A DNA stretch of 64,000 nt, taken from positions 186,248,001 through 186,312,000 of the forward strand of contig OZ360223.1 in assembly GCA_977017645.1 (NCBI GenBank). Direction: 5' to 3'. The DNA comes from Torpedo marmorata (Eukaryota). This document shows, piece by piece, positions 1 through 64,000 of this stretch (its first letter is position 1; each line of letters begins with the position of its first letter). The notes under the pieces were generated by a model. It was given only the letters and a program-made list of their open reading frames with translations, searched no databases and had not been told where the DNA came from. Position numbers and translations under genes: made by a program.

Positions 1-315
1 CCAGATGGGGTATTCAGCAATGCTAATGCTATTGAAAATGGAGGATAGCTGGTTACATTCTATCTTATTGGAGGTGGTTATTACCTAGTACTTCTGTGGT
101 ATAAATGTTACTTAACATTCATGAGCTTCTGCCTGAAAATTGTCAAGGCTTTTCTGCATGCTGAGATCGGCTGCTTCATTTGCTGAGGAATTGCAAATGG
201 AATTGGACATTATAGCATCAGTGAAATTCCCCACTTCTGGTCATCTGATGGAGGGAAGGTCATTGATCATGCAGCTGAAGATGGTTGGGCTAAGGACACG
301 ACCCTGAAGAACAAC
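1..315 (-). mobile_element. Old CR1/L2-group LINE, RT fragment (family A)
   Basis: Minus strand reads a degenerate ...QG.VLSPTIFSC.INDLPS...EVG.F.D. RT motif; same family as 16010-19440. Confidence 0.75.
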
Positions 316-431
316 TGGGCTAGTTGCATAACTACTCGTGTCATGCAGATCGTCAGTATTGCAGTTGGGCTGTTGACTTGTGTTGAGTGAATTGGAATGG
401 CCGTAGACTTTCTCCTCATGGCTTTGTATGT

Positions 432-785
432 GGGAGATCGTGTCTCACAGATATGATCGTTTTTTAAAAATATTTTATTTAGATTGTTTTTTTAAAAAGA
501 GGTGACCTGGAGGATTGATGAGGGCAGGGTGATAGACTTTGTAAGCATGGACTTTAGCAAGTTCTTTGACAAGGTCCCACATGGCAGGTTAGGCAGGAAA
601 GTTCAATCACTTGGGCTCCAAGGTGATCTGGTCAATTGGATTCAAAACCGGCTGAGTGGAATGAGTGTGAAGGTAGTGGTGGAGGGTTGCTTTTCTGATT
701 GGAGGCCTGTGACCAGTGGTCTGCCACATGGGGTTGATGCTAGGTCTACCATTGTTTGTTATCAATAGTAAAAGTTTTGATGACA
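432..785 (+). mobile_element. CR1 (HER1-like) LINE RT fragment
   Basis: ORF 502-768: IDEGRVIDFVSMDFSKFFDKVPHGRL...WIQN..WRPVTSGLP, the CR1 DFxKAFDKVPH motif. Confidence 0.9.
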
Positions 786-794
786 ATGTATTCT

Positions 795-1020
795 GGAGTT
801 ATATGTAGGTCAGACTCGTGGGATAACTGTTTCACTCCCCTGAAAGGCATTTGTGAATTTGATGGGTTTTACAACAATCTGATGGTATGTCATTGTCATC
901 ATAACTAACTCCAGTTTGTAAACTCCCCCACCCACTACTACTACCAAATTCCAGATTATTACCTGAATTTAAATTCCATGGCTACCATTGAACTCAACCT
1001 CTGGATTGTTAGTTTTAGTG
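795..1020 (-). mobile_element. Degenerate elasmobranch SINE fragment
   Basis: gatgggttttacaacaatc...aattccagattatt..gaatttaaattcc resembles an abundant shark SINE; a related piece lies at ~19500-19610. Confidence 0.5.
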
Positions 1021-2719
1021 CATTGATCACTATTCTGATAATTTAATTGCATTGCAGCCATAGTAATTATGATTAATCTGATTATACGGAGCAGAATTAA
1101 CCACAAATAATTATTGGTTCATTGATGCACAAAAGTTAGTTTATTTGTAATATAAATGATAACACATGTTAAAATGTATTTAATGGTGGTCCACTTAAGC
1201 CAAAGAAAAAGAGTTTAGTTCAAAGTGCTACCTCCAATAGAATCTCACCATGCTTACTAATTGATCTGCGGGCATGACCGGTTTTATGGGGTGACCTTTG
1301 CCAGCATTTTTTAAAATGTGACAATAACAGAAAATAATATTTGTGCTGAATTTAATACTCTTGAAAAATTCCTCACTCTTTAATACTGATTTGGGTGTTT
1401 GGGACAATCGAGCAGATTCTATCTGATAGGTTGAGTCTTCCTCAATTCATACAAATCTCAGTGATGCAGAGGACTTTACCGTACAAACATCAATGAAGCT
1501 TTTGTGTTTAATCGTGACCACATATTCTCCCCTATAGCACTGATCTGGATGGCAGAATTTCCTTGGAAATCTAAATCATTCCATGACATATGGACTGCTG
1601 GGCATAATAAAATAGAAAGAAGACTCATTGTTTTTTTTTAACGATTACAGAAACTCTGATTTGCCCTTTATTCATCCAAAGGATGATTAGGTTATCAATC
1701 GGTGGCACTAACACGTGCAGAGTATGTGTACCATTCTCTCTCAGGTTAATTTTCCTCAAATTTGACTTGATGTTATGAAGCTAAACTTGTGCTCAATTTC
1801 CACACTGCAACTTGTAGAGCAGGGTCTTCTAGTAATAGCCAATGCAAGGGCAACTTAACAAGGTGTAGCACTAGCACAGGTCAATGAACACTTTTCAACA
1901 GAATGGTCCAACTGGTTATGTATCTAAATAAAGCCTTGCAACAATTCTGTAGTCACAATTGAATTATCAATTGACAAAGGATGATTAAAATCGCCACCCT
2001 GATCAGTTATTGCAAATATTCTTGGGGAGAGAATTGTAGATGAGCTTCATGTTGAATGGACTAAATTAGTCGATTTGAAGGCCACTTCCAGGTTTATACA
2101 TTAGTTCAACATTGCAAGAATTGAAGGAATATACATCTGTATACAGTTTGTCAAGAATGCATAGCAAAGCCACTTCAGATGTCACTATAACTAGAAATAA
2201 CTAGCTTGATCATTCCAATGAGTCCCTGTTGACTTGTGTTAAAATCGTCAGGTGGGGGGTGCCATTGAGCCCATCAATACCCATTCAAAATGATTGAGGT
2301 TAGGCATGTTGATATCTGCATGACAGCAAAGCACCCTGCTGAGGGGTTGAGATGGGTCTTTCCTACACATGACAACCAGCTGAGTTCATGTTTGGCAATA
2401 TTCATGCTTACTTCTCACTGTTTTTGAGAGTTTAATGTGAAGAATGGCACTGGCATTCTGTTGATTTCTCTGAAGCAGAGAGATCCATACATGTGCTGTA
2501 GCCTTGACGAAGCAAGTGAAGAAGGTAATTGTGGCTTCATAATGAAACATCACAAACTAACTTCTTGTAACAATACTAGGAGAGCTGTTAATGCATCTTC
2601 ATCTTTGTCTGTGATTGAGCTGGGTACACGCGAAGAGGGGAGAATATATTGGCAGTGATTGAAACAGAAGCATTTGTTTCAAGGAAAAGAAATCAAGAGA
2701 GAGAGAAAAAGATGGAGGA

Positions 2720-2812
2720 AAAAAAAATTGCTGGAGGAACTCAGTGGACCGAGCAGAATTTGTGGCAGGGGTGGAGGAATTGCAGTTGATTTGGGTTGAG
2801 ATCCTGCATCAG
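2720..2812 (-). mobile_element. Penelope-like terminal fragment (single arm)
   Basis: ttgctggaggaactcagtgg... matches the arms of the hairpin elements at 42901 and 58174. Confidence 0.6.
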
Positions 2813-2930
2813 AGAGAAAGATAGATCTCAGGTGCAAGAGTCAGCAATGGGACCTCTATGAAGCAGTCATACCTGTAGTCTGAGAAGCTACTTCCATTGC
2901 ATTGGGAATTGTGACTGAAATATCCATGTA

Positions 2931-4265
2931 CAGTGCCCTCCATAAAGTTTGGGACAAAGACACTTCTTTCCTTTATTTGCTCCTGTGCTCCACAGTTTTC
3001 AATTTGTAATCAAACTTCAAAAACGTACTGGGGGTGTAGGTTAATGGGGTGTAAATTGGGCGGCACGGACTCGTAGGCTGAAATGGCCTGTATGTCTAAA
3101 TTTTTTTTTTTAAATTAAAAAAAAAAAAAAAATCAATTCACATGTAATTAAAGTGCACATTCCAGATTTTATTCAAGGGTATTTGTATACATTTTGGTTT
3201 GACCTTGTAGAAATTACAGCACTTTTTTAGACATAGTCCCCTCATTTCAGGGCACTGTAATGTTTGGGACAATTGGCTTCACAAGTGTTTGTGAGTACTC
3301 AGGTATGTTTAATTGCTTCATTGGTGCAGGAATAAGAGAGCTAGACTTGCTTCTAAGCTTTTGATCACCTTTCTAGTCTATAGTTACCATTTTTCAACAT
3401 GAGGACCAGAGTTATGCCAATGAAAGTCAAATAAGGCATTATGAAGCTGAAAAACAAGAATAAAACATTGAGAGACACCGCCCAAACTTTAGGATTACCA
3501 AAATCAACAGTTTGGAACATCATTAAGAAGAAAGAGCGTACTGGTGAGCTCAGTAATCACAAAGGGACTAGTATTCCAAGGAAGACCTCCACTGCTGATG
3601 ACTGAAGAATTCTTATCATAATGAAGAAAAATTCCCAAATATATGTCTGACAGATCAGAAACACTATTCTGGAGGCAGGTGTGGATATGTTAATGACTAC
3701 TGTCTGCAGAAGACTTCATGAACAGAAATACAGAGGCTACACTGCAAGATGCAAACCACTAGTTAGCTACAGAATGGATGGCCAGATTACAGTTTGCCAA
3801 GAAGTATTTAAAAGAGCCTGCAGAATTCTGGAAAAAATGTCTTGTGGACAGATGAGACCAAGATTAACCTGTATCAGAGTGATGGCAAGAGCAAAGTGTG
3901 GAGGCGTAAAGGAACTGCCCAAGATCCAAAGCATACCACCTTTGCCATGGTTTTCATCTTGCAGTGTAGCCTCTGTATTTCTGTCAATTAAGTCTTCTGT
4001 GGAGAGTAGTCATTGACATATCCATACCTGCCTCCTGAAGCAAATTTCTGATATGTCAGACATACGTTTGGGAATTTTTCTTCATTATGATGAGAATTCT
4101 TCTGTCATCAGTAGTGGAAGTCTTGCTTGGCCAACCAGTCCCTTTGCAATTACTGAGCTCACTTTAATTACATGTGAATTGTTTGATTTCAAATTGAAAA
4201 CTGTGGAGCACAGGGGCAAATAAAGGGAAAAAAGTGATTTGTCCCAAATATTATGGAGGGCTCTG
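2931..4265 (+). mobile_element. Tc1/mariner DNA transposon, defective, foldback structure
   Basis: TA|CAGTGCCCTCCATAAAGTTTGGGACAAA ... TTTGTCCCAAATATTATGGAGGGCTCTG|TA with ~100-bp inverted ends and TA TSD. Broken transposase from ATG 3399 (TAQTLGLPKSTVWNIIKK HTH; LWTDETKINLY with first catalytic D), truncated at ~3940. Confidence 0.93.
3016..3132 (+). mobile_element. HE1-type V-SINE 3' fragment inserted in the Tc1 left TIR
   Basis: gtgtaggttaatggggtgtaaattgggcggcacgg...gaaatggcctgtatgtctaaa plus A/T tail; interrupts the TIR relative to the right arm. Confidence 0.8.
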
Positions 4266-5699
4266 TAGATCAAATGATGAAGGAACTTGGAGATTTTAAT
4301 AGGTTTCCTGAGCAAAGATGTTTTCCTGATGTAAAAGTAAAGCCACCACTGAAAAAATGCCTAATGTTTCATCTGTGGCATTCTTAGCCGTTAAAAATAA
4401 TTTAACACCATTTTAGGTGAGGTTTTTTTTAGAATATTTGCTGAAAACTTATGATTTTAGAATTCAATAAGGGAGCAAGAGATGAATAAAACATGGGATT
4501 TTTCCAATCTTCCAGCTTTAGTTTATAGTTAATCTTTATGATAAAAAAGAATGGGAGTTGTCTGGTATTAAAAAGAGATTGGAGTATGAACTATATATTT
4601 AATTTCTCTATATAAATTGGAAAGAAAATGCATAATACAGTAATAATAAGAGTCAATGTGCATTGTTTTCTGGTATCCAAATGTGGAAAGCAATCTTCTT
4701 ACCAACAATGTAATCTTGCTTTGCCTTATTTATGTACGCTGTCCCCTGCCTCCAAAAATATCTGGATTGTTCATACACAGTTTTGGGTGTCAGAGATGGA
4801 GATAAGTAGAGGCCATATATTCATGTTTTTTCAGTTATACCTTTGCTGTTTATTCCTCATCATTTATTTTACCATTAAAGAATACAATACTTTCTTCATT
4901 ACAGTAACCTCATGTTTACAATACTTTTGCCTGGAAATTGAATTGCATTCATCATTGATGTGCAAAAACCTGGTTGTGCCAAAGTTAAGCCTGAAACTGC
5001 ATCAGGATGGTTTACACCTAGAAATGAGTGCTACAGGGGGATCTGCATGTTTCCTGACAGTACTTTGGCCTGTTTCTTGCACCTCTTGACAACTCTTGCT
5101 GCCCAGCCTACAGAGAAAAGCATCAGCCCTTAAAGGTACATTACCTCTGATATGTTGGAGGAGATATTCACACAATCAAAACTCAAGTTTTGTCCATCAA
5201 GCTACATGCTGCTGGGAGATTCAGATGATCCCCAAGCTCACAAATGAAAAAAAAAAACGCCTAGAAGGAAGTAGTATTATAAAGGGTTGTAACCACCACT
5301 TATTTACATTTGCAGAATAGAGGTTTTCCCAGTAATTGTGTTTTGTGTGGAGATCTGAGTTCTTTAAGCAGGATGCCACTCATCAGGATGTGTGCATCTG
5401 TTGTCCCAGGCTAAGAAAATAATCAAAGTAAAAATTCTTTCATTGATATGTTATACGTAATGAAGATGGAACTTCACAACAGGATTCAAGAGATCATATA
5501 AATCGTTTAGGCCTTCCTGGCTGCACTGTCTTGGAGTTGACAATTGTAACGTGAAAATGGTCACATGTTTTATATTGAAGAATTTTATTTTGCAGGGTTG
5601 TTATGAAAATGGGCTCTCTAATAGGGAGTCCCTTAATCTTGTCCAGATAGACTCTGCCACCTTTACTGAGTGGGAGATAAGATTGAGAGTGCCGAGTAG

Positions 5700-6480
5700 G
5701 GACATGTTCAATTTCAATTCCTGTTAGCCTTCCTCCTCTTCCTCTTCTTCATGGATCTCAGGCTTTGGGACTCCTTGCACTTCTTTCTTCAAGGGCGGGC
5801 TACTGTCTTCACTTAGCAAAGTTCTGCAGCATACAGTGGATGATAAAGTTGTCTTTGGACATGCACTGCTGATCACCTGCATACTGATGCAGGTAACAAA
5901 TAGAGCACACTGGTGTTATAGCCGTGGGAGTTGCAGAATAGCCCTTGTCCCCCATGGTCCATCCCTCTGGGTCGTGCTGAAAATGCCCAGCCTTTGGACT
6001 CTCAAGATGAAGTCCTTCCTGAAAACATGACATTAACACTGAAGAAGTTCTTGTGATCCACATAACCTTCATGTTGTTGGGGATGGAAATCTTTTGGCTT
6101 ATTGAAAGATTTTGATTATTAAAGGGAGCCCTTGTGGGCAGTGAGCAGCAAACTGTAAGTCACTGCAGCCACTTGGAAATATCCTGGAGTGAGGAGGTTG
6201 AAAGTGAATGTGACCTTGACCTCCAGGGAGAGAGCACACCAGACATAGAAGGATGGGAAAGGGTCTTCCATATTACATTTCTTAGTGAGAACAGCCTTGG
6301 AAATCTGAGCCTGCAAATGCGTTATTCTTTTGAGGTCCAGGTAGAATGTGAGCTCTCTGAAGCATCTCTGGGTGTAGGTTCTTTTCTGATGGTGTGTCTT
6401 TGCTCCTTGGCCAACGATTGCCACCCACACTGTATGACCACTCTCTAAGAAGGGAATGCCACCAGCGGTGCCACCACTGA
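5700..6480 (-). mobile_element. PIF/Harbinger (HARBI1-type) transposase fossil
   Basis: Minus ORFs give ALSLEVKVTFTFNLLTPGYFQ (~ALPVAVKVTxALNFxASGSFQ), EGWTMGDKGY...ITPV (~GWLLGDKGY..LMTP) and CMLQNFA (~CxLHNxA), followed by an acidic tract. Confidence 0.8.
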
Positions 6481-8589
6481 TGCATCCATTAACTGAGTTT
6501 CTCAGCAGCTAAATGCTGAAAGAAAAGACTCGTTGTCTGTTGCCGCACTCTGTTGGATGAGTTTATTGTCAGTTCTGAAGGTGCTTAGTCAGGTCCCTGG
6601 TCACTTTAAATAGCAAAATTAGTAACAAGGCAACATGATGAGATCCTTGTTCTACTGAGACTGTTCCACAGTGATTGTACTGTGAGGCTTTCTGAACAAT
6701 TTATGTGTGTAACACATGCTCGAAAAGCATGCGTTATACAAATAATATTATTTGACGTAATTAGCATGAGAAAAATGTCAGACATGCTATTATGAAGAGT
6801 GAACAGAACCATTTGGTCCAGTTTATTGATTGAATCAATTTCACCTGGAAATAATCAGCAATGCAGTTCACTCCTAATGAAGTTGAAATTAAATTGGTTT
6901 GCTCCTGAAAAAGGGTGCCATGTAATCCATTTTCTGGGATCTTCTGTTGTGTTTATATCCGTTACTTTAATTGAGAATGATTTAAATTATATTACTTATT
7001 CCTTAATATCCGACTGCCCAATAGGAGGGGTAAAATGTTGCCTTAAAGTTAACCTTACCAGTTTAACGATAGTTTCACAGCTGTTTTAGAGCATGTGTTT
7101 AGGTTGCAAGACACCAGTGGCACTTGTCATAATGAAGAATGAATCTTTCAACATGTTGTGGCTGAAAAGGCTGAGTAAAGTGGTTTATGGCAGGATTGTT
7201 TGTCCCACAGACCATGGGGTTAATTAGAGGTTACCATTGCCTCACCCCTTCCCTTCTCTCCTCCCCCAGCTGGAAGCACAACAGGACTCTGAGCACAGTC
7301 AGTCTGCAGTCATGACTTTGACCTACAGCTGACAGATGATACCACATAGAAAAATATAAGTTTCTTTCACCCTGAGTGAATGTCTCCACATACGAAGAGT
7401 TTTACATCAATCAGGATTAGTGTGTGCATATTATATGTTGTTTATTTAAATGTAATTTATGCATGTATAGATGTATGCAATTCTGCTAGAATATGTAATG
7501 CAAAATCATATGAGAAAACTGCTTTAAGGTTGTTTATTCTTCCTGCTTGAGGCATATTTGATTTCTTTTATAAAGTTTCCTATGTTGTTCATTGACTTTC
7601 ATTGATGTATACAGATATAAATTGTTACAATCAGATGTTTATATGAAAAATGTGAATGTAGATGTATACATTTGTAAGCACAGTATGAGAGGGCTTGTAG
7701 CGCCTCACTTGGGAGTTTTCTGACCGTCACGTTTTGCAGAATAGCTTGCTTTGGAAACTCAACTCAGAGGGCCTCTATTACCCACTTGGAAAAATGCAAA
7801 GTTTTTCAGTATTTCTTGTCATTTTTAAAGAGTTTTAATTTCAAGACATTTTTAAATGAAATGTAAATATTTCATGTAGTATATTTTTTGATGCATTTAC
7901 TAACCTAAGAAAATGTTTTGTGAAACTGCTTATTTGACGACATGTCTTTTCTGAACCTGTTGAACTGCTATTTTACTGCGCCAGATTGTGTGCCTCTTTG
8001 GGGCAATTCTCTTGTGCTTCATTGAGGGAAGAACTGACTCTTTTCTGGATTAAAGAAATTTGCAGTGCAGTTATGTTTGGACAAGTCAGCAGTACTTGCT
8101 CACTTGATACCTGTACAAAAGAAATTTAAATTTGTACATATTAGAATTTGGAATTGACTACTGATAGCTGCAAGGTTTAATACAAGGCGCATTTTAAACC
8201 AATTGTCACTTGTGTTGATTTTCTGCAAAAGTGAATTTGAGAAGCTCTTCAGTTTAAAATTACCGGAGAGAGAATTTTGCAACCAGATTAGGATTCGAAA
8301 AAGGCAACAAAAAAAAATGTAATGGGCATAACATACTGGTAGTTCAAATTTGCTTTTTATTGTTTTGTTTAAATATAATGAAATATGATGAGGAGCTTTG
8401 TTTTTCTTAGATCTTTTCCTCAATTCCTGTGTCTTTTCATCATCACAATGGAACTATATCTTCTGATGACCCATCATGCTAACTCCTTGGATGTTCTGAT
8501 TGAGCTTAAATTCTCTTATAGGAAGGAAATTAATAGCCAAATGAATGAATAAGATGACTCAACACAAAAAATAACTGCTGATTGTTCTA

Positions 8590-9620
8590 TGATCCTTACC
8601 TTTACTTAACAATGGCCCCAGCGTTCAGGGGAAATATCCCAAATTCAATGCAGAGTGTTAAGGAAGGGAACCTGCAGACCGTACCTCCTCCTGAGTATAA
8701 AGCTAATGCCACAGAGCTAAAAATACACATTCAAATCCTTTGCGCAAACACCTCACTGCCCCTTCCTTGCTTCTTATGAATGAAAGTTGTGAAAAAGAAA
8801 CACCCCTCTCCCCCTCCACTATCACTATCATCACTCCTCTCTCTTTACATTTGAGAACATCTTCTCAAATCCTTCTGAATCTTGCAGCTCCTCACCTAGG
8901 TGGATATCTATATGCTGAACCAGGTATACATTTTCTACCCCATTGTCTCTCTGCACTGGCCATATGGGTGGATCTTGTCCCTGGACTGTTGCTACTCGTT
9001 TTCCTTTTCATTAAATAATATTGACACTAGCCATTATGATCTATCTTTCTAAAACTACTATTGCCCCTTTCTTTCTGCCTTTTATTCTGAATTTCTCCTC
9101 CTCATCAACCTCTTCCTCTATGTCATTTACCTTCCCCTTTGAAGTTCTGTTACNNNNNNNNNNNNNNNNNNNNNNNNNNNNNNNNNNNNNNNNNNNNNNN
9201 NNNNNNNNNNNNNNNNNNNNNNNNNNNNNNNNNNNNNNNNNNNNNNNNNNNNNNNNNNNNNNNNNNNNNNNNNNNNNNNNNNNNNNATATCTAGGTACTG
9301 TTTTTAGTACATGTCTGGAGTATTGAAACCATTATTTATTGCAGGAGATTATTCCATTGCATTGATCAAACCTATTCTCTCACTGGTATATTTCCCAAAA
9401 CCTGTCTGTAGTTACAGACACTATCAATGATTGCAATACATTTACGGTACTATATCCACCAGTTTATTAAATGATGTTACAATAACCTTCAAAACATTTG
9501 TTGGATTCGTTTCTCCATTTATGAAAGCCAATCTGACCAGTACAAAACCACAGACACAGTCGGACAGAATACAATTCTCAAAACTTTGTATTTTAATGAT
9601 AATAATTTTGCAAGTATAGA
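8590..9620 (-). mobile_element. Possible highly decayed Tx1/L1 ORF1-endonuclease junction
   Basis: Minus strand ~9035 reads IIMASVNI, like an APE N-terminal xASxNV motif, with weak ORF1-like sequence upstream; heavily broken and spans the N gap. Confidence 0.3.
9154..9286. other. Assembly gap (133 N)
   Basis: Run of N. Confidence 1.
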
Positions 9621-9872
9621 GTAACTAGTTTTAGAAACGAGATTTGAGTGAATAGTGGGCAGAATAGGAGAACCATTTGCATTCTTCTCAGAGCCACAGA
9701 TTAAACTGCTTGATGAAATTCTACTGAGATCTTGTTTGATTTATAACAAATGTTAATGATTTTGCTCTCCCTCTCCCACCACTTCCCTTGTGCAATAGGT
9801 TTGGGTTCTCTTGACTCAATCAGACCTTCACAGCTCTATAAAGGTACAAGTCATTTCCAGTTTGTGAAATTC

Positions 9873-12096
9873 TTTTTTTTTTTTTTTTTTTTATTATTTT
9901 ATTTAAATTTTTTAAATCACATAATACATAATTCAAAATCCAAAATATATAATTCCAAAATACAGTGATATAAATTTCCTCCCCCCACTCCCTCCCACCC
10001 CTCCCCAACCCCCCAGTCCCACTATACTAAAAATAAAATAGATAAAGAAAAATAAAGAGAAAAAGAAAAAGAGATTAATAATGAGGAGAGAGCCATCTAA
10101 AAACTAATTCTAATCTGGAGGTTAAACTCGCCAATAGACCTAGTTCCCAAAAAATTTCAAATCCTCAAACCCATAACCCTCATGTATGGGCTCCAAATTT
10201 TTAAAAATAAATGATATTTATTCCGTAAATTATAGGTAATTTTTTCCAAAGGAATACATGAACGAAGTTCTGCATGCCATCTATCTAAATTCAAATCTAA
10301 ATCTGATTTCCAAGTAATAGCGATACATTTTTTTGAAACCGCTAAAACAATACGTAAAAACTCTACCTGATACATATTCAATCTGTTCCTAATACTAAAT
10401 TTTCTAATATCTCCAAATAAAAATAACATAGGGTCCAATAAAAACCTAACATTGAAAACTCTTTCTAAAAAATCTTTAACTTTAAACCAAAAATCTTGAA
10501 TCTTAGGACATGACCATGTAGAATGAACAAAAGAACCTACTTCATTCTTACATCTAAAACACAAATCTGACAATGCCGGATTAAATTTCTTTAGTTTTTT
10601 TGGTGTTAAGTATAATTGATGAAAAAAATTATATTGTACCAATCTATACCTAACATTAATAACTTTAGTCATACTTAACTTACATAAATCCTCCCAATGT
10701 TTTTGATCTATACTAATATTTAAATCTAATTCCCATCTTAATCTTGATTTATGTAACCCTACTTTAGGCATTTTTTTCTGAAGTAATTTATACATTTGAG
10801 AAATAAACTTATTAATATTTGTTTTAGTAATTAATAATTCCAACTCATTATATCTTGGAGTAATCAAATTATCTCCTAATTTCTCAACTAGAAAAGCTTT
10901 AATCTGATAATAGACTAACCATGTATTATCTAATATATCAAATTTTTCTTTCAGTCTTTGAAATGTAACAAATCTTCCAGCTTCAAAACAATCTTTAAAA
11001 TTTTTAATACCTTTTTGAAACCATATTTTTAATAATTGATTATTCATAGAAAACGGTAAAAGTGGATTTTGATATATTGGCATATTTAATGAAATCTTAC
11101 CTTTCCCACCTATTCTTTTATCTACCTCTGTCCATATATCCAATAAATGTTTAATAATCGGTGAATTTTTCTTTTTAACTGATAATAATTTAGAATTCCA
11201 CTTATAAATAATATCCTCCTTATAATTTTCTCCGATATTATTTAATTCTATATTAATCCAAGCAGAAGTTTTAACTAAATCAAAAAATTCATTAACAAAT
11301 TTTAATTGAGCTGCTTTATAATAATATTGAAAATTAGGGAGTTGCATACCTCCCATCTCATAACTCCATGTTAACTTCTCCATACTCACTCTTGCTAACT
11401 TCCCTTTCCATAAAAATTTCCTAACTATAAATTTTAAATCTTTAAAAAATTTTTTTGGAATTCCAAAAGGAATTGATTGAAAAAGATATTGAATTCTTGG
11501 AAAAATATTCATCTTAATACAATTTACTCTCCCCATTAAAGTTATAGGTAAATCTTTCCAATTTTCCAAATCTTTCTTTATTTTTGTAAGTAAAGGTACA
11601 TAATTTAATTTATATAAAATTCTCTAATTTTGTATCTACTTTTACTCCCAAATATTTAATTCCTTCTTTTGCCCATTTAAATTCCGTAACTTCTTTACAT
11701 CTAGTATAATCACCTTGAGATAAAGCCATTATTTCACTTTTATCCGCATTAATTTTATATCCAGAAATTTCACCATATTCTGTTAATATAATAGCTAAAT
11801 GTTGAAGTGATGAAACTGATTTTGTCATATATATTAATACATCATCTGCAAACAAACTAATCTTATGCTCTTCTATACCAACTTTAATCCCCACTATATT
11901 AGAATCTGTCCTAATCAATTCAGCTACAGGTTCTATTGCCAAAACAAATAAAGCTGGTGATAAGGGACAGCCCTGTCTTGTAGAACGCGTTAAAGAAAAT
12001 TTTGACGATATTTGTCCATTTGTAATTACTTTAGCTGTAGGTTCCTTATATATAGTTTTAATCCAATTTATAAAAGTATTCCCAAAACCAAATTTT
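9873..12096 (-). mobile_element. Young 5'-truncated L1-clade LINE (RT C-terminal half, CCHC domain, 3' UTR, polyA)
   Basis: TRQGCPLSPALF, LFADD, KYLGV, CFRC...HSTWSC. Poly(T) 9873-9892. TSD AGTTTGTGAAATTC at 9859-9872 and 12097-12110. One frameshift at ~11615. Confidence 0.97.
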
Positions 12097-13019
12097 AGTT
12101 TGTGAAATTCTTGATGTTGGAGTGAAAGCTCCCAATTGAAATTAATTTGAAGAAATTCATCTGTTTGCACTACTGAAGACTCCACATTGACTAATGTCAT
12201 CACAAGCACCATTTCAATACTTGGAAGATCATGCATGTGTATAATTTAAGTTCTAAATTTCAATACCTGACTGCAACATTATTATTTTCAATTTCTTGGT
12301 TCAGTGGCATGAAATATTCCTTTTTGAGGGATAAAATGATAGCTGTTTCTTCAATTTGTTTGGAGCAATTTCCTTCCATTATAAATTTTTTTTAAAGTCT
12401 GTTAACTGTAGAACTGCCCAACTATTTTTCCTCAAACTAAGAGTGCTGCAAAGAAGAGGAAGAGTTTAAAAATAAATGAGGAATGATTAAGTAATTGATG
12501 TTATTGACAGAAGATATGTGAAGGAAAAATGCTGCATAAGGTATGAGGAAAATTGGCAGGTCGTTTTTTTAAACTTCTAATGCAATCATGAAACGAGAAG
12601 TAATATAACGTAAAAAGCTTGTAACCTGTGCTATTGCTATAGAATATTATGGGATCCTTTTGCAATTTGAGGGCTGGAACATTCTTGACTCAGACAATGC
12701 TTTGTATTCGACCACACAAGAACTCCAAGGCTACATTTAACTTTTTTTCTGGTCCCAGGGGTCTAATCAAACAAGGCCTTGCCTCTGGAGCTATACTGCA
12801 GTGACTAGGCCCTGGGTAGTGGGAATCAGAAGGCCTACTCCTGTACTGCCCCAATAGCCTTCTGATGCCTTGTGTGTAAAAAAAAAGAAAAATGTGTTTA
12901 AAATACAAATTATGTAAATTCATCATAAAATTTATATTACTTGAAGTTAACAAAACCAAATCACTTGCCTTTGCTTACTTTTCCATCCAGATTGAATGGG
13001 GCTATGCCCCATACTCCTC

Positions 13020-13192
13020 TGTATTGCACAGTCAGATGTTTACATTTGTTTCTTTGTTTACATGTGCACATTGTGTACAGTTATTTTTGCACTACCAATA
13101 AGTGGTAATTCTGCCTGACCTGCAGGAAAAAAAATCTCAATGTACATGACATACATTGTCATGTATGTACTCTGACAATAAATCTGAAATCT
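13020..13192 (+). mobile_element. Rex1/Babar LINE 3' UTR fragment
   Basis: Matches the 3' UTRs at 35766 and 45509; ends gtactctgacaataaatctgaaatct. Confidence 0.85.
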
Positions 13193-13282
13193 AATTATGT
13201 CAACCATGGTTGTCAGAAAGCTGAAGGGTGAGATACAAAATATCTCTTCTCTTGGCCAATGCCCTTGAGCTCTGCCCTGAAC

Positions 13283-13695
13283 TAGCAACGTAGCAAATAT
13301 AGCCAGGTCCATCACAGGCTCCGACCTCCCATCTATTGAAGACATCTGTATGAGGCGCTGCCTCAAGAAAACAGTCAACATCATCAAGGACCGCCATCAC
13401 CTTGGACACAACGTCTTCTCACTGCTACCTTCATGCAGAAGATACAGAAACCTGAAGACCATTACCTCTAGGTTCAAAAACAGTTTCTGTCCAGCTAACA
13501 GGGTCTTGAATCTCCTCTTATCTGCACTATTGTAATGCCACATTTTTTTCTTGCATTATGGTAACTATAAATATTTATTATCGACCTATCTTTTGTATTT
13601 ATTAGCTTTTTAGTTTAATATGGCTGCAGCAAGTCAGAATTTCAAGGCATATGTACACTGTACAATATATATGACATTAAACTCATTATCATCTC
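13283..13695 (+). mobile_element. Rex1/Babar LINE 3' fragment
   Basis: RCLKKTVNIIKDRHHLGHNVFSLLPSCRRYRNLKTITSRFKNSF, the Rex1 C-terminal motif. Confidence 0.88.
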
Positions 13696-14449
13696 TATTG
13701 CATCTGCACTCTGCCCTGCGATGTGCACTGTCAGAAATCAAAGGTGTGCCAAAGAGCAGGAGATGTATTGACAGTATTGCATACAGAATTGTCATGCACA
13801 GTGAACCATTGATCTGGCTTTGGGCTTCTTTGTAAATGTATACATGATGATTTCAGAAAAATGCATAAGAATACTTGTGCCCAAATTGTGCGCCAGTCAA
13901 ATTAGTTTTGGCAGAGGCAAAGAGCATTCTAAAATGTGGAGAGAGGAATGTTTCCAAAAGACAGATTCGGAGGTTACAATGCCATTGGCATTCCAATAAG
14001 AACCCATATTCTTGTCATTTTATCTTTCTTTTACTCTTGAATGCAACTCTTTTGCCTGCTACCATTAAGCAGTTCACGGCAACCTGCATATTGAAGATTA
14101 CTGCACACTCACCTGCATTTCTACTTGGACAGTTCTACTCCATTTCTTGTGCTTTTTTATGGTTCAGCTGAGATAGTTCTGATGAAGCCCGAGCATGTGT
14201 TTTCTTCAAATCTAGGACATGCTGTCTTCAAATCAGTAAACCACAGCTCCAGAAATTAGGCACAAGGGTTTTGGTGTTTTTGCAAATGTGAAAAGCAGCT
14301 GTGGAACACATACCTGTCTCATTACATGATGAGTAATTGCTTCAGAAATCCATTGAAGGGATTATTTCATTGAATATAAAATGATTTCAACAGGAAACCT
14401 GATGGATTCTTGTGAAGACACCTAGATTTTAAATTTCTTTATTAATTAA

Positions 14450-14550
14450 ATTTTAAATTTAGACATACAGCACTGTAACAGGCCATTTCGGCCCTATGAG
14501 TTCGTGCCGCCCAATTTACACCCCATTAACCTACACCCCCGGTACTTTCC
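14450..14550 (-). mobile_element. HE1-type V-SINE 3' fragment
   Basis: Reverse complement of the 3016-3132 sequence, with a CR1-derived tail (tacagcactgtaacaggcc). Confidence 0.82.
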
Positions 14551-14824
14551 AAAATAACATTTTAAAAAAGTTTTGTTCCTATTTTCATTCAGTTGAGTGA
14601 CTGAGATAAGTCAATGTAAACTTTGTAATCTATTTTATAATTGGCTATAGGGTCTCTCAGCAGAATAATGATGACACCTTTTGCTCCTCACCCAATATTG
14701 CAAGGTTTGACTGACTGTTATGAACTCTTATAGATGAGATAAGATTTGTTTGTTTAAAGCAGATTATAAAATCGATTTCCCCACTCCCCACCTCTCAGAA
14801 GTGCAATCTGCCACTGTTGTGCAT

Positions 14825-14841
14825 TGCTCCATCTAGCGGAC
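14825..14841 (-). promoter_or_regulatory. Candidate CTCF site
   Basis: Minus strand GTCCGCTAGATGGAGCA fits the CCASYAGRKGGCRS-like core; lies in unique sequence with a retained CpG. Confidence 0.5.
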
Positions 14842-16009
14842 TGACAAAGAACTGAACAAGCTCACCAATTTTTTTGTTCAATAAGCCACCTTGGCATTTG
14901 AAATTACTGTATTGTCATCTGGTTGAGCAGTAAACAAAAAGATTCATTTTTTTCTTCATGTTCTGGCAACTGTCCACTGTCTCCTATTTATCCAGGAAGA
15001 GATGAAAAGCATGCAAAGACTGTGATTATGGTGGCTCTGAATTTGAAAAGTTGAGTTTCTGAAGAAATTATTTCATTTCTTTTACTGTTAGCCGTTGTCA
15101 CAATTTCATTTACTGTTATGTGGCAGATTGTATCAGTTTAGTGAAACTGTTAATAATGACAATTTTAATTTTCTTTAAATTTGAACTGTTTGTCAAATTA
15201 ATCTAAATGGTAAAAGGTAAAATGGAAAGGCCTTTTGAAAATTAAACAATATTAAATTGAACTGCACATTTATATTGGAGGCAATCTCATGTTGTCTGAG
15301 TAGACCTTTGCTCCCCACAGATGGTTCCTGCATGCATAATGACACTGACACTGAGAGGCTCTCAATGTTTCCTAATTTCCCACATGGTCCATAAATGACC
15401 ACTATAATCAGTTGAAGTTAACATGGAGAACATGGAATGTTACACAGGATCCAGAGGCTGGAAAAGGCCATTGTGGAATGGATTTCTTTCCTCAGCATGT
15501 GTTCATTGTTTATTATCTGGCATATCCTTTTCAATGACAGTGATTTATTGTTGATATTTGTCTGGATAATGCAAAAGACTGTCTTCTGCTGGACTGAGGC
15601 ACTATCTTCAAGCAAACTTCTTATTCCTAAACTATGAAAGTTTCTGTTGTGTGGCAAAACCACATTAAATGCATTCTTCAAATGCAGGCTCTGATAACTC
15701 AGTCAAAAACTAATATTGCAAGTGAGTTTAGTGTTGACTTGAAGAGCTGAATTTCACTGAAAGACAACCATGAATACTTTGCAGAGAAAATTGCAGGCTG
15801 CTATGCAATAATTGGCAGGCGCCTTTCACCACCTGTAAGTTATCTCACCTGTTGTTTTCTCATTCCCCATATATCTCAGTTGAAACCAAATAAAAGTATG
15901 GTTTCTGCCATTCTTGCCCTGTTCTTTCCTACAGAGATCACTAGCATAATTTAAAAAATATATATTATATATTAATTTCTGGGCGGGGATCTGGCCTTGA
16001 TGCAAGACC

Positions 16010-19000
16010 CAGATTAATTTCCCATCCCTAAATGTCTTTGAGAAAATGGTGGTGACCAAAATTGAACTGCTGCAATCCTTCTGGTGAAGATACCAAACAG
16101 TGCTGTAGAGAGAGGAGTTCCAGCATTTAGATCCAGCAATGATGTAGTTACTGCAATACCTTGCAAACAATATGGTGCGACTTTGGATGGGAACCCCTTA
16201 CTAGTGGTGGTGTTCCAATGCATCCACTGCACTTGTCTTGTGGAATGTTGCAAGTTTGAGAGGTATTGGGGAGAGTAGCCTAATAAGTAGATGAAACACA
16301 CTGCAGCCACTGTGCACCAGTAGTTGAGGGGATACGTGTTTAGCCTGATGGACAGGGTGTTAATCAAGTGAACTGCTTGTTTGGATGTTGTCACACATCT
16401 TGAGTGTCGTTTGAGCAGGCAAGTGAAGAGCATTCCATAACAGATCTAACTTGTGCCTTGTCAGGATTTGAGTCATTCACTGGCAGATATATAGTGTCTG
16501 GCCTGCCCTTGTAGCCACAGTATTTATGTGGTGGGTCTAGTTCAGTTTCTGGTTCAATGGTGATCCCAGGATGTTGATTGTCATTGAGTTGTAGAGCCAT
16601 ATAGCATGGAAACAGGCCTTTTAGACGAGTTCACCCATGCTGACCAAGTTGTCTGCCAGAGCTAGCCCCATTTGCATGCATATGACTTGTATCCCTCTAA
16701 TGCTTTCCTGTTCATGTATCTTACTAAATGTCTTTCAAAAATTTTAATTGTGTCTATATCTACCGCTTCCTCTGGCAGCTTGTTCCATATACCCACAATC
16801 CTCTGTGTGTGTGTAAAAAAAAATGTTGCTCCTTAGGTCCCTTTTAAATCTTTCCTCTCTGATCTTAAATCTATGACCTCTAGTTTTAAGCTCCCCTCGC
16901 CTGGGAAGAAAACTGTGACCATTCACCTTATCTATGCCTCTCATGATTTTATTCACCTCTATTAGGTCATCCCTCAGCCTCTTGCAATCCAGGGAAAACA
17001 GTCTCAGCCTATCCACTCTCTCCTTATAACTCAAGCCTTCCTGGTACCATCTTTGTGAATCTTTTTGGCACCCTTTCCAGCTTAGTGACATCCTTCCTAC
17101 AGCTGGGTGACCAGAACAGTACACAATACTCCAAGTGTGGTCTCACAGTTGTAACATGACACCCTGACTCCTGTACTCAATGCCCTCACTGACGAAGTGT
17201 GCCAAATGCCATCTTCAACACGATGTCAACCCGTGTTGTCACTTTCAGGCAACTATGTTCCTGTTACTCTAATTCTCTTTGTTCTACAATATCCTGCCAT
17301 TTTAATTCCATCTACCATTCTTTGGCCACTTCCATAGTTGATCGAGATCCTGTTGTACATTCAGATAACCTTCTTCGCTATCCCCTATACCACTAATTTT
17401 GGTGTCATCTGAAAACTTACTAACCATGTTAACTTCATTGTCATCCAAATTGTTAATATACCCGGTAGATGACAAACAGACGTGGACCCAGTATGATTTA
17501 CTGCTGAATACCACTGGTCACATGACCCCAATGTGGAAAAGCAACCCTGCACTACCACGCTCTGCTTCCTACCATCAAGCCAATTTTTGTATCCATTTGG
17601 CCAGCTCACCCGGATGGCATGTGATGTAATATTCTGGACTGGCCTACTATGCAGGATCCTGTCAAAGTTCTTGCTAAAGTCCATTGTGGGCACTCCATCA
17701 TTGTAATGTCCAAGGTAGGTGACTGGACTTGCTCTCGTTGGAGAGAGTCTTTACTGGGCACTTTTGTGCTGCACATGTTTCTTTCCACATCAATTCATGC
17801 CTGAATGTTATTAGGTTGAGAGTGGAACGGAAAACTTTGCAATCATCAACAAGCATCCTCACTTCTGACCATGATATGACATGAACCAGCTAACTAGGAC
17901 TCTGTCCTGAGGAGCTCCTGCACCAATATCCCAGGGCTGCGATGATTGACCTCCAACCACCATTAGCATCTTCCTTTGCTTTGTGATTCTGCAATTGGTT
18001 AAATGCTGCCGTGATGTCGAGGGCAATCCTTCTCACTTTACCTGGAAATCGAGCGGTGTTCAGATCAAAGCTACGATGAGATCTAGCGTTATGTGTTCCT
18101 GTTGAAATCCAAACTAGGCATCAATGTGCAAATTGTTGGTGACCAAGTGCCATGCGATGAAACAAAGTGATGAAACAATCCATCACTTTGCTGAGGATTG
18201 AGAGTAGACTGATGGTGCATTAATTAGCTGCATTAAATTTGTTCTGCTTTTTGTGAGCTGGACATATTTAGAGCAATTTTTCACTTGGTTGAGTAGGCAC
18301 CAATATTGTAACTGTACTAGAACAGCTTGGGTAGAGGCAGACTGAATCTGGAGCACAGGTCTTCAGTGCATCAGCTGATATGGTGTTTGGTCCCATAGCC
18401 CTGCTCTATCCAGGGCTCAATTATTTCTTGGTACAAAATCAGGTGAATCGACTTGACTGTTTTTTTTTAATATAGTGTGGATGTCAGGAGGAAGCTGATA
18501 TGGATCTTCTAATTGGCTCGTTTGCTGGAACATGCTTGCAAATGCTTCAGACTTATTTTAAGCACTTGCATGCTGGTCCCTTCCATTGTTGAAGATGGAA
18601 TATTGTTGGTGCCTCCTCCTACTGTTAGCTGTTTAATTGTCCATCCTTGTTCATAGCTAGAATTAGTAGGACTGCAGGGATTCAAACTGATCTAATTGGT
18701 GTGAGATTGCTTTGTTCTTTTGTTTGGACCATGTAGACCTTTACTGCAGGATTCACTTAGCTGACACCTCTCTGTGTTCAGATGCGACTAGCATTCCCTA
18801 CTACATTCTTCTGTCAACCAAGGCGGAGTGAGGAATGTGTTGGGCCTTGAGGTTACAGATTGTAGTGTTTTGCATTTCTGCTGCTGTTGATGATGCACAG
18901 TGCCTCATGGATGCCCATTTTTATACTGACAGATGCGCTCCAAGTGTAGTTCATTCGGGATGATTGTAGTGCTCATGTTGGTCAATTTAACCAGTGCTCC

Positions 19001-19440
19001 CATGAATAGATGTACCTGTCTTAGGCAGGTTGGTGAGGACAAGGTCAAGTAGATGAATCCCTCATGTTGTTTCATTCACTACCCACCACCAACCTGCTCT
19101 AGCAGCCATGTCCTGAATGACTAAGCCAACTTGGTCATTACAGGCATTACCAAGCCTCTCTTATTGATGGACATATGATCTGATGCTATGAGATATCATG
19201 TGGTTTGAAATATACTGTGACCATTCCCCCCTCTCCCATACCCCATTCATCTATAAAGCACTGTGCTGCCCTTTTAATTGCATTTGTCTTGCTAACAATA
19301 GGATGTAACCAAGGATTGTGATGGGGGTATGGGGAACACTGTGAGGTATAATTCAGTGAATAAAATGATGTTGCTTGGCTAATCTGCCAGTTTGAACTGG
19401 GTGCTGTTTGCCGAGTCCAAGTTCAATGTTTGGGTCAGCG
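16010..19440 (-). mobile_element. Old CR1/L2-group LINE (family A), split by a CR1 insertion
   Basis: 3' end at ~16010-16590, continuing from ~17695 with degenerate RT motifs (ALDI.AAF at ~18000-18030; PQ..VL at ~17890-17920). Confidence 0.78.
16598..17695 (-). mobile_element. CR1 (HER1-like) LINE nested in family A
   Basis: [46 protein letters not shown]; internal deletion; CR1 tail at 16598. Confidence 0.9.
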
Positions 19441-20284
19441 TCAACCATTCAGTCCATTTTATTCTTTCCCACATCATCAAGTCAAATTAAACAGATGTCT
19501 TGAGTCTATATATACCAGATCATGCAAGGATGTGCAGATTCCTTCCCCAGACAGTTAGGCAAATGCATTTTTATGACAATCCATTTGCTTCAATGGTCAT
19601 CAGTACTAAGGCTAGTGGGAGCAAGTAGCTAAGGAAATAAATAAAGGAGTCAAACCCTGAAGACTGGAATAATGTGAGACGTCAAAGGCAAGATGTGACA
19701 TTCAAAAGTGACATTTCCTGCCAGCTCCACAACCAACCTCAAACACTTCTTAAATCAATGCACCTTATATCATTTACATTTAGTTAATTATACTCTCAAG
19801 GTCCCTGCATCCCACAATTTTAATGTTGCTGCAAGCTTCAGAACCTTGCATCATATCTTTCCACACACAGCCATGCTATTCATCCTTGAGAGCCACGTTA
19901 CCTGAATAGATTCCTCTTTCCTTTCTCTTCCACACAAAGTGGAACACAATCATACACTGCAGGAATAACTGGAGGAGGCACATCTGCAAGATGTAACTTC
20001 CATGTTTGAGAGGATGTTGGCCTTTATTGAGACAGCTGTTGCTGAGGTCATGGTGATTGGCCATTGTAGTATGATATTCTCATACCTAACCCACAGCCTC
20101 ATATTTTTCATATCCCACCTTCATTGTCCCCCACCCTTTCTTCCTGTAAACGGGAATGAAATGTCTCACTTATTTTGAACAATAAAAAGCTCCACGAGCT
20201 TATTTCCCCAGCAGTGGAGAGAAAACCGTAGAACAGTGAATCACTCCAACTTGACCCTAAAAAGAGCAATGAAGATTGTTCCTA

Positions 20285-20520
20285 CATACACTCTGATAAC
20301 CTTGGGCATTAGCATTCTTGCCCTGCTCTCAGATTACATTGGTAGCTGCAGCAGGTCTCAGATTGAGACGATATCCTTTTAAAGTTTGTGTGATCTTCAC
20401 ATGCGGTAATACTTGTTGAAATTCAGCTCCGAGATTTAGTCCCTGAACATCCTGTGCAGATATGGCTTCCAACTGAGAGGTATTTCCTCCCATCTCTTGC
20501 TTTCTCTTCCATCAATTGTC
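20285..20520 (-). mobile_element. Harbinger transposase N-terminal fossil
   Basis: Minus strand PYLHRMFRD..SELN ... DLLQLP..ESRARMLMPKVIRV resembles the HARBI1-type N-terminus also seen at 6200-6400. Confidence 0.5.
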
Positions 20521-21174
20521 AGACTCACTGCGTCCTCTTGTTTGTTCTGCAAGCTAATTTAGGGTGCAGAGGAAGAAGGAGCAGAGAGAAGCTGAGTATA
20601 CAGATCTGTCAAAAATGGTTTAAAATGTAAAATTTAATCTGTTATTTTGCTTTTCAATGCTCTTGCAAGCTCTTTAATCTCTCAAATTACCCTTTATTAC
20701 TGGGAACCAATATTATTGCAAAATAATCTTAGTTAATATTTTGCACTGGATATTTTTCACTGATTATTGCACAAATATCTTATGGAATTAAAACTTAATT
20801 TTAAATATAGTGTGCATTATTCTGAAGGTGAGTGGTTAACGCACCAATCAGTTTTTCTTCATAGTTACATGACAGAATTCTTGTGACATCGGCAGGCAAA
20901 GTAGGACATAAGGAGAGCTGAAGAATCATATGGAATGTTGCTTGAGACAGTTGAAAACTTTATAGAAAAAGTGCAATGAATGAGGGAAGTGAAGGAAAAC
21001 AATGATATTCTATAAGAAATATTATGCACTCAGTATGAAGTCACTTTTATTTAAAATTGGATAGATTGTGGGAATCATATGAAGCTCATTGAAGTCATGA
21101 ATTTTGCATTTAATAAACTTTGGTAATTTGGAAGAGAAATCTTTGCTTTGTCTCTTGAGGGGGAAAAATTTGGT

Positions 21175-22830
21175 TAAGAACATAAGAAATAGGGGCAAGA
21201 GTAGGCCATCCGGCCCGTCGAGCCTGCTCTGCCATTCAATGAGATCATGGGTTTTTTTTTTGGTTTTTAAAAAAAAATATTTTATTTAAAATTTTAAATC
21301 ACACGATAATACATGTTTATAAAATACAAAATTAACAAAATACATGTGATATACTTTCACCCTCCCCTCCCTCCCTTCCCCCTCCCTAACCCACCCACCC
21401 CCTCTACTCTACTAAAAAAAGAAAGAAAATAAAGAAAAAAGAATAGAGTGTGGAGAATGTCATTCTAAAAGAAACAACTATAAATTAATTTTATTGTGGA
21501 ACACAGGTTCGCCAGTCAGACCCGATATCAAGAGATCTTCAAATCCTTAAACCCATAGTTTTTGTATATGGGCTCCATACCTTCAAAAAGAAATGATATT
21601 TATTACGTAAATTATAGGTAATTTTTTCTACATCAGATTTCCATGTAATAGCAATGCATTTCTTTGAAACAGCTAAAGCAATTCGCAAAAATTCTATTTG
21701 GTACATATTTAATCTCATTATATTACTAATTCTTTTAATATCTCCAAACAAAAATATCCTAGGATCCATTGGGAGTGTAATTCTTAATACTTTATCTAAA
21801 AACTTTTTAACTTTCAACCAAAAATCATATATCTTTGGACAAAACCACGTAGAATATACAAAAGAACCTTCCTCTTTATTACATCTAAAACATAAACCTG
21901 ATAATGTCGGATTAAATTTTTTTAGTTTCTTAGGAGTTAAATATAACTGATGCAAAAAATTATATTGCACTAACCTATATCTAACGTTAATAATCTTCGT
22001 CATACTTTGTTTACATATTTCTTTCTAATGTTCCTCATCTATTGTTACATTCAGATCTAATTCCCATTTTAATCTTGATTTATGAATTCCTGGTTTAGGC
22101 ATTTTTTTCTGTAACAATCTATACTTTTGAGAAATAAATTTATTTATACCCCCATTAATAACTAGTAACTCCAATTCACTTTGTCTTGGTAAGATTAAAC
22201 TATGCCCTAACTTTTCAACCAAAAATGCTCTTATTTGATAATAAGCAAAGAGTGTATTATTTAATACATTAAACTTCTCTTTCATTCTTTGAAAAGTGAT
22301 AAATTTACCAGCTTCAAAACAGTCATTTACTTTTTTAATCCCTTTTTGAAACCAAATTTTAAACAATTGATTATCAATAGTAAATGGGATAAGTTTATTT
22401 TGATATAAAGGCATGTTACAAGAAATTAACCCTTTCCCTCCTATCTCCTTATCCAGTTTATTCCATATTTCTAACAAATGCCTTAAAATAGGGGAGTCCT
22501 TACCTCCTCTTAATAATAATTTAGAATCCCATTTATAAATAACCTGATGATAGGCTCGTCTTTACCTACCTGCCTTTTCCCTTTGTAAAAATCTATCCAA
22601 CCTTGCCTGAAGTATATTCACTGAGGTAGCCTCCACTGCTTCAATGGGCAGCGAATTCCATAGATTCACCACCCTCTGGGAAAAGCAGTTCCTCCTCATC
22701 TCCGTCCTAAATCTACTACCCTGGATCTTGAGGCTGTGTCCCCTAGTTCTAGTCTCCCCCACCATTGGGAACAACTTACCTACCTCTATCTCATCTCTGC
22801 CTTTCATAAGGATATGTAAATTTCCAAACC
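21175..22830 (-). mobile_element. CR1 3' end (21175-21250 and 22544-22830) split by an L1
   Basis: Tail aagaacataagaaatagg; coding GKLFPMVGETRTRGHSLKI..RRNCFSQRVVNLWNSLP. Confidence 0.9.
21251..22543 (-). mobile_element. 5'-truncated L1, second subfamily
   Basis: ORFs 22025-22477 and 21539-22003 are homologous to the 470-aa ORF at 10157 and also end in MGLRI; poly(T) at ~21252; internal deletion. Confidence 0.95.
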
Positions 22831-23977
22831 TGCGTAGCATGAAGAAAATATGGGGAATACAAAGCCAATAGCATTGAGAACTTTGAAAATTAATCAAACA
22901 ATTGCATGTAATTTGGCAGGATTTTAGAGATTTCTATTTTTAAATCATTACATGAGACAGTATTTTCGCAAGCTTGGTCCAGATGTGATAGAGAAATCTC
23001 ATAATTATGTCAGTCAGCCAAAAATGCATTGTAATAAATTATGTACAACAGGGATTATTTAATATGATAATTTTAAAAAATTGTATCTACAGTTATGTAG
23101 GCTTTAAGCTATGGGATAAGTGTTAAATGCAATTTGTTCTGAAAGGAATAATCTCTGTATAATCACTTGATCATTTTGTGTATTTATCTTTGGGGGCTAT
23201 TTAAAATAAATTATGACAATTTTTGAATGTTCACTTTTTTTTAGCTGTTCTGCTCAACTAGATTGTCCAGTGAATAGCCATCTAAAAGACCATCTAAAGC
23301 ATCTGTGAATGTTCTTGTGCACTGTGCTTAGCCCTTTCACATAGCAGCTTAATCACTGATCTATAAACCTAATTTAAAAATTCAGATCATAAAGTTAAGC
23401 TCTTAATACTCTCTTTTCACTTTCTTGATTTTTCCCCCAAGTCTGTGATTATGTTTTTGCTTTGTTTTCAGAATATCCTGCAGTAATTCAAGTTTCATAC
23501 TTTAAAAAATGAAGGAATGCTTGTAATGATGATACAATGTCTGTAAATATATTCTTAACCCTAATGCTGCACTACCTACATTGACTCTTCATCCAATGAA
23601 CATCACTTCAAATTTCTTTCTTGATTATTGATGCTGTGACAGGTTGGTTGCTCCTCCCAAGTGTATACCTCTGCCAAGAGTATACCAGTAAGAACGTAGT
23701 ATATTTTTTTATGTTTTGAAGAGTGCTACTCCTAACCTTATTAAGTTGCACCAATTTTTTATATGTAATGAACTTCCAAACATCATTGCATTTTATGTTT
23801 CTGTATTTGCAGCTAAGGCTGACAATCATTAGAATGTTTCACACCGATGAAGGATATGCAACAGATTAGAGCTGTCCCCTATCCAAAGTCATCATAACAT
23901 TTTGTGGATTTTGTCCTCTTGTCTTTCTGTCTGAGAGGGTTATTGCAAATGAAGATGCACCATTAAGGGGTATCCCC

Positions 23978-24055
23978 TGACACTGCACCCAAGTGCTCTG
24001 TCCCCTATGGTGGGGGAGACTAGAACTAGGGGACACAGCCTTGGGTGCAGTATCA
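23978..24055. repeat. 78-nt inverted repeat/hairpin
   Basis: TGACACTGCACCCAAGTGCTCTGTCCCCTA pairs with TAGGGGACACAGCCTTGGGTGCAGTATCA (3 differences), 19-nt loop. Confidence 0.9.
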
Positions 24056-24239
24056 TTCTATTGCTATAAAACTGTACAGCAAGTTGCCTGTTTTTGAACT
24101 GTCATAACTGATCTGAGTTCTCTCCTGATGTCCACACGGATTTCTGGTTAGTTATCAATAATTGGGGCTGACGTAGCTGTTTTCCAATGATTAATGAAGC
24201 ACAATTACGAGGTGTTTTCTGTCTCCAATGGCAAATCTG

Positions 24240-25114
24240 ATGAAAATGATGGTGCGGCTGAAACCACAGAGGTCTGTGCCCAAGATGGTCGTGCCCAAGC
24301 TCGGCAGAGGACCATGAGGAGCTGTGGTCTGGTGCTGGGCATCAGAGTTGGAGAACAACCTCTTGCTGAGAAAGGTGAAGCCTGGGAGACGGCCCTACAG
24401 GGAAAGCGACCACGGCAGCAGACCAGAGTAGGAGCCTGGTGGCTGAAGGACTCACACCAGGCTGTGGACTGCTGAAGAACCCACACAAACTGTGGGCTGC
24501 TGGAGACTGGCAGCTGAAGAACTCACACCAGGCTGTGGTCTGCAGTACCCACAGCAGGCTATAGGCTGCAGGAGACTAGAGACTGAAGGACCCACACCAG
24601 GCTTTCAGCTGCTGGAGACTGAAGGACTCACACAAGCTGTGGGCTGCTGGAGACTGGCCGCTCAAGAACTCACACCAGGCTGTGGTCTGAAGTACCCACA
24701 GCAGGCTATAGGCTGCAGGAGACTGGAGACTGAAGGACCCACACCAGGCTTTCAGCTGCTGGAGACTGAAGGACTCACACAGGTTGTGACTGGCTCATGG
24801 GAATCAGGCATTGGGATCAAGATTCGTGAGGGTACTAATGGCAAGAAGGGCTCCCAAATGGCTTCAGGTGCTGAAAGCTTCCTCTTTGTATTGGAGGTTC
24901 CAATCTGGGAGTGTGGGTTTGCCAATGGATCGAACAGGAGGTGCGACTGCAGAGGATGGGGGAGGAGAATTCTCTGAAGGGGCTCTCTTTTGATTCTCTT
25001 TCTCCTATTGGTGGGGGCGCTGAGCAATGCCAGTGGCACCTCTTTGTGTTCCTTGACGGCAGGCAAAAGTTGACAAATTTTGTGCATTATATGACAATAA
25101 AGGAATCTTGAATC
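24240..25114 (+). mobile_element. GC-rich non-autonomous retroelement with Rex1-type tail, copy 1 (147-bp x2 internal repeat at 24491-24784)
   Basis: Blocks shared with 61170-61953; ends ATGACAATAAAGGAATCTTGAATC; 5' boundary uncertain. Confidence 0.78.
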
Positions 25115-25234
25115 AATATGATGCACCATGCAGCCTATTTGTCCATCCATCTATTTTGAGGATATTTGAAAGTGTTACCCTTTTTAACAAAAATCTACTA
25201 AAATTGTTACTGAAAAGAATGAAAAGTATAGTCA

Positions 25235-25320
25235 GTGGGACTAGGCAAAAAATAGTTTGGCACAGTCTAGAAGGGCCAAAGGGCCTGTTTCTGTTCTGTT
25301 ATATTCTATGGTTCTATATT
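25235..25320 (+). mobile_element. CR1 3' tail
   Basis: gggccaaagggcctgtttctgttctgttatattctatggttcta. Confidence 0.75.
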
Positions 25321-28300
25321 ACCTTATGCAGGAGGATGAACGACTAGCTGCTCCTGTTAAAGTTACATTCAGGATGATCAAAACAAAGTGCAATAGTGCT
25401 TAATAATGAGTCCAAATAAATAATTTCACCTAAGAAAGAACAGGATGTTAGTGCAAAGGATGATCATATCTAAGCAAAAACAATTTGTTGAAACTTTGAC
25501 TACCGGTACTTCTTAGTTGTCGGAACAAGCAAAGGCATGATTTTGTTTTGATTTTGGTGAAGTCAAATAACTCAGGTAAAACTTAAGAAGTTTCTTAGTT
25601 GCTTTGCCGTGGCACAGTTTTTTCAGTCAGTTGATTAGGCTCACCGAGGTATTGCCAACGTCTACTTCTTGTGCTACACCAGAATCTGCTTGTGATATTT
25701 AAGATGACCAGCCCACCAAGGTTTTCATATTCAGACCTGCTTGCTCACTTCACTGCTATTTTAATCAAATATTCGCCAACTGCCATGCAAACGAATCGCA
25801 ATGTGATAAACCCAGACCAATACTTTGGAGGATCTTCCTTCCTTTTCTATTCCCTTCGCTCCACAGATTCTGCTGCAGTGCAGTCCCATTGCAATCCACC
25901 ACGTCAACCAATTGGTCAAGCGTCATGTGCAAACGTGCACAGCAAGAATCGGCCAGCTGTCTGACAGTGGGAGATATCACAGCTGAGTTTTGCTTTTTAA
26001 ATTCTTTTCAACAGGGGTCACAGGATAAAAATCAAGAGCTGGTGTGCCCTTGCCCAAGGGCACTGAGGCCAGTTGAAACACTTAATAGTAGCCTGAGGTG
26101 AAATCTAAGCAGATTTTGCTGAGAAGAAATTTTGAACAAAAAATTGGGAACAAAATCCACTTCTTGCACACTCACCTGCCCATAAGAATTTTATTTTAAA
26201 AAATCAAGAAGAATTTCTGAATATTACATGCCAAATGTAGCTAAGATTTAGACATTTTCTTGGAAATAAAATGTTATTGATTTTAAATCACACTATGGAA
26301 CTGTCAATAATGCAAACAAAACCATCGCACAATCATTATGTTGGTGCCTTAAAATTTTCAGTCTCTTATATTTAGCCTTTTGCCTGTGTGATTCATTGTA
26401 CCTGAATTCTATGCTTTTGTTTCTTTTGTGCTTTTGCTGCAGCATGTAAACTCTCTAAATATTTTAAAGTTCCACTGGTCTGCCTTTTTGAGGATGTCCT
26501 ACTTCCTATTACAATATTACAGTATTGGGGGAGGGGAGGATGTTAATCTGGAGTAAAAAAATACTGAGAAGTGCTGGGCAACTTTGCACAAAATCAGTAT
26601 CGGGCAATGTAGATTCGTTATTGTTTCACTGTGGTACATTTTATGCTGACATCATTCCAACCATATTTGCTGACAAGTCATAGTTCAATCTGGGTATATT
26701 CAGATGCACTTTATTGCTTTTAGATTGTACAATTTACCTCTTCTATTTTTATTAATCTTCCCCGAGGAAAGGGACACTATCTGGGGAGGACTGCAGGGTT
26801 TCTGTTTTCTGTTGTATTTTACTTCGCTGTGAGACTTGCAGCATCAGTTTACTGTAGGAACCAATGCCATTGTCTTGTCTTTTTTGAAAGGTCAAAACTG
26901 AATAAAAAGCACAATATCCATCATCAGAGTACAAAGAAAGTATTGACTTTCCTAATCCAGTTTCGATGAAGGGTGAGAGAATTAAATTAGTTATCTAGGT
27001 GAAGAAATCGCAAGCGTATGAGAAAAGATAAGGAGGCAGTTGTGTTTCTCTGGGAGCTTTCGGCCCAAGATGCGCAGGTGTGTCACCCGATCCATGACTT
27101 GCATCGATCGAGCTGTGCAAATGCATATTTAATTAGTGCAGGGACTTGGAATGCATTATGGCCCTGAAGTTTGCATTGAACGGACTGTCAAGCTTTGTGA
27201 ATGTTCTTCCCTGGTTCGTTGTTCAAGGCGCTTCTGTACTGTGTCTGAGCAGCTAAAAGTTTCTTTGTTTTTAGCTGCTGATGCGTAGCACACTGCTGAG
27301 GGGAATACAAACAAGTAAAGTGTTAAAGTGTTTATTTTTGTCTGGAAATAAGGCTGAGACAACATGAGAGACGTGAGGCTGATGCCGAATAATGATGAGA
27401 TTCCCATTTGAATTCATGTATTTTTCCCATTTTATAAAGTGGCATTTTCAAAAAAGTTGTACAGTCTTTCATTTATGTATTTTCAACTTTACACATAACT
27501 TTTAAAACCTTAAATATCCCACGGATTTCCCCCCAGCTTTACAGTGCGTTTCCCATATCCTTCATGGGTCTGGTGGTTTGGCTCTAACTTTTGTCTGGAG
27601 AATCTGAAAGACAGATGCAATAAAGAATAGTTTTTGTTGACTGACTGAATCAGAAGTTTGAAAAGAACTACCTCAGTGCATTGTCATTACTTGAGATGGG
27701 AGATTTCTTCATTTCTGTATAATGAAGAAACAATGCTGTAGTTAGGGTCACATTATATTAGTCTTGCAACCAAATTCTATTTCATGATAAATGCTGTTTC
27801 TCAGTTTCTCGTGCAAGAGTATTTTTTACAGGTTACACAGCTTCTAACAAAGGAAAGCTGGTAGAACATTTCATTTCATGCTTTTTTTTCCCACAATGTT
27901 ATGTTTGCATAGAATGTCTGGAATAAAAATTTGAATATTAAAGACATGTTTATGGAAAATTTGATACTGATGGGTGTTGAATTATCAGTAGATCTTAACA
28001 AGTCAAAGTGATAGTTTATTTTTTGAGAGAACAACTTTCATCAAACCTGCAGTATTTTAAAATCTTTTTTTTTTGTGGACAGCTGCATTAAATCTATTTA
28101 TCTATTTCTCGGCCAACTTGGAGGAAGACATTTTGGAAAGGTCCTGATCCCCAGATAGTTTCCATGCCCTTTGATACCCTCGCTAAATCTCGCATTACCA
28201 CTAAAAATAGGCTAACAGAGCACACCAGTAAATAGATTTAAGCCTGAATCTTAAGGTTAATAGTCCATACTATATGTGTATTAGCTGCTAAAACAGTGAA

Positions 28301-29367
28301 AAATAAATCTATGAAGAAGAAATTGCTCTGGATATGATTTTGGATGGTCTGGAATAAATATTAGGATCATGTTAACAGAGCTGCTATTTAAGCACACTTT
28401 ATCCATCATTAGTCATTGCATGTCTTTTTTTCAAAAACCACAAAGCTAATTGTAAGTGGTTTCAAACTTCCTCAAAGGTTAAGCTTTCCCCAGCTACAAG
28501 TACAAATTTAGATATGATCAGATGTTGAAATTCTAACCACAAATGATTCCGTTTTTTGCAGGGTGCCAGTTTACAGATGAGGTGTTATTAGAAAGCATCC
28601 ATCAAATCATATATCTAGACCTGAATTGCATTTCATCACTTTGTAATTATTGAGCAGACAAAAGCTGGGTTAAAGCAAGACGCTATCATCTCACCAGTAC
28701 AGCACCTCAACTCCAGCAGATGACCAATCGAATTGGTGTTGCTGCACAGAATGAGGCTCTGTTCAATCTTTGTTCCCTCCACCTCAGAACCAGATCATTT
28801 CAGCTTCGATGGTTGAATTACGACACACAGACAACAATTGCACATGCACACACTGAAAGGCTTCAGTGAAACATGCAAGAGGAACGATCTTACACTAAAC
28901 ACCCAGAAGATTCTCTTTCATATCACAGAGTTTCATCTCCTGACAATCAAAATTCACACAACACTGGAAAACGTGGGTAACATGATTTATTTTTGGGAGG
29001 TGACCAGGCAGTTATCAATTAAAAAATTCACCACTGACTCCAGTCCTCAAAGAAAGCCTTTGATTGCAGGACAAATCGTTTGAAGATCAAGTCCTCAAAC
29101 CTGACACATTTGTTCTCCTAAGCAGCAATGATCTCTATTGTCCTCTAAGATTTGGAGACATAAACAAACACCTCAAAATACTGGAGCGGTCCTCCTCACA
29201 TTGCGTCTGTACATCCTCCAGATCTATTGTCAGATGGGAAGAACTAAGTGTCCTCTCCCAGGCCCACACCCCCAGAATCGAGGCTCTGATTACACTGAAA
29301 TATCTCCAGTGAGGAGGCCACATCATTCACATGCCTGACACTGGCATCCTGCATGAACAGTTTAATC

Positions 29368-29553
29368 CAGTGGTTATCAACCACTGGGCCATGGCCCACT
29401 CTTGGGCCACAGCGTCTTTCCATGTGGATCTTTAAAAATGTTAAATAAAATACTTTAAATTAGGTAAAGATGTGTTTCTTACAGAGCTGCCTTTGACTTG
29501 AAAATATTGCTCAGTCATTGCCACTAGTGGGCCATGGCATGTTAGACGGGAAG
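29368..29553. mobile_element. hAT-like MITE fragment
   Basis: Starts CAGTGGTTATCAAC (hAT/Charlie-type terminus) with TGGGCCA subterminal motifs at both ends; right TIR lost or merged into the satellite. Confidence 0.55.
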
Positions 29554-32370
29554 CCCCTCTGTTTCTCCACCTCTGTTTCTCCCCCCTCTGTTTCCCCCCT
29601 CTGTTTCCCCCCCTCTGTTTCTCCCCCTCTGTTTCTCCCCCCTCTGTTTCTCCCCCCTCTTTTTCTCCCCCCTCTGTTTCTCCCCCCTCTGGTTCTCCCC
29701 CCTCTGTTTCTCCCCCCTCTGTTTCTCCCCCCTCTGTTTCTCTCCCTCTGTTTCTCCCCCTCTGTTTCTCCCCCTCTGTTTCTCCCCCCTCTATTTCTCC
29801 CCCTCTATTTCTCCCCCTCTGTTTCTCCCCCTCTGTTTCTCCCCCTCTGTTTCTCCCCCCTCTTTTTCCCCCCTCAGTTTCCCCCCCTCTGTTTCCCCCC
29901 TCAGTTTCTCCCCCTCTGATTCTCCCCCCTCTGTTTCTCCCCCTCTGTTTCCCCCCTCTGTTTCTCCCCCTCAGTTTCTCCCCCTCTGTCCCCCCTCTGT
30001 TTCTTCCCCTCTGTCCCCCCTCTGTTTCTCCCCCTCTGTCCCCCCTCTGTTTCTCCCCCTCTGTTTCTCCCCCTCTGTTTCTCACCTTCTGTTTCTCCCC
30101 CTCTGTTTCTCCCCCTCTGTTTCTCCCCCTGCTTCTCCCCCCGTCCCCCCCTCTGTTTCTCACCCTCGGTTTCTCCCCCTCTGATTTTCCCCCCTGTGTT
30201 TATCCCCCCTCTGCCCCCCCTCTGTTTCTCCCCCCTCTGTTTCTCCCCCTCTGTTTCTCCCCCTCTGTTTCTCCCCCTCTGTTTCTCCCCCTCTGTTTCT
30301 CCCCCCTCTGTTTCTCCCCCTCTGTTTCTCCCCCTCTGTTTTTCCCCCTCTGTTTCTCCCCCTCTGCTTCTCCCCCTCTGTTTCTCCCCCCTCTGTTTCT
30401 CCCCCTCTGTTTCTCCCCCTCTATTTCTCCCCCTCTGTTTCTCCCCCTCTGTTTCTCCCCCTCTGTTTCTCCCCCCTCTGTTTCCCCCCTCAGTTTCTCC
30501 CCCTTTGATTCTCCCCCCTCTGTTTCTCCCCCTCTGTTTCTCCCCCCTCTGTTTCTCCCCCTCTGTTTCTCCCCCTCTGTTTCTCCCCCTCTGTTTCTCC
30601 CCCCTCTGTTTCCCCCCTCAGTTTCCCCCCCTCTGTTTCTCCCCCTCTGTTTCCCCCCTCAGTTTCTCCCCCTCTGTTTCTCCCCCCTCTGTTTCTCCCC
30701 CCTCTGTTTCTCCCCCTCTGTTTCTCCCCCTCTGTTCCCCCTCTGTTTCTCCCCCTCTGTTTCTCCCCCTCTGTTTCTCACCTTCTGTTTCTCCCCCTCT
30801 GTTTCTCCCCCTGCTTCTCCCCCCTGTCCCCCCTCTGTTTCTCCCCCTCGGTTTCTCCCCCTCTGATTTTCCCCCCTGTGTTTATCCCCCCTTTGCCCCC
30901 CTCTGTTTCTCCCTCTCTGTTTCTCCCCCCTCTGTTTCTCCCCCTCTGTTTCTCCCCCTCTGTTTCTCCCCCCTCTGTTTCTCCCCCTCTGTTTTTCCCC
31001 CTCTGTTTCTCCCCCTCTGCTTCTCCCCCTCTGTTTCTCCCCCCTCTGTTTCTCCCCCTCTGTTTCTCCCCCCTCTGTTTCTCCCCCTCTGTTTTTATTC
31101 CCCTCTGTTTCTCCCACTCTGTTTCTTCCCCTCTGTTTCTCTCCCTGTTTCTCCCCCTCTGTTTCTCCCCCCTCTGTTTCTCCCCCTCTGTTTCTCCCCC
31201 CTCTGTTTCTCCCCCTCTGTTTCTCACCTTCTGTTTGTTCCCCTCTGTTTCTCCCCCCTCTGTTTCTCCCCTCTCTGTTTCCCCCCTTCTGTTTCTCCCC
31301 CTCTGTTTCTCCCCTTCTGTTTCTCCCCCTCTGTTTCTCCCCCCTCTATTTCTCCCCCTCTGTTTCTGCCCCTCTGTTTCTCCCCCCTCTGATTCTCCCC
31401 CTCTGTTTCTCCCCCCTCTGTTTCTCCCCCTCTGTTTCCCCCCCTCTGTTTCTCCCCCTCTGTTTCCCCCCTTCTGTTTCTCCCCCTCTGTTTCCCCCCT
31501 TCTGTTTCTCCACCTCTGTTTCTCCCCTTCTGTTTCTCCCCCTCTGTTTCTCCCCCCTCTATTTCTCCCCCTCTGTTTCTGCCCCTCTGATTCTCCCCAT
31601 TCTGTTTTCACCCCTTGTTTCCCCCTCTGTTTCTCCCCCTCTGTTTCTCCCCCCTCTGATTCTCCCCCTCTGATTCTCCCCCTCTGTTTCTCCCGCTCTG
31701 TTTCTCCCCTCTGATTCTCCCCCCTCTGATTTCCCCCCCTCTTTTTCTCCCCCTCTGTTTCTCCCCCCTCTTTTTCTCCCCCTCTGTTTCTCCCCCCTCT
31801 GATTCTCCCCCTCTGTTTCTCCTGCTCTGTTTCTCCCCTCTGATTCTCCCCCCTCTGATTCTCCCCCCTCTTTTTCTCCCCCTCTGTTTCTCCCCCTCTG
31901 TTTCTCCCCCTCTGTTTCTCCCTCTTCTGTTTCTCCCCCTCTGTTTCTCCCCTCTGTTTCTCCCCCTCTGTTTCTCCCCCTCTGTTTCTCCCCCTCTGTT
32001 TCTCCCCCCTCTGTTTCTCCCCCTCTGTTTCTCCCCCCTCTGTTTCTCCCCCTCTGTTTCTCCCCCCTATGTTTCTCCCCCTCTGGTTCTCCCCCTCTGT
32101 ATTTTTCCGCTGTTTCTTTCCCTCTGTTTCTCCCCCCTCTGTTTCTCCCCCCTCTGTTTCTCCCCCCCCTGTTTCTCCCCCTCTGTTTCTCCCCCTCTGT
32201 TTCTCCCTCTCTGGTTCTCCCCCTCTAGTTCTCCCCATCCGTTTCTCCCCCCTCTGTTTCTCCCCCCTCTGTTTCTCCCCCTCTGTTTCTCCTCCTCTGT
32301 TTCTCCCCCTCTGTATTTTCTCCGCTGTTTCTTTCCCTCTGATTCTGCCCCCTCTGTTTCTCCCCCTTTG
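29554..32370 (+). repeat. 2.8-kb pyrimidine minisatellite, unit CTCTGTTTCTCCC(C)1-2 (~15-16 bp)
   Basis: Seen directly; accounts for the low-complexity ORFs at 29441-32403. Confidence 0.99.
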
Positions 32371-33289
32371 AATCTGCTCTTCTGATTCTAATCTGAATTC
32401 CAAAGATTTTCAGGAAGTCAGAGGAAATGCTTCAAGAACATTCAAAAATTCTCTGTTGAAAAATGTAACTTCCTTACCTATTCTCGGGAATCACTTGCCC
32501 ATGACCAATTAAACTGGTGAAGGGGCATCCGGCAAAACACCCTGTGTCTCTCTGACAGGAGCATGCAGAAGCCACATTAAATCAGTAGATTAAGTGCAGA
32601 ACCTCCCAACCAATTTGTGCCGCTCGCCTGCCCTGGCGAGCACCATCTGCACCACCTGTGGCAAAGACTGCAGATCTGCATTCTTCTCTTCTTCCAGTTC
32701 AGAACCACAGAACCTGCGTGAGACCATGTCATCATTCACCCAGAGTGTGTCCAAAGAAGTAGAAACATCACGTTATGAAAACAATTATGCAGCTTTCATA
32801 GGTTTAAAAGCATAATGTGAATGCTGATTTATTCAAAGTGTTATGTGAGAAATGGATGGAACTCGAGTGAGGTGTACTCATAACTAGACTGGGTTCGCGA
32901 GATTGCTGAGTCTTTCCATACAGAGCAGTTGACTGCCAGGAAATTACTTAACATTTTTCCTGTGTAATTTGACGTGTTCTACAAAGCTGGTTTGTCAGAG
33001 TGCTACTCCTTTTGTTTGTTTAACTTCCAAGCAGGCAGATTCAGCACAGCTAGTTCAGTCTTGCCCATCTCTGAAGATCTCCATGCTTGAGAGAATCCCC
33101 AGTCTGGAGAGAAGTCACTCCCAGGCCAACTCCACCAGTGCTGCACTGTTTCTTTGCAGAATTGGCCAGGTTTACAATCCAAACTACATGAAGGGTCACA
33201 TATGAAAAATGTGTCATAATTTTAACTGCATATAGCGAAGCACTGACATTTTAAATTATGTTTAAAGATACATATGACCTCCTCCTTGC

Positions 33290-35285
33290 TTCGCTTCTCA
33301 CTCTCCTCTCACTCCCTCACTGCTCCACTCACTTCCCCCTCACTCTCCCCTCAGTCCCCCCTCACTGATCAACTCCCTACTCACACCCTCCTCACTGCTC
33401 CCCTCACTCCCCCCTCATTGCTCCGCTCACTCACCCCCACTGCTCCACACTCTCCACCACTCCCCCTCATTCCCCCCTCATTCCCCCGCACTGCTCCACT
33501 CACTCCTCACTCCCCTCACTCCCCCCCACTGCTCCACTCACTCTCCCACTGCTCTACCCCCTCCACTCACACCCCCCTCTCTGCTCTTCTCACTCCCCCC
33601 TCATTCCTCCCCACTGCTCCACTCACTCCCCCTCACTTTCCCCTCACTACTTCACTCACTCCCCCCTCACTGCTCCTCTCACTCCCCCTCACTCCTCCCC
33701 ACTGCTCCACTCACTCCCCCCTCACTGCTCTTTACTCTCTCCTTACTGCTCTACTCACTCTTCCCTCACTGCTCCACTCACACCCCTCATGCTCCACTCA
33801 CTCCACCCACTGCCCCATTCACTTCCCCCCACTGCTCCACTCACTTCCCCCTCAATTCCCCTTCCCCCTCACTGCTCCACGCATTCCCCTCACTGCTCCT
33901 CTCACTCATCCCCCCACTTCCCCATTCCCCCTTCCCACTCACTCCCCCCACCGCTCCACTCACTCCCCCGTCGCTGATCCTCTCACTCCTCCCTCATCCC
34001 CCTCTCCCCCACTGCTCCACTCGCTCCCCCCTCACTCCCCCTCTGCTCCACTCATCCCCCTCACTGCTCCTCTCACTCCTCCCTCATACCCCTCACTCCC
34101 CCCACTGCTCCACTCACTCCCCCCTCCCTCCCCATTTCCCCCTCATTCCCTCCACTGCTCCACTCACTCCCCATTCCCCCTCATTCCCTCCACTGCTCCA
34201 CTCATTCCCCCTCACTTCCCCCATTCCCCCTTCCCCCTCACTCCCCCTCACTGCTCCACTCATTCCCCCTCACTGCTCCACTCACTCCCCCTCACTCCCC
34301 CATTCCCCCTTCCCCTCACTCCCCCCACCGCTCCACTCACTCCCCCGTCGCTGCTCCTCTCACTACTCCCTCATCCCCCTCTCCCCCACTGCTCCACTCA
34401 CTCCCCTATTCCCCCTTCCCCCTCACTCCCTCCACTGCTCCACTCACTCCCCATTCTGCTTCCCCCCTCACTCCCCCCACTGCTCCACTCATTCCCCCTT
34501 CCCCCTCACTCCCCCACTGCTCCACTCACTCCCCCTTCCCTACTCACTCCCCCATTCCCCCTCACTCCCCCCACTGCTCCACTCACTCCCCCTTCCCTAC
34601 TCACTCCCCCATTCCCCCTCACTCCCCCACTGCTCCACTCACTCCCCCTTCCCTACTCACTCCCCCATTCCCCCTCACTCCCCCCACTGCTCCACTCACT
34701 CCCCCTCACTGCTCCTCTCACTCCTCCCTCATCCCCCTCACTCCCCCCACTGCTCCACTCACTCCCCCATTCCCCTTCCCCCTCATTCCCTCCAATGCTC
34801 CACTCACTTCTCCCTCACTGCTCCTCTCACTCCTCCCTCACATCCCCCTCACTCCCTCCTCATTGCTCCACTCACACTCCCCCTCATTCCCCCCATTGCT
34901 CCACTCAGTTTTTCCTCACTGATCCTCTCACTCTCCCCTCATTGTTCCACTCACTCACCCCTCACTCCCCCCACTCTCCCTCAGTGCTCCCTGACTCTCC
35001 ATCATAGCTCCACTCACTCTGCCCACACATCCCCCTCACTGCTCCTCTCACCCCCCCTTCACTACTCCCCTTCACTCCTCCACATAGTCCCCCACTTGCT
35101 CCACTCACTATCCCCTCCACTTACTCCTCCCCTGCTGCTCTACTCACTCCTCTCTCTACTCACTTCTACTGCTGCATCTACAATCACTTCCCCCCCACCC
35201 CACTCATTCCTCCTTCACTCACTCCTCCCCCCTTCTGCTCTACTTACTCCCCCTCATTACTCCATTCACTCCCTTGTCACTGCTT
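33290..35285 (+). repeat. ~2-kb C-rich degenerate satellite (core CACTGCTCCACTCACTCCCC)
   Basis: Seen directly; source of the 577-aa P/L/S/H/T pseudo-ORF. Confidence 0.97.
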
Positions 35286-35310
35286 CACTGTACAGAAAAC
35301 CATATTCATA

Positions 35311-35512
35311 CTCAGCAGGTTGGGCATCGTATGTGGGCAAGGAATCAGAGTGGACAGTTCAGGTCATTAACCTTGCATCAGAATTGAATGGTCTTCATCC
35401 AAAATGTTGACTGTTCTCTCTCCACAAATGTAGCCTGACCAGCTGAGTACCGGGTATTTGCTACCTTTTAAAATTTTATTTCAGTTTGCCAGCATCTGCA
35501 GTATTTTGTGTT
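35311..35512 (+). mobile_element. Old Penelope-like hairpin element
   Basis: Inverted arms ctcagcaggt... / ...gcctgaccagctgag, with tail ccagcatctgcagtattttgtg on the right. Confidence 0.65.
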
Positions 35513-35765
35513 CCAACATCAGCTGTGTTCTTACTCCAGCACTTCCACTCTATTATTGTTGAGAAGGATGGGAGTTTTTACTGGAATGGTCCAGTCAGAA
35601 GAAAGTAGACATTAGGACCCTTTTGAGCTAGTGAAGCCAAAGTAAACTCTGAAGGTAACATACGAGCAATTCAGAAAAATGAAGTGCTATTTTTTCCTGC
35701 CTGTTCACCCTCACTAACCACTGTTTTTTTTTATCCCATCCACTTTATTTGGGGCTCTATCAAGT

Positions 35766-36582
35766 TCAGATTTCAGATTTATTGTCAGAGTACATACATG
35801 ACATCACATACAACCCTGAAATTCCTATTTCTGTGGGCGTGGCAGAATTATCACTAATTGGTAGTGCAAAAAATAAACTGTACACAGCGTAAAACATGTA
35901 AACAAACAAAGAACTGTAAACAAACTGACTGTGCAATACAGAGAGAACAAAAAGAAAATCAATAAAGTGCACAAGTAAGAGTCCTTAAGTGAGTCTCTGA
36001 TTGAATTTGTCGTTGAGGAGTCTGATGGTGCAGCTGTTCCTGAATCTGATGGTGCGAGTCTTGTGGCACCTATACCTCTTTCCTGATGGCAGCAGCGAGA
36101 AAAGAGTGTGTGCTGGGTGGTGAGGGTGTTTGATAATTGCTGCTGCTCTCCGACGGCAGCGCTCCCTGTAGGTGTACTCAATAGTGGGGAGGGTTTTGCT
36201 TGCGATGTCCTGGGCTGTGTCCACTACCTTTTGGAGGGCTTTACGCTCAAGGAGATTGGTGTTTCCATAACTGACCGTGATGCAGCCGGTCAGCACACTT
36301 TCTACCACACCTCTGTAGAAATTTGCCAGGGTTTCTGGGGTCATACCAAACCTCCGCAAACTCCTGAGGAAGTAGAGGCGCTGACGTGCTTTCTTCACGA
36401 TGCCACTGGTGTGTTAGGTCCAGGAAAGATCCTCCAAGGTAGTGACTCCCAAGAACTTAAATTTGCTCACCCTCTCCACCTCTGATCCCCCAATGATCAC
36501 TGGATTGTATACCTCTGGCTTTCCTTTCCTGAAGTCAACAATCAGCTCCTTAGTTTTGGTGACATTGAGTGCAAGGTTGTTG
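35766..36582 (-). mobile_element. Rex1/Babar LINE, 5'-truncated
   Basis: KKARQRLYFLRSLRRFGM..LANFYRGVVESVLTGCITV..HPAHTLFSLLPSGKRYR; (TCTGAAA)n tail. Confidence 0.95.
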
Positions 36583-36904
36583 TTCACATTTAGATGCCAG
36601 GTCTGTAACAGGGGTAATTTAAAAGGCAGTGGTAATTCAAAGGATTTTTCAGTCCATTATGCCTGGACCAAGTCTTTAAAAGGGCACTGTAAAGTTGCAG
36701 CTTTGCTGGTGAGAGACCTGTGCACCCCAGTTAATCAATGATGTAGTTACTTGTATCTCATCCAATACTGGACAATGTGGTATGTCATGATGATATATCT
36801 GTGCCTCCCAGAACTGTAGCCCAGTGTTATACAGATCTAAGCCCACCAGTACCATATCTGAGTGTGAAAAGGTAAGAGACCATTGCCAATCAGTTCTGTA
36901 ATAG

Positions 36905-37028
36905 CAAAGGTTTAGAAGGTTGAGGGCCAAACGCAGGCAAGTAGGACTAACTCAGGTAAACAACTTGGTCGTTATGGACCAGCTGGCCCATAGGGCCTTC
37001 TTCTGTGTGATACAACTCTCTGATTCTA
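36905..37028 (+). mobile_element. CR1 3' tail
   Basis: gggccaaacgcaggcaagtaggactaa...ctctctgattcta. Confidence 0.7.
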
Positions 37029-38229
37029 ACACAGTGATTGATCTGTGCTCAGTGTTATACAGTGACAGAATTGTACCCACTATTATTGTAGCGAGTGTAA
37101 ACAGTGAGAGATTCATGCCTATCAGAGCTTTGCTTGAGTGTTATCCAATAAGTGACCGTTGTTGACTTTCACTGCAGTTAAGTGTTATACAATAGGTATG
37201 TGCTCACCAGTACTGAACACCAATGTTATAAAGAAAGGGACCTTTGCCTAACTGTACAGTCACCCAATGTTACATCGTGATAAATCTGTGATCACCAGAA
37301 CAGTGATATAGTGACACACCTGTGCCTATCAGAGTTGTATGCTTGGCACTTCCAGGGCAGATAAAAGAGCAAGCAGCTGAATGGAATGGAATGAATCTTG
37401 TGGGCTGCAGCGGCAAGAAGTGCAGGAAGGTTGGATAGACCTATCCCGTGAATGTGGCATACAAGGTATATATTGTACACCACAGTTCCGGACAAATGAA
37501 TTACATTTTGAAATGTTGTTATGCTTCATAAGTTTTATTTTATTATTTTACAACTTGTAATATGAGCACATACATATTTGGCACATTGGTAATCAATGGC
37601 AGTATTTTGAGATTGCAAACGTTTATAAAAATCGTGCTCCAAATGATGTTGCAGTTTTCAAGTTCAAATGCTTCAAAGCATTTCATGAAAAGAATTACTG
37701 TCTTTTTCAAATGTATTTTCTTTTGTATATATACAAACATGAGCAGCCTGGTGACTGAAGCCCCATTGCATGCATGATAATCTATAAATAGTTCAGCAAG
37801 ATATCTGAGTTGATTCCTTGATGCTCTGTGTCTGACAGGGCAGCCATGCCTTTGGGGATCAGGAGCTGGTGATATAACTGCACTCTATCTCCAATTTAAG
37901 ACTTGATTGAGCTCATTCAGCAGTTTCTTATTATTTGGACAAATATCCAAACACTCTCAGCCCATATTCTGATGATATGATTCAGTGGCTTTGATTTTAA
38001 CTCTCCTTCAGAAACTTGGGTTGTATTCCTCTGAATCTCACAATGAAGCTTTGGGCTTTGTTAGCCTCAGGCCCAATTACATTTAGAACTTTCCGTTTAA
38101 CAAAGGCAAACACAAGATTGTGCTGCACTGTCCTGTGTTCTATGTTCTAAGATATAGAAACCTGAGCTGCCAAAACATGCCAGTCTAGTTCTGCTATTCA
38201 TGCTGACCTTGTTCCCATTGTCCTCTGTA

Positions 38230-39500
38230 CACACGAGTTCCACAAACACACAGTTTACAGATTTTCAGGGCCCACATCTTCAGATTGTAAAAAAAATCTC
38301 AGGTAGCATTGATGATGAAAGACCTTGTTCATGAACTGCACCACTCTTACCTGGGCATAATAGAAGAAAATTATTTCTACTGTATGCCAAAGCTCATTGC
38401 CAAGTTAGTCTGTTTATAACTGTCACACTTTTGTAAAGCCTCGCAGACTGGAAAATCTCTTTACATAGCTGCCAAGGTCACAACAGCATTAATCTGTAAT
38501 GCAACAGAATCCTTTCAGCTATTGCAGGGAATATCTTTTAGATAAGCAAGAACACAGTTTATGACAGCATAAGGATGGTGACTGAAACCAAGTTTTATCT
38601 TTTTCATTGTGGAAAAGTTGCATGTTAAGGAACACACAGTAAGTTCCCGTTGATTCCATTTGTACAGTGAGGTTTCATCCCAAATCTGATAATGTTCAGT
38701 CTGTGAGATGGGATCATTCCTGAGGAACCTTAAGGGCTATGAGATGAATTTTGCTTCAGTGTACCCATAGTCCTGAAGCAACTTGCATTTTGCCGCCTGA
38801 CATTTGCTGTAATAAAGGGCCTAAGTCTATATCTGAACTCCCATTCTGAAGGAATTCATGAAATAGGTTCACTGCCTCTCTCCCAAGAGTTTATGAAAGG
38901 TTTGTTCACTTCTTGCAGTCCATGGTGATTTGAGTAAACTTTCCAAGCTATTATTGTTGAGTGTCTTTCCATGCTTAATTATTACCAATGGTTCTTGGAG
39001 GCCCTATGAGAATATCTTGCTTGGAACATCTAATGCAACATTGTTAAATTCCAATCCCAATGCAGCCTTTTGATCTTTCTTGCCACATTATGTTGCAGCT
39101 TTCATTCGGACTGATGTAGAATCAAGGAATTATGCAGCTTGTAAGAGGCTTCCTGAAATATGTTGTGAATATAAGTGGGTTCCTTTTATCCATGCTTCAC
39201 TTGCATGAGCAAAATTTCTGTTGTCACCACATAAAGTCAATGCTCCTAAACCATATATATTGGCTTTTAACATCGGAAGCCCCAGATGAAAAGCTCTACC
39301 CTCCAAGTTGGAATGTATATCCATAGTAAATCAAAAGGTACTGCTGTTTGCTTTGACCAAGGAAACTCAGTGGTAATCATCGTCTGCCTGTTGCCCTTCT
39401 GTGGTACTTATTGTTGACCTTGTTTGGAAGGAGAGAAGGCTGCATTTGAAAGCTTTCAATGTCGTAGAGACGTCCCCATCTGAGGTTATAATGATGCTAA
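38230..39500 (-). mobile_element. Decayed Tx1/L1 RT fossil
   Basis: Minus-strand remnants resembling KxxGxDGLPxEF (~39365-39395), RxxTLLCxDxKI (~39210-39250) and LD...DxISH (~39005-39035), all frameshifted. Confidence 0.45.
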
Positions 39501-39569
39501 GCATCATCATTGAAAATAATCAGAAGATGTTGCTGCCACATAGCTGAGAGAGATTTTTAAAAAAATCAT

Positions 39570-39860
39570 TTATTGGTTATGGGCATTGCTGTCAACACCA
39601 ATCTTATTGGCACATGAGAAGCTGGTGTTGAGCTACCACAATTAACTGCTGCTGCCCATAATGTGAAGGTACTCCCACAATTATAATGAATAGTAAGATC
39701 CAAGATTAGACCTAGTGATAATGAAGGATAACAATATTTCAAGTCAGATGGTGTGTAACTTGGGGTGAAACTGCAGGTGGTGATGCATTCATGTTCCTGC
39801 TGTTATTGTCATATTCATTGGTAGTGTCTGTAGGTGATGTTGAAGAAGCTGCAGCAAGTT
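39570..39860 (-). mobile_element. Family A LINE 3' end
   Basis: gagaagctggtgttgagct...gtgaaggtactcccaca, similar to 16030-16280. Confidence 0.65.
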
Positions 39861-41492
39861 ACTGGTTCAAGTAAAGATGATAAGTCCACACAAGTTGTCA
39901 TTTGACCTGAGATGGAATTTGTGCCGTTGGGATGGAGAAGCAAATTATCTTCAGATATTGGCAGAATTCAAAGATCAAAGATTTGCAAGGTTTCAGAAAG
40001 GCCTCTCACATCACTGGTGCAAATGCATAAATGTTATGACTCATTGTGATTGGTTTGTAACCTTTGAAAGGCAAAGTATGTGACAATAATTAAGTTAGCA
40101 AAGGAAGTGGATATATTTTCTAACTTAAGTAAGCTTTGGCAGGAAAGAAAATTTTAACACGCTGAGTAAAAACTTTCCCTGTAAGTAGCCATACCATGGA
40201 GTGCCATCTGTGCAAAATAAATTGTGAATAAAAGTCAGAGACTTTGTGGTTCACAAAGTCTGTCATTTCTATCCCAGGTTTCTCCATGTGTCTGCCAAGG
40301 AAATATAGGGGCTGTTTTCTGTGATCTTCAGTGGAAGCTTTCTGTAGCAGGTCCAAGTCTGATGCTAAGAATCTGATCCTGATAGATATCCTTCAAGTTA
40401 TATAAATGTTAGCTCTCCTTTGAATACCTACCACAACCCCCACAATGCCACTGACCGTCAACCAATGCCTCAAGCTTTAAATGTTTGATTCGGCCACCCC
40501 AGCACTACTCAGTCACCTGACCAGACTCCTATCGTCCAGCCATTATACCTCCCGCTGATCATCCTAGCAAACATCTTGCACCACAACCACCCCTTGCGAC
40601 TCCCTCACCTATTTACCAATCACCCAATTCCCAATGCCAGTCCAACTAACGATTGTAGGCTCCCATCCCTACAGTCAATCACATCCAGCTAATCTACACC
40701 TTGACCCTTTCTATCCTTACCTTCCTCAGCAGTGACCTATCAGCTCACAGCAGCCTGGATTCTCTGCACTGGCACAACACCTGAGGGGAAGCTTTACCTT
40801 GCGTAAGGCCACTTACACAAGCATCCAATACTTTGGACCTGGAAGGCTATTGAGTTTCTAAGCTGCAAATGCATGACCAAAATGATTATCAGCATGCACT
40901 GACTACTTAATGTGCCTTTGCAGGTACCAAGGAAATTCTAGGCCAAATTATCTTCATTAGAGCTATTACTCACCAGAATGCATGAAACGAGGCTTCAGCT
41001 CAGGCTTCCCCAGGTCAACAACTCATCGGAGATTGAGAACCTACTGAATAACAAGTTACAGATCACACAGCAAACCAGTGTCCTAATTCTATTATGCAGT
41101 GTCCAGTTTACAATCACAATTGTTAACAACAATAAAAATCTCCATATTTTTATTGCTGTTTAAAAAAATTAGCATATCGTCGTTGATGCCATTCTCTGTT
41201 GCTCTGATTTTCTTTCTCTCTGAGATTGTTCTAAATAATCCTTTTCTGAGAAAAATACTTGAGATTATAGAATACATCACCACAATTAGCCATTGAACAT
41301 AGTCAGTTGTTGCATTTCGTGCAAAAGTAGGTAAGAAACACAAAGAAGGAAAACACTAAAGAATGTGGGTGAAGAGCAGGGATTAGATTAGATGCCCCCC
41401 AATGTGAAGCTTATAGTGACACAGAGTCTGCTTCTGTGATGAAGTTTCCATGATCCATTCTAATAGGTCGGCTTATATTTTCTGTCTTTCAG

Positions 41493-41555
41493 ATTCAGGT
41501 CAGTCTGAAAGTCCTAGCCAGGCAAGTGAGGATATCAAGGACCAGCCAGAAAATG
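41493..41555 (+). CDS. NFIA: Internal coding exon of nuclear factor I A (equivalent to exon 3)
   Basis: Acceptor ttttctgtctttcAG (AG 41491-41492) and donor G|GTATGT (41556). 63 nt, phase 1/1, translating (D)[20 protein letters not shown](G). Matches my recollection of vertebrate NFIA [23 protein letters not shown], one codon shorter. No neighbouring NFIA exon found in the window. Confidence 0.92.
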
Positions 41556-42514
41556 GTATGTATCAATTTGACATGTAGCAGTATTGACTTTTGTTGGATT
41601 CTGCGGAAGAACAGCTGTTCTTTTAAAATTAGCTTATGTTTTCAAAGAATAATGTATTAAATTTCCTTTAAACCTCGAGCAGAATTGGATGCAAGAATTA
41701 AATGGCTTCAGATACTTTGAAGAAAGTTCTTGCATAGTAAAATTAATTTACATCTTTTTAACATTAGATCTGTGAGTAAAACATGAAAAGCACAGTTATA
41801 TGTCCAGTGACCGTTAGTGAAGCTGTTCAGTGATGGTAGCTTTGACACAATATTCAAAGTGTTCAAAAACAAAAAAAAATCGTGCTCTGTAGCTCTGATT
41901 TATAAAAATATACGTGGGCTCATTGCTTCTCCCTCCATTGAAGAATAAAGACCTTAGGCATGTGGAAGAGGAAAACATATTCTGCTTAGTTTCCATTCAG
42001 CTTTGCTATCTCGAACACATAGCATTAGTGAACAAGGCATTTCTCTAAACAAATGTATTACACAGTCGGTAGCAAGCAAAGGAATGGATGTTTTTAAACT
42101 GAAGGGAACTATTTTCAACAAGCTCAGCATCCCTCATGAACATCTTTAACCATTTTCAAGTTGATATTTTACAATGAAGCTTCTGATTCCTACCTGTAGT
42201 CACTGATAAGCTCAGTATTAAAGGGGCAGTATCTTCACTGGAAAATGATTTGAAATATAATTAGTTATATCAGATTTTCTGTTGAATTGTCTGACATTAA
42301 AACTGTAAGATGGAAGCTTGAAAGTAGTACACCTGCAGCTTAAGTTTTCCTGATATGTAATTTGCTTTATTTGCTTTTAATCTTAGTTCAATTGATTACA
42401 AATGCAATGATCTAGATTTTTCTGCACCACATGATAACTTCTGATCTGAAAATTAATTGCTGGAGGTAATCAAAAATTCTATACAAGTCTAGTGCACTAG
42501 AAGTTGACATAATT

Positions 42515-44068
42515 GTCCAGTCAATCACAGGATGAGCGAGGCTATGCTTTTTGGCAACAGACATGACCGGTCCACTGTTCCCTTACCTGAAGGTGGTGGG
42601 GATCTGGTTCGGAAGGGCTGAGACATGTAACAAAAATTGGCTGAAGTGGACAGGCAAGGTTAACCAAAAACTGAGATTGTGGAGGCAGAGGTCCCTCTCA
42701 ATAACTGGTAAGATGCAAGGTCCTCTTGGTGCTGCTGTACTTGGTGCAGGTGTGGCCCAAACCCACTCCTCTAGCCTGGCAGTCACCTGAGCTATCGTGT
42801 GCTGGGAAAGTACCAAAGTGTACAGCTTTGTGCTGAGGTTCTATCTGTTCCCCAGAGTTGCCCCACTACCGCACAGTGACTCAGTCAGTCAGACATTGAT
42901 ACTCGTGAAACACAAAAGTCTGCAGATGCAGTGATTGAACTAATAACACAATGCTGGAGAAACTCAGCAGGTCAAACAGCATACTTTATGTAGCAAAGAT
43001 AAAGATACATAACCAACATTTTGGGTTCTGCCTTGATGAAGGGCTCAAGCCGGAAATGTTGGTGACGTATCTTTATCTTTGCTATATAAAGTACATTGTT
43101 TGACCTGCTGAGTTTCTCCAGCCATGTGTTCAGACATTGATGCTGATGTTCTAGTGGTTGTTTATGGAAAAGTTATTGCATGACAAGTCCAACTGCAGGG
43201 TCAGCATGGAACATCCTGCAGGCACTGCGGGACAAGAACTTGATGGATCCCATGGTGTGGTTCCCTGAGCAGACTGCCCAAATTATCTGAGAGAATGCTT
43301 CATCACCAGAATTCACCAAGCAGCACTAAGACTTAGCTTGGCTGGTAGTCAGAGAGACCTTCCCAATCAGACTCTTCCTATTCAGTTAGAATCTCACCCC
43401 AACACTCAGAATGGCTGGGATGAGGATGAGATAGTCGCCTACCTCTTGGTAGATGGTGTATTTGCAAATAAAATTCAGAGAAACATACCAGGTGCTCTGT
43501 CACAGTTCATCCCAACCAGCTGTGGTACAGGGAACTCTTTCATCTATACACTGTTCAAATGATGGATACTGTGAGAGACATCAAGTGAGGCTGGAAGATC
43601 TTCAACTCAGTGAAAGAAGCTCTTTGAAACTGGCCTATGTTTTCAAAGCGGAATATATTAACTTGCCTTTAAGCTCTTTGGTCTGCCCAAAATTTGTTGG
43701 TCTTCCAGTAAACAAAATGTCCATAAGGAAATAATGCCAACACATATATTCTAGGCTGCAGGATCAGTGCTGAGGGACTGCAGAACTCAGTGCAGCCAAT
43801 GTAAAGGCTTTGTGGAGAAGGACCGCAATGTCCAGCAACCTTCTGTCATTGGACATTGAGGGGCTAAGTGTATTGTTGGAGCCTCTCAAATACATGAAGA
43901 TATAAGATGGTGTTATGCACACAAAATGTGTGAACGCTACCAATGTTTAGAACTGATAACATTGAATATGCAGAAAGAACGACACAATAAGCGTAAAGAG
44001 AGCCAAGCAATTTTTTTTGGTGCTAATATATATATTTTATGAATAAATGTATTTTTGAAATGAAAACA
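42515..44068 (+). mobile_element. Old Tx1-type L1 3' portion, interrupted at 42901-43129
   Basis: YLKVVGIWFGRAETCNKNW...KLRLWRQRSLSITGK; ends gaataaatgtatttttgaaatgaaaa. Confidence 0.8.
42901..43129 (-). mobile_element. Penelope-like asymmetric hairpin element with hammerhead-like core
   Basis: 12-bp TSD TCAGACATTGAT (42889-42900 and 43130-43141); inverted arms of ~80 bp; TTGATGA-A-GGGC TCAA GCCG-GAAA-TGTT GGT GACG-TA at 43033-43069. Confidence 0.85.
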
Positions 44069-44089
44069 AAATTGTGCCCTTGATGCGGC

Positions 44090-44260
44090 ACACAATAGGC
44101 ATCACTGCTGCAATATTGAAAACAGGAGCAGGTCTTTACATGATCATGAAGATCTTGTTCTGCCACAAAATTGAGGTGTTCTGAGAGTCTCTGGCAGGGA
44201 AGCATGCCCTAGAATTATTTCAGGTGATCCATTCCACTGAAAATGTCTTCTTTCTTGGAA
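44090..44260 (-). mobile_element. Possible Harbinger transposase remnant
   Basis: Minus strand ACFPARDSQNTSILWQ resembles ARFPGSxHDxxILxxS; short and weak. Confidence 0.3.
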
Positions 44261-45454
44261 GCAAGGCAGGTGACTGCCTGTGTTACCTCCCTTTCTTGCA
44301 GCAGTGACTTCTAGAACTCACACCCATCTCGTACCCATTCAATAACATAGAAGCTACTTTAGGTTAGCAATCCTTGTGGTAATTTATGTTTTTAAGATCC
44401 CTTGCCCATATGACGGGTCATACATATTTTTGCACCTCCTGCCCAGTCTTGGAATAATGCAGGTTTTTCACATGCAATCATATAGAAGTTCCACGGTTAA
44501 TAATTCGTTCACTTATAATGAATAGCACAATTTTCACTTAAGAAAATTGTAGCCCTGTGAAAAGTGGAGCAGGTTTGCAGTGGGGCATCATTTTAAAGCG
44601 TGGAAGAATTTCCAGGTCAATGTGCGTACACCTTTCTGATTAGTTTTGAGACTTTTTACAATTGAAAATGCAATGCCCATTCGTTTCAAAATCACAGTGA
44701 GGGTGAATGATTGGAATGAACTCTGAAACAGTTCTATGTAGTCATTTTCACTTCCAGATATAAATACCATAATCCACGCAAGCCTCTGTCCGGTATAGTT
44801 TAAATAAATGCTGCTTGGACAGGAATGTGTGCTCTGGCCAGCTATATTTAGCTATCAAGATTCTTGGTGTTCAGTTTGAAAGGTTCCCCACAGGAAATGG
44901 GTGGGTGGAGAGATTATGAGTTCTCGGGGGTATTCTAAGCAACAGTTGTGCACATTGGCCTCTTTAGTGAGCATCTCAAAATAATACTTCCATCTATAAT
45001 CACAAATGAATTTTCCAGCTCTAGTGGTATTCATGGTTTTACTGGGTTTAGTTGAGATGAAAACCAGTAAGGAAAAGTAAATAGCTGAACAATTTTATTT
45101 TTTGTGTTAACTATGCTGAAATCTGTGAACAGTTGGTGTTTAATGAAGGGGCTACTTTTTGATTTAGGTTCACCTCTCAATAATTAACTAGGTGAATATT
45201 AAGTCACCTCAAATATTGTACTTTTGCCAAAATATTGAAATTATATAGCATGGCCACAATGTGGAAGACAACGGAAATACTTTTTCAGGTGACTTTTGTG
45301 CAGCTTGCATTTTACTACGAGCCATTATTAAGTTTAGACCAATTGATAGTTCAATTGGACACAGTGAAAATTTTGGGAAAGTTAAGAGAAAGAGGAATTT
45401 TTTTTGGGGGGGTTGGGGAGAATTTGGGTGTCACTTTAAATATCATCATTTATT

Positions 45455-46600
45455 GCATATTCCTATTTGTTCTTGAGAAGGTGGAGAAGAGCCGCTTTCA
45501 AGAATTATTTCAGATTTCAGATTTATTGTCAGAGTACATACATGACATCACATACCACCCTGAGATTCCTTTTTCCTGTGGGCGCGGCAGAATTACCCCT
45601 AATTGGTAGTGCAGAAATAAACTGTACACAGCGTAAACATGTAAACAAATAAAATAACTGTAAACAGATAACGATTTTCGTGTTTTACTAACGAATGTAA
45701 ACAAACTGACTGCAATACAGAGAGAACAAAGAAAATCAATCACTAAAGTGCACAAGTAAGAGTCCTTAAATGAGTCTCTGATTGAGTTTGTCGTTGAGGA
45801 TTCTGATGGTAGAGGGGTAGCAACTGTTCCTCAACCTGGTGGTGCGAGTCTTGTGGCACCTATACCTCTTCCCTGATGGCAGCAGCGAGAACAGAACGTG
45901 TGCTGGGTGGTGTGGGTCTTTGATGATTTCTGCTACCCTCCGACAGCAGTGTTCCTTGTAGATGTACTCAATAGTGGGAAGGGTTTTGCCTGTAATGTCC
46001 TGGGCTGTGTCCACTACCTTTTGGAGGGCTTTACGCTCAGGGGTATTGGTGTTCCCATACCAGACCGTGATGCAGCCGATATTGCAGTCCTTCTGGTGTC
46101 AGTTCTGTTGTGGAGGGAGTTCCAAGAATTAAACCTAACAATAATGAATTGACAGCTGTATATTTTGAAGACAGGGTGGGGTGTAAATTGGAGGGGAAAT
46201 TAGAACAAATAATTTCACGTACACCTGCTGCCCATTGTCCTTCATGATGATAGAGCTGTGAATTTAGGGAGTGCTGTCAGAGTACCCAAGGTAAGTACCG
46301 TAACTGCAGTGCATTTTGTGAATTGTACATGCTGCTGGCATCGTACACTGGTGGCAAAAGGAATCAGTGTTTTGGATGGTGGATGGCATATCTGTCCAGC
46401 AGGCTGCTTTGCATCTTCCTCGTTGTTGGACCTGCGCTCATCCATGCAAATGGTTAGCATTCACCCTCCTGAATTTTTCACTCAAGATGGTGCAAAGGTT
46501 TTTGCAAGTCAAGAGCAGATCCATTTATTGCAATATATCGAGTTTCTGATCTGATTTTGTCCCCTCAATATTTATGTGAATGGTCCAGTTGAGTGAATAC
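45455..46600 (-). mobile_element. Family A LINE 3' end, interrupted by Rex1
   Basis: cttgagaaggtgg..gagccgc [Rex1] ttgcagtccttctggtg..ggagggagttcc is collinear with 16035-16130. Confidence 0.7.
45509..46078 (-). mobile_element. Rex1/Babar LINE 3' fragment
   Basis: TAQDITGKTLPTIE..KDPHHPAHVLFSLLPSGKRYR; close relative of the 35766 copy. Confidence 0.95.
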
Positions 46601-46969
46601 AGTATATAGACAGAGTAATAAAGGCACACAATTGTTGATGTCTTTGGCATTAACTGGTTACTTTTAAGTGAAAGAATGCAGAATTTAAGTAAACAAATCT
46701 AATTTATGTTTTTTTTAATTTCTTTATGGTGAGCATCATTAGATCACCAATCGTAACTTGGTGTGGGTTCCTTTGCAATAACGTGTGTTTGATCTTAGAA
46801 AGAAAAATGAAGGGGCCATGTTGGAATTTTGTATTTTACCATGCTAACTACAGTAATATCGAGTCATCGCCTTCAGTTATACAACCCAGTTATAACTTGA
46901 CACAATGTCAGATCCATTCTCTTCACATATTTTGTTCGTTCACGTTCCTTTTCCTACTTAGTTCCATAT

Positions 46970-48076
46970 CGATCTTCATCGACTACAGCTCGGCCTTCAA
47001 TACCATTATTCCCTCAGTGCTGGTCAAGAAGCTACAAACTCTAGGCCTCTGTACCCCACTCTGCAACTGGATCCTTGACTTTCTCATCGGAAGACCACAG
47101 TCAGTACGAATTGGAAACAACGTCTCCTCCTCACTGATTATCAACACAGGCAAACCCCAAGGATGCGTGCTTAGCCCACTGGTCTACTCGTTATACACCC
47201 ATGACTGTGTGGCCAGGCACAATTCCAATGCCATCTACGAGTTTGCCGATGACACCACAGTTGTCGGCAGAATCACAAACGGCAATGAGTAAGTGTACAG
47301 GAGGGAGATAGATTAGCTCGTTGAATGGTGTTACGACAACAACTTTGCGCTCAACGTCAGCAAAACCAAGGAGATGATTGTGGACTTCAGGAGGAAGTCA
47401 GGGGAACACGCCCAGTCCTCATTGAGGGCTCAGTAGTGGAGAGGGTCAAGAACTTCAAATTCCTGGGTGTCAACATCTCCGAGGATCTGTCCTGGAGCCT
47501 CCACGTTGATGCAATCACAAAGAAGGCTCGCCAGCGGCTATACTTTGAGTGTCTGAGGAGATTCGATATGTCACCGAAGACTCTCGTAAACTTTTACAGG
47601 TGTACCGTGGAGAGCATTCTGGCTGGTTGCATCACTGCCTGGTATGGAGGCGCCAACTCTCAGGACAAGAATAAACTCCAGAGGGTTGTTAACTCAGCCT
47701 GTGACATCACAGGCACCAGACTTCACTCCATCATGTCATCTACACGAGACGGTGTCGTAAAAAAGCAGCTTCTATCCTCAAAGACCCCCACCACCCAGGC
47801 CATGCCCTCTTCACTCTGCTACCATCGGGAAAAAGGTACAGGAGCCTAAAGTCGAGCACTCAACGGCACAAGGACAGCTTCTTCCCCGCTGCCTTCAGAT
47901 TCCTGAATAATCAATGAACCAAAGACACTGACTTACTTTTCGTGCACTATTATTTATATATTTTTTATAGTAATGTCGTAAGATGGTAATAATATGAATG
48001 TTTGCACTATGATGCTGACGCAAAACACCGAATTTCATGACTTGTTCATGACAATAAATTCTGATTCTGATTCTGA
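46970..48076 (+). mobile_element. Rex1/Babar LINE, 5'-truncated (second subfamily)
   Basis: [49 protein letters not shown]; premature stop at 47290; tail ATGACAATAAA(TTCTGA)3. Confidence 0.96.
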
Positions 48077-50274
48077 AACTGCTCTTTCGTTGTCAATGCT
48101 GCAGTGTGAACTGGACAGGATTGTGGATCTCTGAATCTTGCTGTCTGGATTTCTGTATTTTTTACATGTTGGTGAAAGATTTACAGAAACTGTGAAGGAG
48201 AGCAATAAAAAAGTTCAGTTTACAGAGGTTAGAGACAAACAACTAGAAAGTGGAGGAAATGGAAACATGAGATGAGCAGAGCAGCAATCGAAGGAAGGGA
48301 GAGCATTTTGCAAATGTTTTGTCTGCATCGAGCACTGTGGAATATTCACTCATTTTAAAAATAAAATAAAATGGACCAAATTATTTTGCATTCAGGCCAT
48401 TTCCAAGACTTGCTGTCTGCGATCCCTGCCACCTGGGCTTAATATTTCTGGATGTGGTGAGCCAGAGGCTTCGTACAAGGTGGAGCAGGCTCTCAACATC
48501 AAGCAAGCCTCAGGCAACAGAACCTGAGGCCCCGTCTCCAGACAGTCTTGACAGCCTTTGACGGCTCACTGCTGCCAGGCTTTTGAACAGTTTTTAAATA
48601 ATTCTGATAGTCAAAGATATTTGAAAACTATTCAAATATTTTTACTTAAAAGTAAAAATTAGATTCAATTAAAAAGGAATTTTAATTAAAATCAGTTTTA
48701 AAGATCAACAAATATTTAGAAAGAAAATAAAGTAATGTTACTTGAGCATTTACCTGCACATTTCTCCTTCCATAGTTTAGAGTTCTCAGTCAAATGAATA
48801 GTGTTGCCTTTTGTTTGGCACTTCCCCCTAGGGTGAAGCTGAGGGGCTGGATGCAAAATGCATCCGGGCTACCTCTTTAATGGCAAATTACACAGTGGAG
48901 TTGAAGATCAGGAATGTGAGCATCTGATCTTCAGAATGTTTCAACATCCCTGTTTCAACATGCATACAAGGATGTCTCAGGTATCTTGGAAGTTCTCAGA
49001 GGAACTGTTCACTGCAGTTTAACAGTTCAGCCCAACATACTTCCTCTTTTCAACTTAATTTAAGGTGTTGTGTTAAGCTTCTTTCCTGAAACATTTCTGT
49101 TTTGCATAATGGCTTCATGCATGTTTCTTCCCAACATAATTTTTCTGTGTGCATAGAAATGGTTAGTATTTTGACTGGAATTCAGATTGCAATAACTTGC
49201 AGCATTAAACTCCCAGCACCAGCGCCTTGTCCTGGAGAGGATAATTCTTGAGATAGTCTACAAATCTAATCTCTGAGTGGAGAAGAAAAACAAAATAAAT
49301 TGTATTTATTTTATGAGATGAAGCTCAGAAAAAAATGGGAACTTGTACTTTGGCAAACTCATTGTAATGGAATTCTTTTTGCTGTGTTTTGTTAAATGAT
49401 TGAGCCTGCAATCATGTTTTTGTTCTGGAACTATTTTACATTCAGAGATTTGCTCATTTTTCCAGTGACCTTTTGCTGTTGGTGATGTTTGTTTCTGTGA
49501 TATATAAAAAAAAGAATGGGCCATAAACTGAGCAAACAGCAGGTAGTAAGGTAGAAGGATTGTCATTCAATCAAACACATCTGATGATATGGGTAAGAAG
49601 GATTATGAATGTCACCTGACAATGGACCATTTTCCTATATCATATAAAAAGGTTAATCCAATCTTTTGTCTTTGTGGATTATATAGTTATGTTTAAATAC
49701 AGATTCTCATTAATTTCTACTTATGTCAACTTGCCAATGGCAATGTTTCTCATTGTTCTTGTTAGAATATCTCCTTCATTGAGGCGAAGAGACCAAAAAG
49801 GGTGCTTTGCAAATCTATATGCAACATAGTACAGGTGGAACAAAGCAAATACTTAAATTTTCTCTTGATATGAACCATTGGGGTTGTAGCTTCAAAGTTA
49901 ATTGGTGGGACTTTTTAAAATTTTATTTGATTTTGAGTTGAGCTGTTCAACTTCAAATGAACTATCTTCCTAGCAATCTTCTAGTTCAAACAGTGGGGAA
50001 CTTTAGCCCTGAATAAATGATCTGTGAATTGTTCATACAATAGGGAGCAATTCATAATGTTGGATTGCATGAGAACACTTAATATGATGGACCAACGTGA
50101 CTGTCTTCTATCTCCACATTTGTTAACCAGTTCATTTTAAAGGGTGAAAGCCTATGCAAATATAAAACGATATAAAAGCGCATAAATTATTTATGTTTGA
50201 TCTTCAATCAAAATGTTTAGCCTTGCATGTCCTCCATTTCTGATTCTGGAAGAAAAGGTAGTTTAGTCAATAGG

Positions 50275-50290
50275 GCCACTAGGTGGAGCA
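50275..50290 (+). promoter_or_regulatory. Candidate CTCF site
   Basis: GCCACTAGGTGGAGCA is close to the CTCF core; a weaker CCAGCAGGTGGAGGG lies at 50470-50484. Confidence 0.55.
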
Positions 50291-51277
50291 CAGCAGGATA
50301 GCAGAGCATTTCATCTCCCTGGAAGGAAACTGACCCCATTGGAGTTGCATTTAAATTAAACCTCTTGCAGTTAGTTACAAGCCAGGACTGATATCCACCC
50401 CAGTGAATTCCATGTCTAAACAGGACAATCCTTCTGCCAGCAGGAAAATACATGATGGGTTGCTCATTCCCAGCAGGTGGAGGGTGGAGTAAGAGAGTGA
50501 TAGAAATATTCTGTTTGGGAATTTGCCATTGATGTAGCTGAGGTTCAAAAGTGATATCCTTGCTCCAAGAGGCTTTCCAGAGTATCAAACAAAAGTTTTC
50601 TGTTTTTATGCAGCGACTTTGCAGCTGCATTCGACTTAACTCCCTTAGTTCATTGGTGTAATAAAATAAATGATGATCTGGTGAAATTTGAATTAATGAC
50701 AGCTGTTTCTGTGTACTGAGACAATTTTATATTATTATTGTGGCCTCTGATTATTAATGTAGTTTTAGTTTGTACTGTACTAATCTTGGATTTTACAAGA
50801 TTCCATTTTCCCCATTCTCCACTATTTTAGCTGGAGATGTACATAGGAAGTAAAGTTTAAACTTTTTAGAAACAAATGTTGCTTCATTTTCAATATGTAA
50901 AAGGTGAGCTATCTCAACTTCAGTCAATAAAAATAAATGAAAACTGGAAATATATAAATATATATATAAATAATAATGCCAACATACAAGGTGGTGCCAA
51001 AAGTTGTACTTCTTTTTCAATAAGGTATAAGGCATACTCATCAACTATGTGTTGATCACTATAAATCTGGTGGGAGGGAAGCTTTTGGATAAAAATAATA
51101 AAGAAAAATATAAGGCACTTCGAGAATATAAGGCACTTTGAATTTTTTTTAAAAAATTAAATTTAAAAATTTTAAAAAAATGTGAGAGATAACATGGATT
51201 TGTTTAAAATAAATCACCATTGTTTTTCATGAAATAACCAAGGAATTTGGTGAAGGAAATGTAAGTGAGCCGTCCAG

Positions 51278-51875
51278 TATTACAGCATGTAAACAGGCCC
51301 TTCGGCATAACTTTTCTATGCCAATCCAGTTCTCTATCTGAACTAATCCCATATGCCTGTATTTGGACCACATTACTCAAAATCTTTCCTGTCTTGTAAA
51401 TGTTGTAATTGTTCCTGCCTCTGCCACTTTCACTGGAAGCTTATTCCACATACCCACCACTCTTCATGTGGAAAATATTGCTATCATCTGTCGCCGATCC
51501 GCCCAACTTTCCAATGTCTCTCTGTATCCTTTCACAACCTGTATTGCTATCTAGTACTCCACCAATTTTTGCGTTATCAACAAACTTACTATTCAGACCA
51601 CCTACATTCTTATCCACGTCATTTATATATACGACAAATGACAATGGTCGCAGCACTGATCCCTGCAATACACTACTGGTTACAGACATATAGCAGAAAA
51701 TCCAGTACCCTCTGACTCTGATCACTGCCAATTTTGAAACCCATTTGCCAATACAACGTGCATCCCATGTGCCCTAACCCTCTGGGTCAACCTGCTTGCA
51801 GGACTTGTCAAAAGCCATGCCAAAGCCTGTGTGGACCACGTCTACTGCACTGCCATCATCAATTTTCATAGTTAC
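51278..51875 (-). mobile_element. CR1 LINE, internally deleted
   Basis: VTSSVLQGSVLRPLSFVVYINDVD..SKFVDNAKIGG; CR1 tail at 51278. Confidence 0.88.
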
Positions 51876-51884
51876 CTATGTATA

Positions 51885-52490
51885 CACAGGCTCAGGTTTT
51901 CCAAGGCAACGTCACTGAGTTATATAAAATGCTCAAGGAAGATCTTCAGCTCAGCTGAATTGTAGAGGAATGATTTCATCCACTTTAATTTTTATAAAGG
52001 GAAAGTAACATTACAGCCACAAGGATTTGCCAGTATTGCTGGCTTCCCACGAGTGCAGGCAACCATTGCCTGTGAACTCCTCAGTGTGCATCTTATTGTA
52101 GATCATGATTAGGATTTCCCCATGGTGAATGTCATGTTTCATCCTGAAGCAGTTTGTGCTGCTAGACATTTTCAGCAGCTGATACTATTGAGAGATGGTT
52201 CCTGAGGGGCAAGACACCCTCCACATTTAGGGCTGCTCACATTAATGCCACAGCAGCTGACTGCAAATATGTTGTACCAGAATAATAGTGGAAAAAGCCA
52301 TTGGACTGAATTATAGTGAGATACTGTTGCATAGACGGCAGGGTAGATCGAGTGGTTGCAGAGTCTTCATTAAGATGTTCAGCATGCTGCACCATCTAGC
52401 AAATCTAAGACGGTAGCCGGTGTAGGAGGAACAAGACTAAAACTTGAAGCCCAAGGGACAAGAGGCAGAGTCTGAAGAGCAGAAGGAAGA
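51885..52490 (+). mobile_element. PIF/Harbinger transposase fossil
   Basis: GFASIAGFPRVQATIAC (52023-52073; ~GFPxVQGAIDC), LSVHLIVDH (~SLNVQLVCDH), RWFLRGK (~GWLLGDK). Confidence 0.75.
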
Positions 52491-52497
52491 AGATAAT

Positions 52498-52960
52498 TAT
52501 AATGAGTTGATTGTCATACAACGTACATAAGCATCAACATTTTTACTTGCTGCAGCCGAACATATACTTTGTAAAAAAAACTGCAATAGTACACATAATT
52601 TAATTGAAATGAGCCAATAAATACAAAAGATAGATAGATAATAATGATTCAGTTATTCCAGTGCAAAAAAAAGTGACTTTGCAAAGGTGCAGACAGTCAA
52701 TTTGTGGTGTCAGAACAGATTTGTGTCACAAGGGGAGGTTCAAGAACCTCGTAGCTGTTGGAAAGAAACTGTTCCTGAACCTCGAGTTACTGGTCTTCAG
52801 GCTTCTGTATCTTCTGCATAAAAATAGCAGTGAGAAGAGGCTGTGACCAATGTGATGTGGGACCTTCAAGATGTTGGCTGCCTTCTTGAGGCAGCGCCTT
52901 ACACAGATATATTAAATGGATGGACGTTTAGAGCCTGTGATTGACCTGGCTATTACCTTC
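52498..52960 (-). mobile_element. Rex1/Babar 3' fragment
   Basis: Minus strand RRCLKKAANILK..H...KIQKPEDQ..RFRNSFFP; related to the 13283 copy. Confidence 0.85.
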
Positions 52961-53070
52961 TGGAGTATTTTACTTCTGGAGGAAGAAAACTGGCTGGCTC
53001 TTCTTACATTGGCCCTCATGGGTCTACTGCAACCGTTGCCTCCTCCCTTGTACTTCAACACAGATCTTGA

Positions 53071-53452
53071 ATCTTCGTTCGTGTATACCACTGGAAAAAA
53101 TTACTTATAATTTACGTAATAAATATCATTTCTTCTTGAAAATTTGGAGCCCATATATGAGAGCTGTGGGTTTAAGGATTTGAAGATCTCTGGATATCGG
53201 ATCTACTGGCACATTTGACCTCCATAATAGAATTAGTTTATAGATGGTATTCCCCTTATTCTATCTTTTTCTTTCTTTCTTTTTTCTAGTTTTACTTTTA
53301 TTTTAATTTTACTAGATTAGTGGGGATGGGGGGGTTGGGGAGGGGAGGGAGGGTGGGGGGGTGAAAATGTATCACATGTATTTTGATAATTTTATATTTT
53401 ATTTTATGTATTTTGTGATTTAAAAGTTTAAATAAAATAATAATTAAAAAAA
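53071..53452 (+). mobile_element. Short 5'-truncated L1
   Basis: LRSCIPLEKITYNLRNKYHFFLKIWSPYMRAVGLRI, G-rich UTR, AATAAA, polyA; TSD AACACAGATCTTGA at 53057-53070 and 53453-53466. Confidence 0.96.
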
Positions 53453-53689
53453 AACACAGATCTTGATCAAGATCTCTTTCTCCAAACTTTGGGTCTTACT
53501 CATTCTTCCTGCAGCCTCTGAGTCAGACAAAATTTGAGTTCCTACGGGGAAGTGTGCCTTTCAGGTCTAATGCTCCTCTGAGCTTAATTGAGCCGGGTCT
53601 CACTGGAAATCACGTAGAGCCTGCGTTAGTGCATATTTCTAGATATGAACTATCCAAATGCTGTATCTTCTGACCTTTAGGCTGATATC

Positions 53690-54150
53690 TCCATTTTGTG
53701 TATTCAGTTCTGGTCAGTGCCACTTCGGAATTATCTTATCAGAATGTCTTCAAGAAGATGTGGAAAAGGTTTACTGGAAATTGTCCAGGGATGGGGAAAT
53801 TTCAGTTACATGGATTGACTGGAGAATCAAAAGAGTGAATATTGTGAGATGGTTATTTAGGGTAAGTAGAAAGAAACTCTCCAGGTAAGGGCTCAAGAAC
53901 AAGAGGACATAAATCTAAAATTTGGAAAAAAATATACAGGATAATGTAAAGAAAATCTTTTAATGCAGCAAGTAAGTATAATCGGTCATGCAGTGCTTGA
54001 AAGAATAATAAATGCAGAGTCATTTGTGACTTTTAAAGGGGAATTGGATAAATATTGAAAGATGATAAATTTACACAGTTATGGGAACATTGTCGGATTG
54101 GGACTGGCTGCATTACTCTGGAAAGAGCTGACATAGGCTTGATGGGCGTT
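53690..54150 (+). mobile_element. Old CR1 3' fragment
   Basis: gtattcagttctggtc; agaacaagaggacataaatctaaaa (TRGHxLK); tttaaaggggaattggataaatattg. Confidence 0.7.
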
Positions 54151-57139
54151 GTTATAATGATTGAAAGTTTTAAGCAATGGAAAAGTTGCATTCAAGTACT
54201 CTGGACAAAGACAGATTATTGTGGTCGAACAAACTCATTGATTCAATTCCATAAGAATTGCACCGTAGATCGGTAGCCTTAATTATAAAAATAAAATTTG
54301 TTTATTTCCTTTGAATGGCATTGAAGCAAAATTGTACATCACTCTAAGGCTGTCTGTAAAAGTCTCCTAAAAATTGTGATTTTCAGTTTTTTCTGTTTCC
54401 CCATGCTGGATTAGTTACAGAGCCACATGTTTAATCTATGGCAGGTTCTTGCAACTACTGGCATTTATTCTATCAATTGCAATCTTGGCAACCAACTCTT
54501 GCAGGGACATGGGGAGTCGTTTGGACAGATGATTGAACAGGATGGCAGCAGAAAATAATGCAAAATCAGCTTCTTCTTATTTGCCTTGCTTCATTTTCCT
54601 TGTCAAGGCTCAGCAGCCAGCTATCATTGCCCCACTAACTGCAATTACATTCCTATGTGAAGATGAGGTCCGGCAAAGAATTCCATTTTATTACTTCTTG
54701 CTTTGCCTCCAAAACCCAGAATTTTCCTGAAGGAATCTAGTAGTTGTCCACTCAGTAATAGCATCTGAAGTCACAAATGAGCAAGGCCAGTAATGACCTC
54801 ACAAGTTCCTCAACCAGGGGATGAGTTGGAAAAGGGGTGGTGCCGATTAATAGTGCATTAAGATAGAACATCTGTAACTGTGGGCTTAGTGGAGAATATC
54901 AATAAACAGAGAGTCAGGGAAAGGAACCAGTATGTTTTGCAGCCTCACTACAATGAGATCCCACATGAGTTTTGCTATAAGTATGTAATTTGTTGTACTG
55001 CCCTGCCTTGGGACAATGGGTTATAGTTATAGTGTTGTCACAACAGCAGTAATGCTACCGTACCATGAAGAGGAGGATATAACCTTTGGAGAAAATGCAC
55101 CCTTTAATTTGTTCTGGTCTGATGCATATCTCAATAGAGTAGCCTAGGAATTGCAGAATGTCATTTAAGATATCCAAGCAGATGTCATTAGGGATAAAGC
55201 TCTGAGGATTGCAGTGTGATTGAATAAACCTTGCAAATAAATAACAATGTGGAGAATGCTAGATTTGAAAAGCGCAGTGGTCAATTAGTTACAGCCTGCA
55301 ATACTTGAGCTGCAGACTGCTTGTGTGTAGACAATAAGCTAAAGTAAAGCTGGCAATTTAGTGATATTTAATATCATATTCAGGTCACTGTTCAATCTAG
55401 AGGAGGTCTTGCTTAGAATTTGCCCCGTTGCTTCTCATAGCATCTTTAAAGCTGCCTATTTAAGGGAAATATTAGTATATTTAGAATTGAAAGTCAGTGG
55501 CTTCCCCAACCAGTGAGCTAATTTATGTGAGATACATTGCTATTTTTACTTGATCTAACATATAATTAGATTATGTATTCATCCCAACTTCTAAATCTGG
55601 GTGATACTCAGAAATATAAAAGGTTATAACACATGTACTGTATATTCCATTTGATGAAGATTATTTATCCACTATAAATGCATTATAGTGCATTTCTGTC
55701 TTCTCATGTTCTTCCATTTAAAGTACCTTGTTCCTTTTTACATGACATGATAGTTTCTACCTTGTCCACCTGTGGTGATCACATTCTTAGTGAAAAATCT
55801 TCAGTGTCTCCCTTCACCTTTCTCATGGTAATCCTGAGTCCATACTCCAAACTAACATCAGTCAGTTTGACTTGCAGTCTGATTTATTTTCTTTGTGCTC
55901 CCTAAGGAAAAAGTCTTGTCTCCAATTTGTACCTTTCCAGCAAGTCTGATATCTTATCCCTTTGTCACAGTTTGACTTTGGTTCCAGGCACCCAATAAAT
56001 GCAATTGTTTAAATTATATTTTCAAGTAATTATTTTATTGATCCTTACCTCATTAGTCTGGCATCAATGGTAGCAACTACAGACAAGTATAAGTGTACTG
56101 CATTGTAGTTGAGACACATTGAATTTTCCAGATAAGACAGGTGTTCTCAGTTGGGAATTATTTCCCGACAAACCTCGTAATACACTGAAGTATTTATGGC
56201 AGAGAAACACCAAAGATTGTGCCTATATGCTATACATTGCACAGACAGAATATTTATTATGACAAGAAAACATCTGGTTTGCATCAGATCTCAGCTGTGA
56301 GTAGTCTGTACAACATTTGGAACCAGGTTTGCCTCTTTCTCATAAAAATTAGAAAAATAAATTAACAAATATGATATTTTAGATGCTCAAATTCCCTTTG
56401 TAAATAGATCTGAATGATTCAGATTTGCCAATGTGCCAACTTGCATATTTGGCCATGAGTTCAAATCTGTTCAGAACAATGTTTGTTCATTGCTATTTTT
56501 TTTCTCTTCCTATTTTAAACTTCATGCATTCTCCTCATCTGTTATGAATTTAGATCTTTCGTGACTTCCACGACAACTTATTGTTTTTTTTGTGTCATTT
56601 TAATAATATTATGAAATGCAACTGACTCCAAGGAAACCATAATGCTGCATTTACCGTTTGTTTTCTTTGTGACTGATATGGCAGCTGTCTGGATTTTGCA
56701 CAAAAGTAAAAATTAAAGGAGCAATCAAGATATTTATGTTTCACTGTTCATTTATCATTGGACAATATATTCTGATGTCTCGTAAGAGTGTGCCCATAAT
56801 CAGTTAACGTGCAAATGCATGATAGAGAATTCTATTTTAATGAAATATTCTTAGGAATTTATTATTAAAATAGTTGGATTATTAAAATCAAATTTTGAAG
56901 GAGAAACTCCTCAATAAAACTCTGGGGCCAAAATGTGCCGTATGGATGATCACTTTTTTTTTTAATGAGAAAGCCACCTTCCTGTCCGAGTGACAGATTT
57001 GGGTGGTAGTAGAAGTATCAGGACTAGAATTTTGTGTTGATAATCAGGTCTAAGTGTGACCATTAATGGTCATCATACCTGGGACATTGGGCCGAGGACA
57101 GTCAATAAGAATGTTAAAGACTTCAGGGAATTTAATTCT

Positions 57140-57270
57140 TTTTTTAATTTAGAGATACAGCACGGTAACAGGCCCTTCTAGCTCCATGAAGCCATGCCGC
57201 CCAAATACACCAATTAACCCTACAAACCCCGTACATTTTTGGAGAGTGGGAGGAACCCGGAGGAACCTGA
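57140..57270 (-). mobile_element. HE1-type V-SINE, 5'-truncated
   Basis: CR1-type tail plus V-domain gtgggaggaacccggaggaacc. Confidence 0.82.
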
Positions 57271-57359
57271 ACGTCTTATGGTTAGTGTCTGCCTCCGAAG
57301 CGCAGGACGGTCATTAACTGAACTCAACATTTGAGTCTGCAGAAACTGGTTATTTCAAC

Positions 57360-57582
57360 TTCCCATCCTCCTTCCCATTCTTTCCATCCTCCTTCCCATT
57401 CTTCCCATCCTCCTTCCCATCCTCCTTCCCATTCTTCCCATCCTCCGTCCCATTCTTCCCATCCTCCTTCCCATCCTCCTTCCCATTCTTCCCATCCTCC
57501 TTTCCATCCTCCTTCCCATTCTTCCCATCCTCCTTCCCATCCTCCTTCCCATTCTTCCCATCCTCCTTCCCATCCTCCGTCC
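57360..57582 (+). repeat. Compound 12/9-bp repeat (TCCCATCCTCCT / TCCCATTCT)
   Basis: Seen directly; source of the WEGG, HPPS and MGRR pseudo-ORFs. Confidence 0.97.
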
Positions 57583-57799
57583 CACACTCAGTATATTCAT
57601 TTAAATAACTGAGGTGAAGGGGTCACTAATCATTGAAAACACACACCTTCAACAAAACAATTACAAGAAAGATTTGACCTGTTCATGAGTTATGACTCAT
57701 ATGCCTCTAGAACATTGAATGAAAAGCAATACAACCTTTCCTTGTTTCAATCAGAATATTTGCAGACTACAAAAACTAATCTAGACAATAGTATTTACC

Positions 57800-57935
57800 A
57801 TTGACAGACACATGATTAGACAGGGAATAGACAGATATGGACGATGTGCAGGCTGATGCAATGAGTTTAGTTGCATCATGGTTGGCGCAAGTATGTGGGC
57901 CAAAGGGCCTGTTCTTGTGCTGTACTGTTCAGTTT
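57800..57935 (+). mobile_element. CR1 3' tail
   Basis: gacagacacatga..gggccaaagggcctgttcttgtgctgtactgttc. Confidence 0.75.
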
Positions 57936-58173
57936 ATATTTGTTTCTTGTTAAATTATGTGTCAATCTAAGTAGCAGATGAGCAGGTTTCCCATCTAACA
58001 GAATTGTGTGTGCAGCTTTCAAAGGAATCATGGCTTTTTACTCTCAGTTGAATTGTGGTTGACATCTCAGAAGGCATCAACCTTGAATTCCACTCAGTGT
58101 AAGCCTTTATATTATGATGGATTCACAGCAAGAACTTATAAAGCATCTCTGCTATCCTGTCACACCTGCCAAT

Positions 58174-58405
58174 AAAGTGAAACACAAAAGTCTGCAGATG
58201 CTGTGATCGTAGTAAAAACACAGAAATGCTGGAGGAACTCAGTAGGTCTTGCAGCGTAAATAGGAGGTAAATATATAACTGACATTTCTGGCCTGAGTTC
58301 TTGTTCAGGTATGAAGAAGGGCTCAGGCCCAAACATTGGTTATATATTTTTACCTCCTATGACGCCTCGAGACCTGCTGAGATCCTCCAGCATTTTTGTG
58401 TTTTT
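58174..58405 (-). mobile_element. Penelope-like asymmetric hairpin element with hammerhead-like core
   Basis: 12-bp TSD ACACCTGCCAAT (58162-58173 and 58406-58417); inverted arms of ~95 bp; TGAAGA-A-GGGC TCAG GCCC-AAAC at ~58312-58334. Confidence 0.87.
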
Positions 58406-59627
58406 ACACCTGCCAATGATACAGGGTCAGCAATGACTGTTGATTTACCTTTATATTTGAAACCAAGACCTCTTACCAAACAGAATTATTTATTTTATAT
58501 GAGAGCAAAATTTAAGATAAGTATTTACTGAGGAAGTTCATGATCTGAGTCGTGAATATGTCCTGATCTTAGTCCTTAATAGGATAGGAACAGTGAAGAA
58601 AACTTAAAGCTGATGATTTTGGTGTCACATCCACTTTATCAGCCAGGGTGCTAAAGGTTTTGCTTCGTGCTTATTGCTGGGCAGATGCTTGCATTAACTT
58701 GCATTCTTTCTCCCAAGTGGTTTCCTCGATCTGCTCTTTGAAAGAAAATCCATATCTTCAAATTGAGCTTATGAATTCTCCACAAGTAACATAATTCAAA
58801 ACCTTTCCTATTTTGATCTAAGTGGCTTCAACAATGGGTTTCACCTAATATCTGTTGGACATCAGCTGGATTTTGCTGATCCAGACCACATTCCAGATCA
58901 GTGCTCATGGACCCTACATGCCAGACGTACTGAACCCAGATAATGCAACAGCATTCTCTACCTTGAAACAGAGCCCGCGGTGCTGCAGTGAAGAGCCCCT
59001 GCCCCATAACCATCCTGAAAGCTCCAAAGCCAACAAAACCCCGACCTCAGCTTCACCAGTTGCAAAGGCTGTGAATAATTTTTAGAGACATATAAAAACT
59101 GCTGCGGTTGAAATAAATAAATTTTGAAATTTAAAACTAAGATATCGAAAAAAAAACTTAAGATTCCTAAAAACAAATAAGTAATTAAAAACATTAACAG
59201 AAAGTAATTTTAAATAAAGAAACATAGCTTACTCTTTGCTTCCTAATCCAAGCTTTAGAATTTCCATTGATTTGTCTTGGATTCTGGTGGATCAGATGAG
59301 AGGTTATCCTGGGCAATATGCTGGAACATCAGTGACAATGATCCACTGCTGAACTCCATGTGGAGTCCACCCATGGATTCGTCCTTATGAATTTGTCAGC
59401 TTTTTGTGAGTTAAAAGGTTAAATGACCAGAGATCCAGAGCATGAACAGCAAATTCGTGGGGCAGATTGAAAAAGAACTTAAAAGAGGAATCCTAAGCTT
59501 TAAAAATTGAGTTCAGTGAAGACATGATAAACCTTTATAAAACACAGGTTGTGTCCTATTGTGGGTAACTAATTTGTGAAAGCTTAAGGGTGCAATAGGA
59601 AATTACTGGAATGATGCACTCATCTCT

Positions 59628-60950
59628 GAACATTAGAAATAGGTGCATAAGTTAGACTCTGGCCTGTTGAGCCTGCTCCACCATTCAGTAATATCATGGC
59701 TTATTTGGCCGTGGATTCAGCTCCACTTACCCATCTTTTTCCCATAACCCTTAATTCCCCTACTATGCAAACATTTATCTAACTGTGTCTTAAATATTTT
59801 TAATGAGGCAGCTTCCACTGCTTCCCTGGGCAGAGAATTCCACAGATTTATTACTTTCTGGGAAAAGCAGTTCTTCCCCATCCCCATCCTAAATCTGCTC
59901 TCCTGAATCTTGAGATGATGTTCCCTAGTTTTAATCTCACCTACCAGTGGAAACCACTTTCTTGCCTCCATCTTATTTATTCCTTTCATAATGTCATGCT
60001 TCTACAAGATCCTCTCTCATTCTTCTGAATTCCAGTGAGTTTAGTCCTAGGCAACTCAATCTCTCCTCATAGGCTAACTTCCTCATCTCCGGAATCAACC
60101 AAGTGAACCTCCTCTGCACTGCTTCCAATACACTTTTACTATGAAGCCTTCCTTTATTTCCTTAGTTATCCAACGTTGGCTGTTCTTGTCTTTAACTGGA
60201 ATATACTTTTAGTGAGCACTATGAAAAATCTCTGAAAACCTTCCTGTTCCTCAACTGTTCCACCATATAACCTGTGTTCTTAGTCTGCACAAGCCAACCC
60301 CTCCCTCATTCTGTTGTAATCTCTCTTATTTAAGCATAATACACTGGTTTTAGATTGTACTATTGCATGTTCCATTTGTGTGAGAAATTCAATCAAACTC
60401 TGATTACTCTTTCCGAGAGGATCCCTAACGGCAAGATCATTAATTTTACTTGTCTCATTAATGTGCTGCTCAAGAAAGCTATCACAATGCATTCTGTGAA
60501 TTCCTCCTCAAGACTGCATTGACCAACTTGATTTGCTCAATCTATGTGCAAGTTAATGTTCCCCATGACAACTGTCATTTCATTCTTACACGCATCAGAT
60601 ACTCCTTGGTTTATTACCTGTGTTACAATGTTATTATATTGTGACCTATAGAATATTCCCACCAGTGATTTGTTTCCCCTGACTATTCCTAATCTTTATC
60701 CAAATGGATTTAACATTCTGCTCCTCAGATTTTATATTGTCACTATTGCCCTGATCTCATCCTTAATTAAGAACACAACCCTACCTCCCTGACCTTCCTG
60801 CCTATCCTTCCGAATTAACTGATATCCTTGGATATTTAATTCCCAATCATCTCCACCCTGCAGCCACGTTTCTGCACAGGCTACTAAATCACACCCCTTT
60901 GTACTGATTTGTGCCACAAGGTCATTGACCTTGTTAACATGGATAGACAT
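59628..60950 (-). mobile_element. CR1 LINE: 3' end joined to the endonuclease region (large internal deletion)
   Basis: FSQKVINLWNSLPRE; DPLGKSNQSLIEF; DLVACAETWLQ..WELNIQGYQLIRKDR..GGRV. Confidence 0.92.
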
Positions 60951-60954
60951 GGAT

Positions 60955-62075
60955 CAATTATTCTCTTTGGAACAGTGGAGTTTGAGGGGGATTTTGATGA
61001 GGTATTTAAAATTAAGAAGACAAGTTAGGTGGGAGAAAGGTGAAGAATAGAATGAAGGTGATTGGCAAAAGAACCACAGTAACATGTGTAGTTAGAATCT
61101 GGAATGACCAGCCAAGGATGGACTGGAAGCAGATTGAAATGTGACATTCAAAGGAAAAGTAGTTAAGTTCTCGAACTCTTAAGCGCTCCTGCGGGGTCCA
61201 GCCGCCCAGTCGACTGCCGTCGGCTCCGCACGGGCTTTGAACAGCCCGTTGAGGGAGCCGACGGTGGTTTTATTTGAGATCCCGCGACCGCGGGGTCTGT
61301 GCCCAAGATTGCAGCACCTTTTAACCGGCAGCAGCCACGAGGGGCTGCAGACTCCGGGGAAGCGGAGGACTGGAGCAGGGCACCAGAGGACGGAAAGATC
61401 ACCCCCGTCTGAGAAGGAGAAGCGAAGGAGATGACCCACGGGACGGTGACCACGGCGGCGGACCAGTGAGGGGCTCTGAGGCTGAAGGACCAGTGCTGCT
61501 GGCGACTAGAGGCGAGGAACCCGCGGAGGCTGTGGGCTGCTGGAGACTGCTGTCGGGGGACTCACGCCGGGCTGCGGACTGCTGGAGGCTGGCTCCAACT
61601 GGCTGGAGGAGTAGCAGGTATCGGAACCGGGGTGCGAGAGTGTGCCGAGGGTGCCGAAGGGTTCCTGACCGTGTCGGAGGTTCGGATCTGGAGCTCGGGT
61701 TGCCGATGGTTTGGACTGGACTCTGTGTGGCTGCGGCGGCTACGGAAGCGCTGGAGGCGAATCTACGGACACTCGGTGACTCTGGGGGGATTCTCTTTTG
61801 CTTCTCTTTCTCTGACTGTAAGGAATGTGAGAGGCACTTAGGCAATTTCTGCCGGTGGCGAATCTGTCTGCCTTGTTGCAGGCAAAAAGAAATTTCATGG
61901 AATATGACACTGTTTTATTACTATGACAATAAATTGAATATTGAATCTTGAATGGAAAACCTGCAGGAATTACAAGGTTTTGGGAAAGGGTGGAGCAGTG
62001 GACCTCGCTGGAATACTCTCGCAAACAGCTGGATCACACTAATTGGGCCAAATAGCCTCCTTCTAAATTGTAACC
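60955..62075 (+). mobile_element. Old CR1 3' end split by the GC-rich element
   Basis: ttctctttggaacagtggagtttgaggggg (LFSLEQxxLRG) ... gggccaaatagcctccttct. Confidence 0.7.
61170..61953 (+). mobile_element. GC/CpG-rich non-autonomous retroelement with Rex1-type tail, copy 2
   Basis: Homologous to 24240-25114; ends ATGACAATAAATTGAATATTGAATCTTGAAT; many intact CpGs. Confidence 0.82.
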
Positions 62076-62179
62076 TTGCTATCAACCTGTGAACCACCTT
62101 CATTCTCATTCAAAATTATTGGCCTGCTTTTGCCTCCCTGCTCTACATTGAATAAGTTAATCAATACATTCCTTTTACA

Positions 62180-63170
62180 TGGAAACAGAAAATAAAAGCT
62201 GGTTTTGGAGGAGGGCCGAATATGCCATACAATGTGATCCTGGCTGATCAGAGAAGTTTAGTTCCAGCTTTCTCTGTGTATCCCTTGATCTGTCAAGATG
62301 TAAGACTATCTAATACCCTCTTGAATATATTTAATGATTTGGCTTCATGTGCTTTTTGTGGTAGAGAACTCCATAGGTTCACCATTCTCTGGAGAAGACA
62401 TTTCAAATCATCTCATTCTTAATTGGCTTACCTATTATCCTTTGATTATGACCCCTGATTCTTGACCTCCTTCACTTGTCCAATCCTGATTGAATTCCTC
62501 CCTCATTCTTTTTAACTCTGCTGAATACATCCAATATAATCAGTCCTTCTTTATAAATTAGTGCTGCCTTTCAAGAAATCAGTCTCGTAAACCATCACTA
62601 AACTCCCTCTCTAGCAGGAATATCCTTGCTCAGATAAAGATTTCAGACAATGCTCAAGGTGCCATCTCACCAACGCCCTGTTCAATTGCAGCAGGGCACC
62701 CCAGCTGTTATACTCAATTTGCCAGCTGTATCTACATGATTGCTTTCAGCAACTGATGCACAAAGATACTCTTTGTACATCCTTATTTCCCAATTATCAC
62801 CACTCATGCTTTCCTGTTTATGTCACCAAAGTGAATAACTGACCAGATCTGCCCACTTCCTCAACTTGTTCAAATCAACCTGGAGCTTCCCAGCATTCTC
62901 CTCAAGGTTCACCCTTCAAGCTTTGTCATCCACAAACTTGGAAATGTTACAGATAATTCCCTCATCTAATATGTATCATGTGAAACTGAGGTCCCAACAC
63001 TGGTATCCAACTAGTCATTGCCTGCCACTTGGAAAATGACCTGCTTCTTGCTAATATTTGTGTACTATTGGCTATTCCCTTCTCTATCCAAGCCAGTACT
63101 TTATTCTCCAATTCCATGTGTTGTAATTTTGCTCACGAATCTCTTGCGTGGATATCATCAAATGCTCAGT
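62180..63170 (-). mobile_element. Old CR1 fragment
   Basis: ggtagagaactccataggttcaccattctctgg (VNLWxSLP) and gtcatccacaaacttgg (KFxDD). Confidence 0.78.
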
Positions 63171-64000
63171 CAGTCTGAAATATCATGCAATATCTTTGCT
63201 GCCTCCAACAATGAAAGAATGCAAGTCAAGATTGGTGTTAAATTAATAAATTAAACAAACTCTTTAATTGATGGCACATTTATCAAAATAACTGAGTATT
63301 TTGAAAAGATTCTTTCTCCCTGCTTCCCTGGTCTTAATAGCAAGTTGTAACTCTGCACCATTCTCCATTGGTTTAGTAAAATGAGGAAAATAAGAGCTAT
63401 AGTATGTAAAATTATGTTTTATTTTAATTGTGTAGAGATCAGAGTAAAAAGCGTGGAGTTAAATCACATTTCTGCTTTTAATATTTCAACGTTGCAAGAG
63501 GTTTTTGACATCCAGATTTGCACACAAATGTTGCTTTAAGGTTTAGTTACAAACGTCAAGTGCAAATCGGTAGAGTCGGCTCTTTGAGCTTCTCAGAACC
63601 TTCTTTGCTCAATTTCCTGTGGGATTTGTTATCCTTCAAAAAAGAATATGAAATTCAATTAACAAAAGTATCAGTAACATCAGGAGATTTATTTGCGCAG
63701 GATAAATAAATCGACTACTATCATACCTGATTAGTTTTACATACAATTAAAATCATTTGTGTCATGGTATGCTGTTAGTTCAACTTTTGTTCCATCCTGA
63801 TTGTTATAACTACCCACCTTCTTTACTGATCCTTCTGCAGCTCCCTGAATTTCAATGGCTGCTGCAGGGAAAGCCTGAGAAACAGAGGGCATGATTCAAA
63901 AGGGCATGAAAACTTTGAGATTTTCCTCAATTGGCCACAGTTCTTTCTCATCTGATCTTTCCTAATTACACTACGGTGAAGTGAATGGTACGTAGGTTTG

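Follow-up and report, generated by a model that had tools for sequence, protein, structure and literature searches.

A short head-to-head pair of truncated Penelope ends in an NFI gene of Torpedo marmorata, from a family with a U3-G8 hammerhead motif

The window, a stretch of 64,000 nucleotides of the Torpedo marmorata genome, falls inside a plus-strand NFI gene, after its DNA-binding exon (C22:185.93 Mb) and before the next exon detected (186.42 Mb). The best solved-structure match of the DNA-binding exon is NFIA, and the insertion described here lies on the sense strand of the gene, so that its original placement on the NFIA pre-mRNA strand stands. The insertion interrupts an old LINE ORF2 fossil on the plus strand (approximate limits 42520..43800), whose paralogues carry RT and zf-RVT domains and are colinear with both flanks. 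Other LINE ORF2 fragments occur at 10160-12245, 21542-22561 (minus strand) and 46693-47846 (plus strand), with open stretches of up to 488 aa, while 29440-35400 is occupied by ~6 kb of low-complexity C/T-rich tandem sequence containing long spurious open frames. A second hairpin insertion of the same anatomy lies at 58161-58420; it belongs to a sister subfamily (N7 = A, loop UCAG), has a target duplication of 12-14 bp and again carries its tail on the left arm.

The insertion is real and spans 42904..43129 (226 bp) between two plus-strand copies of a 15-bp direct repeat that differ at one position (42889..42903 and 43130..43144). Both copies align to one single site in L038, an uninterrupted paralogue of the host LINE, so that they represent a true target duplication and fix the insert at 226 bp; of the eight LINE paralogues aligned, the other seven gave right-flank alignments that started behind the repeat. 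The insert and its target duplication had both been recognised in the original prediction, whose sizes (229 bp and an exact 12 bp) do not hold. Two inverted arms of 77 nt (42945-43021 and 43054-43130) are 90% complementary, and the RNA fold of the insert (z = -16.8) was equalled in 0 of 200 shuffles. The arms mismatch at 8 of 77 positions, which indicates that the insert is old. The one-armed tail noticed earlier is also present, as ~40 extra nt (42905-42944) on a single arm.

The two arms are head-to-head truncated 3' ends (pLTRs) of a Neptune-type Penelope element. On a scale that sets hammerhead core position 3 to 0, the tail-bearing arm (42905..43025, minus strand) extends from about +17 to +144 and retains only the GAAA half of the ribozyme. 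Its terminal ~40 nt (42905..42944, minus strand) are the Penelope 'tail', which falls between the two preferred 3' ends of the family and has described counterparts (PMC8557442, PMC11167929). The tail-less arm (43031..43129, plus strand) covers -2 to about +100, with its start inside a family-wide pile-up of 5' ends. Between the arms a junction of ~5 nt (43026..43030), on our reading of the sequence, is assignable to neither.

Searching the 6.2-Gb genome with the insert as query returned 3,396 candidates, the best 40 of which were mostly hairpins, and a degenerate 32-nt ribozyme pattern had 26,600 exact matches (reversed control, 0). Extension of copies upstream led to L106:1973-6933, a full-length partial tandem whose pLTRs measure ~1.07 kb and whose RT and GIY-YIG frames are broken; its last 145 nt are matched by both of the insert's arms. 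In a young subfamily all 40 scored hits were 100% identical over 431 bp, and young copies hold open frames, the longest of 845 aa, that encode RT, a CX4CX2C linker and GIY-YIG. A single ORF, RT followed by GIY-YIG, shares the terminus of the insert in L106, L357 and L361, bearing out the proposed Penelope origin and supplying the coding partner whose search had been proposed. The Pfam matches are significant yet below the curated cut-offs (RVT_1 best 27.5 bits against 29.6; GIY-YIG best 22.1 against 22.6). The linker in P0001, CARRRCNTC, is of the CX2-5CxxC type described as marking Neptune and Nematis (PMC8557442), and the element would be Neptune-type, the clade name being taken from this linker motif, which is shared with Nematis. 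Neptune and Poseidon are reported as widespread vertebrate clades in one survey (10.64898/2026.07.22.740005). Among the 10 regions examined, none held an intact young unit complete at both ends.

Three further observations concern the parent family. Several multi-kb head-to-head pairs occur in the young subfamily (L308, L326-L365), which has a U2.1-G1.1 wobble. Just behind the tail at the start of the L106 element (L106:3045-3125) hammerhead-like letters occur, a GAAA leading into a hairpin and then a CUGAAGA word, but no fitting stem I was found. Among four assembled contig sets the family was seen in sequencing runs from three organisms, although contigs cannot give RNA ends. The 88% match between window 61472-61949 and L106:7431-7902 reflects a dispersed repeat unrelated to the Penelope unit.

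The hallmarks of endonuclease-bearing (EN+) Penelope elements are present: a partial tandem with pLTRs, an inverted 5'-truncated neighbour and an optional tail of 30-40 nt. As described in PMC8557442, EN+ insertions share with this family the partial tandems, the inverted truncated copy and one-sided tail of 30-40 bp, the pLTR hammerhead, the order RT then GIY-YIG and the Neptune-like CX2-5CxxC linker; relative to that description the window's insert differs in size only, with arms of ~100-120 nt. In 90 copies selected through a motif that lies downstream of the ribozyme, the 5' ends vary continuously from beyond -600 to +35, while 3' ends fall into two classes, tail-less at about +104 (51 copies) and tailed at about +144 (39). 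An inverted partner accompanies 21 of the 90. Both 3' ends could be resolved in 17 of these pairs, all of which have the tail on exactly one arm (the four others were set aside as unresolved), and the same holds for 4 of 4 multi-kb young pairs. The earlier proposal that the inverted copy lacks the tail is therefore upheld for the window's insert and for the resolved family pairs. In a ribozyme-picked sample of 55 loci three inverted pairs (L052, L067, L142) have the tail on neither arm. Target duplications of 9-18 bp were found for 23 of 66 copies (10 of 17 hairpins) and for 0 of 66 controls. Such a continuum is described for Penelope elements (PMC8557442), and the window's insert falls at its short end.

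This anatomy also bears on whether the hairpin spreads as a unit. A DNA transposon (MITE) would account for inverted arms and a target duplication, but the arms are asymmetric and correspond to the 3' end of an RT/GIY-YIG element rather than to anything with a transposase, and the duplications vary between 9 and 18 bp; this candidate was rejected and retains next to no credence. A retrozyme-like or MITE-like non-autonomous hairpin mobilised by Penelope enzymes is better motivated, given the many short hairpin copies among the 3,396 candidates and their best 40, and the proposal that retrozymes are derived from pLTRs (10.64898/2026.07.22.740005). Such a unit is nevertheless very improbable, the reading being already largely refuted: central junctions differ from hairpin to hairpin, copy lengths grade into multi-kb coding copies of like anatomy, and neither arm of the insert carries a whole ribozyme. 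As described (PMC7229834; 10.64898/2026.07.22.740005), non-LTR retrozymes share with the insert a type I hammerhead and kinship to pLTRs, but they are head-to-tail tandems of units each with a mostly canonical hammerhead and have circular RNAs, whereas the insert is a single head-to-head pair. With continuously varying 5' ends and no tandem units, the insert is a truncation product of an autonomous element and not the member of a non-coding retrozyme-like family that had been envisaged. Separately, L064, L148/L183 and L153 are internally deleted tandems: upstream of the ribozyme, only the 60-170 nt that begin behind the tail are present, and these run directly into the ribozyme region. They are possibly small non-autonomous units or template jumps, and their existence leaves some room for a minor non-autonomous route.

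Family membership, anatomy, truncation, the target duplication and the one-sided tail were each observed directly, and it is highly probable that the insert comprises two 5'-truncated, head-to-head 3' ends of an autonomous Neptune-type Penelope element, set between 15-bp duplications, likely in one event, with a hammerhead that is predicted to be dead. The mechanism is suggested by in vitro work on Poseidon of Anolis carolinensis, whose protein is reported to cut and extend both strands from two internal starts flanking the tail (PMC11167929). By this model, the GIY-YIG endonuclease would nick both strands ~15 bp apart, each nick would prime reverse transcription at one of two internal starts (about +104 and +144) flanking the tail, and both short cDNAs would stop early and have their far ends joined head to head. 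One of them stopped at -2, within the family's 5'-end pile-up, probably at the template 5' end or at a strong stop. A single reverse transcription with a template switch would be expected to give the same DNA product as such twin priming. Poseidon also shares with this family the two preferred 3' ends and a reported lack of ends at the cut site, and its ribozyme mutants still insert in vitro; its ribozyme differs in being C3-G8 and in overlapping the ORF start, while here the motif has U3 and lies ~200 nt behind the stop codon (PMC11167929).

Intact copies of the family motif consist of stem I CAUACC, core UUGAUGA, an extra A, stem II GGGC-UCAA-GCCC, GAAA, CG, U, C/U and GG-U-UAUG. Helix III is the 4-nt palindrome ACGU, with the cut site after GUC or GUU; position H17 is always a C or a U (58 and 68 of 126 copies), and the free positions vary (N7 is U, A, G or C, as do loop II and the bulge). 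The motif has the marks of Penelope minimal hammerheads, namely stem I, G10.1-C11.1, a base after A9, a palindromic 15.2-16.2 and NUH. In agreement with Cervera and De la Pena (2014, PMC4209133), these are shared as type I architecture, a short stem I, an extra nucleotide between 9 and 10.1, G10.1-C11.1, a loopless palindromic 15.2-16.2 and a mostly dispersed, single-copy occurrence; stem II is 4 bp here against the 7-8 described there. The extra A after A9, previously listed as a defect, is hence a described feature of the class (PMC4209133).

This fold was compared with the one first proposed by covariation in 29 hand-picked copies from several subfamilies, among them the window's copy, with 5'-truncated copies excluded. 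The Penelope-type fold pairs 93% of cells, and in 25 cells both sides have changed, a result reached by 0 of 500 shuffles; alternatives with slid partners score far lower. The covariation of stem I, which amounts to about two changes between related subfamilies, supports the fold and stops short of proof. The original assignment of a hammerhead-type motif to the letters at 43033-43069, which were correctly quoted, survives; its stem III ending in a GUA cleavage triplet does not, since it pairs 69% of cells with no covariation and is equalled in pairing by 499 of 500 shuffles. When folded in isolation, the motifs do not surpass their shuffled versions (z -1.07 and -0.38). Nor did hammerhead models recognise the motif: with E values up to 10 allowed, Rfam gave no hammerhead match to the window's copy or to a young relative, and its only matches to these two copies were hairpin-driven microRNA models below the gathering score.

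In the window, the motif is a decayed minimal type I hammerhead at 43031..43067 on the plus strand. A stem I remnant (43031-32) precedes core positions U3-A9 (43033-39) and the extra A (43040), followed by stem II (43041-52, with C11.1 changed to G at 43052), GAAA (43053-56), the helix III letters (43056-59, with C15.2 changed to U), the predicted cut after 43060 and the 3' strand of stem I (43061-67). A stem I partner, reported earlier as not visible, is thus 43061-43067, with two 5'-strand letters surviving at 43031-43032. Decay of this copy had been proposed and is evident in the truncation of stem I to those two 5' letters and in the changes at C11.1 and C15.2. Within the insert, a hammerhead-competent fold carries a penalty of 21 kcal/mol relative to the long hairpin and its pair probabilities are 0. 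Being both truncated and mutated, and held in a 77-bp hairpin, the window's copy is accordingly predicted to be inactive, and as a cutter of the NFI transcript it is predicted to be harmless.

A further presumed sign of decay in this copy, U3, turned out to be the state of the family. Of 126 copies picked at loci outside the ribozyme, 123 have U at position 3 and 121 have G at position 8. Young copies picked by coding DNA are uniform, with U3, G8 and GUC in 30 of 30, so that a Watson-Crick 3-8 pair is absent from the family motif. Pattern matches with U3 outnumber those with C3 by 16,145 to 1,039, and a second pattern pair by 5,357 to 226. Copy-specific decay was rejected also from the other side: apart from a few that came from an older family, the 30 C3 matches viewed were U3-family copies altered by isolated changes or deletions. 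In sister families that look older, C3 is retained and stem I has other sequences. These canonical-C3 families are represented by L266-L295, one with stem I GGCA-C-UC/GA-C-UGCC and a central C-C mismatch, another with a weak stem I and a single-U difference from the U3 families beside position 3. A tree of 38 copies and 69 columns left a single and a double origin of U3 both standing.

Substitution of U for C3 alone strongly slows hammerhead cleavage, and U3 opposite G8 would be expected to weaken or stop cutting. Penelope hammerhead variants are described as C3-G8 or as compensated U3-A8 (PMC4209133, in its main text; PMC3088659), which sets the present U3-G8 family apart, and in a tested Penelope ribozyme breaking the 3-8 pair by C3G or G8C abolished activity (PMC11167929). 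A natural core with U3 and G8 has a precedent in the halovirus variant U(2a)G(2b)U(3)U4G5A6C7G8A9 (PMC7151607; PMC3088659), a rare viral case that differs by a 2-nt insertion. No kinetic data for U3-G8 were found in the literature searched, and Penelope ribozymes with a U3-G8 core may already be in print.

The positions at which copies end were used to examine cleavage. In a census of 533 arms, 342 were kept after ribozyme-picked ones were dropped, and 250 of these have a 5' end inside -115..+69; arm ends here are alignment ends. Of the 250, 60 end within -5..+4, a peak to which subfamily divergence may add, and a similar excess is seen in the 90-copy sample (27 of 57 5' ends within -30..+5). 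By contrast, no pile-up was found at the cut site, with 2 of 250 arms ending at +28 and 2 of the 90 copies within +26..+32. The peak at the front edge of the ribozyme is consistent with transcription starting there or with a strong RT stop, and copy ends are probably set by something other than RNA cleavage at the hammerhead site. Few ends at +28 do not prove inactivity: by analogy, the anole element is likewise reported to have none and yet cuts with its protein (PMC11167929). By its sequence the family ribozyme is a minimal hammerhead of the dimer type, whose cleavage may be weak or absent.

Two readings of the U3-G8 motif were weighed. Under the first, catalysis would have been lost with the change of C3 to U, and the fold would be kept for protein binding, as a transcript start or RT stop, or simply by descent. 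The excess of U3 over C3, extending to the youngest copies, the clustering of 5' ends at the motif's front edge and the success of Naiads, which are reported to thrive without hammerheads (PMC8557442), bring this reading to just short of an even chance; set against it, in the copies seen the catalytic letters besides position 3 have undergone no subfamily-level change, although this equally fits continued catalysis. Alternatively, the motif could be a working ribozyme that cuts after GUC as a dimer or with the aid of the element's protein, the fold being kept for that purpose. Stem I covariation between subfamilies, the freedom of the free positions, the constancy of C/U at H17 and the palindromic helix III would suit such a ribozyme, as would the anole ribozyme, reported to cut only with protein (PMC11167929). 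This is nonetheless rather unlikely, given the scarcity of ends at +28, the need for C3-G8 pairing in the Penelope ribozyme tested (PMC11167929), covariation that represents about two events among related sequences with core letters that were part of the search patterns, and isolated motifs that fold no better than shuffled ones.

The insertion itself is ordinary and of a known kind, while U3-G8, fixed throughout the family and in very recent copies, is a modest new variant. In an active lineage the 3-8 core pair has become fixed in a changed form while stem I still covaries, with C3 relatives in the same genome, and the role of the hammerhead in endonuclease-bearing Penelope elements has been called unclear (PMC8557442). 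One speculative reading, which we regard as doubtful, is that the dominant, still active Neptune lineages of this genome use a fixed U3-G8 hammerhead that still cuts, as a dimer or only when bound by the element's own protein, and would thus be throttled and protein-gated in tens of thousands of copies. Were the motif non-catalytic, Penelope elements could drop catalysis and yet keep the fold. If the U3-G8 core works, searches based on CUGANGA would miss large families, and the older sister families with C3 that this genome also holds would provide built-in controls for a U3-G8 hammerhead that still cuts.
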